DNA from: Scyliorhinus canicula
Lineage: Eukaryota
NCBI RefSeq assembly: GCF_902713615.1
Contig: NC_052148.1
Coordinates: 20,131,888-20,195,887, forward strand
Direction of reading: 5' to 3'
Length of the DNA stretch: 64,000 nucleotides
Part shown: one piece after another, positions 1 to 64,000 of the stretch
Numbering within the stretch: the stretch's first letter is position 1
How the letters are laid out: the number at the start of each line of letters is the position of its first letter
Notes under the pieces: generated by a model
The model's database searches: none
What the model saw: the letters and a program-made list of their open reading frames with translations, nothing else
Told to the model about the DNA's origin: nothing
Made by a program: the position numbers and the translations under genes

Positions 1-689
1 TGTCACTTGTAGCTTCACTGGAACAGCTTGACTCGGGGCACAGTGAGTTCCGAAGTACTATTGCTGGAATGTTGTCAGCGCCTGTAGCCTTTGCAGTATC
101 CAGTGTCTTCAACCTTGGGTGACTTGAATTGGCTGCAAACTGGCACCTGTGAGCTTGACACCTCTGGAGGATCAAGGACCCGGCACTTACTGTGCACAGG
201 GTGGTTGCTATGTTTCCTATGTTACAAAAGTGACTGCACAGGGTTGCAATAAAAGCAATCGCCCTGGCTTGCAGTTAGGTGTAAGACTTCTTTTTTTTTT
301 CCATTTTTTGATTTTCTTCATTCCCCCACCTCCCAAACTCCAATTTGGGTTCATGGGAGTGATGCCTGATTCACCCAAATAATAACCAGTGAGGGCGTGA
401 TCCAGATTGTGGCGGGCGCTACGTGTCGGGTGACTCACACGCAGTTTTGTGTCTGGCGCGAAGCTCGATTTGAACCTCCCTCAAGATGCACCCTGCACAA
501 TGAAATTGGCGCCAGCCTCAACGGGATTGCAATATCACACCCAAAGCACCCCAAGCTCCTTACTCCCAAATTCAGTTCAATGACTGGTTATCTCTGTCGT
601 AGGAAGTATGTGGAAAAGTGACACCTTCTTCAAAAAACTCCTTTCCTTTCATTCCCAAATAAAGGCATTCACTAAAGCCCTGAGATTTG

Positions 690-1270
690 AACATAAGAAC
701 TTAAGAACAGGAGCAGCAGTAGGTGATTCAGCACTTTGAGCTTGATCTACCATTCAATATCATGGCTGATATGGATTGCAGTCTTGACTTCACTTTCCTG
801 CTGCTCCCTTGACCCGACCCCATAACCCTTGACTCCCTCGTTGATCAAAAATCTATCTCACTCAGCATTGAATATATTTAATGATCCAACCTCCACTGCT
901 ATCAACATAGTTCCAAAGATTATTGATTCTCGTAAAGAAGAAATTATTTCTCGTCTTGGTTTTAAATAGGAGACCCCTTATTCTGAAACTGTTCCCGTTA
1001 GTTTCCGACTCTCCCCGCAAGTGGAAACAACTTCTTCAGCAGCTACACCATCAAACCCCCTCAGAGTTAGTGAGATCACCTAGTCTGCTTAAGCTTCCAC
1101 CATGAGACAATCCCTTCATCCCCTAGAAATCAACCTAGTGAACCTTATCTGAATTGCTTCCAATACAGGTGCATCTCACCTTAAATAAAAAGACTGAACT
1201 GGATGCAGTACTCTGGGTACAATCTCACCAATGCCTTGTACTGGGGGAGCAAGTCTTCCCTATTTTTATG
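690..1270 (-). mobile_element. Decayed CR1 3' fragment
   Basis: YKALVRLYPEYCIQFS peptide. Tail (aacataagaac) at ~690. Confidence 0.75.
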
Positions 1271-1404
1271 CCCCATCCCCTGCTTTGAATGCCAACAAAG
1301 ACTTGATCCACATTCAGTGCCTTTGAGCGGAGCAAAGCTATCAGGAAAAACCAGCTGAAAAGAAATTACAAACCAACTCAAATATCATCGCCGCGTATTT
1401 TCAC

Positions 1405-1508
1405 CTTATACAAGACGAGGTCGTGCTCTCCATCTCGCAGGGTTGTTCCATCAGGTTTCATTAGCTTCACATACGCCATTGCAAATATTTTCTCTCCTTT
1501 ATCTCTCG
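1405..1508 (-). CDS. DOCK2: DOCK-A exon (approx. exon 17): (S)[34 protein letters not shown]
   Basis: 104 bp, ttgcag acceptor, gtgaaa donor. VKLMxxDGTTLxDGxHDL DHR-1 motif. Confidence 0.95.
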
Positions 1509-2999
1509 CTGCAATACACAAGGAACGTTAAAGGATTTTTCGTCTGGCAAAATGATAAGTGTTTCGACATTTTCTAGCTTTCCTGACCTGTCTTGGCTAA
1601 TGGTTCCAAACCTTTTCCTCTGAAGGGTTTCAGCATTTTACCCTCTTCAACATACATTTGCCTCCCTGGCATTTTCAGCAGGGATGGTGGCATGGTAGTA
1701 ATGTCGCCGGACTGGTAATTTAGAGGGTCAGCTTCATGCCCTGAGGTGTTGATTCAAATCTCATTATGGTAGCTGATGGATTATAAATTAAATTAATAAA
1801 TTTGGGATGGGAAGCCAGTGTAGTAATGGTGATCAGGACAAGTATCAGTGATTGTCCATGAATCCCATCTGCTCCACTCATGCCATTTAGACAAGGAAAT
1901 CTGATGCCCTGACCAGGTCTAGCCTGCAAGTGACTCCAGAACCTCAGTTGGCTCTCAGCTGCTCTCTGAAATGGTCGAGGAAACTCATGGAAAATTAGGG
2001 ATGGGCACCAATACTGGCCTTGCTAGTGTGCCAAAAACTACCCATTTCATGTCTCTTTATTTGTTCCATATGTAGGAATTTTCAAAATTTCCATAGCATG
2101 GACCAGCTGCACATACTGGCAGACTTACATGCTCCTGTATCCTGGTCATTATTCGTCCTTCAAGTAACATCACTAAAACAGCTGATTTGTTCCTTTATTC
2201 CGCCCGCCCCGCCCCCCCCCCCCCCCCCCCCCCCCACCACCCCCGGCCCTTATGTTTGTGGGATCTCATTCTGTGTAAATTGGCTGCTACTTTTGCTGTG
2301 TCACAAAAGAGCGACCACCTATCAAATGTAGTAAGTGCTGCCAAGTGCTTTGGGATCTTCTAAAGCCATGAAAGGTGCTATTCAACATACAAAACGGCGG
2401 GACACCATTACAATTCCTTACGACATAGGCAGGGTGGGTGGGTGGGGGGGGGGGGATGGAGGGGGTGCAGGGGGAGGTGGGGGGAGTGCAGTGGTGGGGA
2501 TATTGTGGGCCACCCCTCTTTCTGCCCAATGGCACGAGGAAAAGGCCTATTTTTGATACTAAGATACACTGTCAAGGAGGATCTGTTCTCGGTCAACAAT
2601 GCTGAAAGAGCCAGTCTGATCGAGGAGATGTAAATCTACCAGAGACACCAGTTTACCTTGGCCAAAACCATCCTGCGAGGTAGTACAATGACCTCTGGAG
2701 GCATGAATTTCTCCTAATTTATTTGATGGCCCAGTCTTTGAAAGCTGGAATATAACTGAGATATCCTTGCCAGCATCACCAAGAACTAGAAACATGCAGT
2801 GATTTGTTTTATTCATTCATGGGATGTGAGCGTCACTGGTTGGGCCAGCATTTGGTGCCATTCCATAATTACCCTTGAACCGTGTGGCTTGCTCGGCCAT
2901 TCCAGAGGGCTCATAAGACTTCTTCTACAAATTCGAACACGTTCTGGGTTTTAAGGAAAATCAACTATCACCTGTCAAAGAGGTGTTTAATGTACTTAC

Positions 3000-3072
3000 A
3001 TTCGGCAGATGATCTGTGTTTGAATGTGAAGCGCAGGTGGGTCCTCTGAACATCTTCAATGGCAATTGCAAC
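3000..3072 (-). CDS. DOCK2: DOCK-A exon (approx. exon 16): VAIAIEDVQRTHLRFTFKHRSSAE(S)
   Basis: 73 bp, cccag acceptor, gtaagt donor. HLRFxFxHRSS DHR-1 motif. Confidence 0.95.
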
Positions 3073-3386
3073 CTGGGAACAGTAACAAAAACTCAGCAGG
3101 TCAAAGTGGAACTACTGGTTCAGAGTTTGCTGAGGGGGCAGGCAGGAGTTTTAGATTGGAACTTTTTGAACCTGCAGAGACTTGCAGGTTCAAAAGGCCT
3201 TGCAGGCCTGGATGAATCTACAATGAAAACCATTCCAGACTGGAAGTAAAAATCTCCAACTGAAGGCCCAGACTTAAGAAAGGTGCACTGAAATGAAAAT
3301 TGCGTATTGTCACAAGTAGGCTTCAAATGAAGTTACTGTGAAAAGCCTCTAGTCACCACATTCCGGCGCCTGTTCGGGGAGGCTGG

Positions 3387-3771
3387 TGAAGTGTTGGCGA
3401 ATGTAGACTTGAGAAATGAACAGACACTTCCAACACTGATGAAGGTTCAACTCAATTTTATTAACTAACTTCTAACTAACTAACACACAATGACTGTGGG
3501 TCTAAATGATGCTAACTTTAACTAGAAACCTAAGCCTTGTCCAAACCAGTTGAATCTCTCAGCACGTGGTGTGAGTCTGTGCTGGGCTGGATGAGTTCTT
3601 GTTACACTGAGAGGCAGCACCCAGAATGAGCGGGAACCGTGGTGCCCTCTGCCTTTATAGTGTGTGTATTCTAACTGGTGATTGGCTGCGGTGTTTGTAC
3701 ATGTTGATTGGTCCCTGTGTGTGTCCATTATTGTGTGTCTGCACCATGATATACTGGTGTATATTATGACA
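3387..3771 (-). mobile_element. Solo LTR inserted into a SINE
   Basis: TG...CA ends, exact 5-bp TSD GCTGG (3382-3386, 3772-3776), TATA-like and AATAAA motifs on the minus strand. Confidence 0.85.
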
Positions 3772-4170
3772 GCTGGTACGGGAATTGAACCGTGCTGCTG
3801 GCCTGCCTGGGTCTGCTTTCAAAGCCAGCGATTTAGCCCAATGTGCTAAACCAGCCCCTGGAAGATGTCCATCTGAAACAGAAACTTTTATTCTTTTTAT
3901 TTTTCTTCACACTCCTCTTTCCCCTCTGTGTTTGTGTGTCTTGTGTGTGTAGAGGGTCGGACAGTTAAAGAGGAAGGTTAGGAACTAGATAATAGTTAAC
4001 CAGCTCTATTTGCTGTTTATTTACTCATAGTTTTTGTCATTAATAAAAATTAATTGTGCTTAAATTTACAAATCTGGTGACTGTAGTTATTGGGCAGGCC
4101 AAATACCAGAGGGTTTGGCTATTTTCTAAAATTTAATCTGTTAATTTCAATTGTGTTGCAACTCCAGTTG

Positions 4171-4510
4171 GGCCTCACGGTAGCATGGTGGTTAGCATCA
4201 ATGCTTCACAGCTCCAGGGTCCCAGGTTCGATTCCCGGCTGGGTCACTGTCTGTGTGGAGTCTGCACGTCCTCCCCGTGTGTGCGTGGGTTTCCTCCGGG
4301 TGCTCCGGTTTCCTCCCACAGTCCAAAGATGTGCGGGTTAGGTGGATTGGCCATGCTAAATTGCCCGTAGTGTAAGGTTAATGGGGGGATTGTTGGGTTA
4401 CGGGTATACGAGTTACGTGGGTTTAAGTGGGGTGATCATTGTTCGGCACAACATCGAGGGCCGAAGGGCCTGTTCTGTGCTGTACTGTTCTATGTTCTAT
4501 GTTCTATGTT
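4171..4510 (+). mobile_element. HE1/V-domain tRNA-derived SINE with CR1-type (TTCTATG)n tail
   Basis: Pol III A/B-box-like head (TGGTTAGC..GGTTCGATTCCC) and V-domain GGGTTTCCTCCGGGTGCTCCGGTTTCCTCCCACA. Near-identical copies at 8875, 44130, 46023 and 52112. Confidence 0.9.
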
Positions 4511-6293
4511 CCAGGTCAAGTGGGGCTGGAATTGACTGTGCACATTACTTTTAAGTTGGGTTCTTATAGCCTGAAGTTTGTGAAAGGAAGAGAAAACCAG
4601 ACCTCAAATTCATGTATGAATATTCGTATGCAATTACTTAATGTATCTGAATGTAATTCTTTATTCCCTATGTAATAACAGTCTTAACCACATCAAAATA
4701 AATGTATAAGAATCTCTATACAGAAATAATGGAGCAGAAGTAGACAAGTCAGCTCATTAATCCTGTTTCGCCATTCAATTCGAAGGTGGCTAATCTGTAT
4801 TGCAGCTTCACTTAGCTGCCTTTCGTTCTAAATCCCTCGATATCCTTACCCAACAAGAATCTCTAATTCCTAAAAAATTCAATTGAGCCAGTATGCACAG
4901 CCTTGGAGAGCTATTCGAGCCCAAGGTGAGAGTCTGATTGCATTGCCTGTGGTGCCATAAAACATCATCCATTCCTTTCTTGTTACCAAATGATTCATTC
5001 CAAAGCAATTCTGGCTGGTCTCCTATCTTGCAGCTTCCATAAACTTGAACACGTCCAAAACTCTGTAGCCTGTAACCTAACTGGCACCCAGCCCTGTCCG
5101 TCCATCACCACTGTGTGCGCTGACTGATTGACACCAGATCCAGAAACACCATTAAATTCTAACTGAGAATTTCAGATCTTTTCACGGCCTCATCCCTTTC
5201 TCCACGTCGCCCTCCAGTCCTCAAAACCCTCTGAGATGTCGGCACCCCTCCAATTCTGGACACGTGGTGCATTCCTGATTTTAAACATCGCACTGTTGCC
5301 TGGACACAAAGCTGTGTAATTCCCACTTTAATCCTCTCCACCTCCCCATCTTTCCCCCCCTCCTTCACACTCCCCTTAAAGTGGCCTCTTTGACCAAGCT
5401 TTTGCTCATATCAAATAAAATAAAGACTTGCATTCATATAACACCTTTCATAATCGTCAGATGCCCCAAAATGCTTTCCAGCCAGTGAAACAAGTTTGAA
5501 ATGTAGTCACTGTTGTAATGGGGGGGAAAGCAGTTGCCTGGAAAATTAGAAAATCAATGTGAACGGAGAAGGTAGGAGTACAGGTTAGTGATGAAGTGGA
5601 TTGTGACCAGAAAATAAAAGGAAGGGATGGAACATGTGAACGTCATATTGCATCAAGGAATCAGACAAGAGTAGGGAAGTTTGATAATAGGACAAAAATG
5701 CACAAAGCATTTGGAACAAAATTAATGAGTTAACAGCGCAAATAGAGCCTGCTCTGCCATACATTATGATCATGGCTGATCCTCAAGTTCAGTATCGTCT
5801 TCCCCCCATATCCCTTGATCCCTTTAGCCCCAAGAGCTATGATTTGGTAGCACTGACCGAGACATGGTTGCAAGGAGACCAAGTCTGGGATTTGACTATT
5901 CAAGGGTACTCAGTTTTTTGGAAGGATAGATAGAAAGAAAAATGAGATAATGTAGCTTTGCTAGTAAAGGAAGGGAATCAGTGCTGCAATGAGAAATGAT
6001 ATAGGCACTGGAGATCAAGACATGGAAACAGTCTGGGTAGAAATAAAAAATAGCAAAGGAAATAAATCCTGGCGGGAGTAATCTATAGGTGCCCAAAGAG
6101 TAGTTCTGAAGTGAGGCAAAGTATAAACCAGAAAATATTGGAGGCTTGTAGGAAAAGTACATCAACAATTATCGGTGATTTTAATATGCATAGAGTGGAT
6201 TAATCAAATTAGCAAAGTTATCCTTGAGGGAGAGTTAAATGAATATATAAGAGATTATTTCATGGGATATGTTGTGGAAATAAACAGGGAGCA

Positions 6294-6475
6294 GGGGCTG
6301 GTTTAGCACACTGGGCTAAATCGCTGGCTTTTAAAGCAGACCAAGGCAGGCCAGCAGCATGGTTCAATTCCCGTACCAGCCTCCCCGAACATGCGCCGGA
6401 ATGTGGCGACTAGGGCTTTTCACAGTAACTTCACTGAAGCCTATTTGTGACAATAAGCGATTTTCATTTCATTTC
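6294..6475 (+). mobile_element. Short tRNA-like SINE without V-domain (GGGGCTGGTTTAGCAC...TTTCATTTCATTTC)
   Basis: Other copies at ~3290-3858(-, split by the LTR), ~32465-32573(-) and ~58440-58600(-). Confidence 0.8.
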
Positions 6476-8012
6476 TGGATTTAGTATTGTCTAATGAGGA
6501 GGCAATTTTTCTAAAAATCCACACATCTAAAATGTAGTCCAGAGAGGAAGAAACAGTGTAAGAGAGGGATAATCATCCATGGCTAAGCATGGAAGTTAAA
6601 GATAACATAGAATCCCAACAGTGCAGGAAGATGCCATTCAGCTATCTCTAAGAGCACCTGACCTAGGATCAGGCCCTCACTCTATCTGCATTACTCAGTA
6701 ACCCCACCTAACCTTTTGGACACGACGGAGCAATTTAGCACGGCCAATCCACCTAACAGGCACATCTTTGGACTGTGGGAGAAAACCAGAACACCAGGAG
6801 GAAACCGACGCAGACACAGGGAGAAATGCAAACTCCACACGGACAGTCACCCAAGGCTGGAATTGAACCCGGATCCCTGGCTCTGTGAGGCAGCAGTGCT
6901 AACAATTGCTGCATTAAGTTTTTTTCCTCAATTAGATCTCCCGTCATTCTTCTAAACTTGAGGGAGTTTAAACGAGGAGTCTAAACTGCTACATTGATAC
7001 ATTGGTTATAATATTCCCAAATTCCTTGGATGGGGGAGAGGTACCAGTAGACTGGAAAATGCTAATGTAACACCCTTATTCAAAAAGGGAGGGAGGCAGA
7101 AAATAGAAAACCATAGACCAGTTAATTTAATGTCTGTCATTGGAAAATTGTTAGAATCCATTATTAAGTAAGTAATAACAGGACATTTGAAAAGTCAAAA
7201 CGCAATCCATCAGAAGCAACATGATTTTATGAAGGGTAAATCGTGTTTGACTAATTTTCTAGAGTTCTTCGAAGATGTAGCAAACCAAATGGATAATGAT
7301 GATTCTGTAGATGTAGTATATCTGGACTTGCAGAAGGCATTTGATAAGGAGCTGCAGAAAAGGTGAATACACGAGGGATTTGGGGTAATTTATTAGCCTG
7401 GATAGTAGACTGCCTAACTGACAGAAGGCAGACTCGGGATAAATAGATCTTTTTCCAGTTGGTAAGATGTAACTAATGAGGTGCCAAGGGTTCGGTCCAT
7501 AGGCCCCAACTATTTACAATATGTATTACTGACTTGGATGTCGGAATAGAAAGTACTATCGTCAAATTTGCAGATTAGTCTAAAATAGGTGGGATAGTAA
7601 GTTGCAATGAGGAAATATGAAATTTACAAATGGATATAAATAAGTTAGGTGAGTGGGCCAAAATCTTGCAGATGGTGTTTAAGTGTTAGATTGTACATCT
7701 TGGTTGAAAAAATGGAAAGGCAACTTATTTTTTAAATGGAAAGAAACATTCAGAGTGCTTTGGTACAGAGGGACTGGGGTGTCCTCATGCTTGAATAGTA
7801 GAAAACTAGCATGCAGGTACAGCAGGTAATAAGGAAGGCAAATAGAATTTTGGCCTTTATCGCTAATAGAGTATAAAAGTAGGGACGTGTTGTTGCAACT
7901 ACACAAGGCACTGATGAGACTGCAATTAGAGTATTGTACACCCCTTATTTGAGGAGCGTTGTAGTTGTATTGGAGGCAGTTCAGAGGAGGTTCACTAGGT
8001 TGATTCCAGAGA

Positions 8013-8641
8013 TCCTGGTCGGGCCGGGCCGGGCCGGAGAATCGTCGGAGAACGACATGAATCCCGCCCCTCACCGACTGCCGAATTCTCCGCTGCCAGT
8101 GTTTTACCGAGGGTGAGGATCGCACCATGCCGGTCGGCCGTTTTAGGCCAGTCCGCCGGCGTAAATTAGACCTGGTACTTACTGGCAGGACCTGGCTCTG
8201 CGGGCAGCCTCCGGGGACCTCCGGGGGGGTGGGGGGTGGGGGGGCCCACAGTGGCCTGGCCCGCGATCGGGGCCCAACCATCCGCTGTAGGCCTGTGCAG
8301 TGAGGGCACTCTTTCCCTCCGCACCGACTACTGTGGACCTCCGCCATAGCCGGTGCGGAGACGAACCCCACCTGTGCATGCGCTGGGATGACGCCAGCAC
8401 ACGCTGGCGCTCCTGCACATGCGCCAACTCGCACCGGCCGGCGGAGGCCCTTCGGTGTCTGTTGGCGTGGCACCAAGCCCTTTCCGCGCCGCTTGGCACG
8501 GCTCCAACCTCGCCGGCGCCAGCCTAGTCCCTGAAGGTGCAGAGGATTCCACACCATCCTGGCGGACTGACGCCGGAGTGGTTTACGCCACTCCTCGGTG
8601 TCGGGACTACCCGCCCCGCCGGGTAGGGGAGAATCCTGCCC
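8013..8641. mobile_element. Partly truncated GC-rich MITE, related to 12162-12875 (inverted)
   Basis: Right end GGAGAATCCTGCCC. Internal similarity to the 12.2-kb copy. Splits CR1 sequence ttccagagat|gagtggtttgtcttatgaagag. Confidence 0.7.
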
Positions 8642-8874
8642 GAGTGGTTTGTCTTATGAAGAGAGATTGAGCAGTTCAAGCCTATACTCCCTCGGGTTCA
8701 GAAGAATGAGGGGGTTATGTAATTGAGGTATACAAGATGATGAAATGTATTGACAAAGAAGATGTGGAGCGGATGTTGCCCCTTCTGGGGCAATCTGGAA
8801 CAAGAGGTCATAATTTTAGGGTAAGGGGTCGCAGATTTAAATCACAAGGCACTGATGAGACTGCAATTAGAGTA

Positions 8875-9210
8875 GGGGGAGCACGGTAGCATGGTGGTTA
8901 GCATAAATGCTTCACAGCTGCAGGGTCCCAGGTTCGATTCCCGGCTGGGTCACTGTCTGTGTGGAGTCTGCACGTCCTCCCCGTGTGTGTGTGGGTTTCC
9001 TCCGGGTGCTCCGGTTTCCTCCCACAGTCCAAAGATGTGCGGGTTAGGTGGATTGGCCATGCTAAATTGCCCGTAGTGTCCTAATAGTAAGGTTAAGGGA
9101 GGGGAGTTGTTGGGTTACGGGTATAGGGTGGATACGTGGGTTTGAGTAGGGTGATCATTCCTCGGCACAACATCGAGGGCCGAAGGGCCTGTACTGTTCT
9201 ATGTTCTATG
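8875..9210 (+). mobile_element. HE1/V-SINE
   Basis: Near-identical to 4171-4510. Confidence 0.9.
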
Positions 9211-12161
9211 TAGAGATGAGGAGAAATTACTTCTGTCAAAGGCTCGAGAATCTGTGGAATTCACTACCCCAGAGTGTGATCGATGCTGGGACATTGAGTA
9301 AATTTAAGGAGGAGATAGATTTTTAATCAGTAATGGATTGAAGGGTTATGAAGAACAGACAAGAAAGTGGAGTTGATGCCGAGAGGAGATCAGTCATGAT
9401 CATATTGAATAACGGAATGGGCTTGAGGGGCTCCTGGTCCTAGTTCTTCTGTTCTTATGTGATGTAAAAAATACAATAGCCGATTTTTGGAAAGCAAGCT
9501 CCCACCAACAGAAATACAAGGACCAGATAAACCTATTCCTGCCATGTTGATTGTGGAATAAATATTGGGCAGAACTGCTCCTGGGCATAAAAGAGAGAGA
9601 AGACAGGACCTCAATTTAATATCTCAGCAGGAAGACAGCAAGATAGTACCTCTGACACTACAGCACTCCCTCAGCACTGCACTGGGGTTTCAGTCTGCAT
9701 TTTAAATCTGGGGTAGGACTTGAGCCAGCATCCTGGGCTAATAACTCCTTATTTTGTCTTGATGTTGAATGTTGTTTGATAATTCTCCTTTTTGGAGTGC
9801 CTTGCGATGATTTACTGTTTTAAAGGAAATGCAGCAAGATGGCGGCGGAGCGAGGCGACTTTCTGCGAGCTCTTCTTATACTCATTCTAATCTTTTACCT
9901 TTTGTTGCCCTATTATGTATTTTCTTTTATTTCCTTTTCTTTTCATGTACTTAATGATCTGTTTGAGTAGCTCGCAGAAAAATACTTTTCACTGTACCTC
10001 GGTACACGTGACAATAAACAAATCCAAAGGCACCATACGGTGTAAGCTGTTATTGTTCCAGGAGTAGCGTACCAAGGGGAATACACATGTGAATCTAAGT
10101 ATCCTCCTCCTATGACATGAATAATTCAGAGATAGATCATCCTGCCATATGTATCCAGGGAATGGTCAAGCATTAGGAACAAGGAAGAAAGTCTCTGGCT
10201 TCGTAACCTCACAATGTTCCTGTAGATTTCTTGAAGTGAGAGGAAACGCTGTACGTGTGAAATTGGATTGGCTGGCAGAAGCAGATTGAAACAGGGTATA
10301 GAAATTGGAAAGTTAACATGCAGGAAGAGTAGGCAATTAGGAAGGCAAATGGTATGCTGGCCTTTATTGCAAGGTCGGATGAGATGAGGAGGGTCTTCCG
10401 GAGGTGGAGGGGGTCATTAGTCTTTCAAATCATCTACCCCAGAGAGCTGTGGATGTTCAATCCTGAAGAACGCTCCAGGCTGTGATCAATAGATTTTTTG
10501 ATTCGATGGGAATGAAGGTAAATGGGAATCAGATGGAAAAGCGTTCAGGTCAAAGGTCAACCATGATCTTATTGAACTGCAGGACAGGTTCGAAGAGATG
10601 TCTGACCTACTGCTCCTATTTCTTATTTTAATTTGTCCGGTTTAAGATCAGAGGATGTGAGAAAGATAGCAATTGGTTTCCTCTAACCTGACCAGCAGTA
10701 CAGAGACCAGAGTCAGAGGCTCTCTAGTGTTTCTCAATAGCGGAGCACACCCGGCCGATCCGGTGGTCAACAAGGCCTCTCAGGCCTATAGCAAGAATTG
10801 GATTTCCATCCCCATTACCAGGTGCAGACCTGTCGGTGAGAAATTATGGGTCCATGTGAACAACCTGGCCTCAGAGATTCAGCACGGGCCTGGAGTGATC
10901 AGGTGGACCGGACTTACACTCCATCCGGTATGAGCCCAGACCTGGGGGAAGGAGGGAGAAGCGAGTTGACCAGGTATGGGCTTTCAGATACCAGAAAGAA
11001 AACGAGTTAAAGTAGCAGACAGCCTGATTTCAGCCCACTGAGTCTGCAACAAGCTTTGCAGCTGCATAATGTCTCGTACGTGACTCAGCTAGGAACCTGC
11101 TTCTCAACTCAATAAAGCCGAGTGTTTTTCAACAGCTTGTGAGTCAGGGCAGATGAAGTTAATTTTGCCTCAGTTGGATAGGTTTAAATCTGTTGTTTTT
11201 ATTGTGACGAAATCAGCTTCTTCTCTGAGGGGGGGTGGGAGAGCAAATAAATAGAAAAAATAGACGTGCTTACACAGTGGTGCTGTATCAACAATCAAAT
11301 CAATTGTACCTCAGAGCCAGTAAGAGAATAACGTGTATCTCAGTCATGCCTATTCACAGTCAGAAGGCTGTAGGTTCAAGCCCCAGTCCAGAGAATACCA
11401 AATTTAACTTGATGCTCCAGTAAATTCAAGTCGCCATAGTCCGAGATGACAACAGGCTGCTTTCCCCTTTGAGGGGGAGAGCTGACTGGTGGCGATTTAA
11501 CCGGAGGGTCACCACACCAAAGGAATGTCCCAGAAAGAGAAAAACCTTCTCACTAGTCTTCTCATTTCACCAGTTTATTGGTGTTCCATTTTAAAGTATG
11601 CAAAACCAGTTCAGGCCAGTATTTCCCCATTTTACTATTTTTGTTTTCCTCCTGGGTCAGCAATAAGTCTTGAGGGACTGGACTGGATGAAGAGGAGATG
11701 AGGAGGTTACTACAAGATCCTTACTAACCGGAGCCATTACTACTTTTTTCTCAAGATCCTCTGCCAAATTTCTCATGGCTCACTGGCTGCCAAAGGTTGG
11801 GAAACACCAGGTTCTACCTTCCCACCATGCAAAGGAGCCAAGGGCAGAGACGGGGGGGAGAAAGGGTAAAAGTTGGACCTTGAACATCAAAACAGAAGAA
11901 AAAAAAGAATAGGAATAGGCCGTTTGGCTCCTTGAGCCTGCTCCATCTTTCAAAAAGGTCATGGCTGATCTGATTGCGACCTTAACGCTATTTTCCTGCA
12001 TTGCCCGTCATAACCCTTGACCCCCCCATGTCGATCAACAATCTTTGATACATTCAATGACCCAGCCTCCACTGCTCTCCGGAGAAAAAGAGTTTCAAAA
12101 TTTAATGACCCTCTGGAAGAAGAGGTTTCTCCTCGCCTACGTTTTAAATGGGAGACACCAT

Positions 12162-12875
12162 GGGCGGGATTTTTCCCTACCCGGCGGGGCGGGGGTCCCG
12201 GCGTGATGGTGGCATGAACCACTCCGACGTTGGGCCGCCCCAAAGGTGCGGACGTCTCCGCACATTTAGGGGCCAAGCCCTAACATTGAGGGGCTAGGCC
12301 CGTGCCGGAGTGGTTGCGGCCGGCGGGAACGGCCTTTGGCGCCACACCAGCCGGGGCCGAAGAGACTTAGCCGGCCGGCAGAAGTCCGCGCATGCGCTGG
12401 AGCATCAGCGGCTGCTGATGTCATCCCCACGCATGCGCAGGGGAGGGGGTCACCTCCGCCTCCGCCATCGTGAAGACTATGGCGAAGGCGGAAGGAAAAG
12501 AGTGCCCCCAGGGCACAGGCCCGCCCGCCGATCGGTGGGCCCCGATCGTGGGCCAGGCCACCATGGGGGCACCCCCCCAGGGCCAGATCCCACCGCGCCT
12601 CCCCCAGGACCCCGGAGCCCGCCCGCGCCGCCTGGTCCCGCCGGTAAGCTAGGTGTTTTGATCCACGCCGGCGGGAGAGGCCTGTCAGCGGCGGGACTTC
12701 GGCCCAGCGCGGGCCGGAGAATCGCCGGGGGTGGGGGGGGCCCACCGACAGGCGCAGCGCAATTCCCGCCCCCACCGAATCTCTGGTGCCGAAGACTTTG
12801 GGACACGGCGGGGGCGGGATTGACGCCAGCCCCCGGCGATTCTCCGACCCGGCGGCGGGTCGGAGAATCCCGCCC
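12162..12875. mobile_element. GC-rich Harbinger-type MITE
   Basis: TIR GGGCGGGATT...AATCCCGCCC. 3-bp flanks CAT/CTT. Terminal hairpin GATTCTCCGACCCG..CGGGTCGGAGAATC. Inserted in a CR1 relic. Confidence 0.8.
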
Positions 12876-13545
12876 CTTGTCTGAAATGGTTTCCCCTCAT
12901 TTGGGATTGCCACAGAAGGGGAAACATCCTTTTAGCTTCTACCCTGATAAGCCCCCTTCAGGGTCTTATATGTTTCACTGAGATCAGTTCTCATTCTTCC
13001 AAACTCAAATGTGCACATCCCCAACCTACTCAACCTTCCCTCGATAGCAATGGAAGACACATAATGCGCATTTTCCTTCATTCATCGGCAACATCTTGCC
13101 TTAGAAAAAACATTCTTAACGGATGGTTGAGGCGGCTCATGGAGGTCAAGACAACCAGGGGAACTTTGAGTCTCACCTCAGTTCTGAGGTGCAGTTGGCC
13201 TAAAATTATAATTGAAGGGTGAAACGAATAATTTATTGTGGATAATTTAATTAGTTGAGAGGAAATGGTGTTGTTTATCGTGGAGGTCAACATCTTTAGG
13301 CAATGACATGCATCAAGGAATTTCCAGCATGACTATACAGGTTGGAAGCTGACATGCACGGAAATGAAAAGCAGGAGGAATATATCTCGTTGCCTGTTAT
13401 ATGACGTGCCCAGCAATCATGTGACGTGTGCAATGGAAATCGATGCAATACTGCCTGTTCTGTGCCCTGCCTCCCATCCGCCAAGTTACAGCAAGTTAAT
13501 GAAGCCAGACAGGTTGTTGATGTGATAACATGGTTCTATTTAGCC

Positions 13546-13888
13546 AGGGAGGCACGGTGGCACATTGGTTAGCACAGCTGCTTCACAGCTCCAGGGTCCC
13601 AGGTTCGCTTCCCGGCTTCGGTCACTGTCTGTGTGGAGTCTGCACATTCTCCCCATGTCTACGTGGGTTTCCTCCAGGTGCTCCGGTTTCCTCCCACAGT
13701 CCAAAATGTGCAGCTTAGGCAAATTGGCTATGCTAAATTGCCCTTAGTGTTAAAAAAAAAAGTTTAGTTGGGTTGCTAGGTTATGGGGAATAGGATGGAG
13801 ACCTGGGCTTAGGTAGGGTGCTTTTTCTAAGGGCCAGTGCAGACTTGATAGGCCAAATGGCCTCCTTCTGCACTGTAAATTCTATGAT
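13546..13888 (+). mobile_element. HE1/V-SINE variant
   Basis: tRNA-like head, V-domain, tail GGCCTCCTTCTGCACTGTAAATTCTATG. Confidence 0.85.
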
Positions 13889-13889
13889 T

Positions 13890-16115
13890 TAAGTTTGTCA
13901 TGGACAAGGAAAGAGACAAATTGCAGACAAAGGTCTTGTATTGGGGGAGAGCAGACTTTCGTAAAGTGACGCAGGATCTGGCCAAGGTAGACTGGTGGGG
14001 AGATCTACAGGAGAGCAGTGGGGCATGTTCAAAGAGGAAATGGGGAGGGTACCGGCCCAACATGTTCCCTCTAGTGTAATAGGAAGGAGTAACAAGCCCA
14101 GAGAATCATGGATCGCCAGAGATATTCAGGAGACAATGAGAAGGAAGGGAGAGGCTTTTAGTAAGTACAAGGGGAGCAAATCAACAGAGGCAACAGTGGA
14201 GTACAGAAAGCGCAGGATGGAGCTTAAGAAAGCTATTAAGAGAGCAAAGAGGGAATGTGAGAAATCTCTACCGGGTAATAGTAGGGAAAATCCCAAGATA
14301 TTCCATGAGTATCTCAATGGGAAGAGGATAACTCGGGGAAAAAGTAGGGCCCATTAGGGACTAAGGGGGGAATCTGTGGGTGGAGCCAGACGACATTGGT
14401 AGGGTGTTAAATGAGTATTTCACATCTGTCTTCACCTAAGAGAATGAGGAGGCTGATATGGAACTCAGGGAGAGAGACTATGAGGTTCTTGAGGAAAATG
14501 TCATAGGAGTTACATGGCATTGGAGGTGTTGGCAGGCTTAAAAGTGGAGTAATCTCCAGGTCCGGACGAATTGTGTCCCAGGTTGCTGTGGGAGGCGAGG
14601 GAGGAGATCGCCAAGGCTCTGATCCAAATTTTTAATTCTTCTTGGCCACGGGAGAAGAGTCTGAGGACTGGAGAACCATGAATGTGGTCCCACTATTTAA
14701 GAAAGGCTGTAGGATGAACCAGGAAACTACATTCCAGTGAGTCTCACGTCAGTGGTGGGGAAACCAATGGAAAAAATTCTAAATCAGAGAATCTATCTCC
14801 ACTTGGGGAGGCAAAGTTTGATCAGGAATAGTCAGCAAGGCTTTGTCAGAGGGGGGTCATGCCTAACAAATTTGATTGATTTTTTTTTGAGCACGTGACT
14901 AAGTGTGTAGATGAGGTAGTGCAGTTGATGTAGTTTACACAGATTTCAGTAAAGCCTTTGACAAGGTACCATATGGAACACTTATAAAGAAGGCAAATGC
15001 ACATGGGATACAGGAGAACTTGATCAGCTGGATTCAAAGCTGGCTGAGCTGTAGGAATCAGAGGGTGATGACAGACGGCTGCTTTAGTGATTGGAAGCCA
15101 GTGTCCAGTGGCGTTCCACAGGAATCTGTGCTGGGTCCCCTATTATTCATCATTTATGAAAATACTTATATGACTATGTGGGGGTAGGATGAGTAAGTTT
15201 GCCGATGACACAAAGATAGGCCGGGTGGTTAACAGTGAGGCTGAGAGTCTTGAGTAGCAGGAAGATATATTTTCTGTCAAATGGGCAGAAAAGTAGCAGA
15301 TAGAATTTTATCCCGAAAAATGTGAGGTGCTACACTTTGGAAGGAGCAATTTGACAAGGAAATATTCAAAGAATGGCCTCACACTGGGAAGTCCTGAGAA
15401 ACAAAGAGACCTTAGCGTGTTTGTCAATAGATCTCTGAAGGCAGAAGGGCAGGTTAATAGGGTGGTGAAAAAGGCATATGGGACACTTGCCTTTATCAAT
15501 AGATTACAAAAGCAAGAAACTCATGTTGGAGTTATATAGAACTTTGGTGAGGCCACAGCTGGAGTACTGTGTGCAATTCTGGTCACCACATTATAGGAAG
15601 GATGTGATTGCACTGGAGCGGGTACAGAGATGTTTCACCAGGATGTTGCCTGGGATGGAACATTTTAGTTATGAAGAGAGGTTGGATAGGCTTGGGTTGT
15701 TTTCACTGGAGCAGAGATGAATAAGGTGCAACCTGATCGAGGTGTACAAGATTATGAGGGGCACGGACAGGCGATAGGGAAACAGATGCTCCCCTTAGTT
15801 GAAGGGTCAGTTTCGAAGGGACACAGGTTCAAGTTGAGGGGTGGGAGGTTCAGCGGGGATTTTGAGCGAAAACCTTTTTACCCAGAGGGTGGTGATTGTC
15901 TGGAACACGCTGCCTGGGAGGGCGATAGAGGCAGGTTACCTCACATCCTTTACAAAGTACCTGGATGAGTACTTGGCACATCCTAACATTCGTGGCTATG
16001 GGCCAAGTGCTGGCGAATGGGATTAGGATTGGCAGATCAGGTGCCTTTCATGCGGCGGTGCAGACTCGATGAGCTGAAGGGCCTTTTCTGCACTGTATTA
16101 TTCTGTGATTCTGTA
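13890..16115 (+). mobile_element. Decayed CR1 LINE ORF2 and 3' end
   Basis: DFSKAFDKVP, KFADDTK and LVRPQLEYCVQFWSP motifs. Confidence 0.9.
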
Positions 16116-16152
16116 ATGGAGAAGGTCTGGCTGGTCATCCATTGAAACAGGA

Positions 16153-17498
16153 TCATAGAATCATAGAATCCCTGCAGTACAGAAGGAGGCCATTCAGCCC
16201 ATAGAGTCTGCATCGACCCTCTGAAAGGGCACCAATCCCCCATCCTTTCCACATAATCCCACCGAGGGGCAATTTAGCATGGCCAGCTTCATGGCGACGA
16301 GATCCCAGGTTCGATCCCGGCTCTGGGTCACTGTCCATGTGGAGTTTGCACATTCTCCCTGTGTTTGCATGTGTTTCGCCCCCACAACCCAAAAGATGTG
16401 AGGTTACAAATGTGAGGCTATCCTTTTTGGTGGGAATCACAGCAAAAGAGATTATTATTTAAATGATAAAATATTAAAACATGCTGCTGTGCCGAGGGAC
16501 CTTGGTGTCCTGGTGCATGAGTCACAAAAAGTTGGTTTGTAGGTGCAACAGGTGATTAAGAAATCGAATGGAGTTTTGTCCTTCTTTGATAGAGGGATGG
16601 AGTTTAAGAATAGGGAGGTTATGCTGCAATTGTATACGGTGTTAGTGAGGCCACACCTGGAGGTTTGTGTTCAGTTTTGGTCTCCTTACCTGAGAAAGGA
16701 CGAACTGGCGCTCGAGGGTGTGCAGAGGAGATTCACTAGGTTAATCCCAGAGTTGAGGGGGTTGGATTACGAGGAGAGGTTGAGTAGACTGGGACTGTAC
16801 TCATTGGAATTTAGAAGGATGAGGGGGGATCTTATAGAAACATTTAAAATTATGAAGGGAGTAGATAGGATAAATGCGGGCAGGTTGTTTCCACTGGCCA
16901 GTGAAAGCAGGACTAAGGGGCATAGCCTCAAAATAAGGGGAAGTAGATTTAGGACTGAGTTTAAGAGGAACTTCTTCACCCAAAGGATTGTAAATCCAGG
17001 GAATTCCCTGCCCAGTGAAGCAGTTCAGGTTCCTTCATTAAATGTTATCAAGATAAAGATAGATAGTTTTTTGAAGAATAAAGGGATTAGGGGTTATGGT
17101 GTTCGGGTGGGAAAGTGGAGCTGAGTACACAAAAGATCAGCCTTGATCTCATTGAATGGCGGAGCAGGCTCGAAGGGCCAGGTGGCCTACTCCGGCTCCT
17201 AGTTCTTATGTTCTTATGTTCTAATGTGCAGGGTAGGTGGATTGGCCATGCTAAAGTGTCCCTTAATTGGAAAAAATGAATTGTGTATTCAAAATTTATA
17301 AAGAAAAGAAAAAAAAAAATTTAGCATGGCCAATCCAGCTAACGTGCACGTCTTTGGACTGTGGGAGGAAACTGGAGCACCCAGAGGAAACCCACACAGA
17401 TACAGTGAGAACGTGCAGACTCCGCACAGTCACCCAAGGCCGAAACTGAACCTGGGTCCCTGACTCTGTGAGGCAGCAGTGTCAACCACTGTGCCACC
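16153..17498. mobile_element. Triple nest: minus-strand V-SINE containing a plus-strand A-tailed SINE (16286-17317), which contains a CR1 3' fragment (16401-17223)
   Basis: TSD AATTTAGCATGGCCA at 16271-16285 and 17318-17332. Inner TSD ATGTG at 16396-16400 and 17224-17228. CR1 ORF2 C-terminal peptide 16543-17124. Confidence 0.85.
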
Positions 17499-19419
17499 TT
17501 GCCGGATGGGTCAGTCGTAAGTGTTCTGAGAGTGCGGGAAATTGTTTTTCCAGGAAGGATTACTTGTGACAAGGACAAAAGCTCTGAGGAAGGGCAGCCG
17601 CGAGCAAAAGCGAACACAAGTTGGACAATTAGGTTTCTGACAAAATGAAGGATGAGGAGCAGAGAGGTAGGAGAAATTAATGAACAGAAAGGATGGGTAT
17701 TTTTTTTTTACGCAGATCTCTCCTGGGACACCAAATATCTGGCCGGAGACAGTTTTAGACATGGACAGCATGTGGATAAGTTAAATTCCCTCAAAAAATG
17801 GATCGGTTGGGGTTGGGTGGAATTGTCAAAATATTAAGAATATCAAATCCAACCTGCCATTTCTGGATTTAACAGAGTGAGGAATGGACAGGGTGGGGGC
17901 AGTATGGGTGACTAATCCGCTCCGTGGAGTTCGATTGGCATTTGAATATTATAACAAGTCTGCGTACCTTCGATTTCAATGTCTATTTTAAATGTCATGC
18001 TCGGCAGTCTGGCTTCCCGGCCCTTGGAAAAGCCAGCAGTAAATAAGAAAGGTGATGAATGCTGGGTGCAGCTTGTAATGGCTTTCAAGCGTCTTTCCAG
18101 TTATCTGTTGGATCGAACTCACCTGCTCCCCATCACTGCACTCCCTTCCTTAGAACTGAGATGAGGAGGAACTACTTCTCGCAGCGGGTGGTGAATTTGT
18201 GGAATTCGCTGCCCCATAGTACAGTGGAATCGGTGTCATTTAATGGTTTCAAGAACGAGATGGATATATTTCTGATTTAACAAACAGGTTAAAGGGATAT
18301 GGGGAACAGGTAGGGAGGTAGATTTGAGAGCAGGAAGAAATCAGCTATGATCTGATTGAATGGCGGAGCAGGCTCAAAGGGCTGAATCGCCCACTTCTGC
18401 TCCTAATTCCTATGTATCTATGTTCCCCTCTGCCCACTATGATTGAACACTTCCACACTGAACCCATCTCCCAGCAGCAAGAGGCTTTCGATCATTCTCC
18501 CTTCCAACATCTCCGATGTTCCTCCCGGCGTCTAATCCCCCTCACTCTACTGAGCACCACCCCCACTCCCCGAGGTGTTTCCACACCCCAAAACCGTCTC
18601 TGCCAATGCCTTTTGGTATCTCTCGGCGTTTCACACCCCTTCACTCTGATTTTCCTGACCACCGATGTGTCCAATATCTCCAGCTGGCAGCTGATTCATG
18701 CCCCATCCCAAGGCATCGCCCTCCATCATCTCTGTGCTTCAAATCCAGCCTGAGCTGAAGGTATATCCAGAGATCAGCCAGCCAGCCTCTCAACCTCCTG
18801 ATTCATTTTTACGCAAGATCTGCCCCAAACTATTGTGATCAGGCATCACGTGGTTTACAATGTCATTGCAATTTGTCTTGTAAAAAGATTCCTTGATATA
18901 TTTAATGATGATAATTTGGTGCAAGTTTGATCAATCCTGCTGGAGGTGAATTTTTCGCAAACATAAATCATACATTTTCCATCGCTGTGTCAATCCTGTG
19001 CGTGTCCCAGTTTTAAATGACTGAAAATGACCTTTAACAACATTGTGCAAAGCTATATTCTAAGATTGGGGTATAGTTGCGAATTTACTTCGCAAATTTT
19101 GAAATAAAATTCAAGATCTTTTAAAGTTCCCATTCTCGCGCCCAATAGATCCCAGCTGCATTGTTCTTCCTTAATAGCCAAGTGCAGTTCACTGAAACTC
19201 CCAACAGTGACAAATTCATTCACCTTGAGGGTATGGCCAGTTCTTTTGGGGTGGGAGAGTGGGGGGGGGGGGGGAAGGATGATTCCAGGACAATGCTCTC
19301 TAAAATGAGCGCAAGAGATTAGTGAAGCTCAGAAATAATTATTTTACGTCAGTTGTACTGATATCAGGTGGGGGTGTTGGAGAGTCGAATCATAGAAATC
19401 AACGTGATTATGAAGTGGA

Positions 19420-19797
19420 TGTGGTGTTCTTTGTGTTGCTTGATTCAGGATGGTTGGCGTAGTGTTCACAAAAACCACAAAATTGCTTGAGCTTAAACAA
19501 AGCTATAAATTTATTAACACTACTAACTTGGATTCGACACGTACGCTGAAAGAATACACAGTTGATTATTAACATTTAAACCACACTTATCTGCACCATT
19601 CTTAATACTGATATAAACTATGATCTGCTCTCACTCACACTATATATGTACTTCTGACTTTCTCTAGCTAACTCCTGCACACACTCTCCCACAAGGCTTA
19701 GCATCACTGCCTTATATATGTAACTGTAGCTCCCTCTAGTGGTTACTCTGGACACTTTATTAACCCTTGCAGTTGTTACAGTTATGGTAATACCATA
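19420..19797 (-). mobile_element. Probable solo LTR
   Basis: TGTGGT...ACCATA near-inverted ends, flanks GTGGA/GTGCA, AATAAA and TATA-like motifs on the minus strand. Confidence 0.6.
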
Positions 19798-20496
19798 GTG
19801 CAAACTCCAGGTTCGGGTGTGTAGGATTCTACAGCTTAAATTGGATTTGAAAGGTTCCTTAGGTATGTAGAGTATCTGACTCCCTCTCCGTTTTCCCGCC
19901 TTTGCCCCCCCCCCCCCCCCCCCCCCCCCCACCACCCCCACCACATTACACCCACCTCCCCCCACTGCAGCATCGTGATGGGACCATTTGTAATCCCAGC
20001 AGGGACCACCGCTCCTGGCTGGCGCTGCTGGGACTGCAGAGTTGCTGGCCATCCGATTGGCTGGCAGCTCTCTAATCAGAACATCCTCCCAGGATAGGGG
20101 TGGAGGTCGGGCCTGAAAGCTACAAACGCTGCTCCCAGCGTTAAATTGCTGCAGGGCACAATAGGGCCTGTGGAGAGGCGCCGCTCAACATATTAGCGGG
20201 TGGGCGAGGGAAGGGGTGGGAGGGGTTGTCATGGTACCCCTTGATACCCAGCTCATGTGCCCACATTACATTTGTGGTTAACCCTGCCAGTCAGATAGTA
20301 TCTGGGAAGACAGAGTTCTCAGTCTCGGATCTGATGACTATTCATGAACACAATCCATTTCTATTCTGGTGCGGTCTGGTTTTACAGAACAGCCTCGAAG
20401 CAGTTGGCGGAACCTTTTGCCACTCCTCCGTGTCCTGTTCCTTCGCTCTGATGTAGATCTTAGCCGAGACGGAGTTAGCATAAAGCTCGCACTGAC

Positions 20497-20595
20497 CTTG
20501 ACAGTCTCCATCCAGCGCTGTTGCTTGATCTGGTAATAAACCACCGATTGGTAGTGAGTGACAGGTTTGTCTCCAGCCCCTTGGCTGATGGCATT
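20497..20595 (-). CDS. DOCK2: DOCK-A exon (approx. exon 15): [33 protein letters not shown]
   Basis: 99 bp, phase 0/0, cccag acceptor, gtcagt donor. Close to recalled DOCK2 [33 protein letters not shown]. Lies inside track ORF 20338-20712. Confidence 0.95.
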
Positions 20596-21723
20596 CTGGG
20601 CATCGGAGGGAGAGGAAAAAAATAAAGAATTCAGAGCAGCAATTTCCACAAAGCCACACTTTTCAGAAATGATTAATTGTGCCCACTTCTCGTTTTGAGA
20701 TAAAAGTTCCATCTATTGCCAGTCCATGCTCTGAGTACTTCATTAATAAAATGTCTGGAGTGGGTGGTAAAATTGATTACTTTTTCAAAAGCCACAGTGT
20801 GATATTCATGTGAGGCTGAAATAATTACATTACTTATAAGGAGACGACAGGTTATATTTTAATAACGACAAACTGTTTGGAGAGATAACATCCCTTCAGA
20901 CATTACAGAAGGCAATACCTCTTTCTTTCTTGGCAGTTTGTCAGGTGGAGACTGACAGCATGGGGGAAAGGAGCCTACTTTCTTCACAACAAAGTATGGT
21001 GGTGAGGTTCTTCTGTCAGCTCTGGTCTCCACTCAGCAGAGGGTTAGAAGGTTGTGAGTTCAAGTGTTACTCAGAAGGCTCGAGCAAAATATTTAGATGG
21101 GCTTCGGATGAGACCTGAAACCGAGATTTCACCTGTCCTGTTGTGCAAAATATATCCCAAAGCATTGTTTCGAAGAAGAACATGGAGATTCTCACAAGAA
21201 CATACAGATTAAGAACAGGAGTAGACTATATGGCCCCTGAGACATCTCTGCCATTCAATAAGATCATAGTTGAGCAGATTGCATCCTCAAATCTATTTTC
21301 CTGCCTACCCCCGCCTACCCAATCGCCTTTGATTCCCTTGGAGATCAAATACCTGTTTACTTCAGCCTTCAATAGTTCAACAACCGCTGGAGGAAGAGAA
21401 ATCCAAACGCAAATAACCTTCCGAGAAAATTAATTCCTCCTCATCTCTTTCTTGGGTGGGAAATCCCTTATTTTTAAACTGACCATAAGACCATAACACA
21501 ATAAGACAGAGGGGCAGAAGGGGACCATTCGGCCCATCAAGTCTGCTCTGCCATTCAATGCGATCATAACTGATCTGATATGATAATCACCAACTTCACT
21601 TTCCCGCCTTACTCCGATAACACTCGATTGCCTTGAGGATTAAAAATCTGTCTATCTCAGCCTTGAACGACCCAACCTCTACAGCTCTCTGCAGAAAATA
21701 ACTGCACAGATTCACTACACTCT

Positions 21724-22055
21724 GGGGAGGCACGGTGGCATAGTGGTTAGCTCTGCTGCCTCACAGTGCCAGGGACCCAGGTTCAATTCTGGCCTTGGGA
21801 AACAGCCTGTGTGGAATTTGCATTTTCTCCCCTTGTCTGCGTGGATTTCCTCCGCAGACTCCGGTTTCCTCCCACAGTCCAAAAATGTGCAGGTTAGGTG
21901 AACTGACCATGATAAATTGCCCCTTAGTGTCCAGGGATATATGCAGGTTAGGTTATGGGGTTATCGGGATAGGGTGGGGAAGTGGGCCTAGATAGGGTGC
22001 CCTTTCAGAGGGCCAGTGAAGACTCAATGGGCTGAATGGCCTCCTCTGCACCAGG
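21724..22055 (+). mobile_element. HE1/V-SINE variant inserted in a CR1 relic
   Basis: tRNA-like head and V-domain. Confidence 0.8.
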
Positions 22056-22337
22056 GGTTCAATGAAAAAATTCCCCCTCACCCCTGTCTTGAATGGGTGA
22101 CCCCCCTTACTCTGACCCCCCTATGGCCTAGACTCTCCAACAAGGGGAATCATCCTCTGAGCATCTCCCCTATCAAGCACCCTGAGACCCTTATATATTC
22201 CAAGATCACCTCTCATTCTTCTAAACTCCGATGGATATAGGCCCAACCTGCTCAACCTTTCCTCATAAGACATACCCCTCATCCCAGGGGATAAGCCTAG
22301 TGAATCTTCTCTGAACTTGTTCAAGTGAAAGTATATG

Positions 22338-23073
22338 GGGCGAGATTCTCCCATATGGGGAGAAATCGTAAGGCTGGCGTCAAACCCGGGCGGGTTTGAC
22401 GCCAGCCCCCCCCTTCCCGACCGGGAACCGATTCTGGTCCCCGGTCAGGGCTAGCAGCCCGACGCCGTAGGCTCCGGCATCACGGGCTTAACGAATTTCG
22501 TTAAGCCCGCTTGCCCGAGTTAGCGCCGGCTGACGCGTCATATGACGTCGGCCGCGCATGCGCGGATTGGAAGACTCCAACCCGCGCATGCGCGGATGAC
22601 GTCATCGCGTATTTGCGCGAAACCCGCGCATGCGCGGGCCGGGATGCCCCTCAGCCGCCCCGCGAATGGATACTGCGGGGCGGCGGAAGGACAAATAGTG
22701 CGCGGGCATCGGGCCCGCTGCCCGCGATCGGTGCCTACCGATCGCGGGCCCATGGCACCCTTGGCACGGCCATGGTACTGCCGTGCCAATCGGTGCCATG
22801 GTTATAAAATGCGAGTGTTTACGGCCGTTTTTACGAACGGCCAGACCAGGTGTGTTTGCCGTTCGTAAAAACAGCCGTAAAGGGCTGGGAACTCGGCCCA
22901 TCTATCAGCTGTGAATCGCTGCCGGCCGTAAAAAAACGGCGGCAGCGATTCGTGTCGGGAGTTGGGCGTGGGGGGGGGGGGAGAATAGCGGGAGGGCGTC
23001 GGAACAGCGTGGCCGTAAAATTTTACGAGCCACGCTATTCTCCGCACCGTCGGGAGTGCGGAGAATCTCGCCC
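22338..23073. mobile_element. GC-rich Harbinger-type MITE
   Basis: 14-bp TIR GGGCGAGATTCTCC/GGAGAATCTCGCCC, 3-bp flanks ATG/ACG. Confidence 0.85.
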
Positions 23074-23109
23074 ACGATTCCTTAAATACGGTGACCAAAA
23101 AATCACACC

Positions 23110-23622
23110 ATATTCCCCGTGTCCTGGTCAATATTTATCGTTCTCATTAGCCTTTGGAATTGAAAGCAAATTATTTAACCTTGATAGGGAATTGGCTCAT
23201 TGACAGGGAGAAAGGGCAAATACTTGACAGGAAGTGACAAGTGGCGTCTTGCAAGGATCTGTGTTGGGGCCTCAACTACTCGCTGTATTTATTAAAGATT
23301 CAGATGATGGGATATCAAGCATCTATCCAAGTTTCTGAATGGCACAAAGAATTGTAAACATATTTACAATGTACATAATGTGAAATATGAATAGGTTAAT
23401 TGAATTGGCAAAACTGTGATAAATGCATTTCGGTGCAGACATGTGTGAAGTCATCCACTTTGGACATAAAAATGATTGAACGGTGTACTTTCCAAATGCT
23501 GAGAGGCGCAATATAATGGAGGACCTGAGATATTGGGGGTTCAAGGTACACAGATTATTAAAATATCATAAAGAGGAGCTGAAAACAATCAAAAAGGCTC
23601 ATGGAATGCTAACCTTAATATA
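23110..23622 (+). mobile_element. Old CR1 relic hosting the Penelope palindrome (continues at 28643)
   Basis: QGSVLGP motif. The empty-site join atggaatgctaaccttaatata|ggggctagaa resembles CR1 GMLAFIxRGLE. Confidence 0.75.
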
Positions 23623-23710
23623 ATGATGTGGAGATGCCGGCGTTGGACTGGGGTGAGCACAGTAAGAAGTCTTACAACACCAGGTTAAAGTCCAACAGGT
23701 TTGTTTCAAA

Positions 23711-23745
23711 CACGAGCTTTCGGAGCACGGCTCCTTCTTCAGGTG
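23711..23745 (-). ncRNA. Minimal hammerhead ribozyme (left arm; sense to the host DOCK pre-mRNA)
   Basis: Exact reverse complement of 28557-28591. Confidence 0.8.
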
Positions 23746-23890
23746 AATGGAAAGGCTTGTTCCAGAAATGTTTATATAGACACAGTCAGAGATGCCCCGG
23801 AATGCGAGCACCTGCAGGCAATCAAATCATCAAAGATGCAGAGAGAGAGGTAACTCCAGGTTAAAGAGGTGTGAATTGTCCCAAGCCAGT

Positions 23891-26146
23891 TCAGTCGGTA
23901 GGCCTCTGCAAGTCCAGGCTTGTTGGTGGGGGCCGAATGTAATGCGACATGAATCCCAGATCCCGGTTGAGTCCGCATTCATGCGTGCGGAACTTAGCTA
24001 TAAGTTTTTGCTCAGCAATTTTGCGTTGTCGCGTCTCCTGAAGGCCTCCTTGTAGAATGCTGACCCGGAGATCAGAGGCTGAATGTCCTTGACTGCTGAA
24101 GTGTTCCCCAACTGGAAGGGAACAGTCCTGCCTGTTGATAGTCGCACGATGCCCGTTTATTCGTTGTCGCAGTGACTGCATGGTCTCGCCAATGTACCAC
24201 GCTTCGGGACATCCTTTCCTGCAGCGTATGAGGTAGACTACATTGGTCGAGTCGCACGAGTATGCGCCGCGTACCTGGTGGGTGGTGTTTCCACGTGTAA
24301 TGGTGGTGTCCATGTCGATGATCTGGCATGTCTTGCAGAGATTACCCTGGCAGGGTTTTGTGGTGTTGTGGTTGCTGTTCTGAAGGCTGGGTAATTTGCT
24401 GCAAACAATGGTTTGTTTGAGGTTGCGCGGTTGTTTGAAGGCCAGTAGTGGGGGTGTGGGGATGACCTTGGCAAGATGTCCATCCTCGCTGATGATGTGT
24501 TGGAGGCTGCGAAGAAGATGTCGTAGTTTCTCCGCCCCAGGAAAGCACTGGACGACGAAGGGTACTCTGTCAGTGGTGTCCCGTGTTTGTCTTCTGAGGA
24601 GGTCGGTGCGGTTTTTTGCTGTGGCGCGGTGGAACTGTCGATCAATGAGTCGAGCGCCATATCCCGTTCGTACGAGGGCATCTTTCAGCATCTGTAGGTG
24701 TCTGTTGCGCTCCTCCTTGTCTGAGCAGATCCTGTGTATACGGAGGGCTTGTCCATAGGGGATGGCTTCTTTAATGTGTTTCGGGTGAAAGCTGGAGAAG
24801 TGGAGCATCGTGAGATTATCTGTGGGCTTGCGGTAAAGCGAGGTGCTGAGGTGACCGTCCTTGATGGAGACGAGTGTGTCCAAGAATGGAACTGAATTTG
24901 GAGAATAGTCCATGGTGAGTTTGATGGTGGGATGGAACTTATTGATGTCATCGTGTAGTCGTTTCAGTGATGTCTCGCCGTGGGTCCAAAGGAAAAAAAT
25001 GTCATCGATGTATCTGGTGTATAGCATCGGTTGAAAGTCCTGTGTGGTGAGGAAGTCCTGTTCAAACTTGTGCATGAAGATGTTGGCATATTGAGGTGCA
25101 AATTTGGTCCCCATGGCTGTTCCGTGCATCTGGATGAAGAATTTGTTGTCGAAGGTGAAGACGTTGTGGTCTAGAATGAAACGGATGAGTTGCAGAATTG
25201 CGTCTGGAGATTGGCAGTTGTCGGTGTTGAGGACTGAGGCTGTTGCAGCAATGCCGTCGTCATGGGGGATGCTGGTGTAGAGTGCCGAGACATCCATTGT
25301 GACGAGGAATGTTCCTGGTTCAACTGGTCCATGGGTGCTGAGTTTCTGTAGGAAGTCCGTCGTGTCGCGACAGAAGCTGGGTGTACCTTGTACGATGGGT
25401 TTCAAGATGCCCTCGATGTGGCCAGAGAGGTTCTCACACAGGGTCCCATTGCCTGAAACGATAGGACGGCCTGGTGTGTTGGCCTTGTGTATTTTCGGGA
25501 GGCAGTAGAGATCTCCAATGCGGGGATTACGTGGGATGAGAGCACGTAGGGTGTTCTGAAGGTCTGGATCTAAGGTCTTGATCAGTCTGCTGAGTTGGCG
25601 GATGTGTTCCTTGGTTTGATCTGCGGGTAACTGCCTGTAGTGTTCCTGGTTGTCGAGTTGTCGGTATACTTCTTTGCAGTAGTCTGTTCTGTTCAGTATG
25701 ACGGTGGCCCCTCCTTTGTCTGCTGGTTTGATGACGATGTTGCGGTTGGTCTTGAGAGTGCGGATGGCGTTGCGTTGTGCTTGGGTGACGTTTGAGGCTG
25801 CCTTGTGATTGCGAGTGATGAATCTGGCATTGACACGACTTCTGACGGCTTGAGCATACATGTCGAGTCTAGGGCAGCGGCCTTCCGGAGGGGTCCAATT
25901 TGACTCTTTCCTTTTCGGTTGCTGCACTGCAGATCTCGCGGTCTGCTGTTCCGGTTCATTGGTCGTGTCCCTGGGTTCGCTGTCGGCCTCTTGGGGTCTG
26001 TGGAAGAATTCCCGGAGCCTCATTCGCCTGATGAATTCCTCCGTATCTGCCGCGAGACTGATGGGGTCCATTTTGGTGGTGGTGCAGAAATTGAGCCCTC
26101 TGCTGAGGACTTCGATTTCGTCTGGTTGAAGGGTGTAGTCTGACAA
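23891..26146 (-). CDS. Penelope-like RT + GIY-YIG endonuclease ORF, left arm (5'-truncated; track start is TTG)
   Basis: Motifs IKPADKG, LPKIHK..GRPIVS, MDVSALYTSI, GTAMG, YIDD, Cys linker PCQGNLCKTC and GIY-YIG (NVVYLIRC..WYIGET). 751 codons without a stop. Confidence 0.93.
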   Translation of the reverse strand: MSDYTLQPDEIEVLSRGLNFCTTTKMDPISLAADTEEFIRRMRLREFFHRPQEADSEPRDTTNEPEQQTARSAVQQPKRKESNWTPPEGRCPRLDMYAQAVRSRVNARFITRNHKAASNVTQAQRNAIRTLKTNRNIVIKPADKGGATVILNRTDYCKEVYRQLDNQEHYRQLPADQTKEHIRQLSRLIKTLDPDLQNTLRALIPRNPRIGDLYCLPKIHKANTPGRPIVSGNGTLCENLSGHIEGILKPIVQGTPSFCRDTTDFLQKLSTHGPVEPGTFLVTMDVSALYTSIPHDDGIAATASVLNTDNCQSPDAILQLIRFILDHNVFTFDNKFFIQMHGTAMGTKFAPQYANIFMHKFEQDFLTTQDFQPMLYTRYIDDIFFLWTHGETSLKRLHDDINKFHPTIKLTMDYSPNSVPFLDTLVSIKDGHLSTSLYRKPTDNLTMLHFSSFHPKHIKEAIPYGQALRIHRICSDKEERNRHLQMLKDALVRTGYGARLIDRQFHRATAKNRTDLLRRQTRDTTDRVPFVVQCFPGAEKLRHLLRSLQHIISEDGHLAKVIPTPPLLAFKQPRNLKQTIVCSKLPSLQNSNHNTTKPCQGNLCKTCQIIDMDTTITRGNTTHQVRGAYSCDSTNVVYLIRCRKGCPEAWYIGETMQSLRQRINGHRATINRQDCSLPVGEHFSSQGHSASDLRVSILQGGLQETRQRKIAEQKLIAKFRTHECGLNRDLGFMSHYIRPPPTSLDLQRPTD

Positions 26147-26155
26147 GTTGTCAGC

Positions 26156-28411
26156 TTGTCAGACTACACCCTTCAACCAGACAAAATCGAAGTCCTCAGC
26201 AGAGGGCTCAATTTCTGCACCACCACCAAAATGGACCCCATCAGTCTCGCGGCAGATATGGAGGAATTCATCAGGCGAATGAGGCTCCGGGAATTCTTCC
26301 ACAGACCCCAAGAGGCCGACAGCGAACCCAGGGACACGACCAATGAACCGGAACAGCAGACCGCGAGATCTGCAGTGCAGCAACCGAAAAGGAAAGAGTC
26401 AAATTGGACCCCTCCGGAAGGCCGCTGCCCTAGACTCGACATGTATGCTCAAGCCGTCAGAAGTCGTGTCAATGCCAGATTCATCACTCGCAATCACAAG
26501 GCAGCCTCAAACGTCACCCAAGCACAACGCAACGCCATCCGCACTCTCAAGACCAACCGCAACATCGTCATCAAACCAGCAGACAAAGGAGGGGCCACCG
26601 TCATACTGAACAGAACAGACTACTGCAAAGAAGTATACCGACAACTCGACAACCAGGAACACTACAGGCAGTTACCCGCAGATCCAACCAAGGAACACAT
26701 CCGCCAACTCAGCAGACTGATCAAGACCTTAGATCCAGACCTTCAGAACACCCTACGTGCTCTCATCCCACGTAATCCCCGCATTGGAGATCTCTACTGC
26801 CTCCCGAAAATACACAAGGCCAACACACCAGGCCGTCCTATCGTTTCAGGCAATGGGACCCTGTGTGAGAACCTCTCTGGCCACATCGAGGGCATCTTGA
26901 AACCCATCGTACAAGGTACACCCAGCTTCTGTCGCGACACGACGGACTTCCTACAGAAACTCAGCACCCATGGACCAGTTGAACCAGGAACATTCCTCGT
27001 CACAATGGATGTCTCGGCACTCTACACCAGCATCCCCCATGACGACGGCATTGCTGCAACAGCCTCAGTCCTCAACACCGACAACTGCCAATCTCCAGAC
27101 GCAATTCTGCAACTCATCCGTTTTATTCTAGACCACAACGTCTTCACCTTCGACAACAAATTCTTCATCCAGACGCACGGAACAGCCATGGGGACCAAAT
27201 TTGCACCTCAATATGCCAACATCTTCATGCACAAGTTTGAACAGGACTTCCTCACCACACAGGACTTTCAACCGATGCTATACACCAGATACATCGATGA
27301 CATTTTTTTCCTTTGGACCCACGGCGAGACATCACTGAAACGACTACACGATGACATCAATAAGTTCCATCCCACCATCAAACTCACCATGGACTATTCT
27401 CCAAATTCAGTTCCATTCTTGGACACACTCGTCTCCATCAAGGACGGTCACCTCAGCACCTCGCTTTACCGCAAGCCCACAGATAATCTCACGATGCTCC
27501 ACTTCTCCAGCTTTCACCCGAAACACATTAAAGAAGCCATCCCCTATGGACAAGCCCTCCGTATACACAGGATCTGCTCAGACAAGGAGGAGCGCAACAG
27601 ACACCTACAGATGCTGAAAGATGCCCTCGTACGAACGGGATATGGCGCTCGACTCATTGATCGACAGTTCCACCGCGCCACAGCAAAAAACCGCACCGAC
27701 CTCCTCAGAAGACAAACACGGGACACCACTGACAGAGTACCCTTCGTCGTCCAGTACTTTCCTGGGGCGGAGAAACTACGACATCTTCTTCGCAGCCTCC
27801 AACACATCATCAGCGAGGATGGACATCTTGCCAAGGTCATCCCCACACCCCCACTACTGGCCTTCAAACAACCGCGCAACCTCAAACAAACCATTGTTTG
27901 CAGCAAATTACCCAGCCTTCAGAACAGCAACCACAACACCACAAAACCCTGCCAGGGTAATCTCTGCAAGACATGCCAGATCATCGACATGGACACCACC
28001 ATTACACGTGGAAACACCACCCACCAGGTATGCGGCGCATACTCGTGCGACTCGACCAATGTAGTCTACCTCATACGCTGCAGGAAAGGATGTCCCGAAG
28101 CGTGGTACATTGGCGAGACCATGCAGACACTGCGACAACGAATAAACGGGCATCGTGCGACTATCAACAGGCAGGACTGTTCCCTTCCAGTTGGGGAACA
28201 CTTCAGCAGTCAAGGACATTCAGCCTCTGATCTCCGGGTCAGCATTCTACAAGGAGGCCTTCAGGAGACGCGACAACGCAAAATTGCTGAGCAAAAACTT
28301 ATAGCTAAGTTCCGCACGCATGAATGCGGGCTCAACCGGGATCTGGGATTCATGTCGCATTACATTCGGCCCCCACCAACAAGCCTGGACTTGCAGAGGC
28401 CTACCGACTGA
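26156..28411 (+). CDS. Penelope-like RT + GIY-YIG endonuclease ORF, right arm (5'-truncated; track start is TTG)
   Basis: Same motifs as the left arm. Seven amino-acid differences seen between the two arms. Confidence 0.93.
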   Translation: MSDYTLQPDKIEVLSRGLNFCTTTKMDPISLAADMEEFIRRMRLREFFHRPQEADSEPRDTTNEPEQQTARSAVQQPKRKESNWTPPEGRCPRLDMYAQAVRSRVNARFITRNHKAASNVTQAQRNAIRTLKTNRNIVIKPADKGGATVILNRTDYCKEVYRQLDNQEHYRQLPADPTKEHIRQLSRLIKTLDPDLQNTLRALIPRNPRIGDLYCLPKIHKANTPGRPIVSGNGTLCENLSGHIEGILKPIVQGTPSFCRDTTDFLQKLSTHGPVEPGTFLVTMDVSALYTSIPHDDGIAATASVLNTDNCQSPDAILQLIRFILDHNVFTFDNKFFIQTHGTAMGTKFAPQYANIFMHKFEQDFLTTQDFQPMLYTRYIDDIFFLWTHGETSLKRLHDDINKFHPTIKLTMDYSPNSVPFLDTLVSIKDGHLSTSLYRKPTDNLTMLHFSSFHPKHIKEAIPYGQALRIHRICSDKEERNRHLQMLKDALVRTGYGARLIDRQFHRATAKNRTDLLRRQTRDTTDRVPFVVQYFPGAEKLRHLLRSLQHIISEDGHLAKVIPTPPLLAFKQPRNLKQTIVCSKLPSLQNSNHNTTKPCQGNLCKTCQIIDMDTTITRGNTTHQVCGAYSCDSTNVVYLIRCRKGCPEAWYIGETMQTLRQRINGHRATINRQDCSLPVGEHFSSQGHSASDLRVSILQGGLQETRQRKIAEQKLIAKFRTHECGLNRDLGFMSHYIRPPPTSLDLQRPTD

Positions 28412-28556
28412 ACTGGCTTGGGACAATTCACACCTCTTTAACCTGGAGTTACCTCTCTCTCTGCATCTTTGATGATTTGATTGCCTGCAGGTGCTCGCAT
28501 TCCGGGGCATCTCTGACTGTGTCTATATAAACATTTCTGGAACAAGCCTTTCCATT

Positions 28557-28591
28557 CACCTGAAGAAGGAGCCGTGCTCCGAAAGCTCGTG
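28557..28591 (+). ncRNA. Minimal type I hammerhead ribozyme in the Penelope 3' region (right arm)
   Basis: cac-CTGAAGA-a-GGAGC cgt GCTCC-GAA-AGCT-C-gtg: CUGANGA and GAAA core, 5-bp stem II, palindromic AGCT stem III, cac/gtg stem I. Confidence 0.8.
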
Positions 28592-28692
28592 TTTGAAACA
28601 AACCTGTTGGACTTTAACCTGGTGTTGTAAGACTTCTTACTGAACCTTAATATAGGGGCTAGAAGTCATACTTCAACAATACAATGCATGTC

Positions 28693-29108
28693 TTACGAAG
28701 AAAAGTTAAGGGAGCTAGGGCTTTTCTCACTGGAGCGAAGAAGGCAGAGAGGTGACTTGATAGATGTGTACAAGGTGATGAGAGGCATGGATAGAGTGGA
28801 TAGCCAGAGACTTTTCCCCAGGGTGGAAATGGCTGTCACGAGGGGTATAATTTTAAGGTGATTGGAGGAAGGTATAGGGGAGATGTCAGAGGTAGGTTCT
28901 TTATAGAGAGTGGTGGGTGCGTGGAATGCACTGCCAGCAGAGGTGGTGGAGTCAGAGTCATTAGGGACATTTAAGCGACTCTCTGACAAGCACATGGCCA
29001 GCAGTAAATTGTGGGTTCGGTTGATCTGAGATTAGGATAAATGGTCGGCACAACATCGTGGGCTGAAAGGCCTGTACCATGCTGTACTGTTCTACGTTCT
29101 ATGTTCTA
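28693..29108 (+). mobile_element. CR1 3' fragment
   Basis: YEEKLRELGLFSLERRRQRGDLIDVYK peptide and a TTCTATG tail. Confidence 0.85.
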
Positions 29109-29254
29109 ATACAAGGTCCTGGTTAGACTAGAGCTGAAGCATTGTGAGCAATTCTGGAAAGCACACATGATGAAGGATCTACTGGCCCAAGAGAAGGTGC
29201 ACGAGAAATTTTCCAGAATGATACCTGAAATCCAAGGGTTAAATTGCCTGGAGA

Positions 29255-29477
29255 GGGCAGCATGGTGGTGCAGTGGGTTAGCCCTGTTACCTCACGGCGC
29301 CGAGGTCCCAGGTTCGATCCCGTCTCTGGGTCACTGTCCGTGTGGAGTTTGCACATCCTCCCCGTGTTTGTGTGGGCTTCGCCCCCACAACCCAAAGATG
29401 TGCAGGGTAGATGGATTGGCCACGCTAAATTGCCCCTTAATCGAAAAAAATGAATGGGTATTCTAAATTTTTTTTAA
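29255..29477 (+). mobile_element. Short A/T-tailed SINE with long TSD
   Basis: TSD AAATTGCC(T/C)GGAGA at 29241-29254 and 29478-29491. Shortened V-domain. Same tail as 17225-17317. Confidence 0.85.
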
Positions 29478-32400
29478 AAATTGCCCGGAGAGATTGCAAT
29501 AGCTAAGGTTCTACTTTCTGGAATTTGGAACGTTAAGGGGTGGTTTGGAGGTCTTGTTGTGAAGTGGGTAGCGTCTCTGCCTCTCAACCAGAAGCTCTGG
29601 ATTTGAGTCCCACTCCAGAACATGATGACCAAGGAAGGTGGGTTCATAATGTGGCCAAACAGATTGAGTGTCAACCTGCAAAATCTTTCCAACGCACGCC
29701 GATGGCTGGCGGTAAGAGTGGGAGAGACTCCATGTCAGCCATGTGATGAAACGAAAGTTGGGTGCACTACCATCAGTATCCATAGCTCCGGACGACTACA
29801 AGTATGTTGCCGCAGCAATGTGGACCCCCCCGAGTGATCTGTGACACACCACAAGAGATAATTTGACGATTTCAAGCTATTCAATGGAACAAACTTTGAG
29901 GAGGAGAAACTATTCCCAGTGGTTGAGGAGTCTAGGACTAGGTAGTCTAAAAATTAGAACCACATTTTCAAGAGTAAGGTTGGGGTCTTAGAATCTGTTC
30001 TCACTGGAACGACGGAGGTTGAGCGGCGGCCTGATAGAGGTCTGCAAGATTATCAGTGGCCTGGACAGAGTGGATTGTCAGGTGCTCTTTCCTAGGGTAG
30101 GAGAGTAAAGTACTAGGGGACATATGTTTAAATGCATGGGGAAAAGTTTAGAACCGATTTCGATGCACGTTTTTTACACAGAGGGTGGTAAATATATGGA
30201 ACGCGCTGCCTGGGGAGGTGGTGAGAGCCAGTACGATAGTGGCATTTAAGGGGCATCTAGACAAACATATGAATAGGGTGGGAATGGAAGGATACGGACT
30301 CTGTAAGTGCAGACGGTTTTTGTTTGGGCAGGTACCATGGTCAGTGCAGGTTTGGAGTGCCGAAGGGTCAGTTCCTGTGCTGTATTGTTCTTTGTTCTTT
30401 ATTCTTTGCTTGTAATTCAGTCCTGGGTTACTGGTGCTAGAGGACAAGAGGTTGGCCAGCAGGTATCTGAGGCAGGACTTCCACCTGAATGGGGGAATGG
30501 AAGGCCCCTCTCCAGCCAACTGACGCTCCTCGGAACGGCAAATGGCTGCGGGGAAGCTGTGATCGACGGGGATGCGTTTCCCATTCTTCCAGTATCAGGT
30601 GGGGAAACATTCCCCCTCAGATAAATCCTGCCCTAATATCATGCCTCAAATTATTCACATACTGTCGCCTAAGATGTGATTTTCTGAAAGAAATCTAATT
30701 TGCATCTAAATGAATTAGCAATGACTGTTCAAGCCATCTCCCAGGGAAAACCACTCCAGAGACTGCTTTATTCGCTGATATATTCGACAGATGAGTTCTT
30801 CAATTTACACCAAGCACAGGTCATGTCCTCTGGTTCTACTGCTCTGGCTAAGGTGAAATATCTTCTTATTGCTGGACATCATCTCATTCCTTTAGACTCT
30901 GAGAAACTTCACTTACCCGGTGAAAACCTATTTCCATAATCGTTTTTCATAATCCGAACCCTTCACACCTAAATCAATCTAGTTGCATTCCCATAGATTC
31001 TTCCGATGGCTCTAAATCCTTTTTGTCCTGAGGTTGACCAGAACTGTATACAATATTCTCAGTGCCATCACGCCAATGATTTATACAGCAGCAGGATTAC
31101 CTCACTATTTTGTCTGAATATTGAAATTTTAATACATCCCAACATTTGATTTGCTTTCCTCGTTGCTGCTGAGCATTGTTGCAATTGCTTCAATTTATTG
31201 TCAGCCAGGACCCACAGGTCTCTATAATTTTCCATGCACAAAATTCTGCAGTTCCCAATGGAGCCTTTGTCACTGGCAGACAAAGGTGATGTGTTCCTTC
31301 AAGATTTACACCATTGGTGTTCTCGTTTGATCTCTCTCCCTCCCCCTGTACAACTAATCCCTTGCAGACACAGCTCCTGGAATTCCTGGGGTTGGAGAAG
31401 GGCAGAGAACAAGAATTCGACCTGAGGGGAGCGGGAATATGGGACAGCTCTTCAAGCCCTTGAGATTAGTCCATCATTCAGTTAGATCATGGCTGGAATT
31501 TTACGCTCCCCCACTGGTGGGAATTTTAGGCCAGGGTGGTGGCGGGGAATGAAGGAACGGAGTTGTCTCCGTGTTCCTGACCACACAGCAATTTTATGCT
31601 ATCGAGGGCAAGGCCTCGGACGGGAAACCCACCCTAACCTCAATAGAGGCCCTTAAGTGGCCAATTATTCACCACATAAGGGCTATTTCCTGCCCAATCA
31701 CAGGCAGGCGAATATACCGGGCCCTAGGACCCCTGAAACATACCTTGTCCTCCCGTTCCCGGAATTAGGCTCAGGTCTGTTGGTGCATTGCCTCTTCAGT
31801 CCACTGTAGCTCCTGTCATTGCAGGGACTGGAGATCTGCCAACTAAGTAGATTGGCCATGAGCACATTGAGACGGGCCTTCATCTAGAGTGATGCCGACA
31901 GTCATCGGATGTACTCCCCACCTACACTTCGAATGGCGGGAGGGGAGATCCCACCAATAGAAAAATTCAGATCTATGTCTGCTCCACATCTCGTCACATG
32001 TATCTCCATCTACTCGCCTTGGCTCACAATCCTTGCTACCCCTGCCTAACAAAAGCCTGAACTTTCGTTCGCTAGTTCGGGAGAAAGAGCTCCAGATGTT
32101 CTCATTTACATTCCAGTGAGGTGGGGGGTGGGGAGATCCATTGCACCCTGGAACAGAACTCGGGCAAAGCCACATGGGCCATGGGACTGCTCTGGGACTT
32201 CATTGCAGCTGTTTCAAAAATAATAAAACTAAAAAATAGCCCTCATTCCCCACAGCCCCTTACCTCCTACACAATCCCCATGCGTCATTCATGCCAATCC
32301 ATGCCACTTCATACTTCCAAACCCTCCATGATCTCTCATACCGACCATATCAACCTATGTCCCATCTATCCAACCCCCTTGGCCCTTTTTAGCTCCTTTC

Positions 32401-32641
32401 AATTTAGTGTCAACTCATGCCAACCCTTCTGCACCCTACAAACCCACTAAACCAGTATCTGCCATGAAATGAAAATGAAAATAGCTTGTTAGCTTGTTGT
32501 CACAAGTATGCTGCTGGCCTGCCTCGGTCTGCTTTAAAAGCCAGCGATTTAGCCCAGTGTGCTAAACCAGCCCTAGTATTCATGCTGAGATAAATTAAAA
32601 TAAATTTCTTAAGTGTCTATTGATGAATAATATTATTATTA

Positions 32642-32966
32642 CATAGAACATAGAACATATAGCGCAGAAGGAGGACATTCGGCCCATCGAGTCAGCACTG
32701 ACCCACTTTAAGCCCTCACCCACCCCATCCCCATAACCCAATAACCCCTCCGAACCTTTTTGGACACTAAGGGCAATTTAGCATGGCCAATCCACCTAAC
32801 CTGCACGTCTTTGGACTGTGGGAGAAAACCGGTGCACCCGGAGGAAACCCATGCGGACACGAGTGAACGTGCAGATTCCGCACAGAGTGTCCCAGCGGGA
32901 AATCCAACCTGGGACCCTAGCGCTGTGAAGCCACAGTGCTAACCACTCATGCTACCGTGCTGCCCT
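32642..32966 (-). mobile_element. HE1/V-SINE
   Basis: Reverse complement of the SINE consensus seen elsewhere in the window. Confidence 0.85.
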
Positions 32967-33980
32967 ATTATTATTTACCATATTAAAAATAACACACTCT
33001 CATTCATGAGGACCCATTTAATACATTTACATCCTTTAAATGCCTTTACCCTTAAAAAAACAAGTATTTGTATTCATAGCCCACGTCAAAAACATTAATG
33101 ACTTGGAACTGCCAATCAAACTGTGAACTGTTAGGCACCCACTGTAATAATACTAGGCTAATGATTACCCTCAGGCTTGCATCAACAGAAAGAGTGAAAT
33201 AGCAATCACTGATTATTTTTTAAATTGCGGATTGATATTTGCAAAAGAAAATGAAGAAAGGATATTTAAATGCCTTGACAGCTCCAGTGAGCTTGACAGA
33301 TCCAGTGAGTGAATCTAATTTTTTAATTCACATTTATATTTACATTAAACAATGTCAATGGGCACTTGACCTTTGCCAAAGGGCATTTTACCTCTCCCAG
33401 CGGCACCGTAAATTCTCCCAAAGATGTCCCTGGAGCTAGACAAAGGAGTAGCTTACCTCTCCAAAAGGGACTGCCTATACAAATAACTCAGATAGCTTTA
33501 AACGTTCCTTGAAATGTGTAAAGCCCATAGTGAAAATTGAATCTGTTTGGAGTCAGCTGCACTTTAACACAGGCAGCTGCCTCGATGAACCATTCGCTAA
33601 ATATCTTTTCAAGGAGACAGTGGCCTTTGCAGTTGAACTCAACTGATAAATAGAGAAAAACAATGCAAATGTAAGAATGTAAAATTAAATTTGATAGCAT
33701 TTGCAGACAAGCTAATTTAGGTGAGAGAGTCAGGAATAAAAGGATGGAATATTAACACTGGATTAGACCAACGTGACCAAATGGCCTGTTCCTGAGCTGT
33801 ACAATCTATCTTAGTCTCACGAAAGACAGGAAATGAGAGTACATATCAGGGTCTCTCTGCACCAGCAAGTTAACTGTTCAAGTCTTGATTCCTGACAATT
33901 GGAGCTGAGAATTTTGCCCCCTCGTTCCTAGGCCGACCAGCAATAGGGAGGAATGGGCTCAGAACTCTGAATTAACTTAC

Positions 33981-34105
33981 CGGGATGACATCTCCTCTTT
34001 CGTCGCAGACACACATCAGAACCTCAACGTTCTTCTGAGTGGTCTTATTCTGTTTGTCAAACTCTCCTTGGACCAGAGTGACGTAAATATCGTTCCGGAC
34101 ATCGC
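33981..34105 (-). CDS. DOCK2: DOCK-A exon (approx. exon 14), start of DHR-1/C2: (G)[41 protein letters not shown]
   Basis: 125 bp, tccag acceptor, gtaagt donor. GDVRNDIY motif is diagnostic of DOCK DHR-1. Confidence 0.95.
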
Positions 34106-36544
34106 CTGGAGTTTGGGGGAAAAAACAGCAATATTTTTCCACTGAATCTTTGTGATTCCTCTGTCAATCAGAGGGGGAGCTGCAAAGTCAGAAATATCAT
34201 TGTTTCAAGGAGTTATCAAACCGATATTGCGATCTGTTTATTGAAGTGGATACCAAGGGCGGGATTTTTCAGACCACCCCGCTATCTAACGGGACTCTGC
34301 CGTTTATTTTGGCCTCTGAAGGGAACACCCTCCCCCCACCCCCCAACCCCCCTTCCCCAGGCCTCCCTTACCACATTCCCTGCACTGATGACCTCAGCCA
34401 ATTTTTAATTCCGCCCCGATCCATTGACTCCCCCCTCGGCATCCCCACCACAGCCTCCGGACCACCCCCCACTGCTGCAGCTTAACTGCTAGGGGGTACT
34501 CAAGCCCCCCCCCCCCCCCACCTCACACCTTAAGGGCAGGACACCCCCCCTCCCTGGCCCTGATCCCTGGCATGGACAACCTAGCACATGGGCACCTTAG
34601 CAAAGCCATCCTGGAATCCTGGCACGGCCCTTGGCAGTCTGGCAATGCCACCTGGGCACCCTGGCAGCATCAGGGTGGCACCGTCAGGGTGACCAGGTTG
34701 CAGTTCCAAAGTGCCAGGCTGGCAGTGCCAAGGTGCCAGGGGCAGTGCCCAGATCCTGAACACCCTGAGGCCTCCAATGGCCTGGGAGACTCCCACCCCC
34801 ACCCCCCATTTATCCGTAACGTAATCTCTAATTCCTCACCCAAATAATTGTGAAGTTTCTTTTTGTATATTTGCACTCTTCCACTTCAAGTGGAAGCCAG
34901 GATTCACAATCCTTGCATGGCTGCAACACCTTGATATCAGTTGATAGGCCAATTAGTCTGCTGGAAACCTCATCTCGACTGTTTAACTAGCTTCTGCTGC
35001 CTCTGGAAACCTGGAGGCCAACTAATAGGCCCAGTCAGCCTCCCTAATTGACCTGAAGTGTCCATTAACTAACTATCCAGGTTAGCTACCTGCCTTGCGT
35101 TGGTGGGCCTTGTCGCGTCCCATCACCCGGCCTAAAATATGGTCTGGGAGGGAGAAGGGCACCCGGCACACAGGCCAGCAGTTCTACCTTTAGTAGCTAC
35201 CCAGACCCAATCCTGGCCCAGTGGGCCTAAATATCAAGCCCTAGTCTCTATTCTCTTGGAATGCCTGCAAAACTCCACCCACAGAGCAGAGATGACATTT
35301 TGAACAAAGACTTAGCCACCCAAATGGTTACTCTTTATTTTTAAGCTTTGACAATGAGAGGTGGTGGTGTGCTGGAGTTCATTCAGGGAGTCCGGGTTGC
35401 TGTGACAACATGATCATTTATATGCATGTTGTCGTCTGTCGTTAGTACTATCCCAGACTGCTCAGTTAGGTCAACAAAGGGCAAATGGCCAAAGGTGCTG
35501 GGGACACTTTCCTCCAACTCTGCTACATGATATTCCTATGCTACACCATTAGCGGAGGCTACATTCTGCAATACAAAGGAAACCTAATTAATAAAATCAA
35601 TAACATTTCAAAAACTTAAAACAGTTTATAATAATATGGCAAATTGTGTCCTAACTTATATAGCAACTTCTCAAATCCAATTGCTCAAAGTGCTTAACAC
35701 CCAAAGAAATTTACTTTAAAGGCTTCGGGCACGCTTTAACTAAATGGGAACAAAGTCGTACAGCAAGTGCGTTTAGTTGGGGGTTTCCCGGCTCTCGCAC
35801 CACTGAGAAACACAAGGCTATAAAACGCAACTCGAGTTTGATAAGGGACGTCAATGAGGCCCCATTCTGTACACTGAGGAGCTCTACTCGCCGGAACTCC
35901 CGATCTCTAAGGCCCTTGAAGTGCAACCCCCCGCCAGCCCCAACAATGTGGGGGGGGGGGTTGACAGCCCTCCATGCAGGCCAGCCACAGCCCCATTGCA
36001 TCCGCACAAAACATGCCAGCTTTGCACCCTGGCAGTGCCAAGCTGTCACCTTGGCAGTGCCAACATGACACCCAAGCATTGCCCCTGCTGATGCCACCTC
36101 AGCACCTTGGCAATGCCAAGCTGGAATGCCAGGATGCCCAGGTGGCACTAGCAGTGTCAGAGTGCCACCATGCCCAAAGGACATGCATCTGGGGGGCCTC
36201 CGATCTCCCAGGCTACCCCCACGAGTGCCATTCCATCTGGTGTCCGCTTGTGGAGACCAGTATTGAACGGCATTGGCTGAGGTCTCTGAGGCAAAGGGAT
36301 TGATGCCAATGCCTCGGGTAGCTCAGGAATTTGCACATTAAAGTGAGACTAGTTGCCTTGCTTCAATGTGCAAATTTTCTAAAAAATGATCCCTCCCACA
36401 ATTCCCTTTGCGACGTCTCGCAAGGCACTGCGAGCTGGGTAGATCCCGGGAGCGGAGTCTCCGGCTTTTGTCGGCCATGTTGAGCCGTGGTGAGCTGCTT
36501 TTCGGGTGCAGCGTGGCCATCAAATCGTGCCCATCAACTATGGC

Positions 36545-36910
36545 TCAGTAATACCAATTGCGAAACCTAAGCACATAACGCAAGCTGACACTCCCAGTGC
36601 AGCATGGAGGGAGCGCTGCATTGTTGGAGGTTCGTCTTTTAGATAAACTAAGGCCATGTTTAATTTCCAGTGTAGGTAACAGACTGTGGCACTATATCAA
36701 AGACGGCCAGGGGAGTTCTCCTTGGTGCCCTGGCTAATCCCTCAACTGACCTCACCAGAACCAGATAATCTGGCTGTTATTACATTCCTTCATGTGGGAC
36801 ATTGCTGTGTCTAAATTGGCTCTTGAGTTTCCAACATTACAGTCGCGATCAGCAGTATTTCATTGGCTGTAAAGTGCTTTAGGGCGTCCTCGATTGTGAA
36901 AGATGCCACA
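36545..36910 (+). mobile_element. Old Deu-domain-like SINE relic
   Basis: GCTGACACTCCCAGTGCAG..GAGGGAGCGCTGCATTGTTGGAGG core. Related relics at ~9460-9725(-), ~46370-46460 and ~56810-56970. Family name from recall only. Confidence 0.5.
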
Positions 36911-39900
36911 GAACTTCAGGTTTTTTTTAAAGAACAGTCATTGTGATTATGCAAACATGGGTTGGCTATTTTGAGTATCGCAATGTTACATAAACAGCAG
37001 TGAGATTATTGATCATTTTCATTAGGTTGACTGAGGGACGAAAGTTCTCAAACAAAGTGAGGGACGCGAATCTGCGGCCGCGTTAGGCTCTTGCTTGAAC
37101 GCAACACGGCCGGAGGATGCCGGGAGAGGCGTGCAGCGAGCCTCTTGGCAGGCTCCGCGCCTCACGAGATTCTCCGGAGTCCTGTGAGACATCGAGATCG
37201 AATGATACTCGCGGGAAGTAGGTCGTAAACTTACCCACGACCTACTCACGTTGGATCTGCTGGCCTCCATCGATTCTTCGGTCTCCCCAGGGAGGCTGCA
37301 GCCTGGCGCCTATCAGTGCTGGTCCACACAAACGTGGACCAGGAGGAACGGCACCTTGTGGGTCTCCCGGGCCATTGGAGACTCCTAGCTCGTCAGGGTC
37401 AGTATAGGGTGGCTCCCTAGCCCTCCCTCTGGAATGTGGGCACCTTGGAACTGCCCAGCTGGCACGTGGCACTGCCAAGGTGCCCATATGGCACTGCAAA
37501 GCCAGCAGGAACACTGCCTGGGTGCCAGGGTGGCAGTGCAAGAGTGCCTGAGTGCTAGGGTAGCACTACCAGGGGTCGGGGGGCCATGCCCATGAAATGA
37601 GGGTGGAGGAGGGGGTTTGAAGGGTGGGGGAGAGCAGGGAAGGTAGGTGGGGGCCTCTGGGAGGTTGATGGGTGGGGTTCAGAGAAGGAAGGAGGTGCTG
37701 TAAGGGGGCTTGGCAGGGGGGGGGGGGGGGGCTGAAGAGGGGGGACCCCCAGGGATCCATAGCAGTGTGTCCTCACTTAAGGGTGTGGGGTATTGTCCAT
37801 GTGTGTGGGAGGTGACATTACCCATGGTTGAGGAGTGTGGCGAACTCACAAGCTTACTTAGAGATAGGGGCACCCTTTCAGAATGGCCGACGGATCTCTG
37901 AGTTCAGCCCCCCAGTGCTAAAAATAAAATCTAAATGTGGGTGAAACTCGTGAGAAGCACCACTGGGCCCAAAAATGTGATGAAGTGTCATTGGATAGTG
38001 CTGGGGAACTCGCCGGCAGAGCCGACGGGAAACTCCCTGAAAAACCCACCTCAAATTAACTTTGAAATTTTGGGGGAAGAATGGGGCCTGAGAACTCCAT
38101 TATCTTGACATAACAACACTGGATGAGTGAGGCCTTCAGCAAAGGGTCTTGCTTTTCACACCTTATCGGAAGTAAGGTACCTCCCTCAGTGCTCCATTGA
38201 AGCGGCAGACGGATTTATGCAATCGAATCTCTGGTGAGGAACCGGAACCTTCTGACCTGGAGATGAGTATGATACTAACCAATTTAAATGAGGATTAAGC
38301 AGGATTTAATATTGGGATTTTTTTTTTAAACACTGGGTTTTATTTATCTTTGGACTTCAATTTCACAGTTGAGGAAATATCAGAATTAAACGAAAATTTC
38401 AAACCCATTTTTAAATGCGAGACGCAATCAATAATGCGACAGGTAGACACTCCATCAAGACAATTACTCTGATTTCCACTTCAGATATTTGCCCTTGGTC
38501 CTTTATAGCATTAGGATTGTTAATGTCCTGTTACTTTGTGAGGATAATGATATAATACACATGACTATTGACATCCCGGCCCATTGTTCATTAATCTGAA
38601 GTTACCTTATTGGACAAGTGCGGAAATTGTTTGGTGGATCGTGTCGATATTGCTCTAAAGGTACCTCATATATGGGTTTTCTCCTCGCTGCTTGGGGCTC
38701 ACTAAATTAATTCTTACACTATATTTTGCTGCACATGCGATGATAACACGGATTTTTCCTTCTCCTCCACCTGTTCCATTATGCTTTACCCCCTTACCCT
38801 GCCTCACAATTAAGGTCGAAGCATGTGGCGTGTACGGACAAACAGCAAGTTAGATAGCAAGATGGTGAGAAAACGGTTAAGGGTAGTCCTTCAGGCTGGC
38901 AGAACTTGGGGAGTGGAGGTCCAGAGGGAGGGGTGCTGGGAGGACATGATTTGGGACTGCGTTTACAAATGGGCCAGGGTGGGATTTGGAGACGTATAGG
39001 TGCAAAGCACTGTGAGCCGGTTCGCCAACCCCAAACCATTTTGAATGAGGGCAGCTGGGTGATGCCATGGGTGCCCCCTGGCAAGTCAACTTGGACCAAT
39101 GAAATTCAATGAAGGCCCCATTCTCACGTTGGCCAGGGCTTCCAATCGGCAAGGCGGGCAGCCCAGTTATGTCAAAATGGTGGCTTCAGGGCAGGAGGAG
39201 GGAAGTGAACATGGCCGACCACCTCAACAGATAACAGCGACTGGGCCAGAGCTGCGACCACTGGTCATCGCCTGGTGGGATTTCCCCTCTAGAACCATGG
39301 GCAAGAAGCTGTGGCTTTTTAAAAAGCAAAATAAACTCAGCTCCATGTGCCCTCTGCTGCTTGCATTCTTGCATAGATGACTCCCACACCTCAGCTGGTG
39401 GGACTGACAATCACTGAGTGCTGGAGGGCCTCCCATTGGTCATCCAGCTTGGGGAACCCATCAGCTATCTCTCTGATTGGACAGCGAGCCCCCTCCCTGA
39501 ACTTTAATTGGCTGGTGCATTGAAAATTGTGGTGGGATGCCTAAAGCACACATTTTAGGATGAGGACCCCAAACTATGCTGACCACTGATTAAAGATCCA
39601 GCCTTGGGTCACAGAAATTGGAAACATAATGTCAACATTTGCAGATGGTTCCAGGTTAGTGAGGAGGGAATTGGCAAAGTGCTGAATGGGCATTTAATTC
39701 CACTGTGTTTAAATGTGGTATGTGCATTTTGATTGAAGAAGTATAGAGATTTGGGAAGCAAGAGTCTAAATTGACTCGAGGCAATAAAGGATCTAGGAGT
39801 ACAGGTGCACGCATCATTTAAAGTAGCAACATTGGTTGACAAAAATTGCTCGCTTGCAGTTTATTTCCAGAGGAGTGCTCATTGGTTGGTAAGTGCACTC

Positions 39901-40214
39901 TGGTTATCGGTGATTACCTTTGGTTACCAATCAGCACTCACTCTCATGCAGTATAAATTGTTGTTCTCTTTACTATTGATATTCTTGCAAATCGTCCTGA
40001 TGAGTGCAAGACAAAAAACTTTGACTGCTTGTCTCTTATTTCAACAAAACATCATGTGCATTTGTGTAATCTGAATTTACTCCAAACATTAGGGTGTGGA
40101 TAAGCTGCGCTTTGTTTCCCAGAGTTCTAATATAATGAGATTGTACTTAATTGGTTAACAGAGCATTTCTATGCAGTTGTCCAGCACGATTAACTCCATT
40201 TGCAGTTGACAGAC

Positions 40215-40340
40215 CTGGCATGATAATCTCAGGGAATCCCATTTTCCTCGCCACCACTGTGTTTCTGTCCACCAGGTGAGGGTGGTCCTTCCGAATCTGT
40301 TTCAGATCACCTGACAGTAATTTCATGGAGACCCAGAGAC
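40215..40340 (-). CDS. DOCK2: DOCK-A exon (approx. exon 13): (G)[41 protein letters not shown](G)
   Basis: 126 bp, cacag acceptor, gtctgt donor. Contains the conserved PHLVDR..[14 protein letters not shown] motif. Confidence 0.95.
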
Positions 40341-40685
40341 CTGTGAGAGGGGCACAATTAAGAAAAGTGAAAACTCCATAAGTCCGCCATTCTGTAGACC
40401 AACTGATTCACGCAAACATTAGAAACCGTGATGAGGTGGCCATTATGTTCCTTTGTCTGTACTGGAGATGGCATTTGAATTCTGGATGCTTTTAAAAGTA
40501 CCTTGTCTGGTCAGAGGAAGGAGTTCCATTGTTTCTTGGAGAATCACTCTGCAGTAATTCAGCCAGTGGCTGACTGTATAGACTCAGCCATTGTCCACTT
40601 TTGCCCAATTAAAAATAAATTAAAGCTCAGGTCTTACTTAAAGTTCAATATTTTGTGTGTGATTCCGTGTTTTCTTTTTCTCCAT

Positions 40686-40976
40686 ATTATTAATAATCTT
40701 TATTGTCACAAGTAGACTTACATTAATAGAGCAATGAAGTTACTGTGAAAAGCCCCTAGTCGCCACATTCCGGTGCCTACACGGAGGGAGAATTCAGAAT
40801 GTCCAAATTACCAAACAGCACACCTTTCGGGATTTGTGGGAGGAAACTGGAGCACCCGGAGGAAACCCACGCAGACACGGGGAGAATGTGCAGACTCCGC
40901 ACAGTGACCCAAGCCGGGAATCGAACCTGGGACCCTGGTGCTGTGAAGCCACGGTGCTAACCACTATGCTACCATG
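40686..40976 (-). mobile_element. V-SINE with an alternative tail (...GGAATGTGGCGACTAGGGGCTTTTCACAGTAACTTCATTG...ACAATAAAGATTATT)
   Basis: Same head and V-domain but a different 3' tail. The tail also occurs at ~62690-62840 and in the 6294 SINE. Confidence 0.8.
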
Positions 40977-41220
40977 CATGATGGCACATGTGTTCCAGTT
41001 CCACCATGACAGCTGCTGAAAGCTTATTGGGGTTAGGCATGTATGTGGGGTTGAAGTTGCAATTGGATCAGTCAATGAATGGAGAGGCAGACTCGAGGGG
41101 CTGACTCATATTTCAATTATTATGCAAATTATACACATGAACATAATTCATATGTACATATGTATGTTTGTAATATAAAGCGAACCCTGCTTGCAATAAA
41201 AATCTGAATCACGAATGCCT

Positions 41221-41894
41221 GGGCGCGATTCTCCGCCCCCCACGACGGGTCGGAGAATAGCGGGAGGGCCTTCCCGACATTTTTCCCAACCTCCCGCTAT
41301 TCTCCCCCCCCCCCCCCCCCCCCCCCCCACAGCTGTCCCACGACACGAATTGCTGCTCGCCGTTTTTTACGGCGAGCAGCGATTCTCCCCTAGCCGATGG
41401 GCCGATTTCCCAGGCCTTTACGGCCGTTTTCACGAACTCCAACACACCTGCTCTCACAGTTCGTGAAAACGGCCGCAAAGTGCCGTTCTGGAGAACCATG
41501 CCACCGATTGGAACAGCCGCACCACGGCCGTGCCAAGGGTGGCATGGGCCCGTGATCGGTGGGAACCGATCGCGGGCAGCGGGTCCGAACCCCGTGCACT
41601 CTTTCTTCCTCCGTCGCCCCGCTGGATCAGTCCGCGGGGCGGCTGAGGGGCATAACGGCCCGCGCATGCACGGGTTTCACGCATATACGTGATGACGTCA
41701 GCCGCATCGTTTGCGTCAGCCGCCGTTAACCTTGGCGCGCGGGCTTAGCGAAGTTCGCTAAGCCTGCGATGCCGAGGTTCACGGAGCCCCGACCGGGGAG
41801 CAGAAACGGGTCTCGGGAGGGGGCGCGGAGGCTGCCGTGAAACACGTTTCATGGCAGCCTTCACGACTCTCCGCATTTCCGGAGAATCGCGCCC
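41221..41894. mobile_element. GC-rich Harbinger-type MITE, related to 22338-23073 in opposite orientation
   Basis: TIR GGGCGCGATTCTCCG/CGGAGAATCGCGCCC, exact 3-bp TSD CCT. Confidence 0.85.
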
Positions 41895-42770
41895 CCTGTG
41901 TCTGGCCTACATGTGACTCCAGACCCATAGCAACGTAATTGACTCCGAAACGGTGTAGCAAATCACTCAGCTCAAGGCCTCGCATCCCATGACACAAGAA
42001 AGGAAATGCATACTTTGTGTTTAATTTACTTTCTTCTGTGTTTTCAATCAATGAAGTAATTTTTGAAGTGTAGCCACTGTTATAATGTAGGAATTGAAAT
42101 GGCTAATTTTCGCACAGCAAGACTCCATAGACAGCAATGTGATGAATAACTAGTGAATCTGCCTTTAGGTGTTGTTTGAGGCTAAATGTTGCTGAAAGAC
42201 ATAGGGAAGCCTCCCTTCTTCTTCAAATATTGCAACGGGGTCTTCTAATTGACAAGTTGGGCTTCCAACTGAGCGGGAGGCAGTCTAGAGGAGGCTACAG
42301 GTTCTGGTATGTCTACCTGAGGCAGGAGGGCATCTGATCCTAGGCCGGGGTGAGGAATACGAATGATTCCAGAGGTTGGGCCCACAATGGGGACAGTGAT
42401 GTTGCAGATCAACAGTATGAGTATGTGTGGGTGGGGGGTGGGGGAGGGGGTGAGGAGTTGAATGTTTCTGGGGCAGGGGAGCAAAAGGGAAAGATTCTGT
42501 GAGATTGAAGTTGGATGCCTCTGGGAAGGTTCATAGGACAGGATCAGAGGTAAGAGGAAACTGGGGGTCAGAGGTCTCAAAAATATGGGGTAGGGTGGGA
42601 GGAGGCTTCCCAATGGTGGGGATCAGAGGCTTTGAGGGGGAAATGTCAGAAGTTGCAGGTGGGAGGCAGAAGCCTTTGGGAGAGAGGTCAGAAAGCCCGG
42701 TGAAAACGTTTGGGCTTGGAGTGTGATCAGAGACCTCATGGGGAACTTTGATGAAGGTGGGGCTGCAGTG

Positions 42771-43073
42771 TGTGGTAGTATGACTAGGGAGATTACGGTA
42801 CCTTAGAACAATGCTGCCATTGGTGCAGAAGACTTGCTGCCCATTGGCTCAGGCAAGTCATGTGCCTCTCTGCCAATTGGCTGAGGCTAGTCATGTGACT
42901 ACCCGCCAATTGGCTGAGAGGTTGGTAGCTCCGCCTACGAGGCGGGGTATAAGAACCCATACCGGCTGGCAGTCAGCCTTTCTCTGTAAGTCTACTGCCG
43001 GGCACACATCTAGTGTATTAAAGCCTGTTGTTTGGAACTACTTCACGACTCGAGTCCAATTGATGGTGCATCA
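42771..43073 (+). mobile_element. Solo LTR
   Basis: TGTGGTAGTATGA...GCATCA, flanks CAGTG/CAGTC, CCAAT repeats, TATAAG, ATTAAA. Same family as 58046-58315. Confidence 0.75.
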
Positions 43074-44129
43074 CAGTCGGAAAGCGAGTTCGGAAAATTT
43101 GAAGGATGGGGGGGCACTGATGTCTAGGTAATGCTAGTTGGTCTGGCTAGCACACTGGATTCTGTAGGTAAATGGAAACCTTGCTTTAGTTGACATTTCT
43201 CAGGGCCCACAACAGCCTCATTAGAATATTAAAAGTGCCTAAATTTCCTCCTTGGTCATGCGCAAATCAAGCTGTTGTAAAAATTCATTTATGGCGTGTC
43301 TCCTCCTTCAGAAGGTGGTGGTGAGCTGTCTTCTTTTACCGCTACAGTCCCTGAGGTGTAGGTACATCCACAGTGCTGTTAGGGAGGGTGGTCAAGGATT
43401 TTGACCCAGCAACACGGAACAAGAAGGAACGCGATATATTTCCAAGTCAGGGTGGTCAGTGGCTTGGAGGGGAACCTCCAGGTGGTGGGGTTCCCAGGTA
43501 TCTGCTGCTCTTGCCCTTCTAGATGGTAGTGGTTGTGGGTTTGGAAGGTGCTGTCCACACCCCTACTACACCTCCTCTGTTAAAATTGGAAATGGGAGGG
43601 TTGGAAGTGGGTTCGTGGGTGGGATGGAGGTGGGGAGGATCAGATTTTAAGTTTTTAACCCCTTAACCCTTCGTCTAATTCAGAACCGTCTGCTTTTTCA
43701 GGGGGAGCAGGGGTTTGAAAATCCCCTTTTTTTGTGTTTCCCCGCTGTCAATACTGCCGCCAAATCTTTCCTCAGCAGGTTAAAAACCAGGCAAATGTTT
43801 GTGATGTGCTGCATTTCAGATAGGATGCACTAAATGGGCTGAATGTCCTTTTTATATTCTCAGAGCAAAAAAAGAATGGAGGTCTCTTGCCTCATTACTG
43901 CAAATAAATAACCTATGCGGAATGAGATTGGGCAACGACGTGAGTCTACAGCACAATGTGTTCTCTCATTTGACACTAATGGGCTGAAAAATAATTGAAA
44001 TGGCTTTGGGCAAATTGGGGCTGATGGTAAGACAAGAGAGAGTGTTACAGATTAATGAGTGGCAGTAAGTTTAGCGTTTAACCTCCTGAAAGGTTCTTCC
44101 ATTTTACCCAAGGACTAAAGATTCTTCGA

Positions 44130-44975
44130 GGCAGCAGGGTAGCATGGTGGTTAGCATAAATGCTTCACAGCTCCAGGGTCCCAGGTTCGATTCCCGGCTG
44201 GGTCACTGTCTGTATGGAGTCTGCACGTCCTCCCCCTGTGTGCGTGGGTTTCCTCCGGGTGCTCCGGTTTCCTCCCACAGTCCAAAGATGTGCGGGTTAG
44301 GTGGATTGGCCATGCTAAATTGCCCGTAGTGTCCTAATAAAAGTAAGGTTAAGGGGAGGGTTGTTGGGTTATGGGTATAGGGTGGATACGTGGGTTTGAG
44401 TAGGGTGATCATGGCTCGGCACAACATTGAGGGCCGAAGGGCCTGTTCTGTGCTGTACTGTTCTATGTTCTATGAGTGTTAAGTTGGCCCCTATCATTGA
44501 GCGAGGCTGGAGTTCTAATGGTCAGGATTCTCCAGTCGTTGCGATTTACTTATCCCGAATACTAGGTAATGATTCTCGGCGGCATGGGGTGGCTTCAATG
44601 GGATAATCCATTGAAAAGTGACAAGAGGATAGAATCCCACCACCGGCGAATGGGGTGGCACAGCGGTTAGCACTGCTGCCTCACAGCTCCAGGGTCCCGA
44701 GTTCAATTCCGGCCTTGGGTGACAGTGTGGAGTTTGCAAGTTCTCCCCGTGTCTGCAGGGGTTTCCTCCGGGTGCTCTGGTTTCCTCCCACAGTCCAAAG
44801 ATGTGCAGATTAGGTGGATTGGCCATGCTAAGCTGCCCCGTTGTGTCCAAAAAGGTTAGGTTCGGTTGCTGGGTTATGGGGTAGGTTGGAAATCTAGGCT
44901 TAAGTGGGATGCTCTTTCCAAGGGCTTGTGCAGACTCGAATGGCCTCCTTCTGCACTGTAAATTCCACGATTCTA
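44130..44975 (+). mobile_element. Two HE1/V-SINE copies (44130-44473 and ~44652-44975)
   Basis: Both carry a head, V-domain and CR1-type tail. Confidence 0.85.
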
Positions 44976-45386
44976 TAGGCGGGCTGCTCTGTCCTCCTCG
45001 TCAGGATCCAACACCACGCCCTTGAAACTTAAATAACGCAATCTTGCAAAGATAAGTCTAAAGCACCTCAGCTGGAGTTGGAGCCCTTCTGCAGCCGAAC
45101 TTATATTCAACAAGGAGCGATCAGAAGGTGGTAAATGGGCCTGCACCGTACAAAATAGTATGTGTTGCCCCAGGTCCGTTTCGCGCATACAAGGCTGTGC
45201 TCTGTCAGTCAGCGATGGAAGGGAGCTGACGTTTTTCCCACTTTGTACTTGCAGTTACATTTGATCAACTCCGCTACAATTCGGCTGCCTCAATGTAGCC
45301 TGTGTTTAGATAAATATTAATAAAACCGGATTTTCAAAAGACAATGGCTTTGCGATGCTAAAGCAACTTGGATGGGAATATCTTAC

Positions 45387-45466
45387 CTTGTCCTTTGTGG
45401 TTTATATCTTTGGCAGCTACGACTTTATGGATTAAAGTGTGGAGGAAATCATTCTCAGCCGCGACT
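45387..45466 (-). CDS. DOCK2: DOCK-A exon (approx. exon 12): VAAENDFLHTLIHKVVAAKDINHKGQ(G)
   Basis: 80 bp, pyrimidine tract + cag acceptor, gtaag donor. AENDFLH is DOCK2-like and KDINHKGQG is DOCK1-like. Phases 2/1 fit the neighbouring exons. Confidence 0.92.
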
Positions 45467-46022
45467 CTGCGGGGAGAGAAGAAAAAATGTTTCAAAAATA
45501 ATTAACTGTGGGAGATACTTATGGAATATTATAGCTTGTTGGCAGTCGCTTGAGCAGGAAAATGCCAGAACTGACCAAACTCATTACCCTCGAAATAAAG
45601 CCAAAGCTACCCACATCACAGGGAGGATTGTCAAGGCTTTCCTGCTACCTGAGAGGGCAACAGGTCACCCAGCTGTGAAATTGTTCTTCGTGTTTGTGCA
45701 CGTTGGCTCTTTAGTGGTTGCGTAGGAGAGAGTGGATTGAATTTTAACCATCAGCATAGAAAGGAGCAGGTGTCTGCTGCACTGCGGGGAAGCAAACTAC
45801 AGAAGGCCGTTCAAGTATGTACCACTTCCCATCAGAACATGGCCGATCTGTATCTTAACCCCCTCTACCCCCTCATTTTTGACAATGACTGGGAAAAATA
45901 TTGGGGCACATTTCCATCGGAATCCCCCCCCCCCCCCCCCACCCCCCCCGGGAGGTAATCTGGTACCACAGGCCACCTGTCATGGCTCCGTGGGTAACAC
46001 TCTTCCCTTGTTTCAGAAGGTT

Positions 46023-46370
46023 GGGGCAGCACGGTAGCATGGTGGTTAGCATAAATGCTTCACAGCTCCAGGGTCCCAGGTTCGGTTCCCGGCTGGGTCA
46101 CTGTCTGTGCGGAGTCTGCACGTCCTCCCCGTGTGTGCGTGGGTTTCCTCCGGGTGCTCCGGTTTCCTCCCACAGTCCAAAGATGTGCGGGTTAGGTGGA
46201 TTGGCCCTGCTAAAATTGCCCGTAGTGTCCTACAAAAATAAGGTTTGGGGGGGGGGGGTTGTTGGGTTACGGGTATAGGGTGGATACGTGGGTTTGAGTA
46301 GGGTGATCATTGCTCGGCACAACATCGAGGGCCGAAGGGCCTGTTCTGTACTGTTCTATGTTCTATGTTC
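46023..46370 (+). mobile_element. HE1/V-SINE
   Basis: Near-identical to 4171-4510. Confidence 0.9.
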
Positions 46371-47543
46371 TGAGTTCAATCCACACTCGGGAGAAACATA
46401 ATCCATACTGTTCCTCACGGTGCAGTACTGATGGAGTGCTGCACTGCCAACGATGCATCGTAAACCTGTTCCACCATTCAATGAGATCATGGACTGGTCC
46501 TCTACAGGGCTCCACATACCTACCTATGCCCCATATCCCTGAATGCCTGTGGTGAACAGAAATCTACCAATCTCAGTTATAAAATTAATAATCGACATAT
46601 CTTTGGACAGAATCTTGTGGAGCTATGTGGCTGGGGGTGTTGGTGTCTGGCGACCACCGGCTGGAGGTTCTCTGACACCCCTGGCATTGCCTCTTTTTGA
46701 GAAGGTCCACTGCATCTTGCACCACTCAGGCCACTCTGACACTTAACAGGCTACTGGTCGGCCACCCTTGGGGAATCAAGAACCCTGGGGGAACAGGTCC
46801 CACCCACCAAGATCTGCTCACCAATCAGAGACCAGACATTCTTCTGTGCTCAGCAGTGACATCAGGGAGGCAATGCTGATGCCAAACACCTGAGGGCCAA
46901 AGACAGACCTGGAGAGGTAGGAGGTCATGGGCCGAAGGTCACAGTGAAGGAGGAAGGGGGATCGGCAGCAAGGGCAGGAGGTGGGGCTTTCAGTAGGTCC
47001 TCCCATCTCAATGTCAGGTATCTCCATCAGGCACTCAATGCCTTTGAATGAGGGGCTCCCACCCCACCTTGGAGACTGTAAACAAACACACCAGTTAATA
47101 CTAGTGACAATGGGACGTGGCCCTTAATTAGGCATTAATTGGCAATTAAAAGGCCTCAAATGGTGGTGGGCTGGAAGGCTGTCCACCGAGCTGTCCCACA
47201 ATGTGCTTTGTGCAGTGGTGGGAAGGTAGCAGAGTCCCGACCTGACACCTGCACCCTCCAGCTTCACAGATACTCACATCTCAGTGGGATTAAGTAGTAG
47301 GCAGGCTTCTGGTCACTCATTAGTGAGCACCTCACAATCAATGATCCAGAGCAGGCAGAGGCAGGCAGGTCAGGGAACCGGTGCTGGAGGGATGCTGGAG
47401 GCCAGGACTGAGCTGAGCTCCTGGATGATGACATGCCCATAGGTACGGTCATCCCAGAGCTGCTGGAGCTTCAAAGGCAGAGTCGCGAACATGAGGAAGG
47501 GATGACAGAATCCCTACTTGGAGTGCAAGGCCGACTGGAGGAG

Positions 47544-48881
47544 GGGTTAGGTACATTTTGGCGCAGCCATTTGGGCGCGGCCGTTGTGGCGCGGCCGTTG
47601 TGGCGCGGCCGTTTTGACGCCAGCCGTTTTGGCGCCGGATGTTTTGGTGCCAGACGTTTTGGCCATAATAACATTTCTTTATTTGTAAATTAGCCTCAGT
47701 TGAGTTGGCTGCTGGTGCGGGTCCGCTGTCACAAGTGTTTCGTTCTATCACCATCTTTTTATATATTTTTTAACTAAACCAATTTGCATACCCATATGAT
47801 GGCTGAGGAAGTATCAACGAAACGTGGTAAAGAAAAATTTGTTCATAACAGATTCCTTTATGTCTTTGACAAAACAAGCAAAGGTGACAGCGAAGTGAAA
47901 TTTTGGCGTTGTGAGCAAAAAAACCGGTGCAAAGCACGGCTCCATACTAAAGCTGCAAACGTGGTGAGGCAGCTGAACAGCCATTCGCATGATGCTTCTG
48001 CTGCACAAGTAGAGGTTGCACTCGTGAAAACTAAAATAAAAAAGAGAGCACAGGAAACCCTTGAGGCACCGACTGTAGTTAATGAATGTTTGACAGACAT
48101 ATCCCAAGCTAGTCTACCAGCCATTCCTAATATATCTGCTTTGAGGAGAATGATAAGCAGAGAGCGTAATTATGTATTGAACGCCCCCACCAATCCAAGT
48201 GATTTACAACAATTGATTGTGCCAGAATGCTACAGGATATATGTCCCTCAACCAGGAGTGGAAGAAACATTAAACGGGGAAGACCGCACAAACAATAATG
48301 CGGAGGCAGCCCACTGTCGATTGAAATACGAACTTGGCATGCATCATCCCACCATATGGAAACTAATTGATGGCCTGCGTAAAGTACAGAAAGGTAGAGA
48401 TGCATATTATGAAAGGTTACTAGCCGGCCATGAACCCCCACAAAAACTAAAAAAGTATAGAGATGCAGATAAAAGAATACATGAAACTGTTCTTAAATTT
48501 GAAAACATGGATGCTATCGAGTACTTGAGGAGCCTTGCTCATAATTACCAAATTAACTAAACTAAATGAACTAATTTAAGGTTTTTAACTAAATGAACTA
48601 ATTTAAGGTTTGTAATTTACAATAAAGTTAGTTTAAAAACTTTTTAAAGCTCATCTTTTAATTTACAGTTTTAAGCTTGCTTTTAAATCCTTCCTTCGAA
48701 TGATACTGAATCTTGCAACAATTTACTTGCAACAATTTACTAGCCACAAAACTAAAAAAATTTCTGTCGTCTGCGCCCAAACGGCCGCGCCAAATTGGCT
48801 GCGCCCAATTGTCCCATGGCGCCCAAACGGCTGCGTCCAAACGGCCGCGCTAAAACAGCCGTGCCCAATTGTCCCATACCG
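47544..48881 (+). mobile_element. Non-autonomous MULE (Mutator/foldback-like) DNA transposon with repetitive TIRs
   Basis: 9-bp TSD CTGGAGGAG/CTGGAGGGG (47535-47543, 48882-48890). Imperfect TIRs built from ~15-bp GGCGCGGCCGTTTTG-like tandem units in opposite orientation at the two ends. AT-rich interior carrying a FLYWCH ORF. Confidence 0.85.
47796..48560 (+). CDS. FLYWCH zinc finger joined to the C-terminal part of a MULE transposase (central catalytic region missing)
   Basis: FLYVFDK..FWRCEQKNRCKARLHT..HSH (FLYWCH), then RTNNNAEAAH..HHPTIWKLI (MULE C-terminal motif). No central DDE segment. ATG at 47796, TAA at 48558-48560, AATAAA about 60 nt downstream. Confidence 0.8.
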   Translation: MMAEEVSTKRGKEKFVHNRFLYVFDKTSKGDSEVKFWRCEQKNRCKARLHTKAANVVRQLNSHSHDASAAQVEVALVKTKIKKRAQETLEAPTVVNECLTDISQASLPAIPNISALRRMISRERNYVLNAPTNPSDLQQLIVPECYRIYVPQPGVEETLNGEDRTNNNAEAAHCRLKYELGMHHPTIWKLIDGLRKVQKGRDAYYERLLAGHEPPQKLKKYRDADKRIHETVLKFENMDAIEYLRSLAHNYQIN

Positions 48882-49667
48882 CTGGAGGGGTCCCATTGCC
48901 TTCTGTCCGAAGAGACGGTGCTGTCACCCCTATGTAACGAGGGCAACACTGCGAGGGTGATGCCCACAGTGGAGTCCGCGGTGCAGGAGGTGCACTCCAT
49001 GGCAGGGGACGTCCGCTCCATGGCTCAGATCATGACCTCCATGGCTGAGGATATGAGTTCCATGTTGCGGGCCTTCAACCGCGTGGTGCCGGCACACGTG
49101 GGAATCCACGTGTGCGCACCAGACAATGACGGGGCTTCTGGATCAGCCAGGAGACAGCCCGGCGCCCTCCACCCAGGGGATCCTGGGAGTGTCCAGCCCA
49201 CCTGACACCCCCCCCTCCCTGTGAGCAACAAATCTCCAGCCCAGCACGCTGGGGAGAGTAGTGCTGCAACAGCCATGCCACCCAAATGTGTGCCCAGACC
49301 CTCAACAAGGTGTGGAAGGCAGCAGGCCACCTTAATCGCAGCTGGGGACCCTGGGGTACACCTAGACCTGGTGGGAGTTTGAGGAAGAGTACAAAACTGT
49401 AGGCACCTGGTGGGCATTTTTTAAACACTCGGCACCTCATCCCCTGCCCCCATTATCAAAGTTAAGGCCTCTCATTTCTGTCACTCTTCTCCAGTGATGA
49501 GGAAGCCACAGGCTGAAAGTGTAGAGAGGCTGCCCACCTTGGATGTGAGATGGAGGAAAATACCAGAACCCATGACCTTGGAGGGGGCGGCAGCAAATGA
49601 GAGGTCATCCAGCGTCCCTGAACCTCAGGAAAAGCAAGTCATTGGCAGGATGCGTTCAGATCTCGGT

Positions 49668-49817
49668 CCGGATTCTTCAGGAGAATGATGATGACTTGAG
49701 GGGTGAATGATGCTTCTCACGTCTCAGCGATGTGTCAGGCAGCAGTCAGACACATCGCTGAGATGAGAGGAGCATCGTTCAGCCCTCACTTCATCATCCT
49801 TCTCCTGAAGAATCCGG
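49668..49817. repeat. 150-nt inverted repeat: 69-bp arms, 8 mismatches, 12-nt loop
   Basis: 49668-49736 aligns without gaps to the reverse complement of 49749-49817. Confidence 0.9.
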
Positions 49818-50129
49818 TCAATGGTGTTAGCACCCTGCCCATGATCTTGAGCACTACCACGTAAACCTACCACTGACACCACATTACTGTAAAGATGTCA
49901 CACTCCATGGTGGGAGAGCTCTTCACTCCCTAGTCCTGCTCGTTCCCAAACTGAGAGGTTATGAGGACGTCCCTAGTTCTTCGTTCCATGCGGGCCCTGG
50001 CCATTGCCCAAGGTTTTCCTTCCCCCTCCCTGGGCTGCCCCTCACCACCCTCTTCAACCTCCTCCTCACCCGAGGAGATTTGTCACTCCCCCATTTCTTC
50101 CAGGTCCAGCTGATCTCCCCTCTGCAGCG

Positions 50130-51200
50130 CCAACTAGTGGAGATCACAGCAGACCGCAATTATGCAGAGCACCCTCTAGGCACTGTACTGGAGGGCGCCC
50201 ACTGACCAGTCCAGGCACCGCAACTGCATCAGTCCGAATGCCTGATTGACTAGCATGCGCATTGATGCAAGAGCCACGTTGTAGCGAGTCACCACAAGTG
50301 TTTGTGGCTGCTGCACTGGCGTTGTTAACAATCTCCTGAGTGAGTACCCCTATCCCTGAGGAGCTATTCCTTCAGCCGCTGCTCTCCCTCAAAAATGTCT
50401 GGGATCTGCGAGTTCTCCAAGATGTAATTGTCATGGACTCTTCCCGGGAAACAGGCACGCCTCTGCATTATGCGCATTGTGTGGTCACAAAAGATCTGGA
50501 CATTGAGGGATGCCTGGCAAATGGGCGAAGCCCATGGCCTTGGCATCCGGGCTCATCTCATCCCAGTCCATGTTTATAAACCAACAGGTTTGTTTCAAAC
50601 ACGAGCTTTCGGAGCACGGATCCTTCTTCAGGTGAGAAGAAGGAGCCTCTCACCTGAAGAAGGAGCCGTGCTCCGAAAGCTCGTGTTTGAAACAAACCTG
50701 TTGGACTTTAACCTGGTGTTGTAAGACTTCTTACTGTGCTCACCCCAGTCCAACGCCGGCATCTCCACATCATGTTTATAAACACGTGGGTACTCGCAAA
50801 AAGGGCATCTATTACTTCCCTTATGCATTTGTGTGCAGCTGACAGGGAAATGCCACATGCGGCACTGGTGCTACCCTGAAATGAGCCACTTGCAGAGGTT
50901 CAGAGCGGCGGTAAGTTTAAGGGCCTTGGGAAGTGGGTGTCCTCCCATTCCATGTGGTGCCAGCTCTTGCAGGACTTGGCAAGATGGTCCACCCATCCCC
51001 TCAGGACAGACACAGTCTTCTCTGACATTGAAGCTCCGATATCTGCAGGTAGGATATCCGGCATCGGAAGGCCCTTTACCGGGAGGGTCACCTACAAGGC
51101 TCCACCATCTGTGATGCTGCTCCCAGAACAGCTATGGGCCCAGCCTCCTCCTCCTCTGCAAGACGCTGGTCCTGGCCGCGTACAGCGACACGTCGTCCCT
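50130..51200 (-). pseudogene. Decayed Harbinger/PIF (HARBI1-like) transposase
   Basis: Fragments LKLTAALN..SGSFQG..CGIS, GFA..AGIPQ and SLNVQIFCDH..FPGRVHD.YIL..LLRDRGY, with stops and frameshifts. Interrupted by the mini-Penelope. Boundaries approximate. Confidence 0.75.
50581..50773. mobile_element. Miniature palindromic Penelope 3'-end insertion with two opposed hammerheads
   Basis: 50581-50637 is inverted with 50648-50704, and the plus arm continues to the element end ...GGCATCTCCACATCAT. Flanked by (CAT)GTTTATAAAC at 50569-50581 and 50771-50783. Nearly identical to the 3' ends of the large palindrome. Confidence 0.92.
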
Positions 51201-51882
51201 CTGCCGCTGCTCGATCGCTATGAGCGGAAGAGCCAATTCAGCTGGCACCGTGATTCTCCAGAATCATACACTGAAAATAAGAGAACGGCAGAGTGAGGGC
51301 TGAGGATTCCTGACAGAGTCCTGATCCTCAGCCCTCCACATCTCCGGGCGTCTAGGACATCCCGCTTGGTGTGTACATGTCGACCTGGCCTTACACCCTC
51401 CCCTCTCACACTATAGTCACTTACCCATAGTTGTTCCTCTCAACTCCACCTGGATGAAGTGCGTGGACCTTCCATGGTCTCAGTGGCACCTTACAAATGA
51501 CCCATCAACCCCCAATCCTGGCATTAGGCGAAATGGCAGTCGAATGGATTCATGAGACCAGTATCTGGATCCTCACGGGAGACCTCAATGGTGGCCCCCG
51601 TCATGACCTTGAATGGGGCAAGTGATGGTGTCACTGTGCAAGCAATTATTTAAGAAACAATTATTTTGCAGCAACGGAAAGCCTGTTAAGTCCTTCTCGG
51701 CAGAGAATGTAAGATTGGCCAAAAATGGTTTGTCTCATCTGGAATTATCTGTTGATTTTCATATTCGATTTCCAAAATGTGGCCTGGCAATTCTGTAAAG
51801 AAAGGTCAAGTTGCAAAGCTCTAATTGTTATCTGGCTCTTCACCATGGACGATGCTATGCCAAACATTACGTTTTCACTTAC

Positions 51883-51958
51883 TGCTGAAAGGGAATAAAA
51901 TGGTGTTTGTCCTCATCACTTTCTGCTTTTCCCTTCAAAATGTCGGTTATGTCCATTG
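51883..51958 (-). CDS. DOCK2: DOCK-A family GEF internal exon (approx. human DOCK2 exon 11): (A)[24 protein letters not shown](Q)
   Basis: 76 bp, ttttgcag acceptor and gtaagt donor. Peptide resembles recalled DOCK2 [24 protein letters not shown]. Phase is compatible with the next exon. DOCK2 versus a DOCK2-like paralog is not resolved. Confidence 0.92.
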
Positions 51959-52111
51959 CTGCAAAAATAAAGTACAACTTGAATTAGAGCGAGCTCCATT
52001 AATATTCCTCTCTCCAGCATTATCCCATCCCTCTAGCCACCCTTTCCCTCCCTGACCCTTCCCAATAGGAAAAAAAACAGCTCAGATCCAGAGTGGACTT
52101 GAGGAAAACGC

Positions 52112-52448
52112 AGGGCAGCACGGTAGCATGCTAAATTGCATAAATGCTTCACAGCTCCAGGGTCCCTGGTTCGGTTCCCGGCTGGGTCACTGTCTGTGCG
52201 GAGTCTGCACGTCCTCCCCGTGTGTGCGTGGGTTTCCTCCGGGTGCTCCGGTTTCCTCCCACAGTCCAAAGATGTGCGGGTTAGGTGGATTGGCCATGTT
52301 AAATTGCCCGTAGTGTCCTAAAAAGTAAGGTTAAGGGGGGGGTTGTTGGGTTACGGGTATAGGGTGGATACGTGCGTTTGAGTAGGGTGATCATTGCTCG
52401 GCACAACATCGAGGGCCGAAGGGCCTGTTCTGTGCTGTACTGTTCTAT
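52112..52448 (+). mobile_element. HE1/V-SINE
   Basis: Near-identical to 4171-4510. Confidence 0.9.
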
Positions 52449-52851
52449 AAAAAAAACAAATTTGACCCAGAAGGTGGTGGGAATCTGGAACTCACTGCCT
52501 GAAAGCGGGGTGGAGGCAGGAACCCTCATAGTATTTAAGAAGTATTTAGATAAACAATTGAAACACCACAACATACAAGGGGCTATGGAAAACATACAAA
52601 GGCTGGAAAATGGCATTAGAATAGATGGGTGCTTGATGGCCAGCACAGATTCGATGGGCCGAAGGTCCTGTGTATTTGTGGAATAGTTGGCGACTGGTGG
52701 GGGAGTTTATTTCCTGGTATCGGAGACAGAACATGAACGTGCAGAAGAGAAAATGTTAATCTAAAGAAGAGAATTCATAGAATTCCTACAGAACAGAAGG
52801 AGGCCATTGGGCCCATTGAGTCTGCACTGACCCTCTGAAAGAATGCCTGGC

Positions 52852-53845
52852 AAACAAAGAACAAAGAACAGTGCAGCACAGGAACAGGCCCTTCGGCTCT
52901 CCAAGCCTGCGCCGATCACATGTTCTATCTAGACCAACCGCCTGTATCCTTCGATACAGTCTGTTCATGTGTCTACCCAGATAAGTGTGAAAGGATGCTA
53001 AAGAGGCTATCTGCCTCAACTACCTCACTTGGCAGTGCATTCCAGGTCACCACCACCCTCTGTGTAAAAACACCTTCCCCGCACATCTCCACTGAACCTA
53101 TCCCCCCTCCCCTTGAACGTGTCCCTTGTAATTGTCACTTCCGCCCTGAGAAAAAGCCTCCAACTGTTCACCCTATCGATAACCCTCATAATTTTATAAA
53201 CTTCTATCAGGTCGCCCCTCAGCCTCCGTCTGTCGAGGGAGAACAATCCCAGTTTATTCAATCTCTCTTCATAGCTAATACCCTCCACACCAGACAGCTT
53301 CCTGGTAAACCTTTCTGTACTCTCTCCAAAGCCTCCACGTCCTTCTGGTAGTGTGGTGACGAGAATTGGGACACAGTATTCTAAATGTGGCCTAACCAAC
53401 GTTCTATATAACTGTAACATAATTTGCGAGCTTTTAGACTCGATACCCCGTCCGATGAACCATGTCATATGCTTTCTTTACCACCATTTCCACCTGTGCT
53501 GCCAATTTTAAGGATCTGTGGGCCTGCAAGCCCAGATCTCTCTGTGTCTCTATGCTCCTGATGGTTCTGCCATTGATTTTCTAGTTCCCACCTGAATTGG
53601 ATCGACCAAAATCCATCACTCGCATTTGTCCGGGCTAAATTCCATCTGCCATTTTTCTACCCAATTTTGCAGCCTATCTATATCCTGTTGTATTCTCTGA
53701 CAATCTTCATCACTATCTGCAACTCCTGCAATCTTAGTATCATCTGCTAATCAGACCTGCGACGTTTTCTTCCAAGTCATTTGTATATATTGCAAAGAGC
53801 AGAGGTCCCAGTATTGATCCCAGCTGAACACCACTAGTTACAGGC
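52852..53845 (-). mobile_element. CR1 3' fragment
   Basis: ORF 53025-53468 with LVRPHLEYCV..LGLFSLDRRRLRGDLIEVYK, and GVQLGSILGPLLFAIY at 53740-53845. Confidence 0.85.
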
Positions 53846-54513
53846 TCTATTCGGAAAAACCAAATCGAGGCCCACTCCCCCACCCTATCCCCTGCAACCC
53901 ACCGAACCTGCACATCTTTGAACTGTGGGAGGAAACCAGAGCATCCGGAGGAAAACCACGCAGACACAGGGAGAACGTGCAGACTCTATACAGTCACCCA
54001 GCGTCAGAATTGAACCCGGTCCGTGGTGCTGTGAGGCAGCAGTACAAACCACTGTGCCACCATGCAGCCCAGAAGCCTTGTAGCTTGTAGCACACTGAAA
54101 ATGACTTTTAGATTAGCTCGATGACTTTCTCAAATTTTCAGCTGATTAGAGTGGAGGCGTGAAGCAACTTGGGGATGTGCACTGCTGTATCTCTATTATC
54201 CCACCATTTACCTGTACATGAACATGGAGCTTACATTGAGGTGAGGTGAAAATGTGGGAAACACAGCTCCAGGCTTCATACAATATAAAGTCCTCCCAGT
54301 CCATCATCCTGTCCTTTACGGACGTTTATTGGCCCCTTCAGTATTAAATTTAGTATTCCTATCCTGGTTCATAAATCCCTCCTAGTCCTCTCACCCCACT
54401 GTGTATTTTCTTTTACTCATTTAGGGGATGTGGGTGTCCGTGCTAGGCCAGCATTTATTGTCCATCATTAAGTGTCCTTGGGAAGATGGTGGTCTTGAAC
54501 TGTTACTGACGGG

Positions 54514-56197
54514 TTAGCTGGTTGATACCATTGAGTGTCTTGCTTGGTGTTGTGCATTCATGTCTGTTCCTGGTTGAAACAAGGTCACATTAAACAGTTT
54601 GCTGCATGTCCAGCTTTTGCACATCAAAGACAATTTCGAACCAATGTCTGTATTCGGGTCGAAGTCGACATTATATGGATTCTGGTGCTCCAACAATGGT
54701 TGGGCTTCCTTAGCTGGTAATTTCATAGCGATTGCGATTTCTACAGCTTCTTTAGGTTTAAATTGCATTCTGTTAACAGCCTTGTTTGGGCAGTTTCACT
54801 TCTTAACCCACACACTAGTCTGTCTCTAATGATGTCATTCAAGACATCTCCAAATTCACAAGAGTTCAGCTAATTTCTTCAAAGTAGCTGCGAATGATGT
54901 GATTGATTCACCTTCTTGTTGGTTACGCTTATCGTTACAAGAATCTCTCGGCGATGGCCAAAGGTTTAGGTGAGATGTGGTCCTGCAATGTCTCCACAAT
55001 CTCATCATAGGTTTTCGAGCCTGGTTTTTCTGCTGCACCAGACTTGGTCAGAGGTTGAATGTTCCCCCCTCCCCCACATTGTACTCAGGAAAGTTGGGAC
55101 ATCGATTCCCACCATTTTTACTATGGAAAGGGCTTGCATAAGCACGATGTGCTATGAACTTTTTAGCACTACCTTGCTTCTTTTGTCAAACAAGGTACCC
55201 CTGAGCTCAGCCTGTTTCCTTCTGAGTTTGAAACACCTCCAACGCTAAGCGATTATTGAGGATCCCCCTACTGTTCCAGGTCTTTTTGGGAAGAGCACGG
55301 GGCGAGCTTCTTTTCAATGTTGTTTTCTCCAAAAGCTAGATTTACATTGCAGTTCCTTCGATGGTATGGATATTTGGCACCCCTTCCGTCGCCAGCGTCG
55401 GAACAGTGATGAATTTAGCTTCCTAATCCTTTTCGGGTGGCTGCCCACGGGTCGGCGATTTTTCTATAGTTTGTTTTTATTCTCTGGGGGGTCTGGCCAG
55501 GTGGTTCCAACCTCCTCATCGCCAGTTTCATGTCGCATTTTTAAAGGAAAGGCTTGAAAACTGCAATGGAACAAACAAACAAGAACTGCCTTCCCACTTC
55601 AAGGACCTTAGGATATACTTTCTCAGTCAAAGTCACAAGGTAAACTGGGTGCCGTTGCTGGTTGTCACTGTTTCCTGAGTTGTAACTATATGGATTTAAC
55701 AGGTCACTCCGTGGGTACCATGTTTTGTTATGCTCTTGACGTAGCATAAGCTGCTTCCTTGATGTGCACTCTGACAAAGGAAGTTTCAGACTTGGAGATA
55801 GCTTCAACACATTTATTAAGCTATTAACAATTCTCCTACTTGGATTCGTCTCTCCCGTTAATCCTGCTATAGCTACTCAGACTGACGAACCAGTCTGCTA
55901 CAATCCAGGTGGTGGGTATGATGTGTTTCAAATCAACCCTGTGTACACACTGAGTGTCTCCACCGGAAAGAGGAAGATCATGTGTGCTGAGTCCTTTTTA
56001 TACGGGTTGGTGTAATGCCCTCCTGTGGTGGTGTCACCTCTGTGTGTATCATGAATGCCCATTGGTCGTGTCCTATCTTACTGACCTGTTGGTTGAATGC
56101 CTGTGTGTCATGTCTCTGGTGCTCCCTCTAGTGTCTATCTAGTCTACACGTATTTACATTAACCCCTTGTGTATTTACAGTGATGCATATCACCACA
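54514..56197 (-). mobile_element. Gypsy-like LTR retrotransposon relic: 5' LTR (55721-56197), PBS and decayed gag
   Basis: Minus strand reads TGTGGTG...AAAACA, immediately followed by TGGTACC (PBS-like). Gag-like peptides RNQQEGESITSFAATLKKLAE and AVEIAIAM. Inner boundary approximate. Confidence 0.7.
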
Positions 56198-58045
56198 ATG
56201 TGATTTGAACATTTACTGTCAGTCCACTACATTGTCCAGGACATAAGGGGCCCAGCTAAAATGTTATTGATCTCTCTCTACACTTCAACCATGGGAGGAT
56301 GCAGCACAGAAGGGGAGCCATTCAGCCCAGCCTGCCTGTGCTAGCCCCTTGAAGGGGCTGCCCTAAATGCTGACTGATTGCCATCCATTTCTGCAATTTT
56401 TCTCTCGTCTGGATACAGAGCTTTCAGAGTTTTGTTTCCTCCCCTGAGTAGCATTGAGGTTGCTACCTGCGCAGCATGCAGATTTTCCCTGCCTCGGCAC
56501 TTCTGCTTTATGCAACTCTGGGCTGATAATCAAAGTTAAAGAATAGAGCAATCTGGATGGAGCAGGGCTGATAAATCTGATGTGAATAAGAGCAACATGA
56601 TTAGACTAGGGGATGGGAATAAGCAGCGGGAATATAAAATGAACAGTGGAGGGTTACAGATATAATGGAGAAGCTAGATTATATCGCACACTAAAGCACC
56701 AGTGCGTGAATCTAAATTAATTCAAAATGAATTTTAAAAATTAATGCAAAATTTAAATTGATACCAAATTGAATATTGTAACAGAAATTAGTCTGCACTC
56801 ATCCATCTGCCCAGCTCAGTTTGGTAGCTCACTTGCTTATGAGTTAGAAGGTTATCGGTTCAAATTCCACAGCTAAACTTCTGTCCATTTTCCATGCTGA
56901 TATTTCGGGGCAGGACTGAGGGAGTGCTGGAGGTGACAGTGAAGAAATTAAAATTCAACCCAGGATCTAGCCTCGCTTGGAGCTTGCGAGTCTTATAATC
57001 AGATTTTGTCTGCTTCCACGATACCAAAAGCCCCAAATTTCTTGAGGAGCAACAACAGGAAGAAAGCCAAATGGATCTTTGTTTTGAAGACAACTATCAT
57101 TCCTATGCTGCAACGGTCCCCATTGATTAATTTTGGTGATTTAGGGCATAATGGTAAATTGCTCATCCTTCAAAGCGCTGATAAACTGCGGCAGGGGAGC
57201 CTCTTGATTGAGTCAGAGCCCATGTCAACTCAAACCCCAATGCAGATTGTGTCCCGTGACACAATCTGACCAATGGACAGGGCGTTGAGTAATGGAAGAT
57301 AAAATACTTTTGAGTAGAATTTTACAGTCCTATGCTGGTGGGTTTCAATGTGCCAGGGAAGCTCACTGAATACAGTGACCTACCCACTGATACCCACCCT
57401 CCCTGTGAGGAAACGTCAGATAGCCTGCCCACCCTTCGACCGACGGAGGCAATTATGTGGCCATTTAATGACCTTTTAATTACCTTACCAAAACCCCCCA
57501 AAACCAATTGATCTGCCGCTGAGGGAGGTTTATGCCAAGTAAATAGCTGGTGGCTTTAGCTGCATGGGCTGGTGTCAGGAAAGTGGCAGCCATTGGCCGT
57601 CCCCCTATGGCCATCAGATTCACTCTCACCCCCAAAGATCATTCCCCCCCCCCCCCCACCCCCTACGTTCCTGATCCTACTCAAAGCCACTCAAAATCGG
57701 CACCTGAGTTCCCCTCGTTGAAGCCAGACCCCGCATATCCCAGGTTCACCTGAATTCTGGCCTCCATCAGATTCTCTGCTTCGCGGACCGGCTGCGTTCA
57801 CACCACTGGTCACTGCCGGAGTACACAGCTAGCAGCCATTCTGCCATCCAAATCATCCTACCCATTGTATTTTTATAGCGTCATTCTCAAACTCAGCTCA
57901 AAGCACTGATAGCAATTGAAGTATTTGTCAGCGGTTGTCATGTAGGAAATCCAGCAGCCAATTTGAACACAGCATGGGTGCACAAACAGCAATATGAGAA
58001 TGGCCAGATCATTTGTTGGCATTGCTGGCTGGGCCAGTACATATT

Positions 58046-58315
58046 TGTGGTAGTATGACGAGGGGTATTACGGTACCTGGGAGTGTGAACTGCCATTGGT
58101 GCAGAGGACTCACTGCCCATCGGCCCAGGTATCATGTGCCTCTTATCCCTATTGGCTAAGAGGAAGGTAGCTCCGCCTATGAGGCGGGGTATAAGAACCC
58201 GTGTTCCCCGGCAGCTAGCCATTTTCCTGTACGTCTGCTGCCGAGCTCACTTCTTGCTAATTAAAGCCTTTCGTTCAGACTTCACCTACGTTTCGTGTCC
58301 ATTGATTGTGCTTCA
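58046..58315 (+). mobile_element. Solo LTR
   Basis: TG...CA ends with exact 5-bp TSD ATATT, plus TATAAG and ATTAAA. Confidence 0.85.
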
Positions 58316-61271
58316 ATATTGTCTAACCCTAATTGCCCATGAGGGGGTATCTTGAGTCAACCACATTGCTGTTTGTCTGGATTCACATGTAGGCCAGACC
58401 AGGTAAGGACGACAGATTTTCTTCCCGAATAATAATTATAATAACCCTTTATTGTCACAGGTATGAAGTTACTCTGAAAAGCCCTCAGTCGCCACATTGC
58501 GACGCCTGTTCGGGTAAGCTGATATGGGAATTGAACCCGAGCTACTGGTCTTGTTCTGCATCACAAACCGCTGTTTAGCCCACTGAGCTAAACCAGCCCA
58601 AAAGGACATTAGCGAACCAAATGGGTTTTACAACAATAGACATGGTCAGAATTACTTTTCATTCGAGATTTTTATTCAATTCAAACATCACTGTCTTCCA
58701 TGGTGGGATTTGAACCTGGGTCCCCAGATTCTTGTCCAGTGACAATACTACTAAAACACTGCCTCACCTTTCCGTGATATTGGATGAGGGACAAATACTG
58801 ACCAGGTGGTAAATCCACTCCTTTTTCTTCTAAATTGTGCTACAATTACTCTGAAATCCACTTGAGATGGAAGACAGAACCTGGGCTGCATATCCCATCG
58901 GAATATGCCACCTCTGTAAATGTTGCCAGGGACCTGGGTTCAATTCCAGCCTTGGGTGACTGTCTGTGTGGGGTTTGCATGTTTTTCCCTCATCTGCATG
59001 TGTTTCCCCAGGCGCTGTTGATTCCTTCACCAGTCCAAAGATGTGCAGGTTAGGTGGATTGGCCATGGTAAATTGCCCCTCAGTGTCCATGGATGTACAG
59101 GTCAAGTTACGGGGATGGGGCAGGGGAGTGAGCGCTTTCGACGGGTCATTGCAGACTCAATAGGCAGACTGGCCTCCTTCTACATGTAAGAATTTTATGG
59201 AAAACATGAACTGAATTAGGAGAATTCAGATTCTGTGAGGTATTTGTAAAACGAGGAGACAATTGAACTGAAAGAAATCAGTTTGCAAGCTTTGTTTTTC
59301 ATTGATAGACCCTCTGGTTTTATTCACCTGTCCATCAGCTATCAGTGTGTTATTCATACCCTTTGGATTCAGAAGCATACTTCAATCAAGTTAGTTGAAG
59401 AATGTTTTTCATCCTATACCTTTGCCAGCATCATTAGTTATTCTGTTCAAGTCTGAATCCTCATAAACTTTTCAAGTGGTAGCTGTTTTATGATCAATGT
59501 CCCATTCTTGAGAACATAAGTATAAAATAGTTGCGGCTGATTTTTCATTTCAGTTTGATTCTAGATTTCGCTGATATAAGAGAAGCAAGCTGCAACATAA
59601 TTAGGCAGCATAGCGGCAAGATAGTAATCTCCGACAACCCTCTATGCATATTCAGAGCACTTTTGATGCAGTTGGATGTTCCAAAGCACTTCAGAGGAGT
59701 GTAATCCAACAAGGCTTGTTGGAAAAGGAGGAGCTAAAGGAGGAGAATTGACCAAAAGCTGAGTCATAGGGATAGGTTTTATACGGCATCTTAAAGGGAG
59801 AGAGAACAGCAACGTTTGGGTCGGGAATTCCAGAGCATGAGGTGAGGACCGCTGATGTCCGGCTGTGAAGATAATGGAAGGAAAGGAGTGGACGAGAGAC
59901 CAGAATCCCAGGAGTACAGGGATCGTGGAGGGTTGTAGGGCTGGTGGAGGTTACAGAACATGTAAGGGGTGTAGGAGTTAGAGGTGATGGTGAGGGATAC
60001 GGGCATGAAGGATTTGAATGAAAGGAGAAGAATTTTTAATTTGAGATGGTAGTCTTTTTTTTGCATCCACGTATGGAATGTGGGCTTCACTGGTGAGGCC
60101 AGCATTTATTACCCATCCCTAATTGCCCCTGAGAAGGTGGTGGTGAGCTGCCTTCTTCAACCACTGCAGTCCCTGTGGCGTCGCTACACCCACAATGCTG
60201 TTAGTGAGGGAATTCCTGGATTTTGACCCAGCGACAGTGATGGAAAGGTGATATATTTCCAAGTCAGGAAGGTGTGCGGATTGGCAGGGGAACCTGTAGG
60301 TGGCTGCGTTTACTGCTCTTGTCCTTCTAGATATTAGTGGTCATTGGCATGGAAGGTGGTGCTGTCTTAGGAGCCTGGGTGAGTTATTGCAGTGCATCTT
60401 GTAATCTAAAGGGTACAGGTAGCCTCCACTCTACTATCAATATCGGCCCTTGCGTCACTTAAATTTTTAAGGCTTCCTCATCCTTTTAGTTTACTGTAAT
60501 ATGAGAGCAGTTGCAATGTAACTCACTGAATAACATACATCATGATTATTTATTTTATCCTTCCAACAGTCCTTCTGCAAGCTTATTTTTATTTAGTGCT
60601 TCAACTATACAGCTCAAGAGTTTCCTGGCTTGATGCATTTGCGTAGGGCAGAGTAATCTCTTTCACAGCTTGGCATTTCATTCCAATATTTCTGCGTACC
60701 TACTCTCCCTACATGTCTCTTCCATCTCTCTTTCTCTCTTTCTGTCTCTCGCAGTTCACCCAAGACCCCAAGCGGTCTTTGCTCAGCAATCCAACATTAC
60801 TGTGCACCGTAGGTGGGACTTAACAGCCCCAGTGTTAATAATTGTGTGCAGGCTTTCCTTTGATGTCCTCTCCACTTGCCATCTCCTTGAGTAGACAAGG
60901 CCAATATTCCCTGGAGTTAAGAAAAATTAGCTGTGATCTCACTGAAACATGTAAAGTTCTTGGGGGGCCAAGCAGGCCAGAGGTGAGAACATGTTTCCTC
61001 AGGCAAGGCAATGTAGAAGAGGAAACGAGGAAGCAAGCTGTGATGGATTGGAACTTTGCATTGGTTTGAGGGTCGATGAGGGGTATTCATGTGAGGGGTG
61101 ACGGCCAGGGTTTAAGGGGCATACATAGGGGAAGGGAAATCTGCATGGGTAACACTTTGCTGGGAGGGGTACTCTGGTGCATGGGCCTCTCCCATAGCTG
61201 GCTAAACACTGGATATAGTGAGAAGAGGCCCTTAAATGGGCATAAATCGCCAGTTTGGGCTACAAGTGGAC

Positions 61272-61599
61272 AGGGTGGCATGGTAGCACAATGGTTACCA
61301 CTGTTGCCTCACAGCTCCAGGGTCCCAGGTTCGATTCCCGGCTTGGTTCCCTGTCTGTGTGGAGTCTGTATGTTCTCCCCGTGTCTGCGTGGGTTTCCTC
61401 CGGCTTCCTCTCACAGTCCAAAGATGTGCAGGTTAGGTGGATTGGCCATGCTAAATTGCCCCTTAGTGTCCAAAGGTTAGATGGGGCTATTGGGTTATGG
61501 GGATAGGCTGGAGGTGTGGGCTTAAGTAGGGTGCTCTTTGCAAGAGCCGGTGCAGACTCAATGGGCCGAATGGCCTCCTTCTGCACTGTAAATTCTATG
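61272..61599 (+). mobile_element. HE1/V-SINE variant
   Basis: Head, V-domain and tail. Further decayed copies at ~6610-6912(-), ~53880-54066(-) and ~58920-59200(+). Confidence 0.85.
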
Positions 61600-62333
61600 A
61601 GGGCTAGAAACTATGATGGGGAGAACATTCTATTTAGCAAGTTCGCCCCATCAGCAGGGGAGCACTAAATCCAGTCCCACGTCTCTGATTTACTCATCCA
61701 CGCCTATGGAGTATTAGCCAACAATATAACCGCGATGTTACCACACCCACATGCCGTGCGCACTGTTTGCTTTGTGTTTTACTTTCTTCCAAGAATTTGA
61801 CCATAATGTCAATATTCCTTTCAGCTCACTTAACGTAGTTGTGTCTGTAAACAATGCATAATTAGTTTTGCAACTACAGTGGGGCCCCCCACATGCCTAT
61901 AGAGGGCAGCAAGGGGGAAATAAACAAGAAATCATTGGATGTCACTAACTAATTCTTCCAATATTGATCACCAGATATGAGCGGACCATATATAAGCTCT
62001 TAAAAATGGAGCTAAGAATAACTAGAGCGTCTAACTGAACAATACATTTGCCACTAAGGTGGTCTTAGTATGTGGCTGCTGTGCTTTCTATTAAAGCCAC
62101 AGTTGATTAATGAATGAAGCAGTGGATAGATAGGTGCTTGATGGCTGGCACTGACATGATGGACTGAAGGGCCTTTATCTGTGCTGTAATGGGCAGGGTG
62201 GGTACAGAGGGATATGGGCCAAATGCGGGCAAGTGGGACTAGCTTAGTGATAGAAACTGGGCAGCATGGACAAGCTGGGCTGAAGGGCCTGTATCCATGC
62301 TGTAAACATCTATGACTCTATGACTATAGAAAC

Positions 62334-62456
62334 TCGTCCAACCTGCGGGCACACCAGAGAGTCCACACTGGGGAGAGGCCATTTATCTGCTCTGTTTGTG
62401 GGAAGGAATTCACTCGGTCAGAACCTCTGCTGACCCATCAGCATGTTCACAAGTGA
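62334..62456 (+). pseudogene. Isolated C2H2 zinc-finger gene 3' fragment: [40 protein letters not shown]
   Basis: Canonical HTGERPF linker and CxxC..HxxxH finger, ending in TGA. No upstream ORF; begins right after a CR1-type tail. Confidence 0.85.
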
Positions 62457-64000
62457 CGACGGGGGTTGGATTTAGCTGTTATTGCTGCTGTTAATCACAT
62501 CCAGGACTGAACCATGTTCATTCGGACAGTTGGAGAAGTGGGAGGATCGGAGGGTTTCTTTCTGTTGGACTGGCCGATCTCACGACTTTGCTTCCAGTGG
62601 GCTGGTGCTCTTTCAGACTGGCTAGTGTTAGGTAACCAAAGGTAGTTTTAAGGGATTCATATTTGTCTGGGTAAACATAAGTCCCGAAAGATGTGCTTGT
62701 GAGGTGAATTGGACATTCTGAATTCTCCCTCGGTGTACCCGAACAGGTGCTGTAGTATGGCGACGAGAGGATTTTCACAGTAACTTCATTGCAGTGTTAA
62801 TGTAAGCCTATATGTGACAATAATAAAGAATATTATTATTATGATATGAGTTCAAGGATACTAGAACTGCTCTGCTAGGCTGGTGCCCATCTATATACGT
62901 CTATAATTACGTTCCTCCACATAGCCCTCATCACTCTATGAGTGTCTAATTTCCTCTCGCATGGCTCCATGGGGAAATTACTTTCTTTCAGCTCTTTAAG
63001 TTTCCATTGATGTAGCAGATCTCTATCTGTGCACCAAAGGTACCAAACCAGATCCATGAAATTCTCTGTGTTCAGCTCTCAACAGCCGAGAGCTGCACCA
63101 GCCGATATGTATCAAATCCCCAACCCAACCCATCTGGGAGACACCTCCAGGGTGATAATGCCACATATCTCAATAACGGCTCCTTAACATTTGTCATCAA
63201 CATCACTAGTTGCCCCACTGTCGCACTGCCCTCCAGCTGTGATCTGACAGCAACAACTTACGTTTATGCAGATTCTTTAATGCGATTAAACATCTCAAGG
63301 CATTTCACAGCAAGTCAGGAGCTAAGTTTGACGCTATCAGTTTAGGTGACCACAACCTTGGTCAAAGGTATAGATTTTAAAGAAGGTTTTAACGGCATGA
63401 GAAGAACTTTTTACTGCTCTATTTATTTTGTTCCAATCAATGCATTCACTTCCATCGAGGTCAATGTGCCAGACAACTAAAGAATATTAAAACTCCAAAC
63501 AGAGCGCCGCTGGCCTTCTGAGTGCTCGTTTTCTGAAAGAGCTCTTCAATTAGTCTCATTTTCTTGCCTTTCCCCCAAGCCCTTCAAAGATAATCTTTCA
63601 AGAACGATTATAGATTCTGCATCCGATTTGATCTGATTGATGCCCTAACGACCTGAATTAAAAATCAATCTCCCAACCTCTCCCTTTCTTCCTTCGGTGA
63701 TCTTACATTTGCATTCTTCAGTTACTGACTCACCAGCCAGGGAAATCATTTTTATTCATTAACTTGTCTAAACCTCTTTCCCTTCAGAATCAAAGTCTCT
63801 CGGCACAAGTGCCGGCCCCGCGAATTTCATCTCCACCTTTGCAGGAGGCAATGGGGTCCATCCGAAGACCCGACACAAAATCCCAACTTTCCTGTTCTCC
63901 CTCGTTCCGTAAGTCTTTGAACTTGCTATTTATGGGGTGGTGGGGAGGGATCAGGATGGTGTGTTGAAAGGCCGGGGGGAGGGGGTCAGCAATGCCAGGG

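Follow-up and report, generated by a model that had tools for sequence, protein, structure and literature searches.

Two mirror-image, 5'-truncated Penelope-like element copies inside one target site duplication: a clean example of a described insertion form in a shark genome

A 5-kb palindrome in the genome of the shark Scyliorhinus canicula consists of two mirror-image, 5'-truncated copies of a Penelope-like element (PLE) inside one target site duplication (TSD), and it is a real and young insertion. It lies in a 64,000-nucleotide stretch of contig NC_052148.1, which was analyzed as a whole and is referred to here as the window. We regard the identity of the element as a PLE, together with an origin of the unit in a single event, as very likely. 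The locus is an unusually clean example of an already described form of PLE insertion and not the product of a new pathway. The hallmark of PLEs combines a 5'-truncated copy in inverted orientation with a single TSD and with a tail of 30-40 bp at only one end (PMC3846280, PMC8557442), self-priming was proposed for them in 2013 (Arkhipova et al., PMC3846280), and in 2024 purified PLE protein was found to cut and extend both strands in vitro, with two start sites that delimit the tail (Frangieh et al., PMC11167929). The first-pass annotation had suggested an integration pathway that routinely builds long palindromes; its novelty is not supported, as inverted copies, the one-sided tail, junction palindromes and self-priming were all already published (PMC3846280, PMC8557442).

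The locus bears on how PLEs build tandem and inverted insertions, in a transposition cycle with features that reviews describe as "still undefined". It offers a clean natural product with an unambiguous target, discrete outer termini, a junction that can be read to the base, and arms young enough to show their initial identity. Perfect palindromes of kilobase length are also relevant to the stability of genomes and to their assembly and, if transcribed, as a source of double-stranded RNA.

Architecture of the palindrome

Mirror comparison about position 26151 aligns two arms of 2491 nt each without a gap. The left arm (23660..26150, minus strand) has its 3' end leftward, and the right arm (26152..28642, plus strand) has its 3' end rightward and stops at the tail-less terminus discussed below. 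An absence of indels between the arms had been claimed earlier at 2488 nt per arm, together with at least nine substitutions including at least four CpG transitions, and self-comparison agrees, giving 10 substitutions (0.40%), namely 8 transitions, 4 of them at CpG, and 2 transversions. The centre of the palindrome, TTGTCAG (26148..26154), lies on the element's own quasi-palindrome TTGTCAA and contains a 3-nt microhomology, TTG, that is common to both arms. The earlier description of these seven bases (26148-26154) as a spacer is one valid reading, and they are equally readable as a 1-nt centre plus a mismatch at 26148/26154. The right arm agrees with the family for 4 nt past the mirror point, which would make base 26151 templated and not extra, with a weight of only about 4:1.

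The mirror comparison also agrees with the claim that both arms break off at essentially one nucleotide. The arms are truly 5'-truncated, because full-length relatives extend about 153 residues further at the N-terminus and other family copies, in the relative L004 and in contigs, extend beyond 26150. Indeed, family sequence upstream of the truncation point can be read in L004 and in loose contig ends from organisms B and C.

Coding frames and identity of the element

Each arm carries an open, N-terminally truncated frame of 751 codons with reverse transcriptase (RT) and GIY-YIG endonuclease domains, at 23891..26146 on the minus strand in the left arm and at 26156..28411 on the plus strand in the right arm. 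That both RT-endonuclease frames are open had been noticed from the start; to this we add that, relative to full-length relatives, both lack the element's own start codon and the N-terminal codons mentioned above. The two frames run from the centre outward and are identical at 744/751 residues. The RT domain matches Pfam RVT_1 (E=6e-10), with YIDD at residue 379, and the C-terminal GIY-YIG domain of the same ORF matches its Pfam model at E=4e-4 with 21 bits, slightly below the curated 22.6. The endonuclease motifs VVYLI..YIGET lie at 636-655, with a CKTC cysteine pair upstream. At E<=1e-10 there are 3899 homologues, the nearest in sharks with 82-91% identity; their precomputed domains are PF00078, PF28514 and PF26215, with PF01541 (GIY-YIG) in some, and among named relatives, uncharacterised proteins of sharks and turtles come closest. 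The presence of both RT and GIY-YIG domains identifies the predicted product as that of an endonuclease-containing PLE of the Penelope/Poseidon type. Tandem or partial-tandem units that form pseudo-LTRs are absent at this locus and present in the family relatives L005 and L006.

The seven amino-acid differences between the frames are each private to one arm, four being derived in the left and three in the right, and the coding changes between the arms comprise 7 nonsynonymous versus 2 synonymous. The split of private differences and the ratio of changes both argue that the arms were identical at insertion, and the 4:3 split fits neutral decay after one event.

Target site and integrity of the locus

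The TSD, AACCTTAATATA, is an exact 12-bp repeat whose left (23611..23622) and right (28643..28654) copies abut the element ends. The host is a CR1 retrotransposon on the plus strand, the left part of which (23234..23622) has an RT-like translation containing VLQGSVLGPQLL and aligns to other CR1 copies through the TSD, while its right continuation (28655..29050) carries the C-terminal CR1 region with YEEKLRELGLFSLERRR. When the empty site is reconstructed with one TSD copy, the other CR1 copies of the window align to it without interruption. Translated search and local alignment against these copies showed the colinearity, whereas in nucleotide BLAST with the same copies no alignment of the empty site spanned the junction. 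About 122 nt of CR1 sequence are missing some 35 nt rightward of the insertion site, not at the site itself. We considered this gap as a target deletion made at insertion and rejected it, given the distance and the intact TSD. The single 12-bp TSD and the reading of CR1 through the empty site, both part of the first-pass annotation, are borne out, and one exact TSD, a colinear CR1 and arms identical at insertion together argue for a single integration event.

It is most improbable that the palindrome is an assembly artefact, in which a chimeric fold-back long read was incorporated. Such a chimera mirrors the flank too, whereas the flanks here are different unique sequences that, when joined, form one CR1 with an exact TSD. 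Moreover, the arms differ by a 37-nt tail and at 10 sites with a CpG-rich transition pattern, and the architecture recurs both within the window (50581-50773) and in two further assemblies from sharks. What speaks for an artefact is that no Logan contig of the two DNA samples crosses 26151 and that only one of four sampled centre words is present in any run. However, the contigs are uninformative on this point, with low-depth paths between high-copy repeats being dropped; a 5x path between 2000x repeat nodes is expected to be pruned, and the loss of rare paths is likewise expected for the centre words. Over the whole unit, the Logan contigs of four runs reveal mainly the abundance of the family, which is extreme in these sharks, the words of its 3' end being about 10^5-fold deeper than unique DNA.

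Outer ends of the arms

The left arm alone carries a 37-nt tail (23623..23659, minus strand), an extra 3'-terminal stretch that ends in CACATCAT, and it is by this stretch that the left copy extends further outward than the right, in line with the shorter second end reported earlier. The family has discrete 3' ends, a tail end at element positions 2527-2529 and a tail-less end at 2488-2494. Contig ends of the family number in the hundreds at 23623/23624, and there are 281 at 23659 in organism C. One-copy insertions use the same termini: L003 (with a 13-bp TSD) and L004 end without the tail, and L001 has a long copy with it. From this sequence comparison, the recess of the right arm is the family's recurrent tail-less 3' end and not an arbitrary stop. 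In the full-length relative L005, the ATG of the ORF straddles the tail end, with the ORF start and the next unit directly after, and L006 has a repeat-ORF-repeat arrangement plus an inverted truncated copy.

A later inverted duplication of a single 5'-truncated copy in the DNA, such as a template switch during replication could produce, would neither leave one clean TSD around the unit with a colinear CR1 nor cut one outer end back to the canonical tail-less terminus. We therefore consider it improbable that the unit was not formed at integration, and we include in this estimate the copying of a template that was already palindromic. The latter draws on the possibility that miniature palindromes spread as units, on the partly matching spacers of such palindromes in two species, and on junction words that reach depths of hundreds. 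Against it, none of the runs has the centre words of the 5-kb unit at high copy number, and a 2.5-kb perfect RNA hairpin is implausible as a template.

Related insertions in the family

The head-to-head architecture recurs in miniature within the window, at 50581-50773, where a recessed arm (50581..50635, minus strand, element positions 2406-2460) and a complete arm with the tail (50650..50773, plus strand, element positions 2406-2529) flank a 14-nt spacer (50636..50649), the first 12 nt of which repeat element positions 2412-2423. The complete arm is 100% identical to the left arm of the large copy, the TSD is GTTTATAAA (50572-50580 and 50774-50782), and the recess is 69 nt, not 37. The spacer of the miniature unit at L001 (Scyliorhinus torazame) resembles this one, the match being only partial with a common GAAGAAG core. 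In the miniature unit at L002, each arm holds sequence that is missing from the other. A tail on one arm and the tail-less end on the other were found in 3/3 head-to-head units in which both canonical ends are readable (the large copy of the window and the miniature units at L001 and L002), in a small comparison sample of 10 insertion units in 201 kb that were found via annotated ORFs and are partly from other shark species.

In the reads, 11/15 high-depth head-to-head junctions have near-mirror break points (within 15 nt), and the junction words have depths of 100-2000 versus about 5 for unique DNA. We rejected these junctions as a set of independent fold-back events, because such depths reveal units near element position 2406 that are amplified or deterministic.

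Related head-to-head insertions are often asymmetric, as in the miniature unit at L002.

Proposed mechanism of insertion

In L1 twin priming the second primer anneals internally, and what is inverted is a neighbouring, different part of the one RNA; both target strands there prime cDNA and the inverted segment lies within a single TSD, as Ostertag and Kazazian are said to have described in 2001. Twin priming involves no duplication of the same segment and no outward 3' ends at defined start sites, unlike the shark locus, and we rejected an inversion of this type here, both arms covering the same 2491 nt.

Much closer are canonical PLE insertions (Arkhipova et al. 2013, PMC3846280; Craig et al. 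2021, PMC8557442, Fig. 2), in which, as here, an inverted 5'-truncated copy and a direct copy stand head to head within one TSD. They also have in common with this locus a one-ended 30-40-bp tail, a palindromic junction and heavy truncation, and the hammerhead-like motif of their terminal repeats may have a counterpart here (PMC3846280, PMC8557442). Usually, however, a full-length copy bearing pseudo-LTRs is accompanied by a short pseudo-LTR in inverted orientation (PMC3846280, PMC8557442), while the shark locus has no full-length copy and consists of equal 2.5-kb ORF-bearing arms broken at the same nucleotide. In PAc, the Poseidon element of Anolis carolinensis, both strands of AT-rich targets are cleaved and extended, and the spacing of two adjacent start sites equals the tail (PMC11167929), which compares with the discrete 3' ends of the shark family 37 nt apart. 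In the Anolis element, this tail-less end has its counterpart in a second reverse-transcription start site (PMC11167929). The two differ in that the PAc start sites lie 111-118 nt inside the ORF, whereas the tail end of the shark family falls on the ORF start codon (L005). How inverted copies are joined was not addressed for PAc (PMC11167929).

We favour a mechanism of priming on both target strands followed by a cDNA-to-cDNA switch via TTG/CAA, to which we give about an even chance. Specifically, the endonuclease would nick both target strands, 12 bp apart, and each nicked 3'-OH would prime reverse transcription, for the left arm at the start site that includes the tail and for the right arm at the start site 37 nt upstream. 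Both minus-strand cDNAs would end at one template position, most simply at the same end of, or the same block on, the same RNA. The 3' end of one cDNA would then pair with the other cDNA by the 3-nt TTG/CAA microhomology of the TTGTCAA quasi-palindrome, and each of the paired cDNAs would be extended on the other. We favour this mechanism because the recessed end coincides with the recurrent tail-less 3' end that simple insertions also use, and the arm-specific sequence in each arm of the L002 miniature unit would call for two templated syntheses. It needs the extra assumption of the same RNA and the same stop to account for the shared internal truncation, and it is weakened by the 69-nt recess of the miniature copy.

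Two RT activities are biochemical precedents for the extension of a cDNA 3' end on a DNA strand, either its own or a second one, where homology is slight or absent: hairpin (snap-back) second-strand synthesis by retroviral RTs and the end-to-end template jumps of the R2 RT. Neither is known to be a routine integration pathway. In a fold-back, one target-primed cDNA would start from the tail, stop 2.5 kb in, copy itself from its 3' end almost to the start and join the second target end, a possibility that we take seriously and yet think unlikely. By construction it yields a shared truncation point and arms that start out identical. The tailed arm could have templated the other, as the right arm adds nothing except 0-4 ambiguous bases at the centre; a short natural palindrome underlies the junction, and junction palindromes of PLEs have been read as self-priming (PMC3846280). 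However, a fold-back does not predict an exact stop at the discrete tail-less terminus that simple insertions share, a stem of 3 bp with a 1-nt loop cannot form in one strand, so that a protein-driven turn-around must be assumed, and asymmetric relatives such as L002, with unique sequence in each arm, cannot arise in this way. The near-mirror junctions in the reads would speak for it by their number, but their depths mark them as units rather than as independent events. Of the fold-back interpretation in the first-pass annotation, then, the one event and the two head-to-head 5'-truncated copies are retained, but in view of the tail-less terminus and L002 a fold-back is not the best fit. Genome-wide counts of such loci could discriminate two-strand priming from cDNA fold-back.

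Within two-strand priming, an obligatory pairing of tail and no tail does not follow from the in vitro work, which saw no strand preference between the two start sites (PMC11167929). The tail has alternatively been attributed to endonuclease-mediated resolution (PMC8557442). More speculatively, and with considerable doubt, we suggest that PLE integration is a coupled two-strand reaction, in which the two subunits of one RNP would prime on the two nicked target strands, each at one of the start sites on a shared RNA, the tail-less cDNA, primed upstream, would lead, and both cDNAs would reach the same template end, where the trailing enzyme would jump onto the displaced leading cDNA. If so, the tail would necessarily be one-sided, symmetric palindromes would be the undisturbed product and asymmetric inverted repeats its variants, and one mechanism would underlie both the asymmetry of the tail and the inverted repeats seen in PLEs.

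A hammerhead-like motif

Rfam scans of 22000-30500 and 23600-23900 gave no hammerhead match even at E<=10 and only spurious microRNA-precursor matches on the palindrome centre. Parsed by hand against the minimal hammerhead description of PMC4209133, a pattern match in the 3' untranslated region of the left arm (23714..23742, minus strand) is a candidate minimal hammerhead-like motif, and its mirror is matched in the right arm (28560..28588, plus strand). Its putative parts are CUGAAGA, a bulged A, a 5-bp helix II, GAAA, a palindromic AGCU and a C at the cleavage position.

Structure of the 5-kb palindrome

The repeat search resolves the 5-kb head-to-head insertion of a Penelope-like element (PLE) into two inverted arms of 2491 nt each without gaps, the left at 23660-26150 (-) and the right at 26152-28642 (+). 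Mirrored base by base about 26151, the arms differ at 10 positions (0.40%), by 8 transitions, 4 of them at CpG, and 2 transversions, in line with the at least nine substitutions, at least four of them CpG transitions, that the first-pass annotation had counted by eye. The 7-nt spacer it described is the same data as a 1-nt centre plus one mismatch, that at 26148/26154, which is closest to the centre. As had also been noted, one outer end is shorter by 37 nt: the left copy reaches further out through a tail (23623-23659) that terminates ...CACATCAT on the minus strand, the right copy terminates ...CTTACTG, and the target-site duplication (TSD), AACCTTAATATA, directly adjoins both element ends and so surrounds the whole unit. 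Each arm carries a 751-codon frame directed outward from the centre (744/751 identical). The claim that both reverse transcriptase (RT)-endonuclease frames are open thus holds for both arms, but the frames are headless, 5'-truncation having removed their N-terminal part.

Nine of the ten arm differences lie inside the frames (7 nonsynonymous, 2 synonymous). Comparison with seven homologues assigns four derived residues to the left arm and three to the right, every one private, which is the pattern that neutral decay from two initially identical arms would be expected to give. A single template is not thereby proven: about one fifth of the contigs of the family resemble the big copy at 99% or more, and a miniature copy in the same window (50650-50773) is identical to it over 124 nt. 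The A that the right arm has at 26183 (a Lys codon, in 26162-26211) is also present in contigs at a depth of ~213; other copies of the family therefore share this CpG-derived change or have acquired it recurrently.

Target site and assembly

Both flanks are parts of one CR1 element. Plain BLAST of the flanks against CR1 did not bridge the junction; a translated search and a local alignment to three further CR1 copies of the window bear out that CR1 reads through the empty site, continuously across one TSD copy and ~35 nt beyond. Because CR1 continues through a single TSD copy, the insertion was clean, with a 12-bp staggered cut in AT-rich target DNA. The host CR1 lacks ~122 nt relative to the same three copies, with the gap starting ~35 nt right of the insertion site (28690 region); we rejected this deletion as part of the insertion, since it begins away from the site and has no relation to it or to the TSD. 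About 1 kb upstream of the insertion, within a GC-rich block (22400-22800), a segment at 22540-22640 looks like a CpG-island bidirectional promoter. It is 68% GC and has an inverted repeat of 30 nt with TGACGTCA, GCGCATGCGC in three copies, and ATTGG; no coding exon could be recognised.

That the palindrome is an assembly artefact we regard as very improbable. No short-read contig from two DNA samples of the same species crosses 26151, and only one of four sampled centre words was indexed in any run. The private centre path would be ~64 nt at ~5x depth between ~2000x nodes, a path that contig building removes, and such contigs demonstrate presence, not absence. Against an artefact stand flanks that differ from each other and together make one CR1, an exact TSD, a tail confined to one side, ten arm differences in a CpG-rich transition pattern, and the recurrence of the same architecture at other sites.

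Identity and truncation of the element

Both frames match Pfam RVT_1, with a GIY-YIG match (E=4e-4) in the C-terminal 171 residues, and contain the motifs YIDD, ADKG, VVYLI..YIGET, and a CKTC cysteine pair. Among 5.8 billion proteins searched, 3899 matched, the closest in sharks (Scyliorhinus torazame, 91%; Heptranchias perlo, 85%; Mustelus asterias, 82%), followed by turtles, echinoderms, ticks, and amphioxus, which identifies the host as a shark. Both arms are truly 5'-truncated, because full-length relatives (881-882 residues) have ~153 extra N-terminal residues, a tandem unit of S. torazame (L005) has 461 nt from the ATG/tail end to the first base of the arms, and contigs of related species run on past 26150. 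In that tandem copy (L005:9340-9420) a G comes directly after the complete 3' end ...CACATCAT, which places the ATG of the ORF across the tail end. A minimal hammerhead-like motif ~90 nt from each outer end agrees with the one described for PLEs (PMC4209133), down to the bulged base at helix II and the palindromic AGCU; no Rfam model matched it.

Other insertions of the family

Our survey covered the window and six loci obtained via shark homologues (137 kb added, 201 kb in total) and found 10 insertion units, six of them head-to-head. Three are symmetric: the big copy, a miniature in the window, and a miniature in S. torazame (L001:14473-14696). The window miniature (50581-50773) lies inside its own TSD, GTTTATAAA, and has arms of 55 and 124 nt, the longer with the tail, separated by a 14-nt spacer; both arms begin at element position 2406, and the first 12 of the 14 spacer nucleotides re-copy element positions 2412-2423. 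The L001 spacer resembles this one only in part, through a common GAAGAAG core, and is oriented the same way with respect to its tail arm. The asymmetric units are a miniature at L002 (inner ends 2447 and 2404), L005, and a textbook unit in H. perlo (L006:21965-26593) with a full-length copy, terminal repeats, and an inverted truncated copy. The L006 unit sits within the annotated epn2 gene, and epn2 isoform P0045, which includes reverse-transcriptase sequence, is probably an annotation chimera.

Outer ends fall into two tight classes, 2527-2529 (with tail) and 2488-2494 (tail-less), and the latter includes simple insertions such as L003, with its own 13-bp TSD. In the read contigs, copies of the family that end at 23623/23624 number in the hundreds, and in a related species (organism C) 281 end at 23659. 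In all three head-to-head units whose two canonical ends can both be read, the tail is on one arm and the tail-less terminus on the other; the window miniature differs in combining a tail with a 69-nt recess. The recessed end of the big copy is not arbitrary but the family's second discrete terminus, found also in one-copy insertions.

Proposed mechanism of integration

A typical Penelope insert comprises an ORF, pseudo-LTRs, and an adjacent inverted pseudo-LTR within one TSD, with an optional 31-bp tail on one inverted repeat (Arkhipova et al. 2013, PMC3846280), and the PLE scheme of Craig et al. (2021, PMC8557442), also given in a curation guide, shows a 5'-truncated copy in inverted orientation and a tail of 30-40 bp that is often confined to one end. 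The big palindrome is a very clean instance of this described hallmark. The palindrome is confirmed as an observation, and one-event PLE integration is well supported; fold-back is a variant of a published idea, the architecture and general concept being already known. The locus is well suited to a census-type test, but it does not represent a new type of system. Purified Anolis PLE protein, a predicted dimer, cuts and extends both target strands with an AT-rich preference, and it initiates reverse transcription at two neighbouring sites, the tail being the stretch between them (Frangieh et al. 2024, PMC11167929). By analogy with this Anolis carolinensis element, the tail-less terminus would be a start site, not a stopping point. 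Because the L005 ATG straddles the tail end, the outermost RT start of the shark family would coincide with the start codon, whereas that of the Anolis element lies 111-118 nt inside the ORF.

We favour, at about an even chance, a mechanism in which priming on both nicked strands would be followed by a switch from one cDNA to the other, because of the discrete recessed terminus, the arm-specific sequence of L002, and a quasi-palindrome at the centre. Each L002 arm has sequence missing from the other (the tail on one, 43 inner nucleotides on the other), and therefore neither was copied from the other and two templated syntheses took place. The centre of the big palindrome falls on the element's own quasi-palindrome (family sense sequence ...ATTGTCAACTTGTCAGAC, L004), the left arm matching the family up to 26150 and the right from 26148. 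The three common bases, TTG, can anneal to the 3'-terminal CAA of the opposite cDNA, which would make base 26151 templated. Two-strand priming alone does not explain the identical internal break point; it would need both cDNAs to have run to an identical end of the template, for instance on a single RNA. The fold-back proposed in the first-pass annotation, in which a single target-primed cDNA copies itself, accounts directly for that break point but leaves unexplained both the recessed end at a discrete terminus and the L002 arms, and we consider it possible for the big copy, if rather doubtful. Other explanations seem unlikely.

Of 15 head-to-head junctions listed in contigs, 11 are near-mirror, with break points within 15 nt. 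Head-to-head junction words (23734-23749 joined to 28554-28577; runs X1, X2, and X10), near element positions 2403-2418, reach depths of 100-2000 against ~5 for unique DNA. We rejected these junctions as independent fold-backs, since such depths indicate amplified or deterministic units near 2406. Certain junctions of miniature palindromes are therefore present in tens to hundreds of copies, and either the miniatures multiply as whole units or the junction arises deterministically beside the hammerhead-like helix II.

Follow-up and report, generated by a model that had tools for sequence, protein, structure and literature searches.

The unit described here occupies positions 50569-50783 of the window, by which is meant the whole 64-kb stretch of DNA that was analysed. 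It is an insertion of ~190 bp within a target-site duplication and consists, in plus-strand order, of an antisense arm, a short filler and a sense arm. Both arms derive from the terminus of a Penelope-like element (PLE), and a 5-kb copy of the likely source family, also arranged head-to-head, lies ~22 kb away in the same window. The short unit is referred to below as the mini.

Anatomy of the mini and its flanks

Element positions are numbered with the C of the CUGA box as 1. The left copy of the target-site duplication, CATGTTTATAAAC, is found at 50569-50581 (certain core 50572-50581) and the right copy at 50771-50783, where its first 3 nt overlap the end of the element; the two form an exact 13-nt direct repeat that abuts both ends of the mini. 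The left copy is followed by the short, recessed arm (50582-50635, minus strand), which comprises 54 nt, covers element positions -3 to 50/51 and reads antisense on the plus strand. Next comes the junction filler (50636-50649, plus strand; 14 nt), recognised from direct and inverted repeats and by comparison with the parent sequence. The complete sense arm (50650-50773, plus strand) corresponds to the terminal 124 nt of the element (positions -3 to 120) and ends in ...CACATCAT. Within it a conserved stem-loop, GTAAG-ACTT-CTTAC (50721-50736, plus strand), extends to position 83, where tail-less copies canonically end, and is directly followed by a 37-nt tail (50737-50773, plus strand). The tail occurs on the sense arm only, and is the same 37 nt that are found at 23659-23623 in the large copy. 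From the short arm the outer 69 nt are missing, and with them the stem-loop and the tail. A recess of ~69 nt had been claimed in the original prediction, and the short arm does cover only the inner 54-55 nt.

The two arms have the same inner end and differ at 1 of 54 nt. A repeat finder delimits the inverted repeat as 50574-50637 against 50648-50711 (64 nt, 94% complementary, with 10 nt between the halves). The fold point lies 4 nt upstream of the CUGA box, in agreement with the earlier placement of the fold just upstream of the hammerhead. Folded as RNA, the mini has a computed energy of -125 kcal/mol, with z = -15.5 relative to shuffles. The duplication has a 10-bp core that is palindromic in its own right, so that the outer ends show a further 10-11 bp of apparent inverted repeat.

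The first 12 nt of the filler (50636-50647) repeat 50656-50667, which are positions 3-14 of the hammerhead and lie within its core, exactly and in direct orientation. A TC closes the filler after this copy and pairs with the GA at 50636-50637. The filler is a templated re-copy of hammerhead sequence, as had been proposed for the spacer; slippage, the term used at that time, is a fair label, but template switching is the better name. At least two template switches are needed to account for the 14 nt, under either of the two mechanisms of cDNA synthesis considered below.

The duplication is not a chance repeat, since no exact direct repeat of 13 nt other than CATGTTTATAAAC occurs at a spacing of 150-260 nt in the 64-kb window. 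Its length is given as 10-13 bp because its initial CAT coincides with the end of the element itself; a flanking repeat of this length, CAT included, had been reported previously and proves to be exact at both positions. No paralogue of the flanks of the mini was found within the 64-kb window. A Pfam search of the open reading frames (ORFs) flanking the mini gave no match, so the coding frame could not be used to validate the insertion. Target mimicry was considered for a 14-nt segment of the left flank (50557-50570) that agrees with the tail at 13 positions. The alignment score of this pair was reached by 121 of 500 shuffles and by 13 of 58 real control segments, and the candidate was dropped as not above chance.

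This anatomy bears on two readings in which no retroelement insertion is involved. A foldback or MITE-type DNA transposon was rejected, both because the right arm runs 69 nt past the inverted repeat before the duplication is reached and because the content of the mini is PLE sequence. Palindromes are also a known failure mode of long-read libraries, and the mini could in principle derive from a chimeric or fold-back read. However, its arms are asymmetric and differ from each other by a mismatch, a filler separates them, the flanking duplication is exact, and analogous structures are present in the independent assembly of another shark (see below). The artefact reading was rejected on the anatomy and retains next to no probability.

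The parent family and its hammerhead motif

The large copy (23611-28654) is a 5-kb head-to-head palindrome with a 12-bp duplication, AACCTTAATATA. The palindrome proper spans 23623-28642 and has a centre of 1 nt. Between its arms there are 10 differences in 2491 positions; one arm bears the tail and the other is 37 nt shorter, and this recess is the PLE tail. The sense arm of the mini (50650-50773) is identical to the terminus of the large copy (23746-23623) over 124 of 124 nt, and the short arm matches 23692-23746 and 28610-28556 at 54 of 55 positions (98%). The mini consists of the parent's last 124 nt and an inverted copy of part of those. These coordinates and the full identity to the parent confirm the main claim of the original prediction, that a head-to-head palindrome of ~190 bp was formed from a Penelope 3' end and carries its own duplication. 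The same asymmetry had been ascribed to both copies. One arm is indeed recessed in each, but the recess of the mini measures 69 nt and that of the large copy 37 nt, the length of the canonical tail.

The large copy contains an ORF of 751 aa that stays open up to the fold point and matches RVT_1. A GIY-YIG match in the same ORF scores 20 bits, under the cut-off of 22.6, and the motif VVY...WYIGET is present. The closest relatives are uncharacterised shark proteins from a very large PLE family (identities of 91% in Scyliorhinus torazame, 85% in Heptranchias perlo and 82% in Mustelus asterias), and these shark homologues bear the PLE-associated set of Pfam domains. Together the RVT_1 match, the GIY-YIG evidence and the shark relatives identify the parent as a canonical endonuclease-positive PLE.

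A TATA-like box of putative function is found in the parent at 28524-28531 (plus strand), 30-32 nt upstream of position -3. Similar A/T-rich boxes occur 33-45 nt upstream of CUGA in every full pLTR copy compared. The box is missing from the mini, whose arms begin downstream of it, at -3, and the mini therefore carries no element promoter.

One hammerhead motif occurs on each strand of the mini. The plus-strand motif (50654-50682) is a descriptor match to the minimal type I hammerhead, with a predicted cut after 50682. It consists of CUGAAGA, a bulged A after A9, a helix II of 5 bp, GAAA, GC, U and C17; G10.1-C11.1 opens helix II, the GC at 15.2-16.2 is palindromic, and helix III is absent. All of the features published as defining the minimal hammerheads of PLEs (PMC4209133) are present in this copy. 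The minus-strand motif (50603-50631) is a match to the 30-mer with 1 mismatch, a G-to-U change that breaks one pair of helix II, and it failed the strict helix II descriptor. The description of the unit as a double hammerhead is accordingly apt insofar as each strand has one motif, but the two do not lie in one transcript and the minus-strand helix II is mismatched.

Ten copies of the motif, from the window, H. perlo and one metagenomic PLE, were aligned. The core columns are invariant in all ten. In helix II 98% of the cells are paired, compared with 24-59% in slid controls, and four of the five pairs show changes on both sides; the observed covariation score was reached by none of 500 shuffles. 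Judged by this alignment, the hammerhead motif is real and under structural constraint across the element family. Rfam hammerhead models gave no match, either in the window at the gathering score or in 50450-50900 at E <= 10, as expected for a motif without helix III. Sub-threshold Rfam matches to miRNA and sRNA families are caused by the long stem of the mini and were rejected as family assignments.

In minimal hammerheads of PLEs, cleavage is inefficient and requires dimers or a protein (PMC4209133, PMC11167929); the minimal type is inactive as a monomer (PMC4209133). Cleavage by the hammerhead was considered as the origin of the inner end shared by the arms, and was rejected since the predicted cut falls after position 29, ~32 nt downstream of -3.

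A comparable arrangement has been described in Schistosoma mansoni, where pairs of minimal hammerheads occupy opposite strands at distances of 100-700 bp (Cervera & De la Pena 2014, PMC4209133). As in the mini, these are closely spaced PLE minimal motifs, with the same bulged base after A9, G10.1-C11.1 and palindromic 15.2-16.2, and they were interpreted as truncated PLEs. The account given there is one sentence long, without anatomy, duplications or mechanism (PMC4209133), whereas the shark mini is resolved down to its junction, its arm ends and its duplication.

Terminal units in Heptranchias perlo

All terminal fragments were mapped in nine H. perlo loci (197 kb). The resulting census is small (15 units with the window's two) and mostly from another species than the window, and the loci were picked for an annotated PLE ORF. 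A sorting of copies into single, tandem and inverted had been suggested for the family; applied to the 13 units of H. perlo, it gives nine single units (three at L001, the others at L003, L004, L006, L007, L009 and L010), one tandem unit, which is full-length (L005), and three inverted units. Two of the inverted units are minis, each with an 11-bp duplication: that at L001 (9645-9840) has arms running 123..40 and -3..87, and that at L006 (3408-3630) has arms running 123..2 and -3..84. The third, at L002, consists of an 84-nt tail-less arm head-to-head with a 2.3-kb body that ends in the tail.

The outer ends of the H. perlo units fall into two clusters, one at 83-87 (tail-less, right after the conserved stem-loop) and the other at 120-123 (with the tail). 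Tail-less ends at the stem-loop are seen at 28642 in the window, in L003, L004, L007 and L009, and in arms of the L001 and L006 minis. One H. perlo subfamily has a compensatory variant of the stem-loop, GTAAA/TTTAC. In L005 the ATG of the ORF comes directly after the tail.

With both window copies included, 5 of the 15 units are inverted. Every one of the five pairs a tail-bearing arm with an arm that lacks the tail. In four of them the tail-less arm stops at the canonical position for such arms; in the window mini it stops 32 nt further in, and no H. perlo copy in the nine loci ends at position ~51. The inner ends of the short arms also cluster. They lie at -3 to +2 in both arms of the window mini, in both arms of the L006 mini and in the L001 sense arm, and within +1 to +8 in the short arm of L002, at a microhomology junction. 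In the L006 mini a compensatory pair in helix II distinguishes the two arms, which suggests that two RNA templates were used. Two metagenome scans for the conserved shark terminal block gave no match.

The recurrence of inverted units in the census indicates that inverted forms are a regular product of the element family. This upholds the earlier proposal that the palindrome is a systematic product, given that both window copies and 3 of 13 H. perlo units are inverted, each with a tail-bearing and a tail-less arm. The three minis (window, L001 and L006) have three different internal junctions and separate duplications. They therefore probably arose de novo and not as members of an amplified family, and the idea that minis might share one fold point is not borne out by these three.

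Animal non-LTR retrozymes reportedly have hammerheads that dimerise and yield circular RNAs, as is said to have been found by the De la Pena laboratory in 2020. The original prediction suggested that such units might likewise behave as non-autonomous, retrozyme-like hairpin elements; on this reading the mini would belong to a family whose members are transcribed, processed by their hammerheads and re-inserted. Like the mini, animal non-LTR retrozymes are short, non-coding and derived from PLE pLTRs, and they have a type I hammerhead. PLE pLTRs are their proposed source, and the units described for them are head-to-tail tandems only (Li et al. 2026, bioRxiv 10.64898/2026.07.22.740005). Moreover, neither the tail nor the stem-loop region, at which reverse transcription is initiated, has been lost from the long arm of the mini. 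However, the mini is a single inverted pair with no tandem partner and no second sense ribozyme, and its filler junction occurs once in the 64-kb window. The differing junctions and separate duplications of the three minis also speak against a re-inserted family, as does the lack of any TATA box or promoter inside the mini. Each strand has a single sense minimal hammerhead, of a type reported to be inactive as a monomer (PMC4209133); that of the minus strand has the helix II mismatch, and the RNA would lock into the 64-bp duplex and sequester the motif. Finally, the short arm lacks the start-site stem-loop, and the sequence of the long arm does not differ from that of the autonomous copy 22 kb away. 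The retrozyme-like reading is thus very improbable, and an interpretation of the mini as a new kind of mobile hairpin is not supported.

Formation of the palindrome

PLE insertions often carry an inverted 5'-truncated copy at their 5' end, and a "tail" of 30-40 bp at one end only (Craig et al. 2021, PMC8557442). The mini resembles such complex insertions (Evgen'ev & Arkhipova 2005; Arkhipova 2006; PMC8557442) in that an inverted 5'-truncated copy abuts a sense copy, the tail is present at one end, an AT-rich site is duplicated and a hammerhead lies in the terminal repeat region. Its parent resembles them in having a reverse transcriptase with a C-terminal GIY-YIG domain. The mini differs from them in the truncation of both arms, which at 54 and 124 nt contain no coding sequence, in the presence of a 14-nt templated filler at the centre, and in that the tail-less arm is 32 nt shorter than the canonical form. 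With respect to the one-sided tail, the 37 nt are confined to the right arm, and the other arm ends at 51 and not at the canonical 83. The mini is a real, young, dead-end insertion and an extreme short member of a known form of PLE insertion. Since the inverted, asymmetric form is already in the PLE literature (PMC8557442, PMC4209133), this result is a confirmation and not a discovery. In genome annotation such units should be recorded as truncated PLE insertions, and not as microRNA-like hairpins, MITEs or retrozymes.

Biochemical data are available for one related enzyme. At AT-rich sites the purified PAc protein of Anolis Poseidon cuts both DNA strands and also extends them (Frangieh et al. 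2024, PMC11167929), and in vitro it uses two internal RNA start sites for reverse transcription, the spacing of which equals the tail (PMC11167929). The PAc hammerhead lies ~85-120 nt upstream of these start sites (PMC11167929), as it does in the shark element. The PAc ORF starts inside stem II of the hammerhead (PMC11167929), whereas in the shark family the ATG directly follows the tail, as at L005. The formation of inverted repeats was not demonstrated in the PAc study (PMC11167929).

The mini is probably a dead-on-arrival by-product of integration by an autonomous shark PLE, made once and at its own site. A course of events can be proposed from the observed anatomy, the identity to the parent, the recurring inverted units with one tail and the clustered short-arm ends; the order of the steps, priming on both strands in vivo and the start of transcription are the parts that we infer. 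The empty site would have held a single GTTTATAAAC. The GIY-YIG endonuclease would nick both strands of this AT-rich site, 10-13 bp apart, and each free 3' end would prime reverse transcription on a short leader or terminal segment of the element RNA. On the bottom strand, initiation at the distal start site would give the tail-bearing arm of 124 nt; on the top strand, initiation at a non-canonical internal start (position ~51) would give the arm of 54 nt. Both cDNAs would stop 4 nt upstream of the CUGA box, which is taken as the 5' end of the RNA, that is, a transcription start ~30 nt downstream of the parent's TATA box. The two like-ended cDNAs would then be joined by template switching, with the 14-nt filler re-copied from the hammerhead, and repair would fix both the palindrome and the target-site duplication.

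The proposed RNA 5' end would explain why short arms end ~4 nt upstream of the ribozyme: element RNA may start there, downstream of the TATA box. A start of the element RNA at about -3 is thus a plausible inference from the arm ends and the position of the box. The start of the recessed arm at ~51 instead of 83 has no counterpart in the H. perlo loci and counts against this account, as it suggests either that one priming event was atypical or that this end was resected before joining.

The same structure could be obtained from one cDNA. A single target-primed cDNA would extend from the tail to -3, add GA, re-copy 12 nt, fold back on the 2-bp GA/TC pairing and serve as its own template for 54 nt in the outward direction. 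Joining to the opposite side of the staggered break would follow, and the recess would mark the point where self-copying stopped. Several features of the window are in keeping with this. The arms of the mini share exactly the same inner base and differ at 1 of 54 nt, which a single-cDNA snap-back explains as well as priming at both nicks does and which therefore counts against the preferred explanation. A 10-nt loop flanked by GA and TC fits, a non-canonical outer end at 51 would be natural if self-copying had aborted, and the large palindrome has a centre of 1 nt. However, the L001 and L002 arms in H. perlo are not copies of each other and could not have been made by one cDNA folding on itself, so snap-back is not general. 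Nor does it predict that the second arm should end at the canonical tail-less site, as it does in four of the five inverted units; priming at both nicks does predict this. Extension of both strands in vitro (PMC11167929) also speaks for the latter. In view of the L001 and L002 arms, the compensatory pair at L006 and the canonical second-arm ends, two-strand target-primed reverse transcription with template switching is favoured. Snap-back is accordingly the less likely course, with perhaps a quarter of the weight, and is a live alternative for the window mini specifically.

Templated fillers are also typical of replication template switching and of end joining by polymerase theta. A solo 124-nt fragment might thus have been inserted first, and a later template switch at a replication fork might have duplicated its inner 54 nt in inverted orientation. 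Such an event would have had to place the inverted segment exactly between the left copy of the duplication and the 5' end of the element, with neither lost. The same layout also recurs at independent sites in two species, with ends at canonical start sites. A later duplication is therefore highly unlikely.

In the twin priming of L1 elements, which Ostertag and Kazazian are said to have described in 2001, the second nicked strand reportedly also primes, and leaves an inverted 5' segment within one duplication with a microhomology junction. Second-strand priming and an inverted segment within a single duplication would be common to L1 and the mini. The two L1 segments would be copied from separate regions of a single RNA and give an inversion, whereas both arms of the mini copy the same terminal segment and a palindrome results. 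The arms of the mini, unlike those of L1, would also come from dedicated internal start sites.

A further, tentative view, on balance doubtful, is that minis are the PLE equivalent of strong-stop cDNA. The full-length PLE mRNA would carry the internal start sites for reverse transcription twice, in the 5' leader and at the 3' end. Reverse transcription begun at the leader sites would proceed for 87-124 nt and then run off the RNA at its cap site, which would lie just 5' of the hammerhead; small palindromes would result when both nicked strands prime. If this were so, mini-palindromes would be an in vivo record of two-strand priming, of the two start sites and of the start of transcription. As a putative corollary, transcription of a mini would yield an RNA with a 64-bp hairpin, which might be a source of small RNAs that silence the leader of the family.

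The mechanism of PLE integration is poorly understood, and the cause of the inverted repeats and of the one-sided tail is a question for specialists. Young, clean minis are of use here because each records one integration event, with the outer starts, the inner stop and the joining scar all within 200 bp. A tally of minis across sharks could test in vivo what in vitro work has shown for one lizard element. Two regularities deserve attention in such a tally: the heterotypic pairing of tail-bearing with tail-less arms, and a discrete inner end that appears to lie beside the start predicted from the TATA-like box. The inner end also contains a local quasi-palindrome, TCA-CC-TGA, which could by itself favour joining there.

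Arm divergence and insertion of the palindromes

The 5-kb palindrome of the window (23611-28654) is a head-to-head copy of a Penelope-like element (PLE). Its arms (23660-26150 and 26152-28642) differ at 10 of 2491 nt, and the mismatch nearest the centre lies only 2 nt away from it. Because the arms carry these mismatches, a fold-back read artefact is ruled out, and the palindrome is a genuine, slightly aged insertion.

Two mini palindromes were found in Heptranchias perlo. The first (L006 3408-3630) is flanked by an 11-bp duplication, ATAATAGATTA, and has private variants common to both arms. The arms also differ from each other at seven positions, five of which are concentrated in hammerhead helix II, where a compensatory change gives an A-U pair in one arm and a C-G pair in the other. 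This clustering indicates either two RNA templates or mutation focused close to the palindrome centre. The second mini (L001 9645-9840) has the duplication ACTTTGTGCTA. Another PLE (L001 9940-12296), which is 5'-truncated and has its own duplication of ~8 bp (TTAGTTTA), follows 100 bp downstream. The two are neighbouring but independent insertions.

Similarities of the window mini to other sequences

The flank immediately left of the target-site duplication of the window mini (50569-50783) resembles the tail, a 37-nt terminal extension present on one arm only. Positions 50557-50570 are identical to 50739-50752 of the tail at 13 of 14 positions (CTCAYCCCAGTCCA). Mimicry of an endonuclease target by this flank was rejected, since its score was equalled in 121 of 500 shuffles and by 13 of 58 real control segments.

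The region 50593-50692 has Rfam matches to plant and animal miRNA precursors, all of them sub-threshold (MIR1882, for example, scores 47 bits, whereas its gathering score is 107). These are due solely to the long perfect stem, and identity as a miRNA precursor was rejected. Automated annotation could nevertheless mislabel minis as miRNA genes.

Organisation of the PLE terminus

In all full terminal repeats compared, the CUGA core box of the hammerhead is preceded at 33-45 nt by a TATA-like box (window 28524-28531, with a mirror copy near 23771-23778; H. perlo L001 12141 and 18400, L002 14810 and L005 9100; ENA metagenome contig L008 99). The position of this box predicts initiation of transcription within a few nucleotides of the start of the short arms in minis.

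A 5-bp stem-loop, GTAAG-ACTT-CTTAC, is conserved in the window (50721-50734 and 28625-28638) and in H. perlo copies, including a compensatory stem variant (GTAAA...TTTAC) in one H. perlo subfamily. Its 3' end falls 2 nt short of the tail-less terminus. This hairpin is a candidate counterpart of the start-site stem-loop of PAc, the Anolis Poseidon PLE studied in vitro. The ORF of PAc begins in hammerhead stem II, whereas that of the shark family begins at the tail end. In the full-length partial-tandem copy L005 8909-12277 (pLTR-ORF-pLTR, where pLTR is the PLE terminal repeat), the ATG overlaps the final tail bases (...CACATCATGG), so that in the shark family the start codon coincides with the distal start site.

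The PLE terminal region of L008 (1-260; protein identity 63%) has the same order as the shark copies, with a TATA-like box, a minimal hammerhead whose helix II is fully covaried (GAGCU/AGCUC), ~115 nt and an ATG. The terminal organisation is thus not confined to these two sharks.
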